64,000 bases of DNA from Bacillota bacterium (GTDB lineage: Bacteria; Bacillota; JAAYKD01), in NCBI GenBank assembly GCA_963666425.2, contig OY762825.2, positions 1,664,001 through 1,728,000 of the forward strand, written 5' to 3'. Positions 1 to 64,000 of the stretch are shown piece after piece. Each line of letters starts with the position of its first letter. The first letter of the stretch is position 1. The notes under the pieces were generated by a model. It had not been told where the DNA came from. It searched no databases and saw only the letters and a list, made by a program, of their open reading frames with translations. The translations under genes were made by a program, and so were the position numbers.

Positions 1-479
1 GCGGTAATAAACCAAACGGCGTATTGCCGCGGATTATTTTGTAAATCTTCAGCCAAATCGTGAAAACGAATCCATTTCATCTCGGATGCTTCTTCCGGAT
101 TGCGGCTGAAATGTCCCTCATAGTCAGCCAGGAAAACATGATCAAACTCATATTCCGTCAATTGATTGCTAAATTCAGCGCGATAGACAAAAGAAAACAC
201 TTCCTTAATCGGACAGACGATGCCCGCCTCCTGCCACAGCCGTTCTCTGGCTGCCGATTCCAGGTTTTCTCCCATTCTGGCGTGCGAGCAGCAGGTATTC
301 GCCCAAAGACCGGCGGAATGATATTTTGTCTCGGCTCTCTTTTGAATCAGCATCTCACCGTTGTGCACCAAAAAAACCGAAAATGCTCTGTGCAGCAAGC
401 CTGCCTGATGCACTGCCAGCTTTTCGCCGCTGCCAAGCGCCCGGTCGAAGACATCAACCAGGATCAAATCCTGACTCAT
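1..479 (-). CDS. idi: Isopentenyl-diphosphate delta-isomerase, type 1 (3' end runs off the window)
   Basis: Not in the ORF track. Manual translation from ATG at 479 (AAGGAG RBS upstream) gives MSQDLILVDVFDRALGSGEKLAVHQAGLLHRAFSVFL...IQKRAETKYHSAGLWANTCCSH...EYEFDHVF, with the LHRAFS, W-x-NTCCSH and E-x-E-x-DH motifs of type 1 IDI. Confidence 0.93.
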   Translation of the reverse strand, partial: MSQDLILVDVFDRALGSGEKLAVHQAGLLHRAFSVFLVHNGEMLIQKRAETKYHSAGLWANTCCSHARMGENLESAARERLWQEAGIVCPIKEVFSFVYRAEFSNQLTEYEFDHVFLADYEGHFSRNPEEASEMKWIRFHDLAEDLQNNPRQYAVWFIT

Positions 480-649
480 CTGTTCATCTCCTTTTAGCGC
501 GATTCCTGCTCGCACTGCAATCGAACTGCCGATCTGACCGGCATTGACCCGATGCGATCCTCTTAGTGTGTCTCTCTTGATTCTCATTCTACTCCGCTGC
601 CAAAATAACCTGCCATTTTGCCTGAACGCCGTCCCAGAGTGCAACAGGC

Positions 650-689
650 AAAAAGCAACTCCTCTGATTCTTTGAGAGTCAGAGGAGTT
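650..689 (-). terminator. Intrinsic terminator after rsmG
   Basis: Stem AACTCCTCTGATTCT/AGAGTCAGAGGAGTT, followed by GCTTTTT on the minus strand. Confidence 0.7.
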
Positions 690-698
690 TTCCTTGGC

Positions 699-1418
699 TT
701 AAAGAGGATTTTCTTTGGGTGTGCCGGCTTGGCGGGGATACTTTGTCGGCGTTTGACGAATTTTTTTTACCAAAAGCAAGCGTCTGTCCTGTCCGCTGAA
801 CGGCAGTTGCAAGCAGCAGTCCCGCTCCGCTCTGCCTCCCAACAGCTGCAAGGCGTTTTGTGCCTCGGATAGCTCTTCGGTCAAAGACGGTCCTTTTAAA
901 GCCAAGAATCTGCCGCCGGAACGGACAAAAGGCAGACAATATTCTAAAAGCACCGGCAAGGGTGCCACGGCTCTGGCCAAAGCCAGGTCGTAACGTTCAC
1001 GATGCAAAGCTAAGTGGGCGCCGTCTTCCGCTCTGGCGTGCAGCAGAGAAGCCGATAAATCCAGTCTTTCCAGCAGCTGACGTAAAAATTCCAAACGTTT
1101 GCCCAGAGAATCCAACAGCACAAGCTGCAAACCCGGTTCCAGGATCAGCAGCGGCACCCCGGGGAAACCGGCACCGGTGCCAATATCGATGACCCACATG
1201 CCGGAACGCAAAGAAACCAATTGCAGAACCGTGAGAGAATCTAAAAAATGTTTTTCGATAATCTCAAATTCATCCGTTACGGTGGTAAGGTTGATCTTTT
1301 GATTGTATTGCAATAAAAAATCAGCATAAATATCAAATCGCTGCAGCTGCTTCTCCGTCAGTTCAATGCCCAACTCTGCCGCACCTGTTTTCAGCTTCTC
1401 TAAATTCTCTTCTTTCAT
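699..1418 (-). CDS. rsmG: 16S rRNA m7G527 methyltransferase RsmG (GidB)
   Basis: [22 protein letters not shown] and YPRQAGTP motifs; start moved to ATG 1418, which overlaps the mnmG stop (ATGA). Confidence 0.97.
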
Positions 1419-3295
1419 GACCGTTGCTCTCCTTTCCGACGCTGCTGCTCCAGCCAAATCAGCAAGACCGAAATATCCGCCGGGCTAACACCGGAAATCC
1501 GGGCAGCCTGGCCCAAATTACGCGGACGCACCCGGCTGAGCTTTTCTCTGGCTTCCTTGGATAGGCCCTGTAACGTTTGATAGGGTAGATTCTCCGCCAA
1601 AACAGTAAATTCCAGCTGTTGCTGATGCTGAACCTGCTCGGTTTGCTGCTTGATATAGCCGGCATAACAAACCTCTACTTCCACCTGGCTGCGCACCTCG
1701 GGTGATAAAGCCGCCAGCTCGCTGTCGAAAGGCAGCAATACTTCCATATTCAGCTCCGGCCGACGCAGCAGGGCAGCAAGGGAAGTGCTGTGTTCCATCG
1801 CTGTCGTGCCGGCTTTTTCCAGCACGGCGTTTAACGCCTCGCTTGGGGCGAGGAAGACACGCTCCACGCGTTCGATTTGCCGGTCGACCGCCTCTCTCTT
1901 GCTGCAGAAACGTTGGTAACGTTGTTCATCGATCAAACCTAAGGCATATCCATCAGGTGTCAGGCGCCGATCGGCGTTATCCTGACGTAAAATCAACCGG
2001 TATTCCGAGCGGGCGGTCATCATCCGGTAAGGCTCATTGGTGCCTTTGGTGACCAAATCATCAATCAAAACGCCGATATAGGCTTGCCAACGCTGTAAAA
2101 TCAGGGGCTCTTTGCCTTGCAGAGCCAAAACGGCATTAATCCCTGCCATCAAGCCCTGGGCTGCCGCTTCTTCATAACCGGAAGTACCGTTCAGCTGCCC
2201 GGCACTGTAGAGACCTGGGATGCGTTTCCACTGCAAGTCGGATTTCAATTCCAAAGGGTCCAGGCAATCATATTCAATGGCATAGCCGGGACGCATGATC
2301 TCAACCTGTTCCAATCCCGGGATGGTGCGTAAAAAAGCCAGCTGAATATCCATTGGCAAACTGGTTGACATCCCTTGCACATACATTTCTTCCGTAGCCA
2401 ACCCGGTTGGTTCGATAAACAGCTGATGCCGGTCTTTATCGGCAAAGCGCATGACTTTATCTTCAATACTGGGGCAATACCGCGGCCCGGTGCCCTTGAT
2501 TACGCCGCTGAACAGCGGTGCCCGGTGAATATTTGCCTTGATGAGCGCGTGCGTGGCGGGGTTTGTCCAAGTCAGCCAACAGCAGCGAGTCGGTAAATCG
2601 GGATAGGGAGAATCGAAGCCAAAGCGTTCTTTTACTTCATCCCCATTTTGTCGGATCATTTTGCTGTAATCCAAACTATTGCCGTCCACCCGGGCGGGAG
2701 TTCCTGTTTTGAACCGCCGTAAGCTGACGCCAAGACGCTGCAAGGCGGTGGTTAGAGCCAAGGCTGCTTGCTGCCCATCCGGTCCGGAAGTGATTTGGTA
2801 ATCACCGATGATCACTTTGCCGCCAAGAAAAGTACCGGTCGCCAAAATCACTTTCGGCGCCGTGAAAACGCGGCCCAATTGATCGACCACCCCGCTGACC
2901 GCTCCCTCTTCCGTTAAGATGTCCTCCACCAGAGCTTGTTTCAATTGTAAATTCGGCTGAATTTCCAGGATATGCTTCATATAACGCAGATAAAGACCGC
3001 GATCAATCTGCGCCCGATAAGACTGCACTGCCGGTCCCTTGCTCGTATTCAGGCAGCGCATTTGAATGGCACAGGCATCGGCTGCCTTTGCTATTTCTCC
3101 ACCCAGCGCATCAATTTCTTTGATCAGATGACTTTTCGCCGGACCGCCCATGGCAGGATTGCAAGGCAATTGCGCTACAAAATCCAAACCAATGGCTAAA
3201 AGCAAGGTGCGGGCTCCCATTCTGGCCGCTGCCAATGCTGCCTCGCAGCCGGCATGTCCGGCGCCAACCACAATCAGATCATAATCGTATTGCAT
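1415..3295 (-). CDS. mnmG: tRNA uridine-5-carboxymethylaminomethyl modification enzyme MnmG (GidA)
   Basis: [30 protein letters not shown] and [16 protein letters not shown] motifs; canonical synteny. Confidence 0.98.
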
Positions 3296-3307
3296 TTGAC
3301 TTCACCT

Positions 3308-4693
3308 CTATTTGCCAACGCAAAACTGGCTGAAAATCGTATCGATAATATCTTCTGAAACCAATTCTCCGCTGATGGCAGCCAGTGCTTCATAAGCGGA
3401 ACGCAAATGAATCACGTAACAGTCCTCCGGCAACCCGACCGCGACTGCCTGCCGACAGGCTTCCACCTGCCGCAAAGCCTGTTCCACCGCGTCTTTATGC
3501 CTTAAATTGGTTAAGATCGGTTCGTTGCCGGCTGTCACTCTACCGGTCAGCACTCGCTGCCGAATCGCGTCCAGTAAATCCTCCAGACCTTCACCCAAAG
3601 CAGCCGCAATCGCAATTGGTTTTTGCTCAAAACCCAATTGCCGCAGTTCTTGCCGCAGATTACCGCCATCGGCGAGATCGGTCTTATTGATCACCAACAG
3701 CAGCGGTCTGTTTTTTACGAGAACTGCCAATTCCCGATCTTCCGCTTGCAGCGCTTCTTTGGCATCCAAGACCCATAAGACAAGATCGGCGGTATCGATG
3801 GCAGCCCGAGTGCGAATCATGCCCAGTTGTTCAATTTCATCGGCACTTTCGTGCAAGCCTGCCGTATCCACTAAGCGCATCACGATCCCATCCAGAGAAA
3901 AACGCTCTTCCAAAACATCACGGGTCGTGCCGGCAATGGCTGTCACGATTGCCCTATCTTCTCCCAGCAGGCTGTTTAGCAAGGAGGATTTGCCCACATT
4001 CGGCCGTCCCACGATCACAACTTTTAAGCCCTGCCGCAGGATTCTGCCCTGATCCGCCGTGACCAGCAGCTGCTGCAAGTCGCTAGCCAAAGCTGTTAAA
4101 TTTTGATCGAACTCCTGACAATCCAGCGGTTCGTAGTCGTCGGGAAAATCAATAGAAACCTCAATGACGGCGATCAAATGCAGGAATTCCCTAGTCAATT
4201 GGCCGATTCTCCGTCCCAAGAGGCCACTGAGCTGTGCCATCGCCTGCGCGGCTCCGGCTGCACCATCGGCCTGAATCAAATCCCTGACTGCCTCCGCCTG
4301 GGTCAAATCCAAGCGGCCGCTTAAGAACGCCCGTTTGGTAAATTCACCGGCTGTGGCTAGCAAAGCCCCCGACTGCAGTAAAAGCTGCAAAACCCGCTGC
4401 ACAACTACAATACCGCCGTGGGTTTGAATTTCCACCACATCTTCACCGGTGTAACTATGCGGCGCGGCAAAATAAAAACTGATCACTTCGTCAATGCAGC
4501 GACCACTGAGCGGTTCTATGACAGAACCGTAGTAGACCTGCCGCGGCTGCATCTTACCCGTTCGGCAGCCCGGCAGCAAGAGCACTTTACGGGCAATTTC
4601 TTCTGCATGATCTCCGCTTAAGCGTACAATCCCAATACCACCTTCGCCGGGTGGTGTTGAAATAGCAGCAATCGTATCACCGGAAGTCCACAT
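3308..4693 (-). CDS. mnmE: tRNA modification GTPase MnmE (TrmE)
   Basis: DTIAAISTPPGEGGIGIVRLSG, GRPNVGKSSL, GTTRD, DTAG, NKTD and C-terminal FCVGK; start chosen at ATG 4693 behind AAGGTGGGTG. Confidence 0.98.
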   Translation of the reverse strand: MWTSGDTIAAISTPPGEGGIGIVRLSGDHAEEIARKVLLLPGCRTGKMQPRQVYYGSVIEPLSGRCIDEVISFYFAAPHSYTGEDVVEIQTHGGIVVVQRVLQLLLQSGALLATAGEFTKRAFLSGRLDLTQAEAVRDLIQADGAAGAAQAMAQLSGLLGRRIGQLTREFLHLIAVIEVSIDFPDDYEPLDCQEFDQNLTALASDLQQLLVTADQGRILRQGLKVVIVGRPNVGKSSLLNSLLGEDRAIVTAIAGTTRDVLEERFSLDGIVMRLVDTAGLHESADEIEQLGMIRTRAAIDTADLVLWVLDAKEALQAEDRELAVLVKNRPLLLVINKTDLADGGNLRQELRQLGFEQKPIAIAAALGEGLEDLLDAIRQRVLTGRVTAGNEPILTNLRHKDAVEQALRQVEACRQAVAVGLPEDCYVIHLRSAYEALAAISGELVSEDIIDTIFSQFCVGK

Positions 4694-4753
4694 ACAGGTA
4701 TCACCCACCTTAACTACACATCAAAAAAAAATCAATTTTGATTGTATCAATCT

Positions 4754-4794
4754 AAAACAGAAGCATAGCACGTTTTGCTTAACACGCTATGCTT
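4754..4794 (-). terminator. Probable intrinsic terminator after jag
   Basis: Stem AAGCATAGC...GCTATGCTT followed by CTGTTTT on the minus strand. Confidence 0.55.
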
Positions 4795-4826
4795 ACATTT
4801 GTATTCAACCTGAACTAGGTTTTTGC

Positions 4827-5852
4827 TTATTTTTTGTAAATCACCACGTGTCGACGGCTGTCTTCACCGGCACTTTCCGTATAAACCGTCTCGCTGTCCT
4901 GTAACGCCATATGAATCAGGCGCCGTTCTCTGGCAGACATCGGCTCTAAGGAAATCGATTTTTCTGTGCTTTCCACTTCTCTGGCTAAGCGTTTGGCTAA
5001 ACGGATCAGCGTCTCTTCCCGACGCTTGCGATAATCACCGACATTCAATGTGATGCGCTGATGTTCTTCCCGGCCGCGATTAACCACAACCGTCAATAAA
5101 TACTGGAAGGCATCCAGGGTGTTGCCGCGCTTGCCAATCAAAATACCTAAATCATCGGCGTCTCCCAACAGATTGACCACAATGCTGTCCTCTTCTGTCC
5201 GAACGTTGACCCGACATTTTAACTGCATCGCCTGAATCATCTCGGCAGCGAACTTGTAGGCCCGCGCCGGAGCTTCCTCGGTAGGAATGGCCCAAACTTC
5301 ATCATCCATTTCGGTGATTTGCTTTTCTTCCGCAAAATTCTGACGCCCGCGTTTTTCGCTGCTGTCACGCTGTTCACTGTAATTGCCGCGAATACGATTG
5401 CTCTGACGCTCGGCATACTCCGGGCGGCTGCTCTGTCTGGGTAAGGATGACTGCGGTTGCGGTTCATTTTTGCTTGCTGGGCGGGGGTTAATTTTTTCTT
5501 CCGACAGCTGCTGAATGACCGGTTTACTTGCCACGACCGGAGATGCGCTTGATTTTAACTCCTGCACTTTGGGCTGTGCTTTTGTTTCCCGCTGCGGTTC
5601 TTTGGCTTTTTCCGGATCTGCCTTTAAGCTCAGATTCAAATCGGCTTTGAGTAAATCAGCAAAAGAGATTTTCTCTTCCGGTTCCACTTCGGTTAAGCGT
5701 ACTTCGGCTGCTTTCGCACCCAAACCCAAAAAACCTTTGCTGCCCGGTTCGATAATTTCTACACGGACCCGTTCTCTGGTTAACTGCAGCTCCTGCAAGC
5801 CAGACCAGATCGCTTCGTCCACTGTTTTTCCCTTTTTATTAATTATTCGCAT
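4827..5852 (-). CDS. jag: RNA-binding protein Jag/EloR (Jag_N, KH, R3H)
   Basis: GKTVDEAI...GSKGFLGLG N-terminus, LIGKRGNTLDAFQYL KH domain, ERRLIH R3H domain; downstream of yidC. Confidence 0.95.
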   Translation of the reverse strand: MRIINKKGKTVDEAIWSGLQELQLTRERVRVEIIEPGSKGFLGLGAKAAEVRLTEVEPEEKISFADLLKADLNLSLKADPEKAKEPQRETKAQPKVQELKSSASPVVASKPVIQQLSEEKINPRPASKNEPQPQSSLPRQSSRPEYAERQSNRIRGNYSEQRDSSEKRGRQNFAEEKQITEMDDEVWAIPTEEAPARAYKFAAEMIQAMQLKCRVNVRTEEDSIVVNLLGDADDLGILIGKRGNTLDAFQYLLTVVVNRGREEHQRITLNVGDYRKRREETLIRLAKRLAREVESTEKSISLEPMSARERRLIHMALQDSETVYTESAGEDSRRHVVIYKK

Positions 5853-5883
5853 GAACGCATGTCACCCTTTCCTAAGGTGCTAC

Positions 5884-6546
5884 CTATTTCTTCGTCACGG
5901 CTGTTTCCACAATGGGTTCCACCTTAATAAAATAGTTCAAAATCACTTGCTGTCCCATGGTGCAGAATTGACTGGTAGCCCAATATAGTCCCAAACTGGA
6001 CGGCTGACTCCAGCAAATCCAAACCATCATGGCCGGCATCATTAAAACCATCGTTTTTTGCTGCGGATCTTTAGTCATACCCGAAGCCCAAGATTGCAGG
6101 TAAGAAGCGACTCCGGCTAAAATCGGCAGAATATAATAAGGATCTTTCACCGATAAGTCTTTCAGCCAAAGGAAGGCACTGGCTGCGCCTTCCGGAAACA
6201 CAATCGTACGGAAGACAGAAAGAACAGCGATAAAGATAGGAAGCTGCAGCAGCACCGGTAAACAGCCAAGCAGTGGATTCACACCATATTTTTTCCAGAG
6301 GATGGAGGTTTCATTATTAATTTTTTCCGGATTACCCTTGAATTTCTCGTTAATCTCTTTAATTTGAGGTTGTAGAATCTGAGTGGCTTTCATTTGTCTG
6401 ACAGAAGCGATCCTGGTAGGGGTTAACAGGGCAGTAAAAATGACAGTAAACAAAATGATAGCCAGACCATAATTGCCTGTAATGTTAAAGCACCAGTCGA
6501 GGCAAAATTGAGCAATTCTGGTGATCGATGCCATGATTGAAGACAT
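5884..6546 (-). CDS. yidC: Membrane protein insertase YidC/Oxa1 (short form)
   Basis: NYGLAIILFT, GVNPLLGCLPVLLQLPIF, FLWLKDLS-DPYYILP and LGLYW motifs. Confidence 0.95.
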   Translation of the reverse strand: MSSIMASITRIAQFCLDWCFNITGNYGLAIILFTVIFTALLTPTRIASVRQMKATQILQPQIKEINEKFKGNPEKINNETSILWKKYGVNPLLGCLPVLLQLPIFIAVLSVFRTIVFPEGAASAFLWLKDLSVKDPYYILPILAGVASYLQSWASGMTKDPQQKTMVLMMPAMMVWICWSQPSSLGLYWATSQFCTMGQQVILNYFIKVEPIVETAVTKK

Positions 6547-6667
6547 AATCTGCTCCTTTCGATCATATAATCTATATTATTTATAAAGAGGAATGAAATC
6601 ATCAATTTTATTCATACTCTTGAAAGAACAATCTCATTCGTTGTTTTCAAATTGTAAGAATCCCGAT

Positions 6668-6880
6668 TTAGGGTAGCGGATCATATCCCCCCGCATGCCA
6701 TGGACCGCATTTCAGGATGCGTTTCACTGCCAGGAGGCCGCCTTTGGCAACACCATATCGATTGATTGCTTCATAAGCGTACTGAGAACAAGTTGGCTGA
6801 AACCGACAGGTTGAGCGTCCTTTCAAAGGAGAAAGAAAGCGCTGATAGAAAGAAATCAGCGATAAGCAAATCTTTTTCAT
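6668..6880 (-). CDS. yidD: Membrane protein insertion efficiency factor YidD
   Basis: [17 protein letters not shown] and [15 protein letters not shown] motifs. Confidence 0.95.
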
Positions 6881-6900
6881 CTTTGTTTTCCTTCTCTTTT

Positions 6901-7257
6901 TCAGGAAGCCTGGTTGAGCCAGTGGATCGCTTTGCTTTCACATTTCGCATAAGCTTCGGCGATTTGAGCGTAGCGGACCTGCAGGGCCTGTTTACGCAGC
7001 ATCACGACGATGTCGTAGCCGGAAAAGCAGTCAGACTTGCTGTTCAAGCGAACTACTTCCCGCAATTGCCGCCGGATACGGTTGCGCTGTACAGCGTTGC
7101 CGATTTTCTTACCGGAAGCAAACCCGATCCGGCAGACTTTACTGCCCGGTTTACGCAGCAGATAAATCACAAGCAAAGGATGCACAAAAAAACGTCCTTT
7201 GTCGTATACTTTCTGGAAATCGCGGTTTTTTTGCAGTTTTATCCAGCGTTTTTTCAA
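6901..7257 (-). CDS. rnpA: Ribonuclease P protein component
   Basis: [11 protein letters not shown] and [18 protein letters not shown] (RNR motif); between rpmH and yidD. Confidence 0.95.
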
Positions 7258-7343
7258 AGTTTCACTCTTTTCATTTCAATAAGAAGTTACTTCTCCCGCC
7301 AAAAACTTCCCGTCAAAAATAGATGGTTTAGAGCGAGACATGG

Positions 7344-7372
7344 AAAAAAGACCACGCAAGGGTGGCCTTTTT
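7344..7372 (-). terminator. Terminator/attenuator between rpmH and rnpA
   Basis: Minus strand AAAAAGGCCAC-CCTTGC-GTGGTCTTTTTT immediately after the rpmH stop. Confidence 0.6.
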
Positions 7373-7505
7373 ATGCAGTCAGTTTTTTTCTGCCTTTTAG
7401 GCGACGACGGCTTATGGTAAGACGTCCACCGCGGGTTGACATCCGTTTGAGAAAACCGTGATCATTTTTACGCTTCCGTTTGTTAGGCTGATATGTTCTC
7501 AGCAT
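7371..7505 (-). CDS. rpmH: 50S ribosomal protein L34
   Basis: Below the ORF-track length cut-off. Manual translation gives [44 protein letters not shown] (44 aa) with an AGGAGGTG RBS. Confidence 0.97.
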
Positions 7506-7662
7506 TGTCCAACACCTCCTTCTATCACCATCCTGTTATTTGCGGGCAAATCACAGGCTTCAGGCAATGTTACAGTATAGAAAGCATTATAATCGAAAAG
7601 TCTGTATCTGTCAATCATTTGCAACAGCGTTTTGAAACTTGTCCGCTCAGATCGGAAAAAAG

Positions 7663-7933
7663 TGTTGATAACTCTGCCGTGTTATGTTAATATATTGCCA
7701 TCGTGCTGTTACTAAGCTGTGGATAATCCTAAAAGTCGAAAAGTTATTAACGTTTGTGGATAACTTTGTTTACAACTTTTGTTTTTCCGTGATTTTTCGG
7801 TGACTTTACCGTCGAATGCAGAAAACAGCTGTGGATAACCGCGTGCTCTACAAGGGTTTTTCTCTTTTTATACACAGCGCAGAGCCAAAACAGCAGCAAT
7901 GTTATCCACATTTCATACACAAAATGTGGAAAC
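7663..7933. promoter_or_regulatory. DnaA-box cluster upstream of dnaA (autoregulatory and/or first oriC sub-region)
   Basis: Consensus TTWTNCACA boxes at 7718-7726, 7755-7763, 7830-7838 (TGTGGATAA), 7868-7876 (TTATACACA) and 7902-7910 (TTATCCACA); near-consensus boxes at 7663, 7913 and 7925. Confidence 0.92.
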
Positions 7934-8058
7934 CACGGAGGAAAACTATTTTTTAAAAGCGCTTGCTTGATTTGCCGGAGCCGACCGCGAGAATTTTCTT
8001 ACATCCTTGCAGAGGAATGTTCCTATTATTGAAAGAAAAAGATAAGGATGCTGGTATT

Positions 8059-9393
8059 ATGAATGAACTGAATACAATTTGGCAGAATACTCTGAAGAAA
8101 TTGGAAACGCGTCTGCAAAAAGTCGTCTTTGAGACCTTTATCAACCGGTTGACACCGGTGAATATTTACGAGGATACGATGATCCTCAATAGCTCTGATC
8201 CGATCCTGCAAAAATTCATTCAGGAAAATTATAGTAAAATCATCTGTGATTCCATTAAAGAATCCACTGGGCTGGATTTGAAAGTGGAAATCATTTCACC
8301 GCAAGTCTCTCACGATCATGTGATCGAACCGGTGGAACCAATCGTCCCGGCGGGTTTACGGGAAATGCCTTATAATGCCATGAATCCAAAATATACCTTT
8401 GAACGTTTTGTCAAAGGAAAATCGAATGAATTTGCCCATGCGGCTGCCTTAAGAGTCGCGGAGGCGCCGGGCACGACGTACAATCCTTTTTTCATTTATG
8501 GCGGTGTTGGCTTAGGCAAAACACATTTGATGCACGCCATTGGCAATCATGTTTACAAAAACAATCCTACCGCCCGCATTGTTTATATTCCTTTTGAACA
8601 CTTCCTCAACGAATTTATTGCCGCCATTCGTAATGATACAACCCGAGAATTTCGGGACCGCTACCGCAATATTGATTTGCTCCTGATTGATGACATTCAA
8701 TTCATCACCAAAAAAGAGGAGACCCAGACGGAATTTTTCCATACCTTCAATGCACTTTATAATGCGAAAAAGCAAATCGTGATTGTCTGTGACCGGCCGC
8801 CCAAAGAAATCCCGGCTCTGGAAGACCGCATCCGCACCCGTTTTGAATGGGGAATGATTTGCGATATTCAGCCACCGGATTTGGAGACACGCGTCGCCAT
8901 CCTGCAAGCCAAAGCGACGGAAGAATTCATGAATGTCCCGGATGATGTGCTCTATTTTATCGCCTCCAATATCAAAAGCAACATTCGGGAATTGGAAAGC
9001 GCTCTGCTGCGGGTCAATGCCCGCTCCCTGCTGATGCGTCAGACTGTCACCATCGATTTTGTCAACGATACGCTGAAAGACACCATCACCAATCAGAAAA
9101 TCAAAGTGATTACCATCGAATCCATTCAGGAGGAAGTCGCTCATCAATACAGTATTACGATCAATGACATGAAGGCAAAAACCAGAACGGCAAACATCAC
9201 CTTTCCCCGCCAGGTGGCCATGTATCTTTGCCGCTCCCTGACCGATAATTCCTTGAAAAAAATCGGCGACGCCTTTGGCGGCCGGGATCATGCCACTGTG
9301 CTGCATGCGATTGAAAAAATCGATGAAGCCCGCAATAATGACAGCAAATTTGATCGCCTCCTGCAGGAAATCGTGCAACAGATTCAAGTTTAG
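8059..9393 (+). CDS. dnaA: Chromosomal replication initiator DnaA
   Basis: NPKYTFERFV, YGGVGLGKTHL, LLIDDIQF and GGRDHATVLHA motifs; start set at ATG 8059 behind AAGGATG. Confidence 0.98.
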   Translation: MNELNTIWQNTLKKLETRLQKVVFETFINRLTPVNIYEDTMILNSSDPILQKFIQENYSKIICDSIKESTGLDLKVEIISPQVSHDHVIEPVEPIVPAGLREMPYNAMNPKYTFERFVKGKSNEFAHAAALRVAEAPGTTYNPFFIYGGVGLGKTHLMHAIGNHVYKNNPTARIVYIPFEHFLNEFIAAIRNDTTREFRDRYRNIDLLLIDDIQFITKKEETQTEFFHTFNALYNAKKQIVIVCDRPPKEIPALEDRIRTRFEWGMICDIQPPDLETRVAILQAKATEEFMNVPDDVLYFIASNIKSNIRELESALLRVNARSLLMRQTVTIDFVNDTLKDTITNQKIKVITIESIQEEVAHQYSITINDMKAKTRTANITFPRQVAMYLCRSLTDNSLKKIGDAFGGRDHATVLHAIEKIDEARNNDSKFDRLLQEIVQQIQV

Positions 9394-9432
9394 AGTTTAT
9401 TTTGCAATTAAAATGGAAAGAGGTTGAAATCG

Positions 9433-10557
9433 ATGATTATCAGATTTGAAAAAGAGGACTTACTATACGGTGTTTCTCTGGCTCAGCGAGTTGTTCCCGC
9501 CAAATATCCGCAAGCTTCTGTAACCGGATTGCTAATCAAAACACTGGACCCGCAAACGGTGGAAATCACCGGCACCGATATGGAGCTTTCTCTGCAGGTT
9601 AAAATTCGTGCCGAGGTGGAAGAAGCCGGACAAGTTGTTTTACCGGCGCGCTTTCTCTCTGATGTGATCCATCGTTTCCCGGAAGGAACCGTTACGATGA
9701 CGATGGCGCAGGGGGATTATCTGGTTAAACTGACCGGCAATAAAATAAAAATGGATTTGCGCGGCATGGATCCACTGGATTACCCTGTTCCCCAAGCACT
9801 CTCCACCGAAAAAAGCTGGACTGTAACGCAGAATGTCTTGAAACGGGCGATCAATAAAGTCGATTTTGCCATCTCACAGGACGAAGCCAGACCCGTGATG
9901 ACCGGTATGCTCTTAAAATTGAGCAGCAGCGGGAATCGGGTCCTGGCCATGGATGGTTTCCGTCTGGCGGAATATGCTTTGGAAGTAGAACAAACCGAGG
10001 AAGAATTTGAATGCATCATTCCGGATAAATGTATCAGAGATTTGGAAAAATTGCTGAATTTAAACGACACACCGGTCACGCTTTGCTTCACACAAAATCA
10101 TATGAGCGTCATTTTGGACCGGATTACCTTCCAGACTCGCCTGATTGACGGTCAGTATCCCTTTAAAAGCGCCAAAGAATTGATGCGGAAATCACCCACC
10201 AGTCATATATTGGTTTCCCGCCGTGATCTGATCGACAGCATCGACCGCAGCTTGCTGCTGACACGAGACGACAATCGTGGTTCCAATATCGTTCGTTTGC
10301 AATTTGAAGCGCAGCAATTGATCATCAGCGCGACCTCGCCGGAACTCGGTCAAATGTATGAAGAAATTCCCATTGAAAAAGATGGCGACGACATTACCAT
10401 TGGCTTTAACGGTAAATTTTTGCTGGATTTTCTGCGCAGCATTGAAACTGAGATCGTAAAATTTGATTTAGCCGGCAGTTTGGCTGCCGGGATCATCTAC
10501 GCTGTGGGAGATGAAAAATTCACCGGCTTCCTTTCTCCGATCCGTTTGGCACAATAA
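9433..10557 (+). CDS. dnaN: DNA polymerase III beta sliding clamp
   Basis: GTDMEL, DEARPVMTG, AMDGFRL, RLIDGQYP, IGFNGKFL and C-terminal LSPIRL; start ATG 9433 behind GAAAGAGG. Confidence 0.96.
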   Translation: MIIRFEKEDLLYGVSLAQRVVPAKYPQASVTGLLIKTLDPQTVEITGTDMELSLQVKIRAEVEEAGQVVLPARFLSDVIHRFPEGTVTMTMAQGDYLVKLTGNKIKMDLRGMDPLDYPVPQALSTEKSWTVTQNVLKRAINKVDFAISQDEARPVMTGMLLKLSSSGNRVLAMDGFRLAEYALEVEQTEEEFECIIPDKCIRDLEKLLNLNDTPVTLCFTQNHMSVILDRITFQTRLIDGQYPFKSAKELMRKSPTSHILVSRRDLIDSIDRSLLLTRDDNRGSNIVRLQFEAQQLIISATSPELGQMYEEIPIEKDGDDITIGFNGKFLLDFLRSIETEIVKFDLAGSLAAGIIYAVGDEKFTGFLSPIRLAQ

Positions 10558-10568
10558 AGGAGAGAATC

Positions 10569-10793
10569 ATGGAACAATTTCAATACTACGGCGAGTTCAT
10601 CACGCTGGGACAGTTTCTCAAGACGCAGAATATTGTTTACAGCGGCGGGGAGATCAAAACTTTCCTGATGGAACGCTCTGTTCTGGTCAACCAGGAACGG
10701 GAAACCAGACGCGGCCGTAAGCTGCGCTCCGGTGATACCGTTGCCATTGCCGGTATTGGCAGCTGGCAGCTGATGCAAGGAACTGACCGATGA
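10569..10793 (+). CDS. yaaA: S4-domain RNA-binding protein YaaA
   Basis: FITLGQFLK...SGGEIK...VNQERETRRGRKLRSGD; position between dnaN and recF. Confidence 0.93.
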   Translation: MEQFQYYGEFITLGQFLKTQNIVYSGGEIKTFLMERSVLVNQERETRRGRKLRSGDTVAIAGIGSWQLMQGTDR

Positions 10794-11881
10794 AGCTAAG
10801 GCATCTCTCCCTGGTCACCTTTCGCAACTATTTTACGCTGGAAGTGGATTTGGAACCAGGGATTAATTTGTTTATCGGTGCCAATGCGCAGGGGAAGACA
10901 AATTTATTGGAAGCCTGTCATCTGTTGGCTACCGGACGTTCCCACCGCACCTTTCGTGATCAGGAAATGATTGCCTGGCAGCAAGAGGGATTTCATATCA
11001 AAGCCACCGTGCAAAAAAAGCTAAGCACCGAGCTGATTGAACTGCATGTCGACCGTCAGGGTCATAAAATCGTCAAATTAAATGGCTTGCTGCAGCCGAA
11101 ACTTGGCGCACTCCTGGGTCAGCTGAATGTTGTTTTTTTTGCACCGGAGCATTTATTATTAGTCAAAGGCGACCCTTCCGGCCGCAGAAGATTTTTGGAT
11201 ATCGCGATTTCGCAAATCTCACCGTCCTACCTGCATCATCTCGCCAGATATCATAAAATCCTCAGTCAAAAAAACATCCTGTTAAAATCCAATCGGCCGG
11301 ATGAAGCGCTGCTCTCCATTTACAACCAGCAAATGGCGGAAAGCGGCGGGGTGATTGTCGCCAAGCGCAGCGAGATTATCGGTCAATTGGAAAAGTATGC
11401 CAGTAACTATCAACATCAGCTGCGCGAAACAGAAAACCTGAGTTTTACCTATCAAAGCCAAACCGAAACCAAGGAAAATCCCAGCCGGATTGCCGAAGAG
11501 CTCTTCCGTAAAATGGAGGAGCGCAAAGAAGATGAACTGCAGCGGCGCACCGGCTTAGTCGGACCGCATCGGGACGATTTTTCAATTTTCCTCAATGAAG
11601 TCAACGTGCGGCAATATGGCTCACAAGGCCAGCAGCGCAGTGTGGTCTTATCCATCAAAATGGCGGAAGCTAATTTGATGGAAGAGTCTACCGGAGAGCA
11701 ACCGGTCATTATTCTAGACGATGTGCTCTCCGAATTGGACCCGGCGCGGCAGAGTCAGCTGATCACCGGTTTAAAAAATATCGGGCAGACTTTGATCAGT
11801 TCGACTGATTTGCCGCCGGTGCTGAGCGGACTGAACAGCAAAATATTCCGGGTCAATGACGGTAAAATCATCATCAGTTAG
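10790..11881 (+). CDS. recF: DNA replication/repair protein RecF
   Basis: FRNY, GANAQGKTNLLEA, GPHRDD, GSQGQQRS and LDDVLSELD motifs. Confidence 0.97.
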   Translation: MKLRHLSLVTFRNYFTLEVDLEPGINLFIGANAQGKTNLLEACHLLATGRSHRTFRDQEMIAWQQEGFHIKATVQKKLSTELIELHVDRQGHKIVKLNGLLQPKLGALLGQLNVVFFAPEHLLLVKGDPSGRRRFLDIAISQISPSYLHHLARYHKILSQKNILLKSNRPDEALLSIYNQQMAESGGVIVAKRSEIIGQLEKYASNYQHQLRETENLSFTYQSQTETKENPSRIAEELFRKMEERKEDELQRRTGLVGPHRDDFSIFLNEVNVRQYGSQGQQRSVVLSIKMAEANLMEESTGEQPVIILDDVLSELDPARQSQLITGLKNIGQTLISSTDLPPVLSGLNSKIFRVNDGKIIIS

Positions 11882-11894
11882 GAGTTGTTGCTTT

Positions 11895-12125
11895 TTGTAT
11901 TTACACCTTGGTCATAATAGAAATGCCGAAATCAACGAGATCATCGGAATTTTTGATTTGCGGACTTGTCACTCTCCTTTATTTCAGCCATTGACCTTGA
12001 TTGGAAAAAAAAGAAAAGACAAATCCTATGTTTTAACCAAGACAGAACTACTCGCTTCCTCTATTGCCAGCAATACATTATACAAACGCTGTGGTGATAT
12101 CCATGAATTATTATGGGAAAAATAG
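11895..12125 (+). CDS. remB: RemB/YaaB (DUF370) family protein
   Basis: TTG start behind AGGAG gives MYLHLGHN...IIGIFDL...KSYVLT...SSIASNTLYKR, the typical DUF370 pattern between recF and gyrB. Confidence 0.8.
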   Translation: MYLHLGHNRNAEINEIIGIFDLRTCHSPLFQPLTLIGKKRKDKSYVLTKTELLASSIASNTLYKRCGDIHELLWEK

Positions 12126-12179
12126 TTTTTTAGCAAAGGCAGTCCGGTCAGAAACAAATTTTCTGGACCGAATTGCCTT

Positions 12180-12403
12180 TTTTGCACAATAAAAGCGTAG
12201 TTATCCACAGTTTTTGTCGATAACTTTGGTGATAAAATGTGCAGAACAAAAGTTATCCAGAACTGTTCACAGCTCCCTCGAGACTTATCCACCTTATTTT
12301 GCTGTTTATCCCATGCTGCAACACCGTTGAAATTTGACTTATATAAGGAAAGTAAAAAATTATACACACTGTCCACATAGCCTACTGAGACTGTTACTAA
12401 TAG
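12180..12403. promoter_or_regulatory. Second DnaA-box cluster ending in tandem boxes plus DnaA-trios (probable oriC unwinding region)
   Basis: Boxes TTTTGCACA 12180, TTATCCACA 12201, TGTCGATAA 12215, TGTGCAGAA 12238, TTATCCAGA 12253, TTATCCACC 12285; then TTATACACA-CTGTCCACA (12360-12377), TAGC spacer and CTA CTG AGA CTG TTA CTA ATA (12382-12402). Confidence 0.85.
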
Positions 12404-12466
12404 AGAGTACTCTTGTACTTCATCTACTTTTTTAGTTAAGGGAACGCAAAAGAGAAAAGCAGCGGC

Positions 12467-12495
12467 TTGCCTATTGGCTGTTTTTTTGCTATAAT
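12467..12495 (+). promoter_or_regulatory. SigA-type promoter of gyrBA
   Basis: TTGCCT-17 bp-TATAAT with extended -10 TG. Confidence 0.7.
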
Positions 12496-12547
12496 AGATT
12501 AGTTAATGAAGAGCTAAAAATAAACTGATAAAATAACAGATTGATAA

Positions 12548-14494
<1,947 letters not shown>

Positions 14495-14510
14495 AAAGGA
14501 GGAACCCGAG

Positions 14511-16973
14511 ATGGATGAATTTATTCATGGTAAAATAATACCGGTAGATCTTGCCGAAGAAATGAAAAAATCTTATATAGAATACTCGATGAGCGTTATT
14601 GTCAGTCGGGCTCTGCCTGATGTACGTGACGGTTTAAAACCGGTGCACCGCCGGCTGCTCTATGCCATGTATGAAGGCGATCTGACCTATGATAAACCTT
14701 ACCGCAAATCAGCCAGACCGGTTGCGGATACCATGGGTAAATATCATCCCCATGGCGATGTAGCAATTTATGATACGCTGGTTCGTTTGGCGCAGGATTT
14801 CAACTTACGTTATCCCTTTATTGACGGTCACGGCAATTTCGGCTCGGTCGACGGTGATCCTGCGGCAGCCATGCGTTATACAGAAGCGCGTATGAGTAAA
14901 ATCGCCAGTGAAATGCTGCGTGATATCGATAAAGATACGGTCAATTTTGTGCCAAACTATGATTCCAGCCAAACAGAACCGTCCATTTTACCCAGCCGTT
15001 TTCCAAACCTTTTGGTCAACGGTACCTCCGGCATTGCGGTTGGTATGGCGACCAATATTCCGCCGCATAACCTGACCGAAGTCATCGATGGTGCTTTGGC
15101 GCTTTTAACCAATCCCGACATGACCATTGCCGATTTAATGAAATATATCAAAGGACCGGATTTCCCCACCGCCGGGATCATTATGGGCAAAGCCGGGATC
15201 GACAGCGCTTATCAAACCGGCCGCGGCATCGTCATCATGCGCGCACGCAGCCGTTTTGAACGCATGAATAACGGCAAGACACGGATTATCGTCAGTGAAA
15301 TCCCTTATCTGGTCAATAAATCCCGCTTGATTGAGAAAATTGCCAGTTTAGTCCGTGATCGGAAGATTGACGGTATTACCGATTTGCGCGATGAATCCGA
15401 TCGGGAAGGCATGCGTATTGTGATGGAACTACGCAAAGATGTCAAACCCGATGTGATTCTGAATCAATTGTATGCGCATTCGCAGTTGCAGGAGAGTTTT
15501 GGCATTATCATGCTGGCTTTGGTCAACAATGAGCCGCGTGTTCTCAACTTAAAACAGGTACTAGAATATTACCTGGAACATCAGAAAGAAGTCATTACCC
15601 GCCGGACGAGTTTTGAACTGCGCAAAGCCAAAGACCGTGCTCATATTTTAGAAGGTTTACGGATCGCTGCTCAGAACATCGAGCAGGTGATTCGGGTGAT
15701 CCGCTCTTCCAAAGATGACAGCGAAGCGAAACCGCGCTTAATGGAAACTTTCGGATTTACCGATAAACAGGCGACCGCAGTACTCGATATGCGTTTGCGC
15801 CGCTTAACCAATCTGGAATTGGATCGCTTGGAAGCGGAATACAAAGAAGTAATGGCGGAGATCATCCGCTTGGAATCGATTTTGGCCGACGCTGAGAAAT
15901 TGAAGAATGTCATTCGCAGCGAAATGACCGCTATTCGCGATGAATTTGGTGATGACCGTCGTACGGAGATTGTACCGGATGACGGAGAGCTGAACATTGA
16001 AGACATGATCGCGGAAGAAGAAGTAGTGGTGACCCTGACGCACCACGGCTATGTCAAACGCCTGCCGTCTACGACCTATCGCAGTCAGCGCCGCGGCGGC
16101 AAGGGAATTACTGCCATGGGTACGAAAGAAGAAGATTTTGTAGAGAATCTGTTTATTACCTCTACCCATCACAATCTGCTCTTCTTTACCAACAAAGGCA
16201 AAATTTATCAGAGTAAAGTCTACGATGTTCCGGAAGCCAGCCGTCAGGCGAGAGGCACGAATCTGATCAATTTGCTGAGTATTGATAACGATGAGAAGAT
16301 CACCGCCGTCCTGGCGGTGAAAGAATTCAGCAATGAGAAAAATCTGTTCTTCTGCACCAAATCCGGTGTGGTCAAGCAGACCTGTCTGGATCAGTTCCTC
16401 AATATCCGTAAGGGTGGCATTCAGGCCATTTCTCTGAAGAAAGACGATGATCTCATTGGTGTGAAATTTGCTACGGAGAAGGATCATATCGTGATTGCCA
16501 CCAAGGAAGGCAATGTGATCCGTTTTGCCGCAGCTGACGTGCGCAATATGGGACGCGTGGCTACCGGCATCAGAGGAATTACCCTGAGCGCCGGCGATGA
16601 AGTCATTTCTTTGGAAGTAGCCAACGACGATGCCGATTTATTGGTCATCACAGCCAATGGTTACGGTAAACGGACGCAATTGCGTGAATATCGCTGCCAG
16701 GGCAGAGGCGGCAAAGGCGTTATGCTGATGCGCCGCACAGAAAAAACCGGTGAAATTGCCGGCGTGCGCATGGTGCGCGAAGGGGACGATGTGATGGTGA
16801 TTACGATTAACGGCATCATCATCCGGACTTCCGTCTCCGGGATCTCGCAGATGAGCCGTACCACCCAAGGTGTGACCATTATGAAGATGGACGAAGGCGA
16901 TATGGTCATTGGTCTTGCCAAAGTGATCGGCGCCAAAGAAGAAACCTTGGACGAAGAGGTAGAAAAAGAATAA
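14511..16973 (+). CDS. gyrA: DNA gyrase subunit A
   Basis: RALPDVRDGLKPVHRR, YHPHGD, AAAMRYTE and the GyrA-box QRRGGKG. Confidence 0.98.
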   Translation: MDEFIHGKIIPVDLAEEMKKSYIEYSMSVIVSRALPDVRDGLKPVHRRLLYAMYEGDLTYDKPYRKSARPVADTMGKYHPHGDVAIYDTLVRLAQDFNLRYPFIDGHGNFGSVDGDPAAAMRYTEARMSKIASEMLRDIDKDTVNFVPNYDSSQTEPSILPSRFPNLLVNGTSGIAVGMATNIPPHNLTEVIDGALALLTNPDMTIADLMKYIKGPDFPTAGIIMGKAGIDSAYQTGRGIVIMRARSRFERMNNGKTRIIVSEIPYLVNKSRLIEKIASLVRDRKIDGITDLRDESDREGMRIVMELRKDVKPDVILNQLYAHSQLQESFGIIMLALVNNEPRVLNLKQVLEYYLEHQKEVITRRTSFELRKAKDRAHILEGLRIAAQNIEQVIRVIRSSKDDSEAKPRLMETFGFTDKQATAVLDMRLRRLTNLELDRLEAEYKEVMAEIIRLESILADAEKLKNVIRSEMTAIRDEFGDDRRTEIVPDDGELNIEDMIAEEEVVVTLTHHGYVKRLPSTTYRSQRRGGKGITAMGTKEEDFVENLFITSTHHNLLFFTNKGKIYQSKVYDVPEASRQARGTNLINLLSIDNDEKITAVLAVKEFSNEKNLFFCTKSGVVKQTCLDQFLNIRKGGIQAISLKKDDDLIGVKFATEKDHIVIATKEGNVIRFAAADVRNMGRVATGIRGITLSAGDEVISLEVANDDADLLVITANGYGKRTQLREYRCQGRGGKGVMLMRRTEKTGEIAGVRMVREGDDVMVITINGIIIRTSVSGISQMSRTTQGVTIMKMDEGDMVIGLAKVIGAKEETLDEEVEKE

Positions 16974-16982
16974 ACCAGCAAA

Positions 16983-17030
16983 CATCCTCCTCAAAATCGG
17001 CGCTTATCCGTTTTGAGGAGGATGCTTTTT
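16983..17030 (+). terminator. Intrinsic terminator after gyrA
   Basis: Stem CATCCTCCTCAAAA/TTTTGAGGAGGATG followed by CTTTTT. Confidence 0.85.
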
Positions 17031-17070
17031 GTACTTTTTGCTGCTGATTTTTTAATTGCAGCGCGGTTCG

Positions 17071-17148
17071 CGTCATAATTAATACAAATCAATTATGACG
17101 GTTTAGTCATTGAACCGTCACCCAGCTGTCACCTGCGTTTGTTATACT
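17071..17148 (+). promoter_or_regulatory. Putative regulator-binding array and -10 element for the ABC exporter
   Basis: Inverted repeat CGTCATAATT-N10-AATTATGACG (17071-17100); heptamers TAGTCAT/CCGTCAC/CTGTCAC at an 11-bp period (17104, 17115, 17126); then TG-T-TATACT (17140-17148). Confidence 0.55.
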
Positions 17149-17190
17149 CTAGAACAGTGAGACAGTACAAAAAAAAGTGAGGCAATCAAG

Positions 17191-17874
17191 ATGGAAATAT
17201 TACGGGTAGAACATTTAAGTAAAATTTACGGTAAAGACGAGAATCGGGTTCATGCGCTCAATGATGTTTCTTTTTCCATTCAAAAAGGAGACTGCGTGGC
17301 CATCATCGGTCCGTCCGGTTCCGGTAAATCGACGCTGCTGCATATTTTAGGCGGGGTGGACACGCCCAGCGAGGGTAAGGTTTTTGTGGATGGCATTGAT
17401 GTCTATGCGCAAAACGAAGAGCAGCTGGCGATTTTTCGCCGCCGTCAGGTTGGCTTGATTTATCAATTTTATAATCTGATCCCGGTTCTGGATGTGACCG
17501 AGAATATCACCTTGCCGGTCTTGCTGGATGGGCGCGAAGTCAATGAAAAGCGCTTACGGGAATTATTGCAGGTCTTGGGTTTACAGGAGCGCAAAGGTTA
17601 TCTGCCGAACCAGCTTTCCGGCGGCCAGCAGCAGCGGGTTTCGATCGGACGCGCTTTGATCAATGCACCGGCCTTGGTTTTGGCGGATGAACCAACCGGC
17701 AATCTGGACAGCAAGAACAGCCGTGAAATTGTCGAACTCCTGAAATATTCCAATAAAACCTACGGTCAAACCTTGATTATTATAACGCACGATGAAAACA
17801 TCGCGCTGCAGGCGGATCGGATCATCGCCATTGAGGATGGCAGCATTGCCAGGGATGAGGTGATTGCGCGATGA
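17191..17874 (+). CDS. ABC transporter ATP-binding protein (LolD/MacB-type)
   Basis: [28 protein letters not shown] and ITHD motifs. Confidence 0.95.
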
Positions 17875-20519
17875 GTATTCTGACCAAGATTACCATCAAG
17901 CAAATGCTGCAGAATAAACGCCGCAGTTTGGTCACGATTGTCGGTGTGATAATTTCGGTTGCGATGATCACAGCGGTCAGCAGTTTCGGCGGTACCTTTA
18001 TGAATTATTTCCAACGCATCATCATCGCCGATACCGGCGATTTTCAAATGGCTTGTTTGGATATCAGCGGAACCGATGTCCGTACGGTGCTGCAGCAGGA
18101 CTATGTGAAGCAGCACTATACCATTTTGCCGATGGGATTTGCCAAAGGCGAACCCTTGTATGGCAGCCGCCCCTTCCTCTATGTGATGGCGATCAATCCG
18201 GGAGGGTTTGAGCCGGCACAGATGACTTTGAGTGCAGGCCGTTATCCGGCCAATGACAGCGAAGTGATTCTCTCGGATCAATTTACCAAACAATTAACCG
18301 AAAAATATCGGATCGGTGATCGAATTTCTCTTGATTTGGGTACGCGTTATCATCCAATCGATGAAAGATACCTGCGAGCGACCGATGTTTACGAAAAAGG
18401 CACGGAAGAATTTCAGTATCGAGAAACGAAGCAATACACCATTGTTGGTTTTGCCAACCTGACCGTGGTGGAAGCCAGTTACTCCCCCGCTTTTACTGCC
18501 GTGACCTGTCTGAATGAAGCAAACCTAACCGAGCAGGATACCGTACAGCTTTATCTCAGCGTGAATCATTTGGACAGCAGCATTTATGATAAAGGCATTG
18601 CTCTAAAAGAGACGCTTGCTCGGGGCAGTGTGGACTTTAATGATGAACTGCTTTTCTATAATGGTATGAATCAGGATTTCAGTTTTATGCTGACCGTTTA
18701 TGGCGTAGCTGCGGTTTTGATTGTGATTATCATCATTGGTTCTATTTCCTTGATCTATAACGCCTTTGCCATTTCCGTTACCGACCGCAGCAGCGATTTT
18801 GGTATGTTGGCCAGCGTCGGCGCAACCAAAGCGCAAAAACGTGCGATGGTCTTGACGGAAGCCGGGTTGATCGGCGCTATTGCGATTCCCCTGGGGATTT
18901 TCTTTGGCTTTCTGGGCATCGGTATCACTTTTATTTGTGTCAGTCCTTTGCTGGGCAGCTCGTTAAACCTGACGGTCCCGCTGCGTCTGAAGATTATGCC
19001 ATCGGCAATGATCGCAGCAATTCTGCTTTCTTCGCTGACGATCCTGCTTTCCGCTTGGCTGCCGGCCAGACGTGCGGCGAAAATCACACCAATTGACGCC
19101 ATCCGTCAGACCATGGATGTTAAACTGACAGCCAAGGCAGTCAGGACATCCAAATTGACCCGCAAGTTGTTTGGTTTGGAAGGCGAATTGGCACTGAAAA
19201 ACATGAAACGAAACCGCTTGCGTTACCGCACCACGCTGTTTTCTTTGGTTGTTTCGCTTTGCCTGTTCCTTTCCGCCAGCGCATTTACTTATTACTTATC
19301 CAATGCTTTCCTGATGAGCAATGACACGATCGATTGTGATCTGAATATCAATGGCTATTACGATGGCGATCTGCAGCAGCTGCTGACCGTCTCACAGGAA
19401 ATCGGAAATTTGGATGTGGTGGACTCCGCTGTGATTATGACACCGACCTACAATCAGTATGAATTGGACAAAACACTCTTCAGTCAGACTACCCTCGATT
19501 ATTTTGCCGCTCTCAGCGGGCAGCAGGGGTCTGATTTTGCTGCAAAGACAATGAATCTGCAACTCAGTCTGATGGCGGTGGATCAGCGGACTTTGGCAGA
19601 GTATTGCCAGGCAGCCGGGGTTGATTTTAGCGAGATGCAGAAGACAGCACAGCTGCCGGTGATTGTCGTCAATGACTATGTTTTGAAAGATAATAAAAAT
19701 TACCAGGATATCAGCATTTTTAGTCCGCAGAAAGTGGAGACCTTACCTTTTTCCACCTGGCGTTATCAGGATCAAACCGTTGTGGATGCAGAAGGCGTGT
19801 CGTCCAGTGAGACCGAACGGGTCTTGAACCAGGAATTTACTTTAAATGTTGTTGCCATGACGGGAGAACGTTTCACCGGTATTCCTGAAACGCTCTATGC
19901 ACCGGATACCGTTTACTTAGTGACTTCTTTCGATGTTTTACAAGCGATGGACCAGGCGGCGGCCAGCCATCAGATCGAACTGTTTCTTAACAGTAAATCA
20001 CTGACAGAAGCGGAAGAAGCAATTCGCGTCATTACCGATGAACACACGGCCAGCTATCACAGTAATTGGAATTTCTATAATGTGACCGACCAAAAGAACA
20101 AATCCAATAACATGCTGTTGGCGATCAATATTTTTATCTATGGCTTTGTGACGCTGATTTCTGCCATTGGTGTGGCTAACATGTTCAACACGATTTCTAC
20201 CTCTTTGACTTTGCGCAAGCGTGAATTTGCCATGCTGCAATCGGTAGGGATGACCCCGCACAGCTTTAACCGCATGATTTCCTTCGAGAGTCTGCTCTAT
20301 GGTCTGAAGACGCTGTTCTATGGTTTACCGCTTGGTTTTGCCGTGATGTATTTGATCTATGCGATTCTGGGCCGTAATTTTGCCACCAGCTTCACGGTAC
20401 CTTGGGACAGTGTGATCGGCGGCGTAACTGGGGTGATGGTAGTGATTGCCGCCACCATGGCCTGGTCTTCGCGGCGGATCAAACAGGAAAGCATTGTGGA
20501 AACCCTGCGCCGTCAGTAG
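17871..20519 (+). CDS. ABC transporter permease, FtsX-like (duplicated, 882 aa)
   Basis: Two FtsX-type TM blocks (FGMLASVGATKAQ; REFAMLQSVGMT) with large extracellular loops; overlaps the ATPase stop. Confidence 0.9.
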   Translation: MSILTKITIKQMLQNKRRSLVTIVGVIISVAMITAVSSFGGTFMNYFQRIIIADTGDFQMACLDISGTDVRTVLQQDYVKQHYTILPMGFAKGEPLYGSRPFLYVMAINPGGFEPAQMTLSAGRYPANDSEVILSDQFTKQLTEKYRIGDRISLDLGTRYHPIDERYLRATDVYEKGTEEFQYRETKQYTIVGFANLTVVEASYSPAFTAVTCLNEANLTEQDTVQLYLSVNHLDSSIYDKGIALKETLARGSVDFNDELLFYNGMNQDFSFMLTVYGVAAVLIVIIIIGSISLIYNAFAISVTDRSSDFGMLASVGATKAQKRAMVLTEAGLIGAIAIPLGIFFGFLGIGITFICVSPLLGSSLNLTVPLRLKIMPSAMIAAILLSSLTILLSAWLPARRAAKITPIDAIRQTMDVKLTAKAVRTSKLTRKLFGLEGELALKNMKRNRLRYRTTLFSLVVSLCLFLSASAFTYYLSNAFLMSNDTIDCDLNINGYYDGDLQQLLTVSQEIGNLDVVDSAVIMTPTYNQYELDKTLFSQTTLDYFAALSGQQGSDFAAKTMNLQLSLMAVDQRTLAEYCQAAGVDFSEMQKTAQLPVIVVNDYVLKDNKNYQDISIFSPQKVETLPFSTWRYQDQTVVDAEGVSSSETERVLNQEFTLNVVAMTGERFTGIPETLYAPDTVYLVTSFDVLQAMDQAAASHQIELFLNSKSLTEAEEAIRVITDEHTASYHSNWNFYNVTDQKNKSNNMLLAINIFIYGFVTLISAIGVANMFNTISTSLTLRKREFAMLQSVGMTPHSFNRMISFESLLYGLKTLFYGLPLGFAVMYLIYAILGRNFATSFTVPWDSVIGGVTGVMVVIAATMAWSSRRIKQESIVETLRRQ

Positions 20520-20557
20520 CAACTGTGTTCGAATCCAAACATTCCCAAGGATAAAGG

Positions 20558-20634
20558 GAAAAATCTCCATCACGCAGAAATGAATGCTTTGAGTCTTTTG
20601 GATCAGAGCAGATTATGGCGGATGGAGATTTTTC
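20558..20634. terminator. Long stem-loop after the ABC permease
   Basis: 14-bp inverted repeat GAAAAATCTCCATC/GATGGAGATTTTTC with an inner TGCTTTGA/TCAGAGCA stem. Confidence 0.55.
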
Positions 20635-20678
20635 TAGGCGGATCTATGTAGTTGTTATTCAGGAAGGGAGCCTCAGCC

Positions 20679-21458
20679 ATGACGGAAAAACGAGAAAACT
20701 ATACAGAAATGAATGCGAAAACCTGGGATCATTGGGCAGAGAGCGGCAACACCTGGACGGTTCCTATCACACATGAAGAATTTCTGAAGGCGAAAAACGG
20801 CGAGTGGGGTGTTTATCTGACGCCCTGTAAAACAGTGCCGCAGGATTGGTTTGGTCAATTGAATGGTGCGAAGCTGCTGGGCCTTGCCAGCGGCGGCGGC
20901 CAGCAAATGCCGATTTTTGCGAGTTTAGGTGCCGAGTGTACGTTATTTGATTATTCCGACCGACAGTTGGCAGCAGACGCGCTGTTTGCTCAACGGGAAG
21001 GTTATCCGCTGTGCAGCATCAAAGGAGACATGAGTCGGCCGCTGCCGTTTGCCGACGGCAGCTTTGATCTGATTTTTCATCCGGTTGCCAACTGCTATAT
21101 CGAAGAAGTGGTTCCGCTCTGGCGCGAATGCTTTCGTATCCTAAAAAGCGACGGCGTTCTGCTGGCCGGAATGGATAATGGCTTAAACTATCTTTTTGAG
21201 GATGACAGCCAGTTGCCCTTGACGGTAACGCATCAATTACCCTATAACCCTCTGCGAATGAGCGAAGAGGAGTACGAGCGCAGCGTGCAAAATTGGAACG
21301 GTATTCAGTTCAGCCATTCCCTGGAAGAGCAGATCGGCGGTCAGCTGCAAGCTGGGTTTCGGTTAACCCATCTCTATGAAGACCGTGATCGGCAGGGACA
21401 GGGTTTAATCCGGGAGTTTATGCCGCAATATCTGGCGACACGCGCCGTCAAGCCGTAA
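20679..21458 (+). CDS. Class I SAM-dependent methyltransferase
   Basis: LLGLASGGGQQ motif I, GDMSRPLPFADGSFDLI and RILKSDGVL; start ATG 20679 behind GGAAGGGAG. Confidence 0.88.
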   Translation: MTEKRENYTEMNAKTWDHWAESGNTWTVPITHEEFLKAKNGEWGVYLTPCKTVPQDWFGQLNGAKLLGLASGGGQQMPIFASLGAECTLFDYSDRQLAADALFAQREGYPLCSIKGDMSRPLPFADGSFDLIFHPVANCYIEEVVPLWRECFRILKSDGVLLAGMDNGLNYLFEDDSQLPLTVTHQLPYNPLRMSEEEYERSVQNWNGIQFSHSLEEQIGGQLQAGFRLTHLYEDRDRQGQGLIREFMPQYLATRAVKP

Positions 21459-21467
21459 GGAGAAAAT

Positions 21468-22505
21468 ATGGCAATCTCACGGGAGGAACTGAAAGCACGC
21501 ATCCTCTATGCGCAGCATCTGACAGCAAAATCGGATCTATTGACTGTTTGCCAGGATTTAAACGGCTTCCAGGCGCAGTATATGACCAATGTTTATCATG
21601 GTTTGCAGATCCGCTGCAGGGAACCGCTGGAGCAAACGCGCATTCGCGAGCAATTGGTGAAAAGCTGGACAATTCGGGGCACGCTGCATGCCTTTGCCGA
21701 AGCGGATTTGCCGCTTTTTTTGCATGCGGACAGAAGACATTACCTGCGGGCGGTCGATACGGCAGCAGCAGACGAATTTATCGGCGCAGAACGCAAAAAA
21801 ATCCTGGCTGATCGGATTGTTAATTTGATTGGCAGCGGTGTCAATGATCGGGCAGCACTGAAAGAGCATTGCCTGTTGAGTGGTATGACAGAACAGGAAA
21901 GCAAGAGTATTTTTAATGCCTGGGGAGGTACCCTGCGTGATTTAGCGGAACGGGGAATTCTTTGTTATCAGGCGCAGCAGAAAAAGACCTTTCGGCTCTG
22001 CCCAACGTTTCAGCCGCTGGCGGAAAGCACAGCCAAATTAGAAATCCTGCGCCGTTATTTTACTCATTTCGCTCCCGCCACCGTCAAGGATGCCGCTTAT
22101 TATCTGGGCTGCACACAGGCAGAGGTCAGAGAGTATCTGCAGCGGCTGCCAGTACGAGCGATAGAGCTGGAAAACCGGACTTATTTCCAAATAGAACAGG
22201 AAGAAAAAGAGATACCCGAGATTCCGGCTTGTCTCTTCCTAGCGGGCTTTGACCAGCTGATGCTGGGCTATGCCAAGGAGCAGAACCCCTTTCTGCCGCA
22301 GGAAGCCATTCGTGGTATTTTTAACTTAGCCGGTATCGTCATGCCGGCGATCTTACTGCGCGGCAGCGTCGTTGGCAAATGGAAAAAACAAAAAAATCGG
22401 CTGTCTTTTACTCTGTTCGAGTTCCTAACGGAGTCGGATCAAAAGCTGATCGAGGAATCTGCCGAGCAAGCTTGGAGCGAAATAAAAAAAATCAGCTGGG
22501 AGTGA
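21468..22505 (+). CDS. AlkZ/YcaQ-like (HTH_42) winged-helix DNA glycosylase
   Basis: GFQAQY (QxQ motif), SWTIRGTLH, RRYFTHFAPATVKD, FLAGFDQLMLGY and GSVVGKW. Confidence 0.8.
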   Translation: MAISREELKARILYAQHLTAKSDLLTVCQDLNGFQAQYMTNVYHGLQIRCREPLEQTRIREQLVKSWTIRGTLHAFAEADLPLFLHADRRHYLRAVDTAAADEFIGAERKKILADRIVNLIGSGVNDRAALKEHCLLSGMTEQESKSIFNAWGGTLRDLAERGILCYQAQQKKTFRLCPTFQPLAESTAKLEILRRYFTHFAPATVKDAAYYLGCTQAEVREYLQRLPVRAIELENRTYFQIEQEEKEIPEIPACLFLAGFDQLMLGYAKEQNPFLPQEAIRGIFNLAGIVMPAILLRGSVVGKWKKQKNRLSFTLFEFLTESDQKLIEESAEQAWSEIKKISWE

Positions 22506-22534
22506 AAATTCTCAGCTGTTTTTTTTTATTTGGC

Positions 22535-22594
22535 TTGACAAACGTTTTCTACAGATGTAGAATGCAAATAAGCAAATGTTCTACAAACGTAGAG
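22535..22594 (+). promoter_or_regulatory. SigA promoter with two BlaI/MecI-type operators
   Basis: TTGACA (22535)-17 bp-TAGAAT (22558); dyad TTCTACAGATGTAGAA (22547-22562) and second copy TTCTACAAACGTAGAG (22579-22594), with the TACA-N2-TGTA core of BlaI/MecI/CopY operators. Confidence 0.85.
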
Positions 22595-22610
22595 AAAATG
22601 GGGGATTCTT

Positions 22611-22982
22611 TTGAGAAAATTATCAGAGAGCGAATTGGAAATTATGTTGGCCATTTGGAGTACGCCGGAGGCCGTCAAATCCTCTTATGTGGCGGAGTGT
22701 ATGAAGGAAAAAGGCTGGGCTAAAACGACTGTTTTAAATTTTCTGGCCCGCTTGGTGGAGAAGGAATTTCTGGCTTGTGATAACCAAGGGAAAATCAATC
22801 TTTATACCCCTTTGGTCAAAGAAGAGGACTACCTCAAATTAGAAAACAAGAGATTCTTGGGTATGTTTTATCAAAATTCAGTTAAGAATCTGGTCGCAGG
22901 CTTATATCAAAATCAGGAAATCAGCAATCAGGATCTGGAGGAACTAAGGAAATTTCTAGCCGAGAAGTCGAAAGAGGTGTAA
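22611..22982 (+). CDS. BlaI/MecI/CopY family repressor
   Basis: LSESELEIMLAIW, WAKTTVLNFLARLVEKEFL and YTPLV...DLEELRKFL. Confidence 0.93.
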   Translation: MRKLSESELEIMLAIWSTPEAVKSSYVAECMKEKGWAKTTVLNFLARLVEKEFLACDNQGKINLYTPLVKEEDYLKLENKRFLGMFYQNSVKNLVAGLYQNQEISNQDLEELRKFLAEKSKEV

Positions 22983-22986
22983 TGCG

Positions 22987-25107
22987 ATGATCGAAAGCGT
23001 TTTTGAGAATTTGATCGAGATCACAGTTTCTGTTTCGATTGTGATTGCATTTTTACTCCTGCTGTCTCGTTTTTGGGATCGGAATTATACGGCGAAATGG
23101 CGCTATTGGCTCTGGCTGGCTTTGGCGATTCGTTTGCTGATCCCGCTGAACCTGACGCTGCCCGATCCACCTCTGCAGCTTGCCGCGCCTGATTTTAGTA
23201 TGCCCATGACTGCCGCAAATACGCCGTTGGTGCTGACGAATACAGAAATCAGTCAAGCAAAGCAGCAACAAACGACGGCTGCTGCCACGGAAGCCGCAGT
23301 GAAACCTTCGGCGCATCCGTTGGCTTTCTTTACAAAGCTGTCTTCGCAGCAGCTGCTGATCCTGTGCTGGCTGGCCGGCAGTGTAATTTTCTTGAGTTAC
23401 CAGTTACTGAGCTATGCTGCTTATCGTAAAAGTTTGAGACCTTGGTGTCGGGAAATCAAAAACCCGGAGATCCTGCAGACTTATCAGAATGTATGCAGCG
23501 AACTGGCCATCAAAACAGCGATACCGCTCTTATCCTGTAAGAGAATCAGCAGTCCCGTGGTGATCGGCTTTTGGCGGCCGCTGCTTTTGCTGCCGGATTG
23601 CGGGTTGCCAGAAGTGCAGACGGAGATGGTTCTACGTCATGAACTGATTCATGTCAAACGCCGCGATATTCTCTATAAAGCTTTGCTTTTATTAGTCAGG
23701 GCGGTGCATTGGTTCAATCCTTTTGTCCATCTGATGGCACTGGCAGCCAATCAAGACATCGAGTTGTCCTGCGATGCCAGCGTGGTGGCAAATCGGGATC
23801 TTATTTACCGTAAAAAATACAGCGAAACGCTGCTGGCGGCTGCACAAGGTGGCAGTAGGACGAAAGCAGTATTTTCTACGAATTTTGGAGGAGGAAAGCA
23901 AATGCTGAAGCAAAGGCTAAACAGTCTCTTCGATTTTCGTTACAAGAGCAGAGGAATTCCGGCGCTGATCCTGCTGATTATGCTGCTTGGTGTAGTCGGT
24001 GTCTGTATCAGCTGCACACCGAATGCGGCCGCTTTACGCTACGAAAACAAGACATTCGGATTTACGCTCACCTTTCCCAGAGAGTGGTCTGATCGGTATA
24101 TCATCCAAGAGGAAGAGAATGGGATTGCCGTTTACAGCAAAAAGGTCTATCAGCAATACCAAGGCATGGGCCGGCTCTTTACCCTCAGCAGAACAGTGGG
24201 AGAGCTGATTACAGAGGCCGATGTAGAACAGGAGCCTGTGCGGATGCAGATTGTGCTGCAGGGCAACGGTTATACTTATCTCACCCGTATGCCGTCGGAT
24301 CTGCAGTGCCCACCGAATGAGCAAGCACTCACAACCGAGTATGAAGCCTTGTCTGCCAAGGTCAATCAGGTGGGTAGCTGGATAGCTTTGTTGGGCAATC
24401 AAACACCCAAAGCGGAGAATGAGGGTTATCGGGTAGTGGGAACCAGCTATTTTACATTGGAGATTCCACAAGGCTGGCAACTGCGGGCGGTGGAGGAAGT
24501 ACCGCAGGTTTGGCAGCTGCTGGACGCACAGGCAAAAAACATCGGTACTGTCCGGCAGGTGCTGTATCAGACAGAGGGACCGGTTGATTCGACCTTTCTA
24601 GAGGCAGATTTACTGCAGCAAGACAATTACCGTGAGTTTAAAATTACATTGACTCGAAATGATGAGAATCAGAAGATCCTGACAAAAATGAAAGACAGCT
24701 TTGTTTTTACCGGTGGACCTTTTAACGTCTTGGATTTACAGTATAATGCGCTGCAATATCTGGCACGGGATGGGCAGAAACGGTTCGGTAAAATCGTCGG
24801 TCTAATCCAAGAGAATGGCAAAGCAACAGCCGTCCAGGTAAATGTCATGGAATTTTTGATTGATGAAACAGCGCCAAATGGTTTTCAAATCCGCGATTTG
24901 CAGCGGAGTGAGACCTTCTCTCTCGAATTTGGCGTCCAAATAGCTCCGCTCGTTGCACCGAACAACAACACTTACGGCACGTATGAGCTGCCTATTTTGG
25001 ATCAGAGCTTTGTTGAGAAGTATACAAATTACAAAGATTACTACTATGATTTTATTCTTGCCAGTGACGGGCAGTTGAAAATCATCCTGGCTCATTACGT
25101 ACCATAA
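22987..25107 (+). CDS. BlaR1/MecR1-like M56 metallopeptidase with atypical extracellular C-terminus
   Basis: RYWLWLALAIRLLIP, SPVVIGFWRP, HELIH zinc motif, HWFNP, ELSCD and LKQRL. Confidence 0.9.
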   Translation: MIESVFENLIEITVSVSIVIAFLLLLSRFWDRNYTAKWRYWLWLALAIRLLIPLNLTLPDPPLQLAAPDFSMPMTAANTPLVLTNTEISQAKQQQTTAAATEAAVKPSAHPLAFFTKLSSQQLLILCWLAGSVIFLSYQLLSYAAYRKSLRPWCREIKNPEILQTYQNVCSELAIKTAIPLLSCKRISSPVVIGFWRPLLLLPDCGLPEVQTEMVLRHELIHVKRRDILYKALLLLVRAVHWFNPFVHLMALAANQDIELSCDASVVANRDLIYRKKYSETLLAAAQGGSRTKAVFSTNFGGGKQMLKQRLNSLFDFRYKSRGIPALILLIMLLGVVGVCISCTPNAAALRYENKTFGFTLTFPREWSDRYIIQEEENGIAVYSKKVYQQYQGMGRLFTLSRTVGELITEADVEQEPVRMQIVLQGNGYTYLTRMPSDLQCPPNEQALTTEYEALSAKVNQVGSWIALLGNQTPKAENEGYRVVGTSYFTLEIPQGWQLRAVEEVPQVWQLLDAQAKNIGTVRQVLYQTEGPVDSTFLEADLLQQDNYREFKITLTRNDENQKILTKMKDSFVFTGGPFNVLDLQYNALQYLARDGQKRFGKIVGLIQENGKATAVQVNVMEFLIDETAPNGFQIRDLQRSETFSLEFGVQIAPLVAPNNNTYGTYELPILDQSFVEKYTNYKDYYYDFILASDGQLKIILAHYVP

Positions 25108-25188
25108 TTTACAAAAAAAGGGCTGCCGCAAAGATAGACTTGCATTTTCAGTGCCTTCCTGCTAAATTGGAGACAAAGAGGTGTTTTT

Positions 25189-25995
25189 ATGAGTATGGAA
25201 GCCAAAAAGCTCTATGCCTTGCTGGAAGAAGAATTTAAGCCATTCGAGTGCACCGAAGTGTTTCCCAAAATCGGGCTGCAGTATCATCACTGTGACGAAG
25301 TACAGCGGGTTTACACCGCAAACTTCGCCAGTCCGGAAGTTTTCGAACAATTGATTGCTTTGGATGCCAGAGCATGTCTGTTGTTTACCCATCACCCTGC
25401 ACCGCAGCGGAAACTTGCTTCCGATCCGCCGGCTGTGATCCCAGAGCAGTATCTTGAGGAATTAGCGAAACGTCAAATCAGCCTGTTTTCTTATCATATT
25501 CCCTTGGACCGCAACGGCCGCTGGTCTCCGGGCAACAATCTGGCTAAGGCAATCGCTGCTGCGCCATATGATGAGTTTTATTTCCAAAATGGTGTTCTGA
25601 TGGGAGTATTATGCAATTCCGGCTATACTACGGTTGATCAATTGACCGAAACGCTGCAAACTGCGCTGAATCATGAGGTCAAATGTTATGCCTACGGTGA
25701 GTCAGCTCTGCAAAACGGACGTTTGGCCATCATGGCAGGCGGCGCTAAAAATACGGAGATTTATCGCGAGCTTCATGAGAAGGGGATTAACGCTTTTATT
25801 ACCGGAGTGACCAATGCAGAAACTTCTTGGGTAGCCGATCTGCATCAGCAGGCGAAGAAGTATCAGATCAATTTGATCGGCGGTACGCATTACTCCACCG
25901 AAAAATTCGCACCAATGGCGATCTGCCACTATTTTTCTGCTTTGGGTTTACCGTCACAATTCTTGCCGGAAACTCCGCAGCTGCAGGAAATGTAA
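25189..25995 (+). CDS. NIF3/YbgI-like dinuclear metal-centre protein
   Basis: LFTHHP, FSYHIPLD, FITG and GGTHYSTE metal-ligand motifs. Confidence 0.85.
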   Translation: MSMEAKKLYALLEEEFKPFECTEVFPKIGLQYHHCDEVQRVYTANFASPEVFEQLIALDARACLLFTHHPAPQRKLASDPPAVIPEQYLEELAKRQISLFSYHIPLDRNGRWSPGNNLAKAIAAAPYDEFYFQNGVLMGVLCNSGYTTVDQLTETLQTALNHEVKCYAYGESALQNGRLAIMAGGAKNTEIYRELHEKGINAFITGVTNAETSWVADLHQQAKKYQINLIGGTHYSTEKFAPMAICHYFSALGLPSQFLPETPQLQEM

Positions 25996-26060
25996 AGAGC
26001 GCAGGCGTTTGAAATGACTCGGGAGAAATTTCGTTAGAGCGTTCCGACCAGATCAGGTTT

Positions 26061-26092
26061 AAAAAAGAAGCATCCGGCATGCCGGGTGCTTC
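26061..26092 (-). terminator. Intrinsic terminator after ppa
   Basis: Minus strand GAAGCACCCGGC-AT-GCCGGATGCTTC-TTTTTT. Confidence 0.8.
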
Positions 26093-26113
26093 GCTGTTCT
26101 GTTGTGCAGTTTT

Positions 26114-26653
26114 TTATTTGCCTTTTAAGTAGTGGGTTTGATAGTTCGTAATCGCGCGAGCGATGACTTTTTCGGCTTCTTCACGACCGTAGACCTGATT
26201 GGCAACCGTCGATTTTCCTTCCAGATCTTTATAGACGCTGAAAAAATGCAGCATTTCCTTAAAGATATGATCGGGCAGATCGGAGATGTCGTGATAGGAA
26301 TTATTGCCCGGATCACCAAAGGGAATGGCGATGATTTTTTCGTCATGCGCTCCTTCATCGATCATATCCACCACACCGATGGGGTAGCAGCGCACTAAGA
26401 CCAAGGGGTCTAACTCTTCGGAACAGAGCACCAAGACATCCAAAGGATCGTTATCGTCGCCATATGTGAGCGGAATAAAACCATAATTGGCGGGGTAATG
26501 GGTAGAAGTGAACAAAATTCGATCCAGAACAATCATCCCGGTCGTTTTGTCCAGCTCATATTTCTTTTTGCTGCCTTTGGAAATCTCGATCACAGCGGTG
26601 AAATCGGTGGAATTGATACGGGCTGGGTTCATATCGTGCCAGATATTAGGCAT
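26114..26653 (-). CDS. ppa: Family I inorganic pyrophosphatase
   Basis: IEISKGSKKKYE, YPANYGFIP, DNDPLDVLV, DEKIIA and FFSVYKDLEGK. Confidence 0.95.
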   Translation of the reverse strand: MPNIWHDMNPARINSTDFTAVIEISKGSKKKYELDKTTGMIVLDRILFTSTHYPANYGFIPLTYGDDNDPLDVLVLCSEELDPLVLVRCYPIGVVDMIDEGAHDEKIIAIPFGDPGNNSYHDISDLPDHIFKEMLHFFSVYKDLEGKSTVANQVYGREEAEKVIARAITNYQTHYLKGK

Positions 26654-26756
26654 GGAAAAACTCCTTTCAAGTTCAGATGATTGATGATTTATTGCAAGCT
26701 AAGCATACTCTAAAACAGCCTACAAAGCAAGAATGACTGTAGGGAGCAATGCACGC

Positions 26757-27536
26757 TTATTTCCAAACAACATCCGCTGCTTTGCGCGGTGCCGTCCGCC
26801 TGTAGGTAACATCCGGATAACCCAAGACCAGACAGATGACGATAGGTTTCCCGCCAAGGCCAAGCAAGGCTTGCGCTTCCTTGTTGTTGCGCAGAGCGGC
26901 AGAGATAAATCCGCTGTAAAGCACACCCAGGTTAAGGGCATTGGCCAGCAATTCGATATAGGCGGCGGCCAGGCTGCCGTTGACGGTGGAACTGGCTGTA
27001 ATGACCAGAACGGCGGGTGCATCAAAGAAAAAGCCATCCTGTTCGTTTTCGTCGTACGCTTTTAAGAGTTTCTGCCAAAAAGCGCTGGGTTTCTCTGCGC
27101 TTTCCAGCGTTTGGCGGATGGTCTGCCAGATCAGCGGTTTAAATTCCGGCAATTTTTCCTCTACGATGGTCAAGCTGACATCCTGCCGATTGCTGCCGGT
27201 GGGAGCAAAACGTCCGGCCTGGACCAGCTGTTCCAGCACGCTGTGCGCGATGGCATCTGGTTTAAATTGACGAATACTGCGTCGATATTTCATCAGATGC
27301 AGCAGATTTTGCGGATTCACTGAAAAGGCGGCTGCTTGATATTCTTCCAAGTCATCGCTGGGGTAATTGGTGTTGACAATCGCCTGCTGCGGGCAAAGCG
27401 CGACGCAATGGCCGCACTGCATACAACCGATTTCGGTGGCAGCAGCTTTTCCATTCAGTATTGTGATGCAGCCGGTAAAGCAATCGCCTACGCAAAGGCC
27501 GCAGCCGTTGCAGAGCTCTGTGTTGATCTGAATCAT
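26757..27536 (-). CDS. Nitroreductase family protein with N-terminal 2x[4Fe-4S] ferredoxin domain
   Basis: CNGCGLCVGDC and CMQCGHCVALCP clusters; RRSIRQF, APTGSNRQ and LVLGYP. Confidence 0.9.
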   Translation of the reverse strand: MIQINTELCNGCGLCVGDCFTGCITILNGKAAATEIGCMQCGHCVALCPQQAIVNTNYPSDDLEEYQAAAFSVNPQNLLHLMKYRRSIRQFKPDAIAHSVLEQLVQAGRFAPTGSNRQDVSLTIVEEKLPEFKPLIWQTIRQTLESAEKPSAFWQKLLKAYDENEQDGFFFDAPAVLVITASSTVNGSLAAAYIELLANALNLGVLYSGFISAALRNNKEAQALLGLGGKPIVICLVLGYPDVTYRRTAPRKAADVVWK

Positions 27537-27566
27537 TTTTTGAAAACCTCCCTATGTTCGCTTCTG

Positions 27567-28148
27567 CTATTTGCAACAGGTATGTTGAAAAACCGGATTG
27601 AACGGACAGCTGGCAAGATGGTCGTTGATCACACCGATTGCCCCCAAATAGGAGTAGATGATGGTGCTGCCAACAAATTTGAAGCCGCGCTTTTTTAATT
27701 CGGCGCTGACTTTGTCCGAAAGTGCAGAGGTTGCCGGTACTTCGGATTGCAGCTGCCAATTGTTCAGCACGGGATTGCCATTAGTGAAAGACCAGATATA
27801 GGCATCAAAGCTGCCATATTCTTCTTGAATTTGCAGAAAAGCCTGTGCATTGGTAACCGCGGCCGCAATCTTGCTTTTATTGCGGACAATTTGGGTGTTT
27901 TCCGCTAATTCCCGGCATTTTTCCGGGGCATAGGCAGCTACTTTTTCCGGCAGAAAGTGATCAAAGGCTTCCTGAAAGGCGGGGCGTTTTTTTAAAATCG
28001 TCAGCCAGCTTAATCCGGCCTGGAAACCTTCCAAAATGAGCAGCTCAAATAATAAACGGTCCTCATGGCAGGGAGTACCCCATTCACTGTCATGATAAGC
28101 AACCGACCAGGGATCGACAGCCCAGGGACAACGCGGCGGGTTTGGCAT
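27567..28148 (-). CDS. tag: DNA-3-methyladenine glycosylase I
   Basis: RCPWA, YHDSEWG, LEGFQAGLSW, RNKSKI, GFKFVG and NDHLASC. Confidence 0.95.
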   Translation of the reverse strand: MPNPPRCPWAVDPWSVAYHDSEWGTPCHEDRLLFELLILEGFQAGLSWLTILKKRPAFQEAFDHFLPEKVAAYAPEKCRELAENTQIVRNKSKIAAAVTNAQAFLQIQEEYGSFDAYIWSFTNGNPVLNNWQLQSEVPATSALSDKVSAELKKRGFKFVGSTIIYSYLGAIGVINDHLASCPFNPVFQHTCCK

Positions 28149-28392
28149 GGCGGAAGCCTCCTTGCTTGCTAGAATTTCACATAGATTTCATTTGACGATA
28201 GCGGCGTTATTGAGTATGATAAGGGTTATCTTTTACTCATAAGGATAATTTACCACAGAGGGCAAGATAAATGCAAGGTTTGCGCGAATATTTCCCAACT
28301 TCGATTACTGGCAATACAGCCGTGGGGATTGATCTGGAGCACTGCGCGTAACATATCAGGCACAGGTCGAATTGAAAAAGGAGCTGTTTTTT

Positions 28393-29055
28393 ATGGCAAG
28401 TTCCATGATGCATTTATATGTCGGTCGGAGATTAAGTGAAACTTGGCTGCAGCCGCAAAATAAAGCGCAGTTTTATCTTGGCTGTATTGTGCCGGACAGC
28501 GTCAATTTGCAGGGTTTCGCCAGCAAAGAAAAACGCTGGACCGCTCATCTTCGCCATGCTGATCTGCAAATTTGGGCAGAGCAGGTGGCACGTTTTTATG
28601 AAAACAACGGTGAATATGCTGATCGGGATTTACTCTTGGGTTATGCCGTGCATGCCTTCACCGATATTGCCTGGGATGCCGGTGACCATGATTATATCTG
28701 GCAGGCCATGCCAAAATTGCATCTGCCGGCGGGTACCGCATTGGGAGCTGGTTGGGACGATTGTTTTCGGTTTGACCATCAGCAGCAAAAAGCGGTCTGG
28801 TGGCTGCAGGAAGTGCAGCCGCTGCTGAAAATGGCTGCGGCAAAATCAATCAACGGCTTGAGCAAAGCATGGATGGAAATTTTTCTGCAGCAAATCATCG
28901 CTGGCGGGATTGAGCAGGACTATAGACTTTATACCCCGCCGGTCCTGGTCACGGACTTGTTGGTGGATCAACTGGCAAGACAAACAGAACAGCTATGCCG
29001 TCAGCTGATCCGGCTGGAATCAACCACTGTCGGTTCCAGGCAGTCAGCACAGTGA
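28393..29055 (+). CDS. Zinc-dependent phospholipase C-like / HD-type hydrolase (hypothetical)
   Basis: N-terminal MHLY, FYLGCIVPD and LLGYAVHAFTD pattern; ATG 28393 behind AAAGGAG. Confidence 0.55.
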   Translation: MASSMMHLYVGRRLSETWLQPQNKAQFYLGCIVPDSVNLQGFASKEKRWTAHLRHADLQIWAEQVARFYENNGEYADRDLLLGYAVHAFTDIAWDAGDHDYIWQAMPKLHLPAGTALGAGWDDCFRFDHQQQKAVWWLQEVQPLLKMAAAKSINGLSKAWMEIFLQQIIAGGIEQDYRLYTPPVLVTDLLVDQLARQTEQLCRQLIRLESTTVGSRQSAQ

Positions 29056-29098
29056 GCGATTGAATAGTGGCTGAAGGAAATAGAGTATCATCAACAAG

Positions 29099-29144
29099 AA
29101 CAGCCTGTCGGTGAATCTTGAAGTATCACGAACAGGCTGTTTTT
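29099..29144 (+). terminator. Intrinsic terminator
   Basis: AACAGCCTGT...ACAGGCTGTT followed by TTT. Confidence 0.65.
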
Positions 29145-29410
29145 AAATACTCCGCTGTCAATGCAGAAGGTCATCCGGAAGGTGCGATCACAGGATACAA
29201 TCAAAAAAAGCCAGGTACTCGTTGCTGCATGATCCGGTTTGTCTTCTGTGATGAACGAAAAAACACACGCCACTGAATTAAATAGCCGATATAACAGAGT
29301 ATTGCTGATGAAATCACCGTACTTTTGTGGATGCCAAAGAGTTTCGCAACCGCGAGAGAGCATCAACGAGACTGCGTCGTGGCGACGAAACTCAAAAAAG
29401 GGGAATCTTC

Positions 29411-31111
29411 GTGAAGAATAGTAAAAAACTGGTGCAAAACCTTGCGGTGGGGCTGTTGGTCTTGCTTGGCGTTAAAAATATCTTAGTGGCATTACCCTTC
29501 AAAGCGGCGCAAAGGATTGACTATTTTTATAAAATGTTTATTTACCCAAACGAGCTGGTTTTGCATCATGCCCTGTCCTTTTTACTTGGGCTGTTGATGC
29601 TGCTCTTAGCCCGCCAGCTTTATAAAAGAGTTCGCCTGGCTTGGATGGCGGAGGTTGGTGCGCTGACACTGACCTTGATTTTTCAGCTTTGGAGATATCA
29701 TCTGTTTGTGATACCGATCATCATGATTGAATTATTCGTCCTCATCGTGCTCTGTGTCTCACAGCAGGATTTTCAGCGCAAAAGCGATCCGCTCACGGTG
29801 AAAAGAGCCCTTGGTTTTATTACAGTTTCCTTGATCCTGCTGCTGACCCACGCAACAGTAGGCGTTTATATGATGAAGGGACATCTGCAGAATATTCATG
29901 ATTTAGGCGATGCCTTGCTCAGCTCGGTCAAGCTGTTTGTCTTATTGGACACCAATGTGCTGCAAACAACCAGTAAAGCAGCCGAATTGTATATTACTTC
30001 TTTGATGATTATCAACTGGGTATGCATCCTGTCTTTTGTGATTTTATTGTTCAGGCCTTTGATTTACCAACCTGCCATAACAAAATATGATCGAGTACGA
30101 GTGCGCAGGCTGGCACTTACTTATGGGCAAAATCCGGTGTCTTATCTTGCGTTAGAGAGTGATAAAAGGTTCTTTTTCAGCAGAAAGGTGAATGGCGTCT
30201 GTGCCTATACGCTAGTCAATGACGTATTCATCATCTCTGGCGATCTGCTTTGTAAAACGGAGGATGTAAAAACCTTTCTGCAGGAACTATTGACCTATTG
30301 CAATCAAAATGCTTACCAAATCATGCTGATCAATATTACGGACCAGTTGAGAGATTTCTATGCTGCGGCAGGCTTTTCGATAGTGAAATATGGCGAGGAG
30401 GCCTGCTTTGACCTAAAAAATTATACCTTGGCAGGCGGAAAAACGGCTAAAGTACGGGCTGCCATCAATCATGCCATCAAGGCTGGCATCAAAGTTGCAG
30501 AGTATCAACCGCAGGTTGAAAGAAATGAATGGATTGAGAAGCAGATTCAGCAAATCACGGAGCAATGGCTGCGGCACAAGGGCGGTTATGAAATGCATTT
30601 TACGCTGGGAGGAACGGGCTTAGCTGATCCTCTGGACCGAAGGTATTTCTATGCTTGTAATGCAGAGGGAACGATGCTGGGGTTTGTTGTATTTTTGCCT
30701 TATCTAAATGGCTATTTGGCTGATGTTACCCGAAGAAGGATCGATGCGCCGCAGGGTGTATTAGAGAAAATCATCTATGATGCCTTTATGCAGTTCAAAG
30801 AGGAGGGGCTTGCTTGGGGCAGTTTGGGTTTATCTCCCTTGTACAATGTGGCTGACCATGATAAAGCAAACATAACCGAAAAGCTATTCAATTATATTTA
30901 TGAAAACCTCAACAGCAGCTATAGCTTTAAGCAGCTTCACCATGCCAAAGAAAAATACGCTCCCACGCACTGGGTGCCCCGCTATCTGGCTTACTACCCC
31001 TCTCCGTTTTCGGCGAAATTTGCCTATGCCTTGGTGCGCTGTCAAATCAAGGAAGGATTCCTGCAAGTGCTGCTCGGCGAATTGCGGCCCAAAAAGGACA
31101 ATAATCCTTGA
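29411..31111 (+). CDS. Aminoacyl-phosphatidylglycerol synthase (MprF-like, DUF2156 C-terminal domain)
   Basis: About 6 hydrophobic segments, then YLALESDKRFFF, KYGEEA, ADVTRR, SLGLSPL and YSFKQLHHAKEKYAPTHW; GTG 29411 behind AAAAGGGGA. Confidence 0.8.
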   Translation: MKNSKKLVQNLAVGLLVLLGVKNILVALPFKAAQRIDYFYKMFIYPNELVLHHALSFLLGLLMLLLARQLYKRVRLAWMAEVGALTLTLIFQLWRYHLFVIPIIMIELFVLIVLCVSQQDFQRKSDPLTVKRALGFITVSLILLLTHATVGVYMMKGHLQNIHDLGDALLSSVKLFVLLDTNVLQTTSKAAELYITSLMIINWVCILSFVILLFRPLIYQPAITKYDRVRVRRLALTYGQNPVSYLALESDKRFFFSRKVNGVCAYTLVNDVFIISGDLLCKTEDVKTFLQELLTYCNQNAYQIMLINITDQLRDFYAAAGFSIVKYGEEACFDLKNYTLAGGKTAKVRAAINHAIKAGIKVAEYQPQVERNEWIEKQIQQITEQWLRHKGGYEMHFTLGGTGLADPLDRRYFYACNAEGTMLGFVVFLPYLNGYLADVTRRRIDAPQGVLEKIIYDAFMQFKEEGLAWGSLGLSPLYNVADHDKANITEKLFNYIYENLNSSYSFKQLHHAKEKYAPTHWVPRYLAYYPSPFSAKFAYALVRCQIKEGFLQVLLGELRPKKDNNP

Positions 31112-31358
31112 AGTTAGGAGAGACCGAAAAAATCCAGCAGCGAAAGAATGGTTTACTTCTCACAAGTTCAAACTATTTTTTCAGCAACAGAGAATCGCTC
31201 CTGCAATCAAGACATGGATCGCCGCAAACACCTTTATGCAGGAAGTTACATTTTATTTCGCTTGCGAATTATAGATGTTGGTGCTAAGATGAAAGCTTAG
31301 TGAACAGAAATAAAAACGTAAAATGGCCACGTGAAGCAGGGATATAGGAAGTGATGGT

Positions 31359-34274
31359 ATGATACGAATCGGGCTGGATGTAGGTTCCACTACGCTAAAA
31401 TGCGTGGTGCTTGAGGAACATGGTGAGATCGTGTATCAGTTATATGAACGGCATTTTTCACAAATCACAGAAAGAGCATCCATTATGTTAAGCGGTATTC
31501 TGCAGCAGTTTCCCTTGGAAATTGTGCAGGGCTTGGCTGTAACCGGTTCGGCAGGGATGGGTTTTGCGGAACAAATGGGGATTCCCTTCATGCAGGAAGT
31601 CTATGCCACCAGGGTCGCTGTGAAGAAGCTGCTGCCAAAAACTGATGTTGTGATTGAATTGGGCGGTGAGGACGCCAAAATCCTCTTTTTATCCGGTGCC
31701 ATGGAAGTTCGCATGAATGGTTCCTGTGCCGGCGGCACGGGTGCTTTTATTGACCAGATGGCCACTTTGCTGGCGATTACCCCGGATGAAATGAATGAAA
31801 TGGCCAAGGAGCAAAAAAAACTCTACAGTATCGCCTCTCGCTGCGGCGTGTTTGCCAAATCGGATATCCAGCCGCTGCTCAACCAGGGAGCGCAAAAATC
31901 GGATGTCTCTGCCAGCATTTTTGCGGCAGTCGTCAATCAAACCATTGCCGGTTTGGCGCAGGGACGTGAGATCAAAGGGAATATCGTCTATTTGGGTGGA
32001 CCGCTGACCTTTTTATCACAGCTGCGTTTTGCCTTCGATCGTTCTCTGGAACTGCAGGGAACCTGCCCGCAGAATTCACTCTACTTTGCAGCGCTCGGCG
32101 CCGCACTCTTGGCCGATGAAACGGTCTACGATCTGTCCGCATTGGTTGAGAAAATTAGAAATTTCACGTCCACCGGCAGTTATAAAAGCTGTCCGCCGCT
32201 TTTTGCCGAGCAGGCAGACTATCAGGCTTTTCGGGAACGGCACCAAATCGGCAAACCCTTTCCACTTTTTGAGCTTGGCGCCGATCGGGGCGCTTATCTT
32301 GGTATCGATGCCGGTTCAACCACGGTCAAGTGTGTTCTGCTGAATACACAGGATGAGGTCATCTTTACCAGTTACCGAGCCAACAGCGGCAATCCGATCC
32401 CGATTGTCAAGGAATTTTTAGAGCAAATTTATCAGAAGTTTCCCGAAATTCAGATCATCGGCGCCGCTTCCACCGGTTACGGCGAAGAAATCATCCAAAA
32501 GGCGTTTCATCTCGATCAGGGTGTGGTGGAGACGATAGCGCATTATCTGGCTGCCAAGCGTTTCGACCCGCTGGTGGATTTTATTATCGATATTGGCGGG
32601 CAGGATATCAAGTGCTTCAAGATAGAAAACGGCGCTATTGGCAATATCTTCTTAAATGAAGCCTGCTCTTCCGGCTGTGGTTCTTTTTTGCAGACTTTTG
32701 CCAGCGTTTTGGGTTATTCCATGTCTGATTTTGCTCAAAAGGGAATTTTTGCCGATCGCCCGGTCGATTTGGGTTCCCGCTGCACCGTATTTATGAATTC
32801 TTCGGTCAAACAGGCGCAAAAGGACGGCGCCGATATTGAGAATATTTCGGCCGGCTTGTCGATCAGTGTTGTCAAAAATGCCCTCTATAAGGTCATCCGC
32901 GCAGCCAGCACCGACGCTTTGGGTACGCATATCGTGGTACAAGGTGGTACTTTCCTCAACGACGCGGTGCTGCGCGCCTTTGAAATGGAAATCGGCCGCC
33001 AGGTAACCAGACCATTGATGTCCGGCTTGATGGGTGCTTTGGGCGCCGCACTCTATGCCAAAGAGCATCAAGCTGAAAAGAGCAGCATTTTAAGTGCGGT
33101 CCAGCTGCTGACGTTTAGTCATTCGGCGCAAGCCATCACCTGCAACGGCTGTTCTAACCACTGCCATCTGACGGTCAATACCTTTGATGACGGCAGACGT
33201 TTTATTGGTGGGAATCGCTGCGAAAAGCCGCTCGCCTTACCGGAAAATCAGAAAAAATACAATCTCTATGATGAAAAAAGACAATGGCTGCAGGTTTATC
33301 AACCCTGTTCTGGTCCGCGTGGCAGCATTGGTATTCCCATGGGCCTGAACATGTATGAGCTTTATTCCTTCTGGTATACCTTTTTTACCGTATTGGGTTT
33401 TGGCGTGAAAACCTCACCGCAGTCCAGCCCCCGGCTCTATCGCAGAGGGCAGCATACCATCCCTTCCGACACGGTTTGCTATCCGGCAAAACTGATGCAC
33501 GGACACGTGGAAGCGCTGGCGGAAGCGGGCGTCGATGCCATTTTTTACCCCTGCATGAGTTATCATTTTGATGAAGAGCTGGGAGATAATCACTATAACT
33601 GTCCGGTGGTGGCTTATTATCCGGAAGTCATCAGCGCCAACGTCAGCTTACCGGCAGGTATGAAACTGATTACAGATTATGTGGGTATTCATCGTCCGGC
33701 GGATTTTCCTAAAAAGATGCAGGCGATTTTACAGCGTGAATTTGGTCCGATCAATTTAGCGGAAGTGGAATACGCAGCCAAAATGGCTTATGAAGAATAT
33801 AGCGCTTACATGCGAAAAATTCGGGATAAAGGCAAAGAATTTTTACAAATTGCCGCCGAAGAAAATCTGCCGGTCATTGTGCTGGCCGGCCGGCCTTACC
33901 ATCTTGATCAGGAAGTCAATCACGGTATTGACAACTTAATCTGCAGCTTTGGGGCGGTGCTGGTCAGTGAGGATGCCGTTTCCGATCAGGTTGAGAAATT
34001 TCCCACGACGGTCTTGAATCAATGGACCTATCATGCCAGACTCTATGCTGCCGCTCGATTTGTAGCCAACAGTAAGAATCCCAAGATCAACTTAGTCCAG
34101 ATGGTTTCTTTCGGCTGCGGCGTGGACGCAATTACCACAGACGAAGTCCGAAAAATCCTGGAAACGGAAGATAAAATCTACACGCAGATCAAAATTGATG
34201 AAATAACCAACCTGGGTGCTGTTAAGGTGCGCTTACGCAGCCTGTTTGCCGCGGTTGGACAGGAAACGAGATGA
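31359..34274 (+). CDS. 2-hydroxyacyl-CoA dehydratase activator (two BadF/BcrAD ATPase domains plus DUF2229-type C-terminus)
   Basis: GLDVGSTTLK / GIDAGSTTVK, MNGSCAGGTG / LNEACSSGCG, SRCGVF / SRCTVF and LAGRPYHLD. Confidence 0.9.
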   Translation: MIRIGLDVGSTTLKCVVLEEHGEIVYQLYERHFSQITERASIMLSGILQQFPLEIVQGLAVTGSAGMGFAEQMGIPFMQEVYATRVAVKKLLPKTDVVIELGGEDAKILFLSGAMEVRMNGSCAGGTGAFIDQMATLLAITPDEMNEMAKEQKKLYSIASRCGVFAKSDIQPLLNQGAQKSDVSASIFAAVVNQTIAGLAQGREIKGNIVYLGGPLTFLSQLRFAFDRSLELQGTCPQNSLYFAALGAALLADETVYDLSALVEKIRNFTSTGSYKSCPPLFAEQADYQAFRERHQIGKPFPLFELGADRGAYLGIDAGSTTVKCVLLNTQDEVIFTSYRANSGNPIPIVKEFLEQIYQKFPEIQIIGAASTGYGEEIIQKAFHLDQGVVETIAHYLAAKRFDPLVDFIIDIGGQDIKCFKIENGAIGNIFLNEACSSGCGSFLQTFASVLGYSMSDFAQKGIFADRPVDLGSRCTVFMNSSVKQAQKDGADIENISAGLSISVVKNALYKVIRAASTDALGTHIVVQGGTFLNDAVLRAFEMEIGRQVTRPLMSGLMGALGAALYAKEHQAEKSSILSAVQLLTFSHSAQAITCNGCSNHCHLTVNTFDDGRRFIGGNRCEKPLALPENQKKYNLYDEKRQWLQVYQPCSGPRGSIGIPMGLNMYELYSFWYTFFTVLGFGVKTSPQSSPRLYRRGQHTIPSDTVCYPAKLMHGHVEALAEAGVDAIFYPCMSYHFDEELGDNHYNCPVVAYYPEVISANVSLPAGMKLITDYVGIHRPADFPKKMQAILQREFGPINLAEVEYAAKMAYEEYSAYMRKIRDKGKEFLQIAAEENLPVIVLAGRPYHLDQEVNHGIDNLICSFGAVLVSEDAVSDQVEKFPTTVLNQWTYHARLYAAARFVANSKNPKINLVQMVSFGCGVDAITTDEVRKILETEDKIYTQIKIDEITNLGAVKVRLRSLFAAVGQETR

Positions 34275-34280
34275 TACAAG

Positions 34281-35525
34281 ATGGCGGATGAGCAAAATCG
34301 TATTGAATTTACCAAAGAAATGAAGAAGACCTATAAGATCCTTTTTCCGGATATGGCAGATATCCACTTCCGCATCTTGCGCAATGTCTTCGTCAGTTAC
34401 GGTTACGATATTGAACTGCTGACCAACACCGACAGCCGCGTGATTGACGAAGGCTTGAAATATATCCATAACGATGCCTGTTACCCGGCGCTCTTAACCA
34501 CGGGTCAGATGATCAGCGCCTTGAAAAGCGGGAAATACGATCTGAACAAGACGGCATTGATGATGTCGCAGACCGGTGGTGGCTGCCGCGCCTCCAATTA
34601 CATCCATCTGCTGCGCAAGGCATTAATCAATGCCGGGATGGGACAGGTGCCGGTGATTTCGGTGAATTTATCGGGTCTGGAAGAAAACAGCGGTTTTAAA
34701 ATCACGCTGCCAATGCTGCGCAAATCCTTGGCTGCGCTTACTTACGGTGACTTGCTGATGCTGCTCAGCAATCAGACCAGACCATATGAAACCGAACCGG
34801 GCTTGAGCGACCAGACGGTAGAGCATTGGGTCAGCTTTGTTTCCGAGCTGTTTGAAAAAGGCAAAGCCACGAGCACGAAGGAAATAAAAACCTACTGCAG
34901 TGAAATGGTTCATGCTTTTGCCGCGATTCAGCAGCGCGTGGTCAAGAAGGTCAAAGTCGGCATCGTGGGTGAGATCTATGTCAAATACTCCGCCTTGGCC
35001 AACAACAACCTGGAAAAATTACTGGCTGAGCAAGGCTGTGAAGTAATGGTGCCCGGTCTGCTGCAGTTCATGCTGTTTAAGGTGGATAACCGGATTGAGG
35101 ATATCAAACTCTATGGCGGCAGCCGGATAAAAAAATCGATTGTCGGATTACTCTATCAATTCCTCAGACAATTCGAAACTTATTTGATTCAGGCGGTGCA
35201 GCAGAGCCGCTTTACCGTACCTGCCAGTTATGAGCACCTCAAACAACTGGCAGCGCCTCTGATCGGCACCGGCTGCAAAATGGGTGAGGGCTGGCTCTTG
35301 ACCAGCGAGATGCTGGAACTGATCGAAAAAGGTTATGAGAATATCGTCTGTGCACAGCCGTTTGGCTGTCTGCCCAATCATATTGTGGGCAAGGGGATGA
35401 TCCGCCAGATCCGGACGCTCTACCCGCAGGCCAACATCGTGCCGATTGATTACGATGCCGGCGCTACCAAGGTTAACCAAGAGAACCGAATCAAACTGAT
35501 GCTGGCGGTAGCCAGGGAGCAGTAG
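34281..35525 (+). CDS. 2-hydroxyacyl-CoA dehydratase-related subunit
   Basis: NDACYP, QTGGGCRASNY, VGIVGEIYVK, GEGWLL and QPFGCLPNHIVGKG; 6 bp downstream of the activator. Confidence 0.85.
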   Translation: MADEQNRIEFTKEMKKTYKILFPDMADIHFRILRNVFVSYGYDIELLTNTDSRVIDEGLKYIHNDACYPALLTTGQMISALKSGKYDLNKTALMMSQTGGGCRASNYIHLLRKALINAGMGQVPVISVNLSGLEENSGFKITLPMLRKSLAALTYGDLLMLLSNQTRPYETEPGLSDQTVEHWVSFVSELFEKGKATSTKEIKTYCSEMVHAFAAIQQRVVKKVKVGIVGEIYVKYSALANNNLEKLLAEQGCEVMVPGLLQFMLFKVDNRIEDIKLYGGSRIKKSIVGLLYQFLRQFETYLIQAVQQSRFTVPASYEHLKQLAAPLIGTGCKMGEGWLLTSEMLELIEKGYENIVCAQPFGCLPNHIVGKGMIRQIRTLYPQANIVPIDYDAGATKVNQENRIKLMLAVAREQ

Positions 35526-35641
35526 GAGTAGGGGGAGAAGGTTGCAGAATAGGAGTAGACGGAGATGACGAAGTTGAGTTAAGATTGATCTCATTTCACA
35601 GCGATTTTTAACAGGAACCGAACCAACGTAGATGAATATAT

Positions 35642-35685
35642 GCTCATAAAGCACGGTGAAATACCAAACTTTATGAGCTTTTTTT
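35642..35685 (+). terminator. Intrinsic terminator after the dehydratase operon
   Basis: GCTCATAAAG/CTTTATGAGC stem followed by T7. Confidence 0.7.
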
Positions 35686-35716
35686 ATCATCCGAAGCATA
35701 ACTGTTTTCTTTGTTT

Positions 35717-35892
35717 GGAAAAATGTGCGAATACTTAGTTGAAAAAGCCGGAAAAATGTGCGAATACTTAGTTGAAAAAGCCGGAAAAATGTGCGAATAC
35801 TTAGTTGAAAAAGCCGGAAAAATGTGCGAATACTTAGTTGAAAAAGCCGGAAAAATGTGCTAATATTTAGTTGAAAAAGCCGGAAAAATGTG
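35717..35892 (+). repeat. 33-bp tandem repeat, 5 full copies plus an 11-bp partial copy
   Basis: Unit GGAAAAATGTGCGAATACTTAGTTGAAAAAGCC at 35717, 35750, 35783 and 35816; variant GGAAAAATGTGCTAATATTTAGTTGAAAAAGCC at 35849; partial at 35882. No spacers. Confidence 0.97.
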
Positions 35893-35899
35893 TTATGCT
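35871..35899 (+). promoter_or_regulatory. Probable promoter of the AAA ATPase, built from the last repeat unit
   Basis: TTGAAA (35871)-17 bp-TATGCT (35894) with TG-n extension. Confidence 0.6.
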
Positions 35900-35931
35900 G
35901 TTGCTGTCCAAAGAAAGGGTGGTGCTTTTTT

Positions 35932-37224
35932 GTGAAACGCAATGCGATTCAGGCTCTCAAGTTATGGAAAGCCAGTAAAGATCGGAAACCAATGGTGTTG
36001 AAAGGCGCACGGCAGGTCGGCAAAACCTGGCTGATGAAGGAATTTGGAAAGAACTATTATGAAAATTACGCCTACTTTAATTTTGACGAGGAAGATGAAT
36101 TGAAATCCATCTTCGAAATGAATAAAAACCCGCAGCGGATCATTGAACTACTCTCCCTCATTGCTGGGTTAAAGATTTTACCCGGCAAGACACTCGTTCT
36201 TTTTGATGAAATCCAGGAATGCCCAGACGCCTTGAATGCACTCAAATACTTTAAAGAGAATGCTAATGAATATCATGTGATCGCGGCTGGAAGTCTACTC
36301 GGAACCTTGCTCTCACAGCCAAAGTCTTATCCGGTCGGTATGGTCAATCTTTTGAATGTCTATCCCCTCACCTTTGATGAGTATTTGGTAGCCTGCGATG
36401 AGTCTTTATTTAGCTATTATGGAAGTATCCAAAAGGAGCTGCAAATTGAAGAGATTTTCCATCATCGGTTATTGGAGGCATATCAAAACTATCTCATCAT
36501 CGGCGGTATGCCGGAATGTGTTGCCTCATGGATCAAATACAAGGATCCTCAGAAAATTTCACGGATACAGCAGGAACTGATTGAAGTTTACGAGAATGAT
36601 TTTTCCAAACACAATGGGCAGGTCAACAGCGTCCGCATTCTGATGGTTTTTCGCAGCATTGCCACGCAACTGGCTAAAACAAATGAGAAATTTATGTATG
36701 GTGCCGTTCGAGATGGCGGCAGAGCAAGAGATTTTGAGGAAGCGATCGAGTGGCTGGTTTCAGCCGGAATGTTGAACCGACTCTACAATGTTGCAAAAAC
36801 CGAGCACCCACTTTCGGCTTTTGACAGACTCGATTGCTTCAAATTGTTTGTCTTCGATACCGGACTTCTCAAGCACATGGCTGGTATTGATAACAGCGCA
36901 ATTTTGCTTAAGTCTAACTATCAGTTCAAAGGTCAGCTGACGGAGAACTATGTTTTACAGCAGCTTCGCGGTCAGTTTGAAGTTGAGCCGAGATACTACT
37001 CAGATAAAACAGGCGAGATCGATTTCGTGCTGCAAAACGGAACAGAAATTATCCCGGTGGAAGTAAAAAGCGGTGAAGATAAAACCGCTCCTTCATTTAA
37101 GCGCTATATTGCCGAATACCAACCCAAGTGCGCCATACGCTTTTCTAAGCGTGGTTATTTAAAAAACGGTATGATTACAAATATTCCGCTTTATCTCGTC
37201 AATAAAACAAAAGAACTTATCTGA
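35932..37224 (+). CDS. AAA_14/DUF4143-type ATPase with C-terminal PD-(D/E)xK-like motif
   Basis: GARQVGKT, LFDEIQ, AAGSLLG, IGGMPE, FDTGLL and EIDFV...IPVEVKSG; GTG 35932 behind AAAGGGTGGTG. Confidence 0.9.
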   Translation: MKRNAIQALKLWKASKDRKPMVLKGARQVGKTWLMKEFGKNYYENYAYFNFDEEDELKSIFEMNKNPQRIIELLSLIAGLKILPGKTLVLFDEIQECPDALNALKYFKENANEYHVIAAGSLLGTLLSQPKSYPVGMVNLLNVYPLTFDEYLVACDESLFSYYGSIQKELQIEEIFHHRLLEAYQNYLIIGGMPECVASWIKYKDPQKISRIQQELIEVYENDFSKHNGQVNSVRILMVFRSIATQLAKTNEKFMYGAVRDGGRARDFEEAIEWLVSAGMLNRLYNVAKTEHPLSAFDRLDCFKLFVFDTGLLKHMAGIDNSAILLKSNYQFKGQLTENYVLQQLRGQFEVEPRYYSDKTGEIDFVLQNGTEIIPVEVKSGEDKTAPSFKRYIAEYQPKCAIRFSKRGYLKNGMITNIPLYLVNKTKELI

Positions 37225-37327
37225 CAGAGTCAAAGCTGGAATAAAATAGAATCTGTTACAGTTCCTATTTCGTGTTCTAGTATATATTCCTAGCTTTTCT
37301 CGTGCTTAGAATCTCATTGATAGCAGC

Positions 37328-37696
37328 GTGAAAAAATGCAATATGCAATCACTTTTGGCAGAAGATAATGCATTTTTACCCATCATAAAAAAGGCAGAGT
37401 TGTTTTGCGGTGTCAGCATCCAATCGGGAGGATACGGAATCAGCTGGGGCGAAAATCTGAGTATTGCTGATCACATTTTGTATGACTGCGGTGTAGACGT
37501 GCCGTTGTCTTTGGATGATTTCCGGCAATTTGTAGCAAATCGCGTTGTCAATACTGCCGAAGCCGCCAAATTGCTGCAATGCTCCCGACAAAACATCAAC
37601 GATCTGATCCGACGCGGCAAGCTCCAGCCGCTGAAGGCTATGGCAAAGAACAAACTATTTTTGATGAGTGAAATCATGCAGCGAAATTGGAAATAG
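37328..37696 (+). pseudogene. Probably 5'-truncated DUF2442-like plus HTH_17 (excisionase-like HTH) protein
   Basis: GGYGISWGENLSI followed by VNTAEAAKLLQCSRQNINDLIRRGKL; begins mid-domain, with no RBS before the GTG. Confidence 0.55.
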
Positions 37697-37724
37697 CGAG
37701 ACAGTTGAAAGTGAGGTTTTACCA

Positions 37725-38531
37725 ATGCAAGACAAACTGCTGGCAACCACAAGAGGATCGGTAGCCTATTGGATTAACCGCCATGAGAATCCCAAGGCGA
37801 AGTGTCTTGTTTTTACGCACGGGCTGACGGCTGACCACTCCATGTTCGAAAAACAGCTTGCCTATTTTGAATTGTCGTATACGGTTATTACCTGGGATGT
37901 TCCCCTGCATGGACAATCCCGCCCTTATACGAATTTTTCTTACGAAAACTGTGCGGAGGATTTGTTGGGGATTTTGAAGCAGGAAGCAATCTCCAAGGTC
38001 ATCTTGGTTGGGATGTCAATGGGGGGTTATCCCAGCCAGGAATTTGCTTTCCATTATCCTGAAATGGTGGAAGGCTTTGTCGCTCTGGATACCACGCCTT
38101 TTGGCATTGGTTATTATTCAAAATCCGATCTCTGGTGGCTCAGACAGGTAGCTCCCCTGGCAAGGCTCTTCCCCGAAAGTGTTTTACGGAATAGTATGGC
38201 GAAATCGGTTGCCAAGACAAAATACGCCTATGATAAGATGGTGGAAATGCTCAAACCCTTAACCAAAACACAAATTATCGAGCAAATGGATATTGCCTAT
38301 GGGGTTTTCACCAAGGAAAATAAGAATGTCAATTTCCTGTTCCCGGTGTTGATTTTATTGGGCGAATTTGATACGACCGGAAAAGTCAAACAATATTGTC
38401 AGGAATGGTCCAAAAAAACAGGTTACCCGCTGCACATCATCAAGAATGCCGCACATTTTTCCAATGGCGACAATCCGGAGCAGGTCAATGCTGAAATACA
38501 AGGATTTATTAAAACATCACTCGGTGACTGA
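37725..38531 (+). CDS. Alpha/beta fold hydrolase
   Basis: FTHGL, WDVPLHG, GMSMG nucleophile elbow, GEFD and AAHFSN; ATG 37725 behind GAGG. Confidence 0.9.
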   Translation: MQDKLLATTRGSVAYWINRHENPKAKCLVFTHGLTADHSMFEKQLAYFELSYTVITWDVPLHGQSRPYTNFSYENCAEDLLGILKQEAISKVILVGMSMGGYPSQEFAFHYPEMVEGFVALDTTPFGIGYYSKSDLWWLRQVAPLARLFPESVLRNSMAKSVAKTKYAYDKMVEMLKPLTKTQIIEQMDIAYGVFTKENKNVNFLFPVLILLGEFDTTGKVKQYCQEWSKKTGYPLHIIKNAAHFSNGDNPEQVNAEIQGFIKTSLGD

Positions 38532-38625
38532 GGTGGCAAAGAAGCAAAAGCGGTGAAGGCAGCTCTGCGCGGTTTGAAAGCGCGCAATAGGAATTTTTAG
38601 TGCAAGAAAAAGAGGAGTGGATTGG

Positions 38626-39120
38626 ATGAAAACCCTGAATCAACAGATAGCCGATTATACCGAATTGCTGCGACAGGGAGAATTGCAGATTGCGTATCGC
38701 AGCATCCTCAATTACATGGGCAAATTGCGCAGTGATTTTGCTGCGCTGCACCCGGAATATGAGATCAGCGGCAGCATCTATCAGGGCTATCTGGACATGA
38801 CTTATTTTTCGGTAATACCTGCCGCTCTGAAAGCGAAAGGGCTGAAAATTGCGGTTGTTTATCTGCACGAGAAGGGTTCTTTTGAAGTGTGGCTTTCCGC
38901 CAGGAACAGAGCGACGCTCAGAAAATACAAGCCAACAGGCGACAGCAAGCTTTGGCACGGGTTCTCTGTTTTCCATGATCCGGAGAATGGAGATGCCGCC
39001 TTCGAATCTACGCTGACGTCTGAGCCGGATTTTGATGAGCAGAATTCACTGACGCAGCTCATCGTGAGCGGGACGGAAAAATTCATCTCTGCTGTCACAA
39101 CGAACCTTTTGATGGAATGA
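38626..39120 (+). CDS. Conserved hypothetical protein (resembles DUF7000 family)
   Basis: GELQIAYRSIL...GSIYQGYLDMTYFS...FEVWLSARN; GAGGAG RBS. Family label from memory, not from a search. Confidence 0.6.
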   Translation: MKTLNQQIADYTELLRQGELQIAYRSILNYMGKLRSDFAALHPEYEISGSIYQGYLDMTYFSVIPAALKAKGLKIAVVYLHEKGSFEVWLSARNRATLRKYKPTGDSKLWHGFSVFHDPENGDAAFESTLTSEPDFDEQNSLTQLIVSGTEKFISAVTTNLLME

Positions 39121-39145
39121 GGCTTGCCGAGAGATTGACAAACGC

Positions 39146-39197
39146 AAAAAAACAGCATCATAAATCGACAGCCAAGCCACTGCCGATTTATGATGCT
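39146..39197 (-). terminator. Terminator between convergent genes
   Basis: AGCATCATAAATCG/CGATTTATGATGCT stem with an A7 tract on the left. Confidence 0.7.
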
Positions 39198-39212
39198 ATA
39201 GTATGGAGAATT

Positions 39213-40049
39213 TTACTGGTTGATTGAAATTGTCTTTACTGTAAATCCATGGTATCCTTCGTCAAAGATTTTCTTTAATGCTGTATTGCCTCCGGTTTCC
39301 CATTGTTCGGCGAGATAGAGCATACCGCTCATACAAGCGTATTTTTCATAATACTGACCGCAAAACGCCTCGTATAAATACTTTTGCTGAATTTCCGGAG
39401 TTGATTCGGCAAGAGCTGCACTCATTTTATGATTACTTCGTTCTTTTATTTTTTCCAAGTCAGTCGTATGCCAATCAATTGTATGGATTTCTTTGGCTTT
39501 ATAAGATACCAAATGTGCAAATGCTTCATGAAACGTATTTGCATCGAAACGCGTAAGATAATTTTTGCTTTCAGTGTCATCATCGATATTCGGAACAGAA
39601 CATCCTATCAAAATATGGCATAGTTCATGGGTTAGAAGATTTTGCACGATTTCCGTAATGTCACGCTGCCCAACGTATTGTGCCCAGCACAGCATGTCAA
39701 AAATGACATGTTGTTTTCCGGTGGCATCTCGTTCTACAATCGCATCGTACGGTTGCGGCAAGCCGACAATCAAATCGACTGTTACATCAGCCAGAATTGC
39801 AGGCCAGCTGGGAAACAACGTATTCCAAATAAGTAGATTCGATGGTATAAATTCGGCTGCTGTTTTTTCGATTGCTTTACAAGCAATTTCCACTTTTCTT
39901 GTATGATCTTTGTCATAAATAGGTTCTTGGAAAATATTGCTTCCTTGGCTTCTGGCAATCGATGAATTCGAGAAATACCACTCTTGAGAATAATCACTTA
40001 CTTTTCCACCGGATAAATAGGCGCTGACTATTTTGTTGTTTATTCTCAT
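39213..40049 (-). CDS. Putative zinc-dependent protease (HExxH)
   Basis: LTHELCH motif with a downstream FHEAFAH third-ligand segment; visibly AT-richer than the core genes. Confidence 0.55.
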   Translation of the reverse strand: MRINNKIVSAYLSGGKVSDYSQEWYFSNSSIARSQGSNIFQEPIYDKDHTRKVEIACKAIEKTAAEFIPSNLLIWNTLFPSWPAILADVTVDLIVGLPQPYDAIVERDATGKQHVIFDMLCWAQYVGQRDITEIVQNLLTHELCHILIGCSVPNIDDDTESKNYLTRFDANTFHEAFAHLVSYKAKEIHTIDWHTTDLEKIKERSNHKMSAALAESTPEIQQKYLYEAFCGQYYEKYACMSGMLYLAEQWETGGNTALKKIFDEGYHGFTVKTISINQ

Positions 40050-40310
40050 CGATAGACTACCTCCACTAAAATTGAAATAATCATATCACATTACCAGCCT
40101 GCATTCAATAAAGATGTTATAAATCGTTGCTAATAGTTAATTTTTACCCTTATGCTGAATTCATTGCCGAAACAGAAAAAGTACATTGCATATTTGTGAG
40201 TAATATTACAAATATCTGCCGCATTTTTTCTGTTGCAGCGAATGGTCTGCAGATTTGACAATCAGACTGGTGAATCATTACAGAGGCGCATCAATAAGGA
40301 GAAACACGAA

Positions 40311-40790
40311 ATGTCTAAACTCGAAATTACCAACATGGTGATGGTCCAAGACAAACTAAGCGGCCAGGTTATCGTTCAGGAGAGAATCAAAAACTGGTGC
40401 GGCTGTGCTTTTCCCGGCGGTCACGTCGAAAACGGAGAAAGTATTTACGACAGCGCTGTGCGTGAAATCAAAGAAGAAACCGGGCTAACTATCCAAAACC
40501 TCAAATCTTGTGGTTTGATCTACTGGTTCAATAATAAAACCGAGGATCGCTATTTTGTTCATTTATATCGTACGACCGATTATACCGGTGAACTGATCGA
40601 GAGGAGCGAGGAAGGCAGCGTATTCTGGATGAGTCTTGACGAACTTGTTGCAAGGAAGCTTGCTCCCAATTTCAAAGAGTATCTGCCGATTTTTCTGGAA
40701 AACAAGTTTTCGGAAGCGTATTGCTCCTGGAATGACGATATGCAGGCTGATCTGACAAAGGATAATCCCTGGGGGATCATCTACAGGTAG
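40311..40790 (+). CDS. Nudix hydrolase (MutT/MutX-like)
   Basis: Complete Nudix box GGHVENGESIYDSAVREIKEETG; ATG 40311 behind AAGGAG. Confidence 0.92.
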   Translation: MSKLEITNMVMVQDKLSGQVIVQERIKNWCGCAFPGGHVENGESIYDSAVREIKEETGLTIQNLKSCGLIYWFNNKTEDRYFVHLYRTTDYTGELIERSEEGSVFWMSLDELVARKLAPNFKEYLPIFLENKFSEAYCSWNDDMQADLTKDNPWGIIYR

Positions 40791-40861
40791 GAGCAGTAAA
40801 CAAGGTAAATTTTACCAAAAAACGTGCAGCATTTTAGATTGATGGAGGATGAGAACGAGAC

Positions 40862-41848
40862 ATGAAATATCAAACCCCAGCCAATTTTTCTGGTTGTCTG
40901 CTTGCGACACAAAAAGGGGAAACACTGGCAGCGGCAAGCTTTGGCTATATGGATTTGGCGAATAAAATGCCAAATCGGATTGATACCCGCTTTGCTACCG
41001 CTTCAGCAGGTAAGATATTTGTCGCCGTCGCAATTTTACAGCTGATAGAAGCCGGTAAGCTGCGATTCGACAGTCCAATTGGAGAGTATCTTCATTTTGA
41101 TCTGCACGCGATTGACCGCGTAATCACAGTAGAGCAGCTGCTTACGCACACATCCGGTATTCCCGATTACTTCGACGAAAGCGTCATGCAGGATTATGAC
41201 GAGTTGTGGCGTGACTACCCAAATTATAAAATTCGTAAGTCGTCCGATTTGATTCCTTTGTTTATTGATAAACCGATGATCTATCCCCGCGGTGAGAAAT
41301 TTCAATATAATAACACCGGCTTTGTAGTTCTTGGCTTAATCATAGAGGAGCTTACAGGTGTTTTATTTGATGAATACCTGCAAAAAGCAGTTTTTCAACC
41401 GTGTGAAATGCTGGATACCGGTTATTTTGCACTGGATCGGCTTCCGGAGCGCTGTGCAAATTCTTACATCTGTGACGAGCAAAATGGTAATTATCATACC
41501 AACATTTATAGTGTTGATGTCAAAGGGACCGGTGCGGGCGGAGCATTCACCACGGTTTGGGATATCAATCGCTTTTGGAGTGCCTTGTTGACTTTTCGAT
41601 TACTTTCTGCACCAATGACCAAAAAAATGCTCGTTCCTCACGCGGGCAGCGGTAAAGCACAGTATGGCTTGGGTGTTTGGCTGGATCAAACGGCAGCAGG
41701 CAGCTTTACACCGCATATAGAAGGCAGTGATCCGGGTGTCAGTTTCATTTCGAGTTATGATCTTGATAGGGAACTCTGCGTAACGGTTGTCAGCAATTTT
41801 GGACATAATGTATGGCGGCTGCAAAAAGAAATATTCAATTCTATTTAA
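40862..41848 (+). CDS. Serine hydrolase, beta-lactamase/AmpC-like family
   Basis: SAGK (SxxK), LLTHTSG and YNN motifs. Confidence 0.9.
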   Translation: MKYQTPANFSGCLLATQKGETLAAASFGYMDLANKMPNRIDTRFATASAGKIFVAVAILQLIEAGKLRFDSPIGEYLHFDLHAIDRVITVEQLLTHTSGIPDYFDESVMQDYDELWRDYPNYKIRKSSDLIPLFIDKPMIYPRGEKFQYNNTGFVVLGLIIEELTGVLFDEYLQKAVFQPCEMLDTGYFALDRLPERCANSYICDEQNGNYHTNIYSVDVKGTGAGGAFTTVWDINRFWSALLTFRLLSAPMTKKMLVPHAGSGKAQYGLGVWLDQTAAGSFTPHIEGSDPGVSFISSYDLDRELCVTVVSNFGHNVWRLQKEIFNSI

Positions 41849-41956
41849 AGCTGAGTAACCGAATGCGCGGCGGTTTTGGATGCGCCTAGATGGATAGATG
41901 ATAACCCATTCAGTATTATTCTTTGCTCCCTTGAGACTCGCTCAAACGGTGTACTC

Positions 41957-42005
41957 GATCTTTGCCAGGCAGGCTGACACAAGCTGCCTGGCAAAGATCT
42001 TTTTT
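41957..42005 (+). terminator. Intrinsic terminator
   Basis: 16-bp stem GATCTTTGCCAGGCAG/CTGCCTGGCAAAGATC followed by T6. Confidence 0.85.
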
Positions 42006-42162
42006 GTGGAATTTCAGAAAACCACCGTGATATGCGGCCAATCGGCTTTTTTGCTACTATTTCCTGAAAATAGGCCAAAATAACCCTTGTAAATGATTTT
42101 AAATGGATATATGCTGGTTTTGAGGATATCCTTTAGAATAAAACAGAGGAGATGGATGGAGT

Positions 42163-43152
42163 ATGAATCGGGAAAAAATCGCAGAATTGGAGCAGATAAT
42201 CAGGAACGACTACAGCAATATTGCGGGTATGCTTGTACAGAAAAACAACAAAACGGTATATGAGCAGTATTTCAACGGATACACTGCAGAGCGTGCTCTT
42301 CATGTGTTTTCGGTGACGAAGAGTGTTGTCAATCTGCTGATCGGTATTGCCATCGATCAGGGATATCTCAAAAGCGTTGACCAAAAAGTGTTGGACTTTT
42401 TTCCGGATTACACGCTGAAACGCGGCGAAAAAACTGCGCAGCGCGTCACGATCCGGGATATTCTGACGATGAGCGCACCCTATAAATATAAATCGGCGCC
42501 CTACACAAAGTATTTTACGAGCGAAAGCTGGGTCAAAGCAGCGCTGGACTTATTGGGCGGTAAGGGAGAGATCGGTAAATTCCGTTACACGCCTCTGATC
42601 GGACCGGATATCCTGACGGGTATTCTGGCAAAAGCAACCGGTCGCTCCACGCTTGATTTTGCCCGTGAAAATGTGTTCGCACCGCTTGGCATTCAGGCTG
42701 ACCGCAATATCGTCTTTCAAAGCAAGGAAGAACAGCTGGCCCTGATGACGAAGGAAAATCATCTTTGCGGCTGGGTCGCTGATCCGCAGGGAATCAATAC
42801 AGCGGGTTGGGGCCTTTTTCTCAAAGCAGCGGAGATGGCGAAGATCGGCCAGTTGTACCTAAATCGCGGAGCATGGCAGGGCAGACAGCTGGTATCCGCC
42901 GAATGGATCAACGAGAGCACACAAGAACACAGCCGTTGGGAAGAGTTGGGGCTCAAATACGGCTATTTGTGGTGGATCATTGATGAAGAAGAACACAGCT
43001 TTGCGGCTTTGGGGGATGGCGGCAACGTGATTTATGTCAATCCGGCCAAGAATTTGGTTGTTGCCATCGCAGCTTTATTCGTGCCGCGTCCAAAGGACAG
43101 CGTAATGCTGATCAGAAAAATAGTGGAACCGATGTTTGAAAATCAGGACTGA
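42163..43152 (+). CDS. Serine hydrolase, beta-lactamase-like (NylB-like) family
   Basis: FSVTKS (SxxK), ILTMSA, MAKIGQLYLNRG and YGYLWW. Confidence 0.9.
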   Translation: MNREKIAELEQIIRNDYSNIAGMLVQKNNKTVYEQYFNGYTAERALHVFSVTKSVVNLLIGIAIDQGYLKSVDQKVLDFFPDYTLKRGEKTAQRVTIRDILTMSAPYKYKSAPYTKYFTSESWVKAALDLLGGKGEIGKFRYTPLIGPDILTGILAKATGRSTLDFARENVFAPLGIQADRNIVFQSKEEQLALMTKENHLCGWVADPQGINTAGWGLFLKAAEMAKIGQLYLNRGAWQGRQLVSAEWINESTQEHSRWEELGLKYGYLWWIIDEEEHSFAALGDGGNVIYVNPAKNLVVAIAALFVPRPKDSVMLIRKIVEPMFENQD

Positions 43153-43243
43153 AGCAGACTGAGTTACCGTGGCACACTTTGGGGATCCGTTCAGCTACGC
43201 GACGATAATTCTTTTTAATTTTGGGACAAAAGGAAGGCAAAGA

Positions 43244-43295
43244 AAATATTCGTCGTATATTTGCAAGTGATTCAACAAATATTCGTTGCATTTTT
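43244..43295 (+). repeat. Imperfect direct repeat with 33-bp period upstream of the second AAA ATPase
   Basis: AAATATTCGTCGTATATTT (43244) and AAATATTCGTTGCATTTTT (43277): 16/19 identical, first 10 perfect. Confidence 0.65.
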
Positions 43296-43343
43296 TGTTG
43301 CTGCGTGCCATGATAGAATCAGATCAATTACGGAGGTGTATTT

Positions 43344-44648
43344 ATGTATCGGTACGCATTGGATGAACTCTATCGATGGAAAGAAAGCAAATATCGCAAA
43401 CCGCTCGTTCTTGAAGGAGCGAGGTAGGTGGGTAAGACTTGGCTCATGAAAGAATTCGGAGCAAAGGCTTATACCGATACCATTTACATCAACTTTGATT
43501 CGAACAGCCAGATGGCCGATCTTTTCTCAGCGGATCTCAAAGCAGAACGGCTTATGCTCGGCCTGGAACTTTTTGCGGGCAGAAAAATCAATCCCGGCAA
43601 TACACTGATCATTTTTGATGAAGTCCAAGAGGTTCCCAAGGCGCTAACCAGTTTAAAATACTTCTACGAAGACGCTCCGCAATATCATATTGTCTGTGCA
43701 GGCTCACTTTTAGGAATTGCCTTGCATGGCGGTACCTCTTTCCCGGTTGGGAAAGTAGATTTTTTAAAATTATATCCATTATCCTTTAAAGAGTTTTTGA
43801 TTGCGACCGGCAATAAGCGTTTTGTCGAGTTGCTTGAAAAACAAGATTATCCAATGATTACAAGCTTCAGGCAGGTATTCATCGATGCGCTCAAGCAGTA
43901 TTATTTTATCGGTGGAATGCCGGAGGCTGTGCTGCATTTTAGCGAGAACAAAGATTTCAATGAGGTTCGCAGGATTCAAATGCGAATTTTGGCAGCTTAC
44001 GAGCAGGATTTTTCCAAGCATGCTCCGAATGAAATCGTGCCAAAAATCCGCATGCTTTGGAACAGTATCCCCTCACAACTAGCAAAAGAAAACAAGAAAT
44101 TTATTTATGGGCTTGTTCGTGACGGTGCTCGGGCAAAGGAATACGAAACTGCCATGCTGTGGTTGATAGATTGTGGACTTATTCACAAAGTCTGCCGTGT
44201 CAATACCCCTCATCTGCCCTTAAAAGCTTATGAGGATTTAAAAGCATTTAAACTGTTTGTGGTCGATGTCGGGTTGCTCTCCTGTATGACTGGGCTGCAT
44301 CAACGAATCCTGCTTGACGGGAATGACCTTTTCGTGGAATTCAAAGAGGCATTGAGCGAGCAATATGTGCTGCAGCAGCTTGTTGCGATGCTGAATATTT
44401 CCATCTATTATTATACGAATGATAGAAATTCCTCTGAGATTGATTTTATGATTGACGATGGTGAACACATCATACCGATTGAAGTAAAAGCAGAAGTCAA
44501 CCTCATGGCAAAGAGCCTCAAAACATATAAAGAGAAATTCAACCCAGAGCTTTCCGTGAGGACTTCAATGGCGGATTATAAAAAGCGAGAGTGGCTGGTT
44601 AATTTGCCACTCTATGCTGTCTTTGAGGTTGGAAAGCTCTATGACTGA
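43344..44648 (+). pseudogene. AAA_14/DUF4143-type ATPase interrupted by an in-frame TAG in Walker A
   Basis: GGAGG RBS and ATG 43344 give MYRYALDELYRWKESKYRKPLVLEGAR-TAG(43425-43427)-VGKTWLMKEFG; the rest is intact (IFDEVQ, EIDFM...IPIEVK). Confidence 0.88.
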
Positions 44649-44682
44649 GGTGTCTGAGACGGACGATTAAGGAGAAACACGC

Positions 44683-45162
44683 ACGCCAAAACTCGAAATT
44701 ACCAACATGGATATGGTGCAAGATAAGACAACAGGTAAAGTAAATCGTTCAGGATAGGATCAAAAACTGGTGCGTTTGGCTTCCCCCGGTGGTCACGCTG
44801 AAAACGGAGAAAGTATTTACGACAGCGCTGTGCGTGAAATCAAAGAAGAAACCGGGTTAACCATCCAAAATTTTAAATCCTGTGGTTTGATCTACTGGTT
44901 CAACAATAAAACCGAGGATCGCTATTTTGTTCATTTATATCGTACGACCGATTATATTGGTGAACTGATCGAGGTCACCGAGGAAGGCAGAGTGTTCTGG
45001 TTGAGTCTCGATGATCTTGTTAAGAGGAAGCTTGCTCCTAATTTCAAAGAGTATCTGACGATTATTCTGGAAAACAAGAATTCGGAAGCGTATTGTTCCT
45101 GGAATGACGATATGCTGGTTAATCTGATAGAGGACAATCCCTGGGGGATTATTTACAGATAA
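44683..45162 (+). pseudogene. Decayed duplicate of the Nudix gene at 40311
   Basis: Same AAGGAGAAACACG leader, but the start is ACG, with a +1 and a -1 frameshift and a TAG near the 5' end; the 3' two thirds are nearly identical to copy 1. Confidence 0.88.
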
Positions 45163-45266
45163 TAGCCAAGGGAATTCGGATGGTGGATTTCGCAGCGAGT
45201 GATGTGTCTTTGGTTTGCTTACAACTTAGTGCGGGAAATACAGGTAGGTTCGAAAAAATCAAATAA

Positions 45267-45340
45267 CCGGATCCGAATGTTTTACCAACAGACCAACAGC
45301 GCAGCGATTGATTACGATGCCGGTACCTTCAAAATCAATC
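45267..45340 (+). pseudogene. Remnant of the 3' end of the dehydratase gene
   Basis: Encodes RIRMFYQQTNSAAIDYDAGTFKIN versus QIRTLYPQANIVPIDYDAGATKVN at 35406-35477; 53/74 nt identical by manual ungapped alignment. Confidence 0.75.
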
Positions 45341-45393
45341 GGAATATGAGATGATTTTTCTGTCACAGTATTTTTTTCACAATTCAACGATAT

Positions 45394-45443
45394 AAAAACA
45401 GAGTCTGGTATCTGCTTTTTGCAGTTATCGGACTCTGTTTTTT
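45394..45443. terminator. Bidirectional terminator
   Basis: AAAAACAGAGTCTG...CGGACTCTGTTTTTT stem with A and T tracts on both sides. Confidence 0.75.
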
Positions 45444-45559
45444 AAGCTGTTTTGTTACAGTCGTATGAAGCGGTATTTACGGAATAAATGATTCAAAAAG
45501 CCTTTATCAATCGATGCGTTAGCGTGACAAAACCAAACCTGCCTAATTTACAGAACCTT

Positions 45560-46180
45560 CTATTTGATAATTGACTCAGTGCGGTATCTTGCTAAGAAGG
45601 TTGCAATAATTTCATCCAACATTGGTTTCACCCTTTCTTTATCAATACCATTGGAAAAAAGAGCTGGATAAGTGATCGCTCCTTCCACCAGGGCATAGAA
45701 TACTCGGGCTGTGAGGATTAAATTATCTGTTTTAATTTTATGATCTTTTTCTGCTTCCTTAAGCCAATCAAGCAGCATATCATAAACCGGAGGGTATTTT
45801 GTTACGGTTTCTCTGGCATAATTAATGTCCTTGAGAAAAACGCCGGTCAAAAATCGAGATAGTCCTAATCGCTCAGGTGAATCAATCAGGAAGATTTCCG
45901 CATTCGCAAATGCCAATAATTGTTCTTCCAATGAATTTTTTGAATTGTATGTGATAGTTTTCAAACTTTGGCGTTGAGCTAAGAAATCATTCACAATTGC
46001 CTGGAATAGATTCTCCTTGCTGCCAAAATGATTATAGACAGTACGTTTAGAGACTCCGGCTGTTTCTGCAATTTTATCCATGCTTGCCAGTTCATAACCC
46101 ATACTGATAAAGACATCGACGGCACCTTCCAGAATCGTTGCCCGTTTTTTGCTTTTGTCCCGACTTTTCGGTTGTATCAT
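45560..46180 (-). CDS. TetR/AcrR family transcriptional regulator
   Basis: GYELASMDKIAETAGVSKRTVYNHFGSKENLF HTH. Confidence 0.95.
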   Translation of the reverse strand: MIQPKSRDKSKKRATILEGAVDVFISMGYELASMDKIAETAGVSKRTVYNHFGSKENLFQAIVNDFLAQRQSLKTITYNSKNSLEEQLLAFANAEIFLIDSPERLGLSRFLTGVFLKDINYARETVTKYPPVYDMLLDWLKEAEKDHKIKTDNLILTARVFYALVEGAITYPALFSNGIDKERVKPMLDEIIATFLARYRTESIIK

Positions 46181-46207
46181 TTCAATAACTCCTTGTAACT
46201 TTTTGTA

Positions 46208-46270
46208 AATTACACCAATAAGTGTAATTAGGTGTTGACTCCCAATTAATTATACTATATAGTGTAATTA
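46208..46270. promoter_or_regulatory. Two TetR-type operators and a SigA promoter in the divergent region
   Basis: AATTACAC-N6-GTGTAATT (46208-46229) and TAATTATACTATATAGTGTAATTA (46247-46270); TTGACT (46235)-17 bp-TATAGT (46258). Confidence 0.8.
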
Positions 46271-46314
46271 AAGGCAAGCGAAAATACAGCAGAGAAAATT
46301 TAGGAGGGATTGGT

Positions 46315-47235
46315 ATCAAAGCAGTTGTATGCACCAAATATGGACCACCGGAAGTTCTTCAACTCAAAGAGGTTGAAAAACCGATGCCCGGTGAAAATGA
46401 GATTTGTATCAAGGTTTTTGCGACAGCAGTTACTGCCAGTGACTGCATCATTCGTGGATTTAAAGTTGCCATCCAGTTCTGGTTACCGATGGCGGCAGCA
46501 ATTGGTTTTCATAAACCAAGAAAATCCATACTTGGAATGGTATTTGCCGGAGAAATCGAATCTGTCGGTGATAATATCAAATCATTTCAAAAAGGGGATC
46601 AGGTTTACGGCTTCGATCGGTTCGGCTTTGGTGCATATGCAGAGTATAAGTGTATCGCAGAAGAAGGTTTGTTGGTAAAAAAACCGGTTACTGTTTCGTA
46701 TGAAGAAGCCGCAGCGGTTCCTTTTGGTGGCTTGTTGGCACTATTTTACCTGAAAATAGCAAAGATAGAAAGTGGTCAAAAGGTTCTTATTTACGGTGCT
46801 TCGGGTGCAATTGGTACTTCTGCCGTACAGCTTGCCAAATATTTCGGGGCGGAAGTTACAGGAGTATGCAGCACGACGAATTTGGAACTGGTAAAATCCT
46901 TAGGTGCAGATAAAGTCATTGACTACACCAAAGAAGACTTTACAGCCGGAAAAGAGCGGTTTGATCTGATCTTCAATTCTGTTGGCAAAAAGAAAGTCAA
47001 ATTACAATGCAAAAAATCACTGACTCAAAATGGCAAGCACATCACCGTCGATGATGGTTCGCCGACACTTCAGATGGCAGATTTAGTCTTTCTCAATGAA
47101 CTCCTTGGTGAAGGAAAGCTGAAACCGGTGATCGATCGATGCTATTCGCTGGAGCAAATTGTGGAAGCTCATCGCTACGTAGAAAAAGGGCATAAAAAGG
47201 GCAATGTCATTATCACGATGTGTCATAACAATTAG
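46315..47235 (+). CDS. NAD(P)-dependent MDR-family oxidoreductase (alcohol dehydrogenase/quinone reductase-like); expected start codon reads ATC
   Basis: AGGAGG RBS then ATC AAA GCA...= (I)KAVVCTKYGPPEVLQLKEVEKP in frame with the track ORF at 46384; VLIYGASGAIG, GADKVIDY and HKKGNVII. Confidence 0.85.
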   Translation: MKAVVCTKYGPPEVLQLKEVEKPMPGENEICIKVFATAVTASDCIIRGFKVAIQFWLPMAAAIGFHKPRKSILGMVFAGEIESVGDNIKSFQKGDQVYGFDRFGFGAYAEYKCIAEEGLLVKKPVTVSYEEAAAVPFGGLLALFYLKIAKIESGQKVLIYGASGAIGTSAVQLAKYFGAEVTGVCSTTNLELVKSLGADKVIDYTKEDFTAGKERFDLIFNSVGKKKVKLQCKKSLTQNGKHITVDDGSPTLQMADLVFLNELLGEGKLKPVIDRCYSLEQIVEAHRYVEKGHKKGNVIITMCHNN

Positions 47236-47285
47236 ACAATAAGAATGAATCAATTAAAAAAATTATTTGGAGGTATTTAGGTATT

Positions 47286-47951
47286 ATGGATACAACAACA
47301 AAAAGAGGTTTGTTTCAATTATTAGGCATTACTTTTCTCGTTCAGGCAATAACACCATTAATCGGCGGGTTATTATTCAAGAATTTAGAATCCAGCAGCG
47401 GTATTGCAGCTACCATGAACAATATAACCCAGAATATTTTCACTGTGCAGGCGAGTGTGTTCTTGCAATTTATCGCAGCCATTGTCGTCATCATGCTGGG
47501 TGTGGCAATCTATCAAACATCAGGTCACATCAATAAAACAATGAGTGCAATTGCAGCTCTTCTCTATACATTTGAGGCAATCCTGCTTGCTGTCGGTCAA
47601 GTCTTCATTGTTGGATTGATGAAGGTCAGTGAAGTTTATTCGGCAGGCGGAGATGCTGGACTTCTGAGTCTGGGAAATGTATTATTATCCTGCAGGCATT
47701 TCGCCGGTGAGATTGCGATGTTGCCGTTTGGGATTGGGGCGATCATTTTTTATTATCAATTAGGCAAAGCAAACGTGATACCAAAGTGGTTAATGGTCTG
47801 GGGCTTGGTGACAGCACCTTGTATTTTGATGTATTTCACTTTGGGTTTTTTTGGCATCGTACTGCCGTTTGCACTTTGCCTGCCCTATGTGCCGTTTGAA
47901 TTCTTTACGGGTATCTATATCATCATAAAGTATCGAAAGAAAATGGTCTAG
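47286..47951 (+). CDS. Multi-pass membrane protein (DUF4386-like)
   Basis: About 6 hydrophobic segments, IPKWLMVWG and PFEFFTGIY; downstream of the MDR gene. Confidence 0.65.
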   Translation: MDTTTKRGLFQLLGITFLVQAITPLIGGLLFKNLESSSGIAATMNNITQNIFTVQASVFLQFIAAIVVIMLGVAIYQTSGHINKTMSAIAALLYTFEAILLAVGQVFIVGLMKVSEVYSAGGDAGLLSLGNVLLSCRHFAGEIAMLPFGIGAIIFYYQLGKANVIPKWLMVWGLVTAPCILMYFTLGFFGIVLPFALCLPYVPFEFFTGIYIIIKYRKKMV

Positions 47952-47994
47952 AGATATTAGGAATCATCATTTAGCCGCTAGACTGTACGATTGA

Positions 47995-48031
47995 AAGCAA
48001 CCACCTGATCTGATTGATGGGGTGGTTGCTT
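47995..48031. terminator. Terminator between convergent genes
   Basis: AAGCAACCACC/GGTGGTTGCTT stem. Confidence 0.65.
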
Positions 48032-48035
48032 GATT

Positions 48036-51000
48036 TTATCCCACTACCAATTGATTCGTCTTCTTGAGATACTTTGCCGGGATTGGACGCTCCAGCTGCC
48101 AGGTGATATTCATTGGCCGGCTGCCATTGTGCTGCACGTAATTGGCAAGGCCGAGCAAGCTATAGGGTGCCGTGCCGGCGAGATCTGTCTTGGATTCGCG
48201 AACGAACAGCAACACTTTACTGCCGCGCTCGCGGTGATGGATATAACGCTGACCGGTGGGAGAACTCTCTGAGGTCGTGCTCTGGCTTTGCCAATGAAAT
48301 AAACTTTCATTAATAGAATAATCGTTGTACATCGTCGAGGGAGAATAATGCTTATCTGATTTGTTCAGGGTTACGAGCAGTATATCTATTTGTTTTTCCG
48401 GCAGCCATTTCACTCCTTCACGAATCGTTTTGGGCAGCATAAAATCCAGGGCAACCAACAGCTGATCACGGGTATACACGCAGTGCAGATCCAGTGGGCA
48501 GGCAAAACCCAAATTTAAAGGTTCATCGAGAAAATCGATGCGGTCGTAGTTATACTGCAGCAGTTTCATCAGCTCCGCAAGCATCACAGGGCTATCGGCA
48601 AGTGAGTAAAGATTCTTCAGCACCTCAGCATTGTCCCAATCTTCCACCGCTTCTTGCCAGATGGTAATGTAGAACATTTGCAGCATGCGTTGTTCCCGCT
48701 CCGGCAGTTTGGCAAAATTCACGTCATTCAACCGCGGCAATAGGTCTAGCAGGAAGGTAATCCACCTGCGGGAATCAATGGATACAATCCGGCTGAACGC
48801 TTTTGTCAGCGTCTCCTCGATCGCCTCATCAAAGTTTTCTTTGGCTCCGGCCAGAACGCAAAGGCGGGCGAAGCTGTATTTTACGTAGATTGTGCGGCTG
48901 TCCAGATGGTAATAACCCAGAAAATTTGCTAAATTCAGAGGCAGACCGCTGTCCTCAACAAAATTGGTAAGTTTGCTGATCAACCCCAACTTTGTACTGA
49001 AGGAGCTCTTTATATTTTCTAAAATATAGGCTACGGCTATTTTCTCCAACTGGATGTAACAGCCTTTCGGTGCGGAGAGAAAACCATTTTTCAACTCGTA
49101 CTGCACGCTGTGGTTTGAGTTTGCCAGCAATGCTGCAAATTTCTCTTCAAAGTTATACTTTTTGTTTGCCTGACCGATGAAATCCAGCACGGTCAGGCAT
49201 TCTTTATTTTCTGTAAGGCGCAGGCCGCGGCCAAGCTGCTGCAAAAAGATGGTCAGCGACTCGGTTGGCCGCAAGAACAAGACGGTATTGACTTCCGGGA
49301 TATCTACGCCTTCGTTATAGATGTCCACTACAAAGATGAAACGGATCTCCCCGGCTACCAAGCGTTTTTTCGCCGTATTACGTTCTTCATCTGCAGACTC
49401 ACTCACCAGTGAAATGGACGGCATGCTGTTTTTATTGAAGAACTCCGCCATGAATTTGGCGTGCTCTACCGACACACAGAAGCCCAAGCCTTTCAGGTCA
49501 TGCATGTCTGTTACATACCGTTCCAGAGATTGCAGGATGTTGCCCGCACGGCGTTCCGCCACGAGGCGATTGAGGGAATAAAGGTTGCTCAGTTCAGACT
49601 TATCGTAACCACCGCGCATCCAGCGCAGTTCACTCAGGTCTACGGTGTCTGTTACACCAAAATATTGGAAGGGACACAAGAGTTTACGGTCAATGGCTTC
49701 CGGCAAACGAATTTCCGCCGCAATACGGCCATCGAAATAGTCCAGAATACTCTTACCGTCCATGCGCTCCGGAGTTGCAGTCAAGCCTAATAATATTTTC
49801 GGTTGAAAGTGGCTCAGCAACTTCTGATAGGTTGGTGCAGCGGCGTGGTGGAACTCATCAACAATGATGAAGTCGTAGTAATCCGCAGGCAATTTTTCGC
49901 AGAATTCCTGAGAATTCAGCGTCTGGATGGAGATGAACAGGTGATCGAGACCCTCCGGCTGATAGCTGCCGACAAACAATTCACCGAAATTCGGATCCTT
50001 CAGCACGCCTTGGAAGGTATCCCGGCTCTGGATTAAAATTTCTTCCCGGTGAGCTACAAAGAGCAGCCGATTCGCTTGACCGATGTGATCACGATAGAAA
50101 CGGCGATAATCAAAAGCGGAGATCACTGTTTTGCCCGTGCCCATCGCTGACACCACGAGATTGCGATAAAGATGGCGCACTTCGCGTTCCGCACGGAGTT
50201 TATCCAGAATTTCCTGCTGAAAAGGATAAGGACGAATGTCAAAAAAGAAACGTCGACTTTCTTCAGAACCGAAGCGTTCGGCCTTCAATGCTCCGAGCAG
50301 GCGCTCGCGTTCTTCTTCTTTATATAATTCAAACTCGGTGGAATGCCAATAGTTCTCGAAGGTGGCCGTAATCTTCTCAAGGGTTTCCGGTAAGTCTTTG
50401 GCCGTTAGTTTGATGTTCCACTCCAGGCCACTGGAAATAGCGCTGTTGGAAAGGTTCGATGAACCCACATAAGCTGTGCTGAAGCCGGTGTTACGGTAAA
50501 ACACATAGGTTTTCGCATGCAGTCGGGTCCGTTTGGTGTCATAGGAGATCTTGATCTCCGTATGAGGCAGCTTGCTCAGCTCCTCTACGGCTTTCATGTC
50601 GGTTGCGCCCATGTAAGAAGTAGTGATGATGCGGAGCTCACCGCTACTTCGAGTAAATTCGCGCAGTTCTTCTATAATCAACCGCAGACCACTCCACTTG
50701 ATGAAAGATACCAACAGATCAATCCGATCGGCGGAAAGGATCTCTTTTTTCAATTCGGAGAACATTTGCGGTTCATGCACCGCGCCGGTGAACAGGCTGC
50801 TTTGAGCAATGGATGTTGTTGGCCGATTCAGATCACTTGCTGTTTTGCCCAGTATCAGACGGGGATCATTCTCACCCAATAGCGCAAAAAGCTGCTCTGC
50901 ACGTCCGTCCACAGAGAAAACGGCAAAGTCAGCTTCTTGGGTTTCCTGTTCAATCAGTTTGACAATTCGGTTAGAAAGAGCAACCTGTGAGGCTAGATTT

Positions 51001-51182
51001 CCGCCATTGTCCAGCAAATTGTCCATGCCCTTCTGCACTACATCAGAGAGATACTGGGCCAGTATCTTGGATGCTTCCGCTTTATCAATGGGTGCAATTG
51101 CCTTACGGGCTTCCTGAACAACAGAAAGCTCGCTGCTGATCACTGTATTGATGACTTGTTCATAAAGGCCTGGTTTCAACAT
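48036..51182 (-). CDS. PLD nuclease + SF2 helicase + DUF3427-type C-terminus (SauUSI-like type IV restriction enzyme)
   Basis: RLHAKTY...YVGSSNLS (PLD HxK), GTGKT, DEFHH, GLTATPER, NEGVDIP, QQLGRGLR and C-terminal YNDYSINESLFHWQSQS. Confidence 0.82.
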   Translation of the reverse strand: MLKPGLYEQVINTVISSELSVVQEARKAIAPIDKAEASKILAQYLSDVVQKGMDNLLDNGGNLASQVALSNRIVKLIEQETQEADFAVFSVDGRAEQLFALLGENDPRLILGKTASDLNRPTTSIAQSSLFTGAVHEPQMFSELKKEILSADRIDLLVSFIKWSGLRLIIEELREFTRSSGELRIITTSYMGATDMKAVEELSKLPHTEIKISYDTKRTRLHAKTYVFYRNTGFSTAYVGSSNLSNSAISSGLEWNIKLTAKDLPETLEKITATFENYWHSTEFELYKEEERERLLGALKAERFGSEESRRFFFDIRPYPFQQEILDKLRAEREVRHLYRNLVVSAMGTGKTVISAFDYRRFYRDHIGQANRLLFVAHREEILIQSRDTFQGVLKDPNFGELFVGSYQPEGLDHLFISIQTLNSQEFCEKLPADYYDFIIVDEFHHAAAPTYQKLLSHFQPKILLGLTATPERMDGKSILDYFDGRIAAEIRLPEAIDRKLLCPFQYFGVTDTVDLSELRWMRGGYDKSELSNLYSLNRLVAERRAGNILQSLERYVTDMHDLKGLGFCVSVEHAKFMAEFFNKNSMPSISLVSESADEERNTAKKRLVAGEIRFIFVVDIYNEGVDIPEVNTVLFLRPTESLTIFLQQLGRGLRLTENKECLTVLDFIGQANKKYNFEEKFAALLANSNHSVQYELKNGFLSAPKGCYIQLEKIAVAYILENIKSSFSTKLGLISKLTNFVEDSGLPLNLANFLGYYHLDSRTIYVKYSFARLCVLAGAKENFDEAIEETLTKAFSRIVSIDSRRWITFLLDLLPRLNDVNFAKLPEREQRMLQMFYITIWQEAVEDWDNAEVLKNLYSLADSPVMLAELMKLLQYNYDRIDFLDEPLNLGFACPLDLHCVYTRDQLLVALDFMLPKTIREGVKWLPEKQIDILLVTLNKSDKHYSPSTMYNDYSINESLFHWQSQSTTSESSPTGQRYIHHRERGSKVLLFVRESKTDLAGTAPYSLLGLANYVQHNGSRPMNITWQLERPIPAKYLKKTNQLVVG

Positions 51183-51364
51183 GCTTGTTCACCTCAAATG
51201 GAAATATCTGTAATTTGATGATTGCTGTTGTTCTGCCAAAAAGTATAGCTTGAATTTCAAACCGATTCAAGTTCTTCTCGGTTCTTTCAGAGATCAATGC
51301 AAACATGATATCGCTGCAATACCGATTGATCGGTTCGTAGAAAGCCTAGGATCAGCCGCAAAAT

Positions 51365-51997
51365 TCAGACAAGAATGTTGTGACCGGAGTTCTTCAGCAA
51401 TTCAATCTGTTTTTTGGCCTTTTTATCAAGCAAGCTGCCTGACAACGCCTTTTCAAGATAACTTTCTATCTCATTGGATGCCTGATACCGATTGATGAAG
51501 ATGAGCATTGACAGGATGTCAAGAAGGATGGATTTCTGCATCGTCTCTTTGAAGGAGGCGAGCGGAATCGCGCATAAAGCAGAGCTGATTTTTGCACAAA
51601 GCTTCTGTTTATAGGGTATTATCTCACACAAAGACTGAATACACTGCCGCACGGTAATCGGTTTCTCGTCCTGCAGCAGTAATAAATAATCATCGATCGC
51701 GGCATCCAGCAAGTCCAGATTATCCCATCTTGTATTGGCAGCAAGCAGCATTGCCCCGAGGCTCCTTTGATAAGAATTGCTGTTTTTGGTTTTTTGATGG
51801 AAAACAGTAAAAAAAGGATAAACATCAGCTGCCTTTTGGGAGCGAAACTGCAGCAGTAAGAATGCTTGATATCTTAACTTATCATCTTTTTCGGACAGCC
51901 ATTCTACCAGTTGCGGTAGATCATCTGTTTCTAATTCCATTGCCGCCTGCGCGATCTGTTCTTTTTCAAGGGAACTTATTTCCTCTTTGGTAATCAT
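51365..51997 (-). CDS. Hypothetical HEAT/ARM-repeat-like protein
   Basis: Helical repeats LVEWLSEKDDKLRYQAF and LLLLQDEKPITVRQCIQSL; AGGAGG RBS. Confidence 0.6.
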   Translation of the reverse strand: MITKEEISSLEKEQIAQAAMELETDDLPQLVEWLSEKDDKLRYQAFLLLQFRSQKAADVYPFFTVFHQKTKNSNSYQRSLGAMLLAANTRWDNLDLLDAAIDDYLLLLQDEKPITVRQCIQSLCEIIPYKQKLCAKISSALCAIPLASFKETMQKSILLDILSMLIFINRYQASNEIESYLEKALSGSLLDKKAKKQIELLKNSGHNILV

Positions 51998-52078
51998 TAA
52001 AAACCCTCCTGAGCAAATAATTAGCTTATTTTGTTTGTTGATTCAGGAATGAACGCAAGGAAACCCGGCGAATCAGCC

Positions 52079-52873
52079 TTAGCCCAAGGCGACATCTAAA
52101 ACCATCATGATCAAGAAACCGAGCATCACGCCTAAAGTGCCGATATTGGAATGTTCTCCAAGATGAGCCTCCGGTATCAGTTCCTCCACAACCACATACA
52201 TCATGGCACCCGCCGCAAACGATAAAAGCCAGGGCATATACGGTATAATTACGCCGGCGAGCAGCACTGTCAGAATACCAAAAATAGGTTCCACAATTCC
52301 GGACATACTGCCAAGGAAAAAGGCCCTTGGCGGACTGACACCTTCCTGCCGAAGCGGCAGCGAGATGGCGGCTCCCTCCGGGAAGTTTTGTATACCAATG
52401 CCGAGCGCCAAAGCCAGGGCGGAAGCATAAACTGCCGACTCACCGCCATGTTGCGCAGCCAAAGCGAAGGAAAGACCAACTGCCATCCCTTCGGGGATAT
52501 TATGCAAGGTGACTGCCATAACCAGCAAAGAGGTTCGTTTCATCGAGGAAGACAAACCTTCTCTTGTGTTTTCCTGCGGATGCAAATGTGGAATCAGTTG
52601 ATCCAACAGGTACAAAAAAGCGATCCCCAGAATAAACCCACCGGCGGCCGGCAGCCAGCCAATCTGTCCGTTTGCTTCAGCCTCCTCAATCGCAGGGATT
52701 AACAGACTCCAAACGGAAGCTGCAATCATGACACCGGCGGCAAAACCAAGAAATATCTTCTGTATACTGCCGCTCATGGTTTTACGGAATAAAAAAACCA
52801 TGGCAGCGCCGAGTGTCGTCATGAGAAACGTAAAACCGGTACCGGCGCTGGCCCATAATAATGCTTTAATCAT
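52079..52873 (-). CDS. ZIP family metal transporter (ZupT/GufA-like)
   Basis: LGFAAGVMIAAS, TLHNIPEG, IQNFPEG and VVEELIPE. Confidence 0.93.
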   Translation of the reverse strand: MIKALLWASAGTGFTFLMTTLGAAMVFLFRKTMSGSIQKIFLGFAAGVMIAASVWSLLIPAIEEAEANGQIGWLPAAGGFILGIAFLYLLDQLIPHLHPQENTREGLSSSMKRTSLLVMAVTLHNIPEGMAVGLSFALAAQHGGESAVYASALALALGIGIQNFPEGAAISLPLRQEGVSPPRAFFLGSMSGIVEPIFGILTVLLAGVIIPYMPWLLSFAAGAMMYVVVEELIPEAHLGEHSNIGTLGVMLGFLIMMVLDVALG

Positions 52874-53348
52874 CTCTTCACCTCACTGCCAACTTATTTC
52901 CTTTTTCCTTCTATCTATTCCGCATCATAGAATAGAACCCCTTTTAGCTCTATCGGAAATAACCCGTATTTTGTTTCTATAGAGAATAATTCCATCTGAA
53001 TCACCGAGTGACGAAGGAACGCGAGAAAATCTTCTCCGGTATCGGGAGAGAGTTCCAGGGCTTTTTAAAAAAATGTTGTGGATTTAATGATAGTGTAAGT
53101 CGAATTGCCCTACTAGCGTAAGAACGCTTTCAATAAGCTAAAGATAACGGAGTCCCTTTCTCAACCAGATCTTTTTTCGTTAATTGGGGGATCCTTTGAT
53201 GAATCCTTGATTGAGCAACAAGCGGATTTTCAGTAGTATTACCGGAACGAAGGAGAGAAAATTGCTAGCTATAACCTGCAGTTTGAACGGAATAAGAACG
53301 CTCAAACAGCAGGTTATTTTTTGATGTAAATAAGGCTGAAAATAATTA

Positions 53349-53400
53349 TTGACATATGTCATAAACCGTGTATAATAAGAATTGAAAGCGGCATATGTCA
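53349..53400 (+). promoter_or_regulatory. Promoter with repeated CATATG-centred operator
   Basis: TTGACA (53349)-16 bp-TATAAT (53371); palindrome TGACATATGTCA (53350-53361) and second copy GGCATATGTCA (53390-53400). Confidence 0.75.
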
Positions 53401-53422
53401 AAAACAAAAGGAGGTGAATGAC

Positions 53423-53695
53423 ATGCCAAGCAGAGATGGGACTGGTCCAATGGGTGCGGGAGCAATGACCGGAAGAGGGTTAGGTACATGCGGAGCTCAT
53501 GCAGTAAAGTATGGTGCCGGCTTGGGATTAGCCTTAGGCTTAGGTTATGCTTGCAGGCGTGGTTTTGGATGTGGCTTTAGAAATGTTTTTTTTAATCAGA
53601 GCTCTACTAAAACACCAAAAGCAGTACTCCAAGAACAAAAAGAGGCATTGCAAAGACGACTAGAAGTCATCAATCAGCAACTAGAAAATTCATGA
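53423..53695 (+). CDS. Small Gly/Cys-rich protein (DUF5320-like)
   Basis: MPSRDGTGPMGAGAMTGRGLGTC N-terminus with a C-terminal coiled coil; AGGAGGTG RBS. Confidence 0.8.
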   Translation: MPSRDGTGPMGAGAMTGRGLGTCGAHAVKYGAGLGLALGLGYACRRGFGCGFRNVFFNQSSTKTPKAVLQEQKEALQRRLEVINQQLENS

Positions 53696-53899
53696 GAAAT
53701 GGCAGGAGTAACCAGACTTAGGTCTGGTTATTTCTGTGCCTGTTAAGTGAATGCGATTTCGCTTTCTTTGCTTCCCAAAACGAAAACAAAGTGGGAGTTC
53801 AATCGGGACTGCGACGCGTGAGACATAGACAATGCAGAAGAGTTTAGAGAAAGTTACGCAATTAACAACCGAAACAAGGAAATAGAATGGAGGGTTACA

Positions 53900-54265
53900 A
53901 TGAAAATAGCAATACCAGTGGAAAGTAAAGGGATCGAATCGGATGTATGCCCGTCCTATGGGCGAGCACCATTTTTCCTCTTCTATGATACGGTCACCAA
54001 AGAAAGCTATTATTTGGATAACAGTGCCGTCGCCAGCCAAGGTGGAGCGGGGATCAGAGCGGCTCAGGTTCTGGCAGATCATGGTGTTAAGGCACTGCTA
54101 ACACCGCGCTGTGGCGAAAATGCCAAAGAGGTTCTGCACAAAGCGGAGATTTTTATCTATAAATCAATTCCCGGAACAGCCAAACAAAATATAGAGGCCT
54201 ACTTAGCTGAACAACTCCTCTCTCTCAGTGATTTTCATCCGGGCTTTCATGGTCATGAAAAATAA
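53900..54265 (+). CDS. NifB/NifX family Fe-Mo cofactor-binding-like protein
   Basis: MKIAIPV, YGRAPFFLFYD, GGAGIRAAQ and CGENA. Confidence 0.88.
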   Translation: MKIAIPVESKGIESDVCPSYGRAPFFLFYDTVTKESYYLDNSAVASQGGAGIRAAQVLADHGVKALLTPRCGENAKEVLHKAEIFIYKSIPGTAKQNIEAYLAEQLLSLSDFHPGFHGHEK

Positions 54266-55136
54266 GAGCGTCAAAATTGCCGTGTTGAGTGGTAAAGGGG
54301 GTACCGGTAAAACGCTGATTGCCGTTAATTTGGCTGCAGCAGCCGGGGAATCTGTCTATATTGATTGTGATGTGGAAGAACCAAATGGTTATCTATTTTT
54401 CAAACCCGAAGCGGTTGCTGAAGAAGACATCACAGTAAAAATACCTGTTATCACTACAGCGCTATGCAATGGTTGCCGGCAATGTGTGGATTTTTGCAAA
54501 TTTAACGCGCTTGCTTTCATTAAGAATAAGCCGTATGTCTTTGAAGAAGTCTGCCACTCCTGCGGTGGTTGTCTGTTGCTTTGCCCAGAAAAAGCAATTA
54601 CTGAGAAAGAAAAGAAAATTGGAAAAATCAAAAAAGGTGTATCCGGTCGCGTCGCTGTCAATACCGGAGTGATGAACACCGGTGAGACTTCCGGTATTCC
54701 GATCATAAAAAAACTTTTGCATGAAAATAACAGCCATAACGAAGTTCCTGTCTTGATCGATTGCCCTCCGGGGAGTGCCTGCATTGTTATGGAAAGTATT
54801 AAGGATGCGGATTATTGCATATTGGTCGCTGAACCAACTGTGTTTGGAGTGCAAAACCTCAATATGGTCTATGATTTGGTCAGGTTATTCGGTAAACCAT
54901 ATGGAGTTGTGCTCAACAAATGCTTGAATGGTGAGAATCCTGCGGAAAAGTTCTGTATGGAAAAAAGTATTCCAATTTTGGGTCGGATCCCGTTTGATCA
55001 TGAGCTTGGAACGTTGAATTCAGATGCCAAAATAGTTGTAAGAGAAAGCGAGCGATTTCGGATATTATTCTCTACCCTGCTTGAAAGCGTGATGAAGGAG
55101 GTGCGACATGAAACAATTGTTGATCCTCAGCGGTAA
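54255..55136 (+). CDS. MinD-like P-loop ATPase with 2x[4Fe-4S] insert
   Basis: SGKGGTGKT, DCDVEEPN, CNGCRQCVDFC, CHSCGGCLLLCP and DCPPG. Confidence 0.9.
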   Translation: MKNKSVKIAVLSGKGGTGKTLIAVNLAAAAGESVYIDCDVEEPNGYLFFKPEAVAEEDITVKIPVITTALCNGCRQCVDFCKFNALAFIKNKPYVFEEVCHSCGGCLLLCPEKAITEKEKKIGKIKKGVSGRVAVNTGVMNTGETSGIPIIKKLLHENNSHNEVPVLIDCPPGSACIVMESIKDADYCILVAEPTVFGVQNLNMVYDLVRLFGKPYGVVLNKCLNGENPAEKFCMEKSIPILGRIPFDHELGTLNSDAKIVVRESERFRILFSTLLESVMKEVRHETIVDPQR

Positions 55137-55995
55137 AGGCGGCACTGGCAAGACGACAATCGCCAGTGCTTTCATCAAAATTGCTAACGCTGCAGCTTTT
55201 GCCGATTGTGATGTTGATGCGCCAAACCTTCATTTAGTCATGTTGCTAACCTGCGAGCCAAAGCAGACAGATTATTATGGCATGCCAAAAGCCAGGATAG
55301 AGATCAAAAAGTGTACCGCTTGCGGAAAATGTGAAGAGTTTTGCCGGTTTCAGGCAATTTCCTCCCTTGGAGGGTATAAAGTAGATCCATTTGCCTGTGA
55401 AGGCTGTGGTGTTTGTGCAGTAATTTGTCCAGCGGAAGCTATTCTATTAAGACCCACGATAGCGGGGAAGATGATGTTGTATACGGATAACGGTAAAGTT
55501 TTCTCGACAGCACAATTAAAAATGGGCAGCGGTACTTCGGGAATGCTTGTCACCAAGGTGAAAAATCAAATGAAATCAGCCTCGGCGCCAGCTACCGAGT
55601 TAGCGATCATCGACGGTTCACCGGGAATTGGCTGTCCGGTCATTGCTTCCCTCAGTGGTATTGATATGGTCTTGATTGTTGCGGAACCATCCATCTCCGG
55701 GATCAGCGACATGGAACGCATTATAAAAACTGCCGAGACATTCCAGACCAAGATCGGGGTCTGTGTCAATAAACAGGATACCAATCTCGCGAATACGGAA
55801 AAGATCGAAGAATTCTGCCGGGTGAAAGGTCTTGTGTTTACAGGAAAGATCCCCTTCGATCCGGCAGCGGTTCAGGCTATCAACCAGGGGATGACGATCG
55901 TCGACGTTGACTGTCCGTCTGGATCTGCTGTAAAAGAAGTTTTCAGCAGCAGCCTGAAATTGCTTTACAAGGAAGGCAATCAGCCAAGGGCATGA
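55108..55995 (+). CDS. MinD-like P-loop ATPase with 2x[4Fe-4S] insert (paralogue)
   Basis: SGKGGTGKT, DCDVDAPNL, CTACGKCEEFC, CEGCGVCAVICP and DGSPGIGCP. Confidence 0.9.
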   Translation: MKQLLILSGKGGTGKTTIASAFIKIANAAAFADCDVDAPNLHLVMLLTCEPKQTDYYGMPKARIEIKKCTACGKCEEFCRFQAISSLGGYKVDPFACEGCGVCAVICPAEAILLRPTIAGKMMLYTDNGKVFSTAQLKMGSGTSGMLVTKVKNQMKSASAPATELAIIDGSPGIGCPVIASLSGIDMVLIVAEPSISGISDMERIIKTAETFQTKIGVCVNKQDTNLANTEKIEEFCRVKGLVFTGKIPFDPAAVQAINQGMTIVDVDCPSGSAVKEVFSSSLKLLYKEGNQPRA

Positions 55996-56104
55996 ATAAA
56001 AAAGGGTTGGCGTCCACAAAAAACTGGAAACTGTTATGGTCATAAAGATCGATATTTTCGTCTGGAAAAGCAGGGAACAATTTTTAAGTAAGGAGATATT
56101 GACA

Positions 56105-57304
56105 ATGAGTGAAAAATGTGATCAAAATTATGGCAGCTGCGGTGAAGTCAGCGAAGATAGAAAAGCAGCGAAAACGGATTTCCGGGTAGATCCGCATGAA
56201 CTGAGTCATATCAAAAAGGTCATCGGAATTGTCAGCGGAAAAGGTGGAGTCGGAAAATCTTCGGTAACTTCTCTGCTTGCAGCAGCAATGCAAAGAAAGG
56301 GATATCATGTCGCGATACTGGATGCCGATGTCACGGGGCCTTCTATTCCAAAAGCGTTCGGGATCAATGGGAAGGTATCCGGTGGTGAATTCGGTTGGTT
56401 CCCATTGAAGAGTAAAACGGGAATTGACATTATGTCTATCAATTTACTCTTGGAAAACGATACCGATCCGGTGATTTGGAGAGGTCCGATTCTGGGTAAT
56501 ACGGTTAAGCAGTTTTGGACCGATGTTATTTGGGGTGATGTGGACTTTATGTTTATCGATATGCCGCCGGGCACCGGAGACGTACCGCTCACCATTTTTC
56601 AGTCGGTAGCGATAGATGGTATTATTATCGTAACCTCTCCGCAGGAACTTGTTTCGATGATTGTATCAAAAGCGGTTAAAATGGCGGAAATGATGGCGAT
56701 ACCGGTTTTGGGTTTGGTGGAAAATATGTCCTATTTCATCTGTCCAGATAACGGTAAGAAATATAAAATATTCGGCGAAAGCCATATTGATGAAATTGCT
56801 GATCAACACCATCTAAAGATTCTTGCCAAAATTCCGATTGAACCAAAAATCTCAGCAGCCTGTGATCAGGGTACGATTGAGTTCCTTCAGGAGGATTGGT
56901 TGGATTCTATTGCTCAAATATTAGACAAAACGGAGGAGAAAGAAATGATGAGAATTGCTATTGCCGGCGAAGGTAACAACGTGACGGAACATTTTGGCCA
57001 TTGCGTTAATTTCCTGATTTACGATGTGGAAAACGGTAAAATTATCAAGGAAGAATCCATTCCGAATCCTGGTCATAAACCGGGTTTTTTGCCAAATTTC
57101 CTTGCCGACCGCGGTGTTAAGGTGATAATCAGTGGTGGCATGGGTGGCGGTGCAGTTGATATTTTTAACGAAAGAAATGTTGAAGTTGTCGTCGGTGCTG
57201 CGGGTGATGCCAAAGCAGCTGTTGAAAAGTATCTGAGAGGCGAACTGAAGACAACGGGATCTGTTTGCCACGAACATCAGCATCAGGATGAATGCGGCAA
57301 ATAG
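56105..57304 (+). CDS. Mrp/NBP35 Fe-S carrier ATPase fused to a NifB/NifX-family domain
   Basis: SGKGGVGKS, DADVTGPS, DMPPGTGD and VENMS, then MRIAIA...HFGHC...GGMGGGA; ATG 56105 behind AAGGAG. Confidence 0.9.
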   Translation: MSEKCDQNYGSCGEVSEDRKAAKTDFRVDPHELSHIKKVIGIVSGKGGVGKSSVTSLLAAAMQRKGYHVAILDADVTGPSIPKAFGINGKVSGGEFGWFPLKSKTGIDIMSINLLLENDTDPVIWRGPILGNTVKQFWTDVIWGDVDFMFIDMPPGTGDVPLTIFQSVAIDGIIIVTSPQELVSMIVSKAVKMAEMMAIPVLGLVENMSYFICPDNGKKYKIFGESHIDEIADQHHLKILAKIPIEPKISAACDQGTIEFLQEDWLDSIAQILDKTEEKEMMRIAIAGEGNNVTEHFGHCVNFLIYDVENGKIIKEESIPNPGHKPGFLPNFLADRGVKVIISGGMGGGAVDIFNERNVEVVVGAAGDAKAAVEKYLRGELKTTGSVCHEHQHQDECGK

Positions 57305-57528
57305 GAGACGGTTTGCGCCCTTCGAGTTTTAAACGGATGAAGTGATAAATTGATTTCTTACATCCACACCATAAAAAAGTGAGTTGCAAGGAGCGAACCT
57401 GGAAGCGCTTAAGATGACAAATAGCAATTTTCACAAGCACGAGGCGAGTTGCTTGATAAAAAGATTCACTTGTTCTGCACTCAGAGAAGAAACTAGTAGA
57501 AACGCCGTTGCGGAATTCAGATGAACGA

Positions 57529-57574
57529 AGAGCAGAGCCGAGTGGCTGTAAAGGCAGGCACTCGGCTCTGCTCT
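57529..57574. terminator. Strong stem-loop downstream of the Fe-S ATPase operon
   Basis: 16-bp stem AGAGCAGAGCCGAGTG/CACTCGGCTCTGCTCT; weak U-tract. Confidence 0.55.
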
Positions 57575-57984
57575 GTTATCGTTGAAATATGAAAATATCA
57601 ATCCACTGGATGATTACATCATGAAAAAAAGGAATGTGTTATGGCTGCTTGACGAATACTTCCTCTGTTTTTAAATATTTCACCTATCATGATTGACACA
57701 GGATCAAATTCAGTTATGATAATGATGGATGTCCGTCAAGAAGTGATCAGAATTTTTCACCAAAATTATGAGAAGCAAAAGCAGATCCTGATGCGGCTAC
57801 TCGTTGCTGAGTGGTTTCTGGTTCCGTTTAAGACATGACAGATGGAATTGCAGCTTAAGTCAGCCGGGAATAGAGAAATTGACCTAATCTGATAGGATGG
57901 ATTTTGCATAGACAAGACGGCTGTTGATTCAGCCAATAACCACAATTTTAAGCCAAAAAATACTCGATATCGTGAGGGAATTCT

Positions 57985-58677
57985 ATGAAGATACAAGGAT
58001 TACAAAGAATGACATTACTTGATTATCCAGGGAAAATTGCAGCAACGGTATTTACCGGCGGCTGCAATTTTCGATGCCCTTTTTGTCATAATGCCTCTTT
58101 GGTTTTGAATCCGGAACAAGAGCGAGGCATATTAGAACAAGACTTCTTTGGCTTTTTGGCCAAACGGCGCGGATTATTGGATGGTATTTGCATATCAGGG
58201 GGCGAGCCACTTTTGCAGGAAGACCTGAAAAAATTTATTTCTGAAATCAAATCGCTTGGTTTCTTAGTAAAGCTCGATACCAATGGAAGTTTTCCCGCAA
58301 AACTCAAAGAGCTGGTCGGCGCTGGTCTGATTGATTATGTGGCAATGGATATTAAAAATTCGCCTGCCAATTATGCTAAAACAGCAGGAATCATTGATAA
58401 TATGCTGCCACGGATTAACGAAAGCGTATCTTTTTTACTTTCAGGTGCCGTTGATTACGAGTTTCGGACAACGGTAGTAAAAGATTTTCATACAAAAGAG
58501 GATTTTATTGAAATCGGGAAATGGATCCGGGGAGCCCAACGGTATTTTCTGCAAAATTTTGCGGATTCGGGAGATCTGATACAGCCCGGGCTTCAAGGTA
58601 TGGTTAAAACAGAACTGACAGCATTTGCGGACATCTTACGTGACTTTGTCCCTTCTGTGCAAATCAGAGGTGTATAA
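57985..58677 (+). CDS. nrdG: Anaerobic ribonucleotide reductase activating radical-SAM enzyme
   Basis: LLDYPGK, GCNFRCPFCHN, SGGEP, KLDTNG and YEFRTT; adjacent to nrdD. Confidence 0.93.
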   Translation: MKIQGLQRMTLLDYPGKIAATVFTGGCNFRCPFCHNASLVLNPEQERGILEQDFFGFLAKRRGLLDGICISGGEPLLQEDLKKFISEIKSLGFLVKLDTNGSFPAKLKELVGAGLIDYVAMDIKNSPANYAKTAGIIDNMLPRINESVSFLLSGAVDYEFRTTVVKDFHTKEDFIEIGKWIRGAQRYFLQNFADSGDLIQPGLQGMVKTELTAFADILRDFVPSVQIRGV

Positions 58678-58757
58678 CCTGTATCTTGTATCAGTAGAAA
58701 AGTAAAACACAATATATTGTGCTTTGTCTTGACAAGTTGATATAATCATATTACAAT
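58676..58757 (+). promoter_or_regulatory. NrdR box(es) and nrdD promoter
   Basis: ACACAATATATTGTGC (58707-58722) matches the NrdR box, with a weaker AACCTGTATCTTGTAT 31 bp upstream; TTGACA (58729)-17 bp-TACAAT (58752). Confidence 0.8.
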
Positions 58758-58850
58758 GAACTTGCTCTCGCAATGTTTGTGAGAGCAAGTTGCTTTATTA
58801 AATCCAATCGTAATAAAAACGATTTTTAAGCCAAAGGAGAGGACTGCACA

Positions 58851-61190
58851 ATGTATCAGGTAAAAAAGAGAGATGGTAAAATCACTGATTTCAGTATCAG
58901 CAAAATCTCAAATGCGATAACCAAAGCATTCGATGCGCAGAACAAACAATATAATTCTGATATTATCGATTTTCTTGCGCTTAAGGTGACATCGGATTAT
59001 CAGAATTCGATAATGAACGGACTCATCAGCGTCGAGAAAATTCAAGACAGTGTTGAACGAGTTTTAGTGCAGGCGGATTATGCGGATGTGGCGAAGGCGT
59101 ACATTTTATACCGCAAACAGCGTGAAAAAGTACGCAACACAAAAGCGACTCTTCTCGATTATAAGGATTTAGTCAATAGTTATGTCAACCTAGAGGACTG
59201 GCGTGTTAAGGAAAATTCTACCGTTACCTATTCCGTAGGCGGATTGATCTTGAGCAACTCCGGAGCGATTACAGCAAACTACTGGCTCTCGGAGGTCTAT
59301 GACGAGAATGTTGCTAACGCGCATAGAAATGCCGATCTGCATATCCACGACCTCTCCATGCTGACAGGTTACTGTGCAGGATGGTCCCTGAAGCAGCTTA
59401 CACTGGAAGGTTTGGGAGGCATTGAAGGCAAAATTACTTCTTCACCGGCAAGCCATCTATCCACTCTGTGCAATCAGATGGTTAATTTTCTTGGAATTAT
59501 GCAAAATGAATGGGCCGGCGCGCAGGCTTTTTCGTCCTTTGATACTTATCTCGCGCCTTTTGTAAAGGTTGATGCTTTAAGTTATAAGGAAGTGAAGCAG
59601 TGTATTCAGTCATTCATTTACGGCGTCAACACGCCGAGCCGTTGGGGTACACAGGCCCCGTTTACGAATGTAACGCTTGATTGGACTGTTCCGAATGATC
59701 TCGCGGAGCTTCCCGCCATCGTTGGCGGTAAAGAAATGGATTTTTGCTACAAAGAATGTAAAAATGAGATGGATATGATCAATAAAGCGTTTATTGATAT
59801 TATGATTGAAGGCGATGCCAATGGCAGAGGCTTCCAATATCCAATCCCGACTTATTCCATAACCAGAGATTTCGACTGGAGTGATACGGAGAATAACCGT
59901 TTGTTGTTTGAAATGACCTCAAAGTATGGCACACCCTATTTCTCCAATTATATAAATAGTGACATGCAGCCAAACGATGTTCGCAGCATGTGTTGTCGAC
60001 TGCGGCTTGACCTCCGGGAACTGCGCAAAAAAGGTGGCGGTTTTTTCGGCAGTGGTGAGAGTACAGGTTCTGTTGGGGTCGTCACGATCAATTTACCACG
60101 GATTGCCTATCAGGCTGCGAACGAAATTGATTTTTACAATCGACTAGACAAAATAATGGATCTTGCTGCTCGTTCATTGGATACCAAGCGTACCGTTATT
60201 ACAAAATTGATGAACGCCGGACTTTATCCTTATACGAAGCGGTATCTTGGTAGCTTTGATAATCATTTTTCTACCATCGGTCTGATCGGAATGAATGAAG
60301 CCGGTCTGAATGCGAATTGGCTCAGAACAGATTTAATGCATAAATCTACCCAACTGTTTGCGAAAAATGTGTTGAATCATATGCGGGAAAGGCTTGTAAA
60401 ATATCAGGAACAATATGGCGCGCTCTTTAACCTGGAAGCGACGCCTGCCGAATCCACAACTTATCGGCTCGCTAAGCATGATAGGAAGCAATATCCCAAG
60501 ATCATAACCGCAGCAGAACCAGGCGATCCTCCCTATTATACGAACAGCTCTCATCTTCCGGTCGGTGCTACGGAAGATCTGTTTGAAGCATTGGAATTGC
60601 AGGATGAATTACAGGTCCTGTATACATCCGGGACGGTATTCCATGCATTCCTGGGCGAAAAGCTACCCGACTGGCATTCGGCGGCTGCGCTTGTTCGCAA
60701 GATAGCTGAGCACAGCAAATTACCGTATTATACGGTATCGCCAACCTATTCCGTATGTAAAACGCACGGTTACATCAGCGGTGAGCACTTCAACTGTCCG
60801 GAATGCGGCATTGAAACCGAGGTTTATAGCCGCATAACGGGTTATTATCGTCCTGTTAAAAATTGGAATGAAGGAAAATCACAAGAGTATAAGGATCGTA
60901 AAGTATACAGTGCCGGGAAACCTGTTTTAGGACAGGCGAATCTAACACTGCCGCAGAAAGAGGAATTATTTCTATTTACAACTTCCACTTGCGTGAACTG
61001 CCAAATGGCTAAAAAAGTTTTGGCTGCTGCTAATATTACTTACAGTATGATGGATGCGAGTGAACATCAGGATTTGATTGAAAAATATAATGTCTTTCAA
61101 GCACCGACTCTTGTGGCCATTGCGGAGGGGAGTGTAGAAAATTTTTCCGGATTGGCCAGCATACAAGAGTACATTAAGAATCGAAGTTGA
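58851..61190 (+). CDS. nrdD: Class III ribonucleoside-triphosphate reductase with ATP cone and C-terminal glutaredoxin-like domain
   Basis: VKKRDG ATP cone, RSMCCRL, NLEATPAES, Zn ribbon, YSRITGYY glycyl loop and tail LFTTSTCVNC...APTL. Confidence 0.95.
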   Translation: MYQVKKRDGKITDFSISKISNAITKAFDAQNKQYNSDIIDFLALKVTSDYQNSIMNGLISVEKIQDSVERVLVQADYADVAKAYILYRKQREKVRNTKATLLDYKDLVNSYVNLEDWRVKENSTVTYSVGGLILSNSGAITANYWLSEVYDENVANAHRNADLHIHDLSMLTGYCAGWSLKQLTLEGLGGIEGKITSSPASHLSTLCNQMVNFLGIMQNEWAGAQAFSSFDTYLAPFVKVDALSYKEVKQCIQSFIYGVNTPSRWGTQAPFTNVTLDWTVPNDLAELPAIVGGKEMDFCYKECKNEMDMINKAFIDIMIEGDANGRGFQYPIPTYSITRDFDWSDTENNRLLFEMTSKYGTPYFSNYINSDMQPNDVRSMCCRLRLDLRELRKKGGGFFGSGESTGSVGVVTINLPRIAYQAANEIDFYNRLDKIMDLAARSLDTKRTVITKLMNAGLYPYTKRYLGSFDNHFSTIGLIGMNEAGLNANWLRTDLMHKSTQLFAKNVLNHMRERLVKYQEQYGALFNLEATPAESTTYRLAKHDRKQYPKIITAAEPGDPPYYTNSSHLPVGATEDLFEALELQDELQVLYTSGTVFHAFLGEKLPDWHSAAALVRKIAEHSKLPYYTVSPTYSVCKTHGYISGEHFNCPECGIETEVYSRITGYYRPVKNWNEGKSQEYKDRKVYSAGKPVLGQANLTLPQKEELFLFTTSTCVNCQMAKKVLAAANITYSMMDASEHQDLIEKYNVFQAPTLVAIAEGSVENFSGLASIQEYIKNRS

Positions 61191-61337
61191 TCAGCAGGTG
61201 CGTTTTGTGAGAGTATCTCTTGATTTTCCGGTAGATCAAACTGCAGGTTCAGAATAATTTATATCCATCTTCTCAGACGCGTAGGTGTTACTGCAATACA
61301 TGCCAGAAAACAAATTTAAGTATCTAAAAAATAAACA

Positions 61338-61393
61338 AACACCCCAATGGTCAGGCAGTAGGTTATACTGAATGATCAATGGGGTGTTGTTTT
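61338..61393. terminator. Terminator between nrdD and the convergent GNAT gene
   Basis: AACACCCCAATGGTCA...TGATCAATGGGGTGTT followed by GTTTT. Confidence 0.6.
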
Positions 61394-61559
61394 ATAAAGA
61401 AAATCTGAAGAATTGGAACCCGGAAATACACTGGCGAATTCCAAATGGATAAAGGCAGTCAAAGATTCAAAAAGCATTTCTCCCGGGGTTAAAAGCTTCT
61501 GCTCAGAAAAACATTGCTCGAAAAGCTGCTAAATTCACAGCAATAATAGCCAGGTTTGC

Positions 61560-62399
61560 CTAGGTGGATGTATTTTTAATTCCGTTTGGCATTTTAAAAA
61601 TAACGGAGGAAGGCAGCAATTTCTCTGCAAAACCGTATTCCCTTAAGGTTTGATTGATGATCAGAAGAATGCTCTCATCGATGCCTTCCCATCTTAGCAT
61701 TTCCCGTCCGCTGAAGCGATTCAGCCAGGCGAGTGTTGTAATCTGGCGTTCACGAAAAGCCTGGCCTGCTGCAGGGGTCAGCCTGTCCAGCAGCAGCGTG
61801 ATCGGAAGCATCTTGGCAGGTTCTTTGAAAGGGAAATCACGATTGAAGGCTTCGGCTTGCCCGGCGTCCAGCTGAAAAACCGGATCTTCGTAAAATGCGC
61901 CGGTGATCCCGTCCAGGGCACCTTCGTATAACGGCATCGCCATCAGTGCGTCAAAGTTTTTGCCGTTGGGTGTTGTTATTTGAAAGGCTTGCGCCGTCTG
62001 AAAACCAAAGCGCGGGTAATAGTCGGGATGTCCGTAAAAGAGGATGGCGCGGTAAGCCAAGCGCTTTGCTTTTGCTATGGTCTGCCGCATTAAAGCCGAG
62101 CCAATCCCGCAATGCCAATATTCCGGCAAGACGCTTAAGGGGCCAAAGGTCAAGACCTCGTGGTCGACACCCTGCGTATCGATTACTTTGGCTTTGGAAT
62201 ACATGATATTTCCGATTAGTTTACCATCTATTTCTGCAACATAATCCAGTTCTGCAACGAAGGCTGGAATTTTGCGTAAGAGATGGGCCAGATAATGTTC
62301 ATCACAGGTTGGATGTGAAAATCCCCAGAAAGCTTCCCGTGTCAGTTCTTCCACGGCGCGATAATCACCGGGAAATTCCAGCCGTAAGGTAAAATCCAT
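61560..62399 (-). CDS. GNAT N-acetyltransferase (YhbS-like) with C-terminal helical extension
   Basis: LTREAF, DEHYLAHLLR, FGPLSVLPEYWHCGIGSAL and GHPDYYPRFGF. Confidence 0.88.
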   Translation of the reverse strand: MDFTLRLEFPGDYRAVEELTREAFWGFSHPTCDEHYLAHLLRKIPAFVAELDYVAEIDGKLIGNIMYSKAKVIDTQGVDHEVLTFGPLSVLPEYWHCGIGSALMRQTIAKAKRLAYRAILFYGHPDYYPRFGFQTAQAFQITTPNGKNFDALMAMPLYEGALDGITGAFYEDPVFQLDAGQAEAFNRDFPFKEPAKMLPITLLLDRLTPAAGQAFRERQITTLAWLNRFSGREMLRWEGIDESILLIINQTLREYGFAEKLLPSSVIFKMPNGIKNTST

Positions 62400-62417
62400 G
62401 TTTCATTCTCCGTTCTG

Positions 62418-63695
62418 TCAGCGAGGAGCGTTTTTCACGGCTGCCTCGATCAGTTGTGTTGCCGCATCGCGGTTCAGCGGCGAGACTCGGCCGTGATATT
62501 GATAATAGATCAGCATCGACCAATATACTTCATAACCGCCTTTGTCAAATTCTTCTTCTGTTGGGAAATAGCCTGTGCAGCCGTTGGTATAACCACCCAG
62601 ATAGAACTGCTCATTTTTCAATTGATCTCGCGCACGCAGGGCAAAATCGCACATAATTTCATTGGCTACACCACAGAAACAGCCCTCATTGATGGAAAAA
62701 TACTGCAGTTCCACCTGGTCTGTTTGTTTTTCCACTTTATTTTCAATCAGTTGCTGCACTTCGCTGCGCCAAGCTGTACCGTCAATACCGGCTTCGCTTT
62801 TGGCTTCGGCAGCAATGGCCATGGCCCGCTGCATGGTTGGAACGTCGGCGTGCAGCTGCTGAAAAACCGAATACATCTTCAGCTCTTTGACAGCAGACGG
62901 CAGCAGTCCGGTCAGAACAGGTTCCACTTGCCGGGCAACCTCCCCGGCCATATCCGAGAGTGCCGCAGCGGATTCTATTTTGCCGTAATAAGCGGGGAGC
63001 GGGTTTGCTGCCGTTCCGACGCGGTCAGTCGTATAGTATTTGGGTGCGATGTCACCGGATGCTCCTTGCGTCAGCTGGATCGGGCAGCCGTATTTTTTTG
63101 TCAATAAATCTCTGACTGAGCCAAAATAGTCCGAGGAAATCAGGAAATTATCCGCTTTCAAGACATTGGCATGCGCCGTCAAGCGCAGCAGCAACAGCCG
63201 CAGCGCTCCGCTGACGGCATCGGCAACCTTGAGAATGCCGATCCGTCGATCCAAAACTTCCTGCTCCGGGCGCCGATTGACGCCGATCTCTCCGTAAGCG
63301 GTAGCCCAGGCGATTTTCACCGGTGACATCGCAGCAGCAGCATCCCGAACCGCCGCTTTGACTCGATCGTCAACCATATCGGAATAGGCAAGCTCGATGC
63401 TATCGTTGGGAGCTGAGTGCGTATGGGAAAAGCATAGCATTACTTTCTCTCTGGGGATGGATAATAGCAGACCAATTTCGTCTCTGAGCCGATTTGCATG
63501 CTGCTTGGCAAAACCGATATGATCAATCGTCACAAGACAGCATTTTTCGGCGGATAATTGCCAAACCGCAGCTTGCGCCGACAGGTTATCCAGAACACCG
63601 CGCGAGAATTCATCCACGCGGCCAAAACCAATCGTCTGCATCGGCGAGCTGGGTGTAATATCTACTTGGCAGAAGCCCATATCAGCAGTTTCCAT
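62418..63695 (-). CDS. Neutral/alkaline ceramidase-like hydrolase
   Basis: VDITP, SHTHSAP, AHANV, ISSDYFG, QGASGD and GYFPT...GGYE. Confidence 0.7.
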   Translation of the reverse strand: METADMGFCQVDITPSSPMQTIGFGRVDEFSRGVLDNLSAQAAVWQLSAEKCCLVTIDHIGFAKQHANRLRDEIGLLLSIPREKVMLCFSHTHSAPNDSIELAYSDMVDDRVKAAVRDAAAAMSPVKIAWATAYGEIGVNRRPEQEVLDRRIGILKVADAVSGALRLLLLRLTAHANVLKADNFLISSDYFGSVRDLLTKKYGCPIQLTQGASGDIAPKYYTTDRVGTAANPLPAYYGKIESAAALSDMAGEVARQVEPVLTGLLPSAVKELKMYSVFQQLHADVPTMQRAMAIAAEAKSEAGIDGTAWRSEVQQLIENKVEKQTDQVELQYFSINEGCFCGVANEIMCDFALRARDQLKNEQFYLGGYTNGCTGYFPTEEEFDKGGYEVYWSMLIYYQYHGRVSPLNRDAATQLIEAAVKNAPR

Positions 63696-63810
63696 TGTCA
63701 GTACCTCTCTATTCTGATGAAGGGAACCCTATCCCATCACTTGGTTTCTTTTGTTAAAACCATTCCCGACTATGATATCGCGATTTTCGGATTTATGCAA
63801 GACCCTGCTT

Positions 63811-64000
63811 TCAATCATCCTGTGCTTGCTTTGGTTTTGCTGGTTCTCTTGCATAAAAACGCTGATCCAGCCGTAAAATCAAAGCTAAGAGCAGCAGAGC
63901 ACCGCCGGTGACGATCATCAGAAAGCGCAGGGAAATATGATCTGCCAAAGGTCCGAAAAGCAACATGCCGATCGGCAGACAGCCGCTATAAACGGCACTG
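63811..64000 (-). CDS. MFS efflux transporter, Mef/DHA3-like (3' end only)
   Basis: Manual translation gives SAVYSGCLPIGMLLFGPLADHISLRFLMIVTGGALLLLALIL...QDD-stop; PIGMLLFGPLAD is typical of the last TM pair. Confidence 0.7.
   Translation of the reverse strand, partial: SAVYSGCLPIGMLLFGPLADHISLRFLMIVTGGALLLLALILRLDQRFYAREPAKPKQAQDD

Follow-up and report, generated by a model that had tools for sequence, protein, structure and literature searches.

A 33-bp tandem array as an apparent amplified form of the three-box control region inherited with an AAA_14+DUF4143 ATPase-nuclease gene

Why would a 33-bp unit be repeated head to tail, more than five times over, directly in front of a gene for an ATPase-nuclease? 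The array lies on the forward strand at 35717-35892 of the stretch of Bacillota DNA analyzed here (64,000 nucleotides of GenBank assembly GCA_963666425.2, contig OY762825.2; hereafter, the window). The original prediction described 5.3 units without spacers, and TRF confirmed them as a single array (period 33, 5.3 copies, 98% matches, 0 indels, score 338), which is by far the strongest of the 17 rows reported for the 64-kb window. TRF, unit matches, and the sequence itself give four identical units, a fifth with two substitutions, and a last partial unit. With up to three mismatches allowed, the unit occurs five times in the 3.2-Mb genome, always inside the array, and a reversed-pattern control had 0 matches. 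The locus is chromosomal, and a megablast of 35500-37300 against plasmids returned no match.

The possibility of an assembly artifact was checked against Logan contigs, and the array is genuine; mini-contigs made up of the unit alone were deeper than the flanks. Contigs in two runs end at 35746 and 35836, leaving the array unbridged, and contigs from the landfill runs X4 and X5 cover the gene side only. The array is also not coding sequence. Open reading frames at 35711-35863 (forward) and 35148-35942 (reverse) traverse it, and we rejected this reading because related loci use 32-bp as often as 33-bp spacing and do not conserve the spacers. An Rfam search of 34000-38000 with E up to 1 found no match and therefore no known RNA.

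Each unit carries a 10-nt box. Box 1 (GAAAAATGTG, 35718-35727, forward strand) and its left flank are also found in G001, a genome of the same genus, where GGAAAAACGTG occurs once. Boxes 2-6, 10 nt each on the same strand and at a 33-bp pitch, start at 35751, 35784, 35817, 35850, and 35883, the sixth being the partial unit. The hexamers are as originally described: TTGAAA starts at 35739, 35772, 35805, 35838, and 35871, and 17 bp beyond it stand GAATAC three times, TAATAT, and TATGCT, with TGn ahead of each.

The gene behind the array (35932-37224, forward strand) encodes a 430-aa AAA_14+DUF4143 ATPase-nuclease of PADLOC type PDC-S01, an assignment based on Pfam, PADLOC, an AF2 model, and fold matches. 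Its start is likely GTG 35932 and not GTG 35890, because the former aligns with the ATG/TTG/GTG-AAA starts of relatives; a ribosome-binding site (AAAGGGTGG, 35914-35922, forward strand) was read by eye. Pfam detected AAA_14 (PF13173, residues 32-166, E 1.1e-31), DUF4143 (PF13635, residues 235-395, E 6e-33), and a sub-threshold ATPase_2, and the PADLOC model PDLC04786 matched over its full length (residues 1-428, E 9.8e-169). Cas4 and YraN matched residues 326-393 weakly. Across 63 sequences, the Walker residues G30, K31, D92, and E93 are invariant, as are the nuclease residues D364 and E377, while K379 is found in at least 90%.

The AF2 model (pLDDT 90.5) divides into an NTPase (~1-170), a helical part (171-232), a winged-helix region (~233-318), and a PD-(D/E)xK domain (~319-430). 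For residues 1-318, structural superposition matched two archaeal AAA+/winged-helix ATPases, 2qen (Z 16.4) and 2fna (Z 14.9), as well as NB-ARC modules; Foldseek also lists Orc1/Cdc6 on origin DNA (2qby, E 7e-6) and MalT (8bob). The protein models as an ORC/STAND-type NTPase with a helical and winged-helix module, followed by a PD-(D/E)xK nuclease.

In the portions of the literature covered here, PDC-S01 (COG1373) is described as a single-gene, very abundant, and horizontally spread system (PMC12988326, PMC13356809, PMC10782964). It is reported to rank fourth in frequency among defense candidates across prokaryotes, and no single locus is more frequent in rumen genomes (PMC12988326, PMC13356809). 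Its function is entered as "Unknown" in one such portion (PMC3424549), and its defense role is described as that of a candidate only, with no experimental test so far (10.1101/2024.01.29.577857; PMC12988326). These portions treat the protein only and mention no conserved phased box array or autoregulation, and a literature search on autoregulated defense nucleases returned nothing on the AAA_14+DUF4143 family. The window protein has both Pfam domains and the Walker A/B and D...ExK residues of PDC-S01; the phased box array is the added feature here.

Relatives of this gene, 70-87% identical and found in MAGs of Firmicutes, Bacteroidota, and Spirochaetota, carry in nearly all cases the 10-mer GAAAAAYGTG at 32/33-bp spacing. 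By locus, 55 have three boxes, 12 have two, 11 have four, and 1 has five; six boxes occur in the window only, a number that none of the 80 relatives studied reaches. The 527,273 bases of 80 related loci contain 174 exact boxes on the gene strand and 1 on the other; 170 of the 174 fall between -200 and -1 relative to the start codon. Of 103 spacings, 97 measure 32 or 33 bp. A position table places AAAAA-Y-GTG at 96-99% with weak flanking positions, and the DNA between the boxes is not conserved as the boxes are.

When all 80 loci were compared with the window by blastn, homology was confined to ~35702-37232, and flanks and neighboring genes were unshared. Because only the array and the ORF are homologous, in hosts of three phyla, the ATPase is the only co-inherited candidate binder. 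An HTH_17 gene at 37328-37696 was rejected for this role, as no relative shares sequence past ~37232. The reverse test gave a consistent picture: the two-box pattern occurs in 3 of 400 other genomes of the phylum, each time directly upstream of an ATPase that is 73-75% identical. Box conservation across three phyla and the three matches out of three in the reverse test support the earlier suggestion that the array is iteron-like or an operator serving the downstream ATPase, which would presumably bind it. The 33-bp repeat is, by these sequence comparisons, an amplified version of a control region with three boxes that accompanies the AAA_14+DUF4143 gene.

Within this region, the boxes have a defined relation to the promoter. 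A consensus scan places the proximal promoter at 35871-35899 on the forward strand, with TTGAAA at 35871-35876 as the -35, a 17-bp spacer, and TATGCT at 35894-35899 as the -10, and 58 of 80 relatives have the same layout. Box 6 sits inside the spacer, where its final TG doubles as the extended -10 TG. The last box occupies this operator-like position in 58 of the 80 loci by the -10 (TAnnnT one nt after the box) and in 55 by the -35 (TTGnnn 16-18 nt upstream of it); in a Segatella copri replicon, the third box instead adjoins a Bacteroidetes-type TAnnTTTG element. Since TAnnnT follows a non-last box in only 6 of 164 cases, the conserved design is a single promoter with further boxes upstream of it. 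Of these, boxes 1 and 2 would fall at about -84 and -51, positions that activators also use, so regulation could be of either sign.

The array was earlier interpreted chiefly as a stack of promoter modules in which frequent copy-number switching would phase-vary a toxic nuclease. Part of this description stands. Each unit does supply TTGAAA, TG, and a hexamer at 17 bp, the consensus scan finds 6 promoter-like sites against 1.2 +/- 1.3 in shuffles, and two of the five units have a plausible -10 (TAATAT, TATGCT). The TAATAT belongs to a putative second promoter at 35838-35866 (forward strand; -35 TTGAAA 35838-35843, -10 TAATAT 35861-35866, TGn ahead), which the two substitutions of unit 5 possibly created. 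The other three units have GAATAC, which agrees with TATAAT at 2 of 6 positions, and the rarity of TAnnnT after non-last boxes argues that stacked promoters are not the conserved function. As for switching, box number is evolutionarily labile, having changed at least 17 times on the tree of 80, and unit-only mini-contigs were 4.8-5.9x as deep as the flanks in X1 and 1.4-2.1x in X3, where the assembly predicts 3.0-3.75; these values, which come from contigs only and are a poor measure of copy number, hint at different copy numbers in the two runs. Repeat number alters neither the -35/-10 spacing nor a reading frame, as it does in contingency loci, because whole 33-bp units repeat and the spacing stays at 17 bp at any copy number. 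We therefore regard phase variation by a promoter stack as very unlikely. More plausible, yet still on the doubtful side, is that the element is functional while the three extra units here are a recent, neutral product of slippage or unequal exchange. In its favor, four of the units are identical throughout (100%), the closest relatives on the tree carry 2-3 boxes, and small expansions recur elsewhere (two identical units in L085, five boxes in L083); on the other side, both unit-5 substitutions shift GAATAC toward TATAAT, yielding TAATAT, which may indicate selection. A metagenome scan for the unit junction found 3 stretches and no second amplified copy: two identical sludge loci with the usual three boxes and one single chance match.

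What the comparisons establish is how the boxes are conserved, phased, and placed, that they are inherited together with the gene, which domains the protein has, and that the copy here is amplified. On this basis, we propose that the array is probably an amplified autoregulatory operator of the ATPase-nuclease gene. The conserved element would consist of direct GAAAAAYGTG copies, usually three and from two to five in relatives, set 32-33 bp or three helical turns apart; together with the promoter and the PDC-S01-type ORF, they would form a self-contained single-gene module. The encoded protein would bind the boxes head to tail on one face of the DNA through its winged-helix region, and occupancy of the proximal box would repress its own promoter. 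Such self-repression would give a mobile, potentially toxic nuclease a portable, host-independent set-point. In the window, recent unequal exchange or slippage would have multiplied the unit, with its box and -35, to reach six boxes, and the two substitutions in the fifth unit would have added one extra plausible promoter. We infer from sequence that the ATPase is the binder, that its binding represses, and that the extra copies matter.

Several known systems offer partial parallels. Plasmid iterons (P1, F, pSC101, RK2) are phased direct repeats beside the gene for a winged-helix Rep protein, which binds them and represses its own promoter, and their number varies and matters. The window locus shares with them phased direct repeats beside its own gene and a variable repeat number, with binding and repression proposed here. 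The differences are the pitch (~22 bp in iterons, 32-33 bp here, and 23 bp in a sister subfamily), the protein (a Rep initiator as opposed to an AAA+/STAND-like NTPase with a nuclease, in which Pfam finds no Rep family), and the setting (a plasmid origin as opposed to a chromosomal locus with no unwinding element or replication role evident). Archaeal Orc1/Cdc6 with its origin recognition boxes and DnaA with DnaA boxes in the dnaA promoter are likewise AAA+ NTPases with repeated same-sense boxes beside their own genes, and these proteins have a DNA-reading domain and undergo ATP-dependent oligomerization on DNA. Beyond the NTPase core, however, the window protein is closer to 2qen, 2fna, and NB-ARC modules than to Orc1/Cdc6, its C-terminal part is a PD-(D/E)xK nuclease, and nothing at the locus points to an origin.

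MalT, which is among the fold matches, and IniR, whose NTPase domain is likened to SSO1545 in the portion of that source covered (PMC5760070), are STAND NTPases that multimerize and bind arrays of asymmetric boxes at promoters. These activators read DNA by a separate C-terminal LuxR-type HTH, whereas the window protein has a nuclease and no LuxR-type HTH. In restriction-modification systems with controller (C) proteins and in autoregulated toxin-antitoxin operons, the regulator is a separate small protein. These systems, together with RptR, a repressor of defense islands in the covered portion of its report (PMC12255303), resemble the window locus as mobile, potentially self-harmful nuclease genes with their own operators and a host-independent expression level; they differ in that the regulator and effector would be one polypeptide here and the operator a phased direct-repeat array.

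Several protein features bear on whether the ATPase itself reads the boxes. The winged-helix region is the most conserved part of the protein in the subfamily (mean column identity 0.955, against 0.86-0.88 elsewhere), and R266, kept without exception by the other 74, is replaced (R266K) in the sole clade whose box is altered (GAAAAAGTGT). Proteins that are 70-75% identical share box cores, as in the window protein and L008 and in the MERLIL group and Fusobacterium L147. This match between box and protein subfamily could be plain co-descent of the gene and its promoter region. Two points count against the ATPase as binder: the putative recognition helix ARDFEEAIEWLVS appears acidic, amphipathic, and untypical of DNA readers, and the winged helix of STAND NTPases is a regulatory domain, not a DNA-binding one. 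Folded alone, the winged-helix region reached a pLDDT of 61, too poor for a fold search.

Other PDC-S01 subfamilies have arrays of the same kind with different boxes. A second paralogue in the window (43244-44648, forward strand; 44% identical), interrupted by a TAG among the Walker A codons, has paired AAATATTCG motifs at 43244 and 43277 on the same strand, 33 bp apart and upstream of ATG 43344. Triplets at 33 bp occur in further subfamilies (TGCTTTTTCGTGCAA, TTATTCGTCGTTAA, CCAAAAGGTGCAATTAA, GTCCCTCATAAAAGTGT), and 23-bp arrays precede genes of the GPKWCGKT type, with four copies of CGCCAACTAT in the same genome as the window and three each of TTTAGCGGAT and GAGCCAAA in G030. Some subfamilies have palindromes over the promoter instead. 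A strict three-fold repeat test was positive in 1 of 28 diverse DUF4143 genes, so direct arrays are subfamily-specific. By eye, many of the other diverse DUF4143 genes have palindromes. Boxes of an ATTCGT type (PAR2, L043b, L125) were considered as a covarying class and rejected; they are not tracked by protein similarity, as the protein nearest to PAR2, that of L121, has a different box.

The same box also occurs in viral contigs. In IMG/VR, it is found at the same pitch in 101 stretches, against 4, 8, and 2 at control gaps (12-50x), and the ATPase is present in only 2 of the 80 viral contigs fetched. Of 63 distinct viral arrays, 49 have just the boxes in common. Five viral records that were examined, two of them rated 100% complete, are without DUF4143, and 13 of their 14 boxes lie in one phased array each. 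The adjoining genes are heterogeneous, with 57 clusters among 71 neighboring proteins and no family shared by clustering. Since 41 of 80 viral arrays lie inside some ORF of at least 70 aa, some of them are peptide repeats.

These viral arrays bear on who reads the boxes and to what end. Phased boxes in contigs that lack the gene mean that another binder may exist, such as a factor of the host or a regulator, reading at a 33-bp pitch, from a phage or mobile element, for which the ATPase gene would be one target. The TGTG(A)-type cores do resemble CRP/FNR-type half-sites by the CRP consensus, and Fusobacterium L147 has TGTGA-N6-TCACA. Such a reader is nonetheless distinctly unlikely. The hosts span three phyla, and the boxes of paralogues in a single genome are unrelated to one another (G000, the genome of the window, has GAAAAATGTG six times, AAATATTCG twice, and CGCCAACTAT four times, and G030 has several kinds), so one host factor is insufficient to explain them. 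Moreover, the genome of the window has 17 single boxes where composition predicts ~14, with no second cluster and therefore no regulon. Alternatively, the ATPase may bind the boxes with repression being secondary, the array serving as a nucleation, loading, or storage site or as an iteron- or ORB-like self-copy of an invader's target, in which case phased boxes on a phage or plasmid would draw the protein away from its promoter by titration and bring in the nuclease. We consider this unlikely, if slightly less so than a different reader. It fits the IMG/VR enrichment, the many viral arrays that share boxes alone, the DUF4143-less records, and a fold like that of initiator-like AAA+/winged-helix proteins such as Orc1/Cdc6, whose binding sites are repeated boxes beside their own genes; however, a nuclease that targets the box would endanger its own promoter, phages should tend to lose such sites, the viral neighbors are heterogeneous with about half of the arrays inside ORFs, and the window locus has no evident AT-rich unwinding element or replication role. 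Finally, no protein need be involved if A5 tracts, one in each box and about three helical turns apart at the 32-33-bp spacing, produced intrinsic curvature or UP-like stimulation and thus a portable strong promoter. This is extremely unlikely given that YGTG is as invariant as the A tract (97-99%) and that sister subfamilies keep the architecture with boxes free of A tracts (TTTAGCGGAT, CGCCAACTAT, TTATTCGTCGTTAA) or use palindromes.

Under the autoregulatory reading that we prefer, a lineage-specific phased box array that travels with the gene is a concrete and cheap handle on PDC-S01. Its predictions are that the PDC-S01 protein binds DNA sequence-specifically at a pitch of 33 bp (or 23 bp) and sets its own level, and that box number is an evolvable dial. 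Segatella copri DSM 18205, with three 33-bp-spaced boxes, and the Bacteroides pMMCAT plasmid family are culturable test cases. The phased boxes in phage genomes could also connect regulation to sensing. In an extension that we regard as quite improbable, PDC-S01 ATPase-nucleases would be sequence-specific readers of phased arrays, and their own array a self-copy of a site that many phages without the gene carry once per genome; replicating phage DNA would titrate the protein off its promoter, causing induction, and would gather an ATP-driven nuclease oligomer on the invader. Alternatively, the arrays in phages might act as decoys. If either were true, amplification of the array would adjust the threshold at which a titration-type sensor responds, and one of the commonest defense candidates would have gained a trigger and a regulatory circuit.

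Two smaller features lie near the array. A lone, perfect 15-nt inverted copy of box 1 and its flanks (TTGGAAAAATGTGCG) occurs at 38450-38464 on the reverse strand, inside an alpha/beta-hydrolase ORF and 2720 nt from the array. It is not conserved, given the 1 reverse-strand box in 527 kb of relatives' loci, and the hydrolase region had no informative relatives among 40. On the other side of the array, 3' of the upstream gene at 34281-35525, an inverted repeat with 17-nt arms (82% complementary) and a T-run at 35635-35685 (forward strand), which a terminator scan did not pick, has the form of a likely terminator and likely insulates the module from upstream transcription.

The strongest tandem repeat that TRF found in the window spans 35717-35892, with a period of 33 bp, 5.3 copies, 98% matches, 0 indels, and a score of 338. 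Four of its units are identical and the fifth carries two substitutions; within the 3.2-Mb genome, the unit is confined to this array (reversed-pattern control, 0 matches). On its 5′ side, a hairpin and T-run (arms 35635-35651 and 35669-35685) close the upstream CoA-activase-like operon, and on its 3′ side lies the AAA_14+DUF4143 gene, which probably starts at GTG 35932, a start position common to all relatives. Logan contigs from two sequencing runs, X1 and X3, end at the array (breaks at 35746 and 35836), and contigs of 50 and 43 nt containing only the unit appear at 5.9x and 4.8x the flank depth in X1 and at 2.1x and 1.4x in X3; the assembly predicts ratios of 3.75 and 3.0. The repeat is therefore real, and the number of units may vary from sample to sample, contig depth being a weak measure. 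All hexamers given in the original observation are present in the sequence, and the array as originally observed is confirmed.

A few minor features were seen around the array. The leader at 35902-35924 contains a terminator-like hairpin and T-run overlapping the RBS, a sole site vs 0.7 expected that may be due to chance. Box 1 (35718-35727) and its flanks recur as a perfect 15-nt inverted match 2,720 nt from the array, at 38450-38464 on the minus strand, within the alpha/beta-hydrolase ORF; a pair like this would arise by chance in 3 kb with a rough probability of ~0.004, and the copy is not conserved among relatives. In addition, 35712-35724 has a 13-nt inverted match at 36599-36611, within the ATPase ORF.

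We compared the locus with the best 80 of 300 ATPase matches in a one-genome-per-species collection (70-87% identity), drawn from Lachnospiraceae, Oscillospiraceae, and other Clostridia, and also from Bacteroides, Prevotella, Sphaerochaeta, Spirochaetaceae, and Erysipelotrichales MAGs. In a blastn search with window 35000-39500, homology was limited to ~35702 (first box) through 37232 (stop codon), and no flank was common to the window and any of the 80 loci. Homology ending at the first box and at the stop codon makes a 1.5-kb module of array, promoter, and ORF the conserved unit. The 200 bp 5′ of nearly every gene contain copies of the 10-mer GAAAAA(T/C)GTG, hereafter the box, at 32 or 33 bp, separated by unrelated DNA, and the final copy merges directly into a TTATACT-like −10 element. 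Across the 527,273 bases of these loci, 170 of 174 gene-strand boxes lie ≤200 bp from the start and a single box is on the opposite strand; 97 of the 103 spacings measure 32 or 33 bp. Allowing up to two mismatches, phased chains have three boxes (n = 55), two (n = 12), four (n = 11), or five (n = 1, L083), and only the window has six. 

One further locus, L024, is cut short by the end of its contig. TRF alone detected an array of 31-34-bp period 5′ of the gene in 17 of the 80 loci and four such arrays elsewhere in them, three of which precede another AAA_14 gene. In the reverse test, three of 400 other genomes of the phylum carried the two-box pattern (reversed control, 1 match), in all three cases directly 5′ of an ATPase with 73-75% identity. 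The anatomy of the boxes is conserved. At about eight relatives (L046, L048, L051, L052, L063, L069, L074, and L075), the module is divergent from a gene starting MILVIAEKPSVA, which by eye looks like topoisomerase III of conjugative elements. Identity is highest for L035 (3001-4559; 87% in its best segment), whose boxes have the sequence GGAATAATGTG; its match is 270 bp longer than in other relatives and is interrupted, with a stop after 146 codons.

The position of the promoter within this module is also regular. TAnnnT stands one base 3′ of the last box in 58 of 80 loci, with TTGnnn 16-18 bp 5′ of the hexamer in 55 of 80, and it follows only 6 of 164 non-last boxes. Since TAnnnT tracks the last box and rarely the others, the conserved design is a single promoter with a box inside its −35/−10 spacer, plus one to three more boxes upstream; the TG that ends the last box doubles as the TG of an extended −10. 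What has been amplified in the window is the spacer with the −35 plus a box, and therefore each junction imitates a promoter. A promoter scan gave six sigma-70-like sites vs 1.2 ± 1.3 in shuffles. Three units have GAATAC; the only hexamers that look usable are the native TATGCT and the TAATAT that two substitutions produced in unit 5. The original prediction had proposed a stack of promoter modules and an operator- or iteron-like array in which slippage might phase-vary expression. The operator- or iteron-like part of this interpretation is supported, but a promoter stack is not the main function given the three GAATAC units and the 6 of 164 non-last boxes, and promoter activity is plausible for the TAATAT and TATGCT units only.

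The protein matches the PADLOC PDC-S01 model end to end (E 1e-168), and its gene belongs to a catalogued family. The Walker A, Walker B, and D...ExK residues are invariant or nearly so. A sequence search returned no solved homologue, the best match being Cas4 4r5q (E 0.079 over 38 residues). In the AF2 model, which is confident (pLDDT 90.5, pTM 0.91), residues 1-318 align structurally with two archaeal AAA+/winged-helix ATPases, 2qen (Z 16.4, 270 residues, 4.6 Å) and 2fna (Z 14.9), and with NB-ARC modules from CED-4 and plant NLRs (Z 14-15); the Foldseek ranking includes ORC/Cdc6-DNA complexes and MalT, and residues ~319-430 are modeled as a PD-(D/E)xK domain. The winged-helix region (233-318) tops conservation in the 80-member subfamily, with a mean column identity of 0.955 vs 0.863, 0.884, and 0.866 in the other three parts. 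A six-protein clade whose boxes read GAAAAAGTGT has only eight clade-specific substitutions. One of these, R266K, falls where the putative recognition helix begins and replaces an arginine that the remaining 74 proteins all keep; it is one suggestive observation and falls short of proof. In the published passages, the function of the family is called unknown (PMC3424549), the family is described as extremely abundant (PMC12988326; PMC13356809) with a defence role described as untested (10.1101/2024.01.29.577857; PMC12988326), and it is counted among the gut COGs commonly transferred (PMC10782964 Table 2). These passages make no mention of upstream repeats, and a phased, lineage-specific box array travelling with the gene appears undescribed in print.

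Other AAA_14/DUF4143 genes, neighbouring or paralogous, have their own elements at the same position; there are 10 DUF4143 matches in the window's own genome and 22 in G030, another genome. Triplets of 33 bp with different words occur at L080, L043, L042, L008 of G030, and the Segatella copri DSM 18205 replicon L148, where a Bacteroidetes-type TAnnTTTG abuts the third box. Fusobacterium L147 has two palindromic boxes 32 bp apart, Bacteroides pMMCAT has two boxes at a distance of 66 bp, and further subfamilies have plain palindromes over the promoter. Arrays of 23 bp precede the GPKWCGKT-type subfamily in the window's genome, G030, and L126; the first of these, outside the window in the G000:C1:1431458 region, has four copies of CGCCAACTAT with a strict 23-bp period before the promoter. 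Within the window, a second PDC-S01 paralogue at 43344-44648 (44% identical) is inactivated by a TAG in its Walker A (GARxVGKT) and has two AAATATTCG motifs 33 bp apart. Box cores are common to proteins 70-75% identical and differ among more distant ones, and protein similarity does not track one apparent box class, ATTCGT.

The best-supported reading, which we consider fairly probable, is that the array is an autoregulatory operator of the ATPase; that the protein binds, in which direction it regulates, and what ATP contributes are inferred. This reading is favored because the ATPase is the only gene co-inherited with the boxes, in hosts from three phyla; because paralogues within one genome carry unrelated boxes; because selection acts on the boxes and not on the spacers; and because the core promoter holds the proximal box. 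ATPase protomers would bind the boxes head-to-tail at intervals of three helical turns, or two in the 23-bp subfamily, and act as repressors, so that a mobile nuclease would be expressed at a safe level whatever the host. Such an array would extend autoregulatory operator or iteron logic. Several points count against this reading. The winged helix of STAND proteins does not read DNA, and the putative recognition helix here is acidic; the match between box and protein subfamily may be mere co-descent; and boxes near −51 and −84 could also serve activation.

Viral contigs bear on the identity of the binder as well. IMG/VR contains 101 stretches in which two boxes are separated by 22-23 nt (32-33-bp phasing), vs 4, 8, and 2 for control gaps. 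Among the 80 of these loci examined (L155-L234, for example L172, L173, L190, L192, and L159), the ATPase lies directly 3′ in only two, and 77 have no ATPase match despite room for the gene. The distinct viral arrays number 63, of which 49 share the boxes alone, and 28 of these 49 lie outside any ORF of ≥70 aa. Full searches of five viral records gave 0 DUF4143 matches. Together the five carry 14 boxes, 13 of them in phased arrays, one array to a record; two records have a completeness rating of 100%, and one carries terminal repeats. The neighbouring genes of the viral arrays are heterogeneous. The arrays themselves might serve a different binding protein, act as decoys, or be recognised by the ATPase as targets. 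They weaken the claim that the ATPase alone can be the binder, and they also feed a much less probable reading in which the ATPase would recognise phage-borne boxes.

A FastTree of the 80 proteins implies at least 17 changes in box number, including at least 10 changes between more than three and three or fewer boxes. Because the rows nearest to the window ATPase have two to three boxes, its six boxes are a derived, recent state, and the extra units may be neutral or may tune repression. The same-genus genome G001 is syntenic with the window up to box 1, has a single GGAAAAACGTG there, and then diverges; synteny resumes over the final 72 codons of the second paralogue, which are all that G001 keeps of that gene, and at window 48049. 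The array thus borders a stretch of 9-12 kb that is variable (35728 to ~48049 vs G001) and contains two ATPase modules, a small HTH_17 gene, an alpha/beta hydrolase, DUF7000, two PF00144 serine-hydrolase-family genes, and a TetR regulator. The stretch also includes a 496-bp internal duplication of a NUDIX gene (40295-40789 and 44668-45161, 87% identical). Near the far side of the stretch, 57 bp at 45267-45323 are 79% identical to 35405-35461, the 3′ part of a DUF2229 gene ~9.9 kb upstream, and may be a relic of rearrangement.
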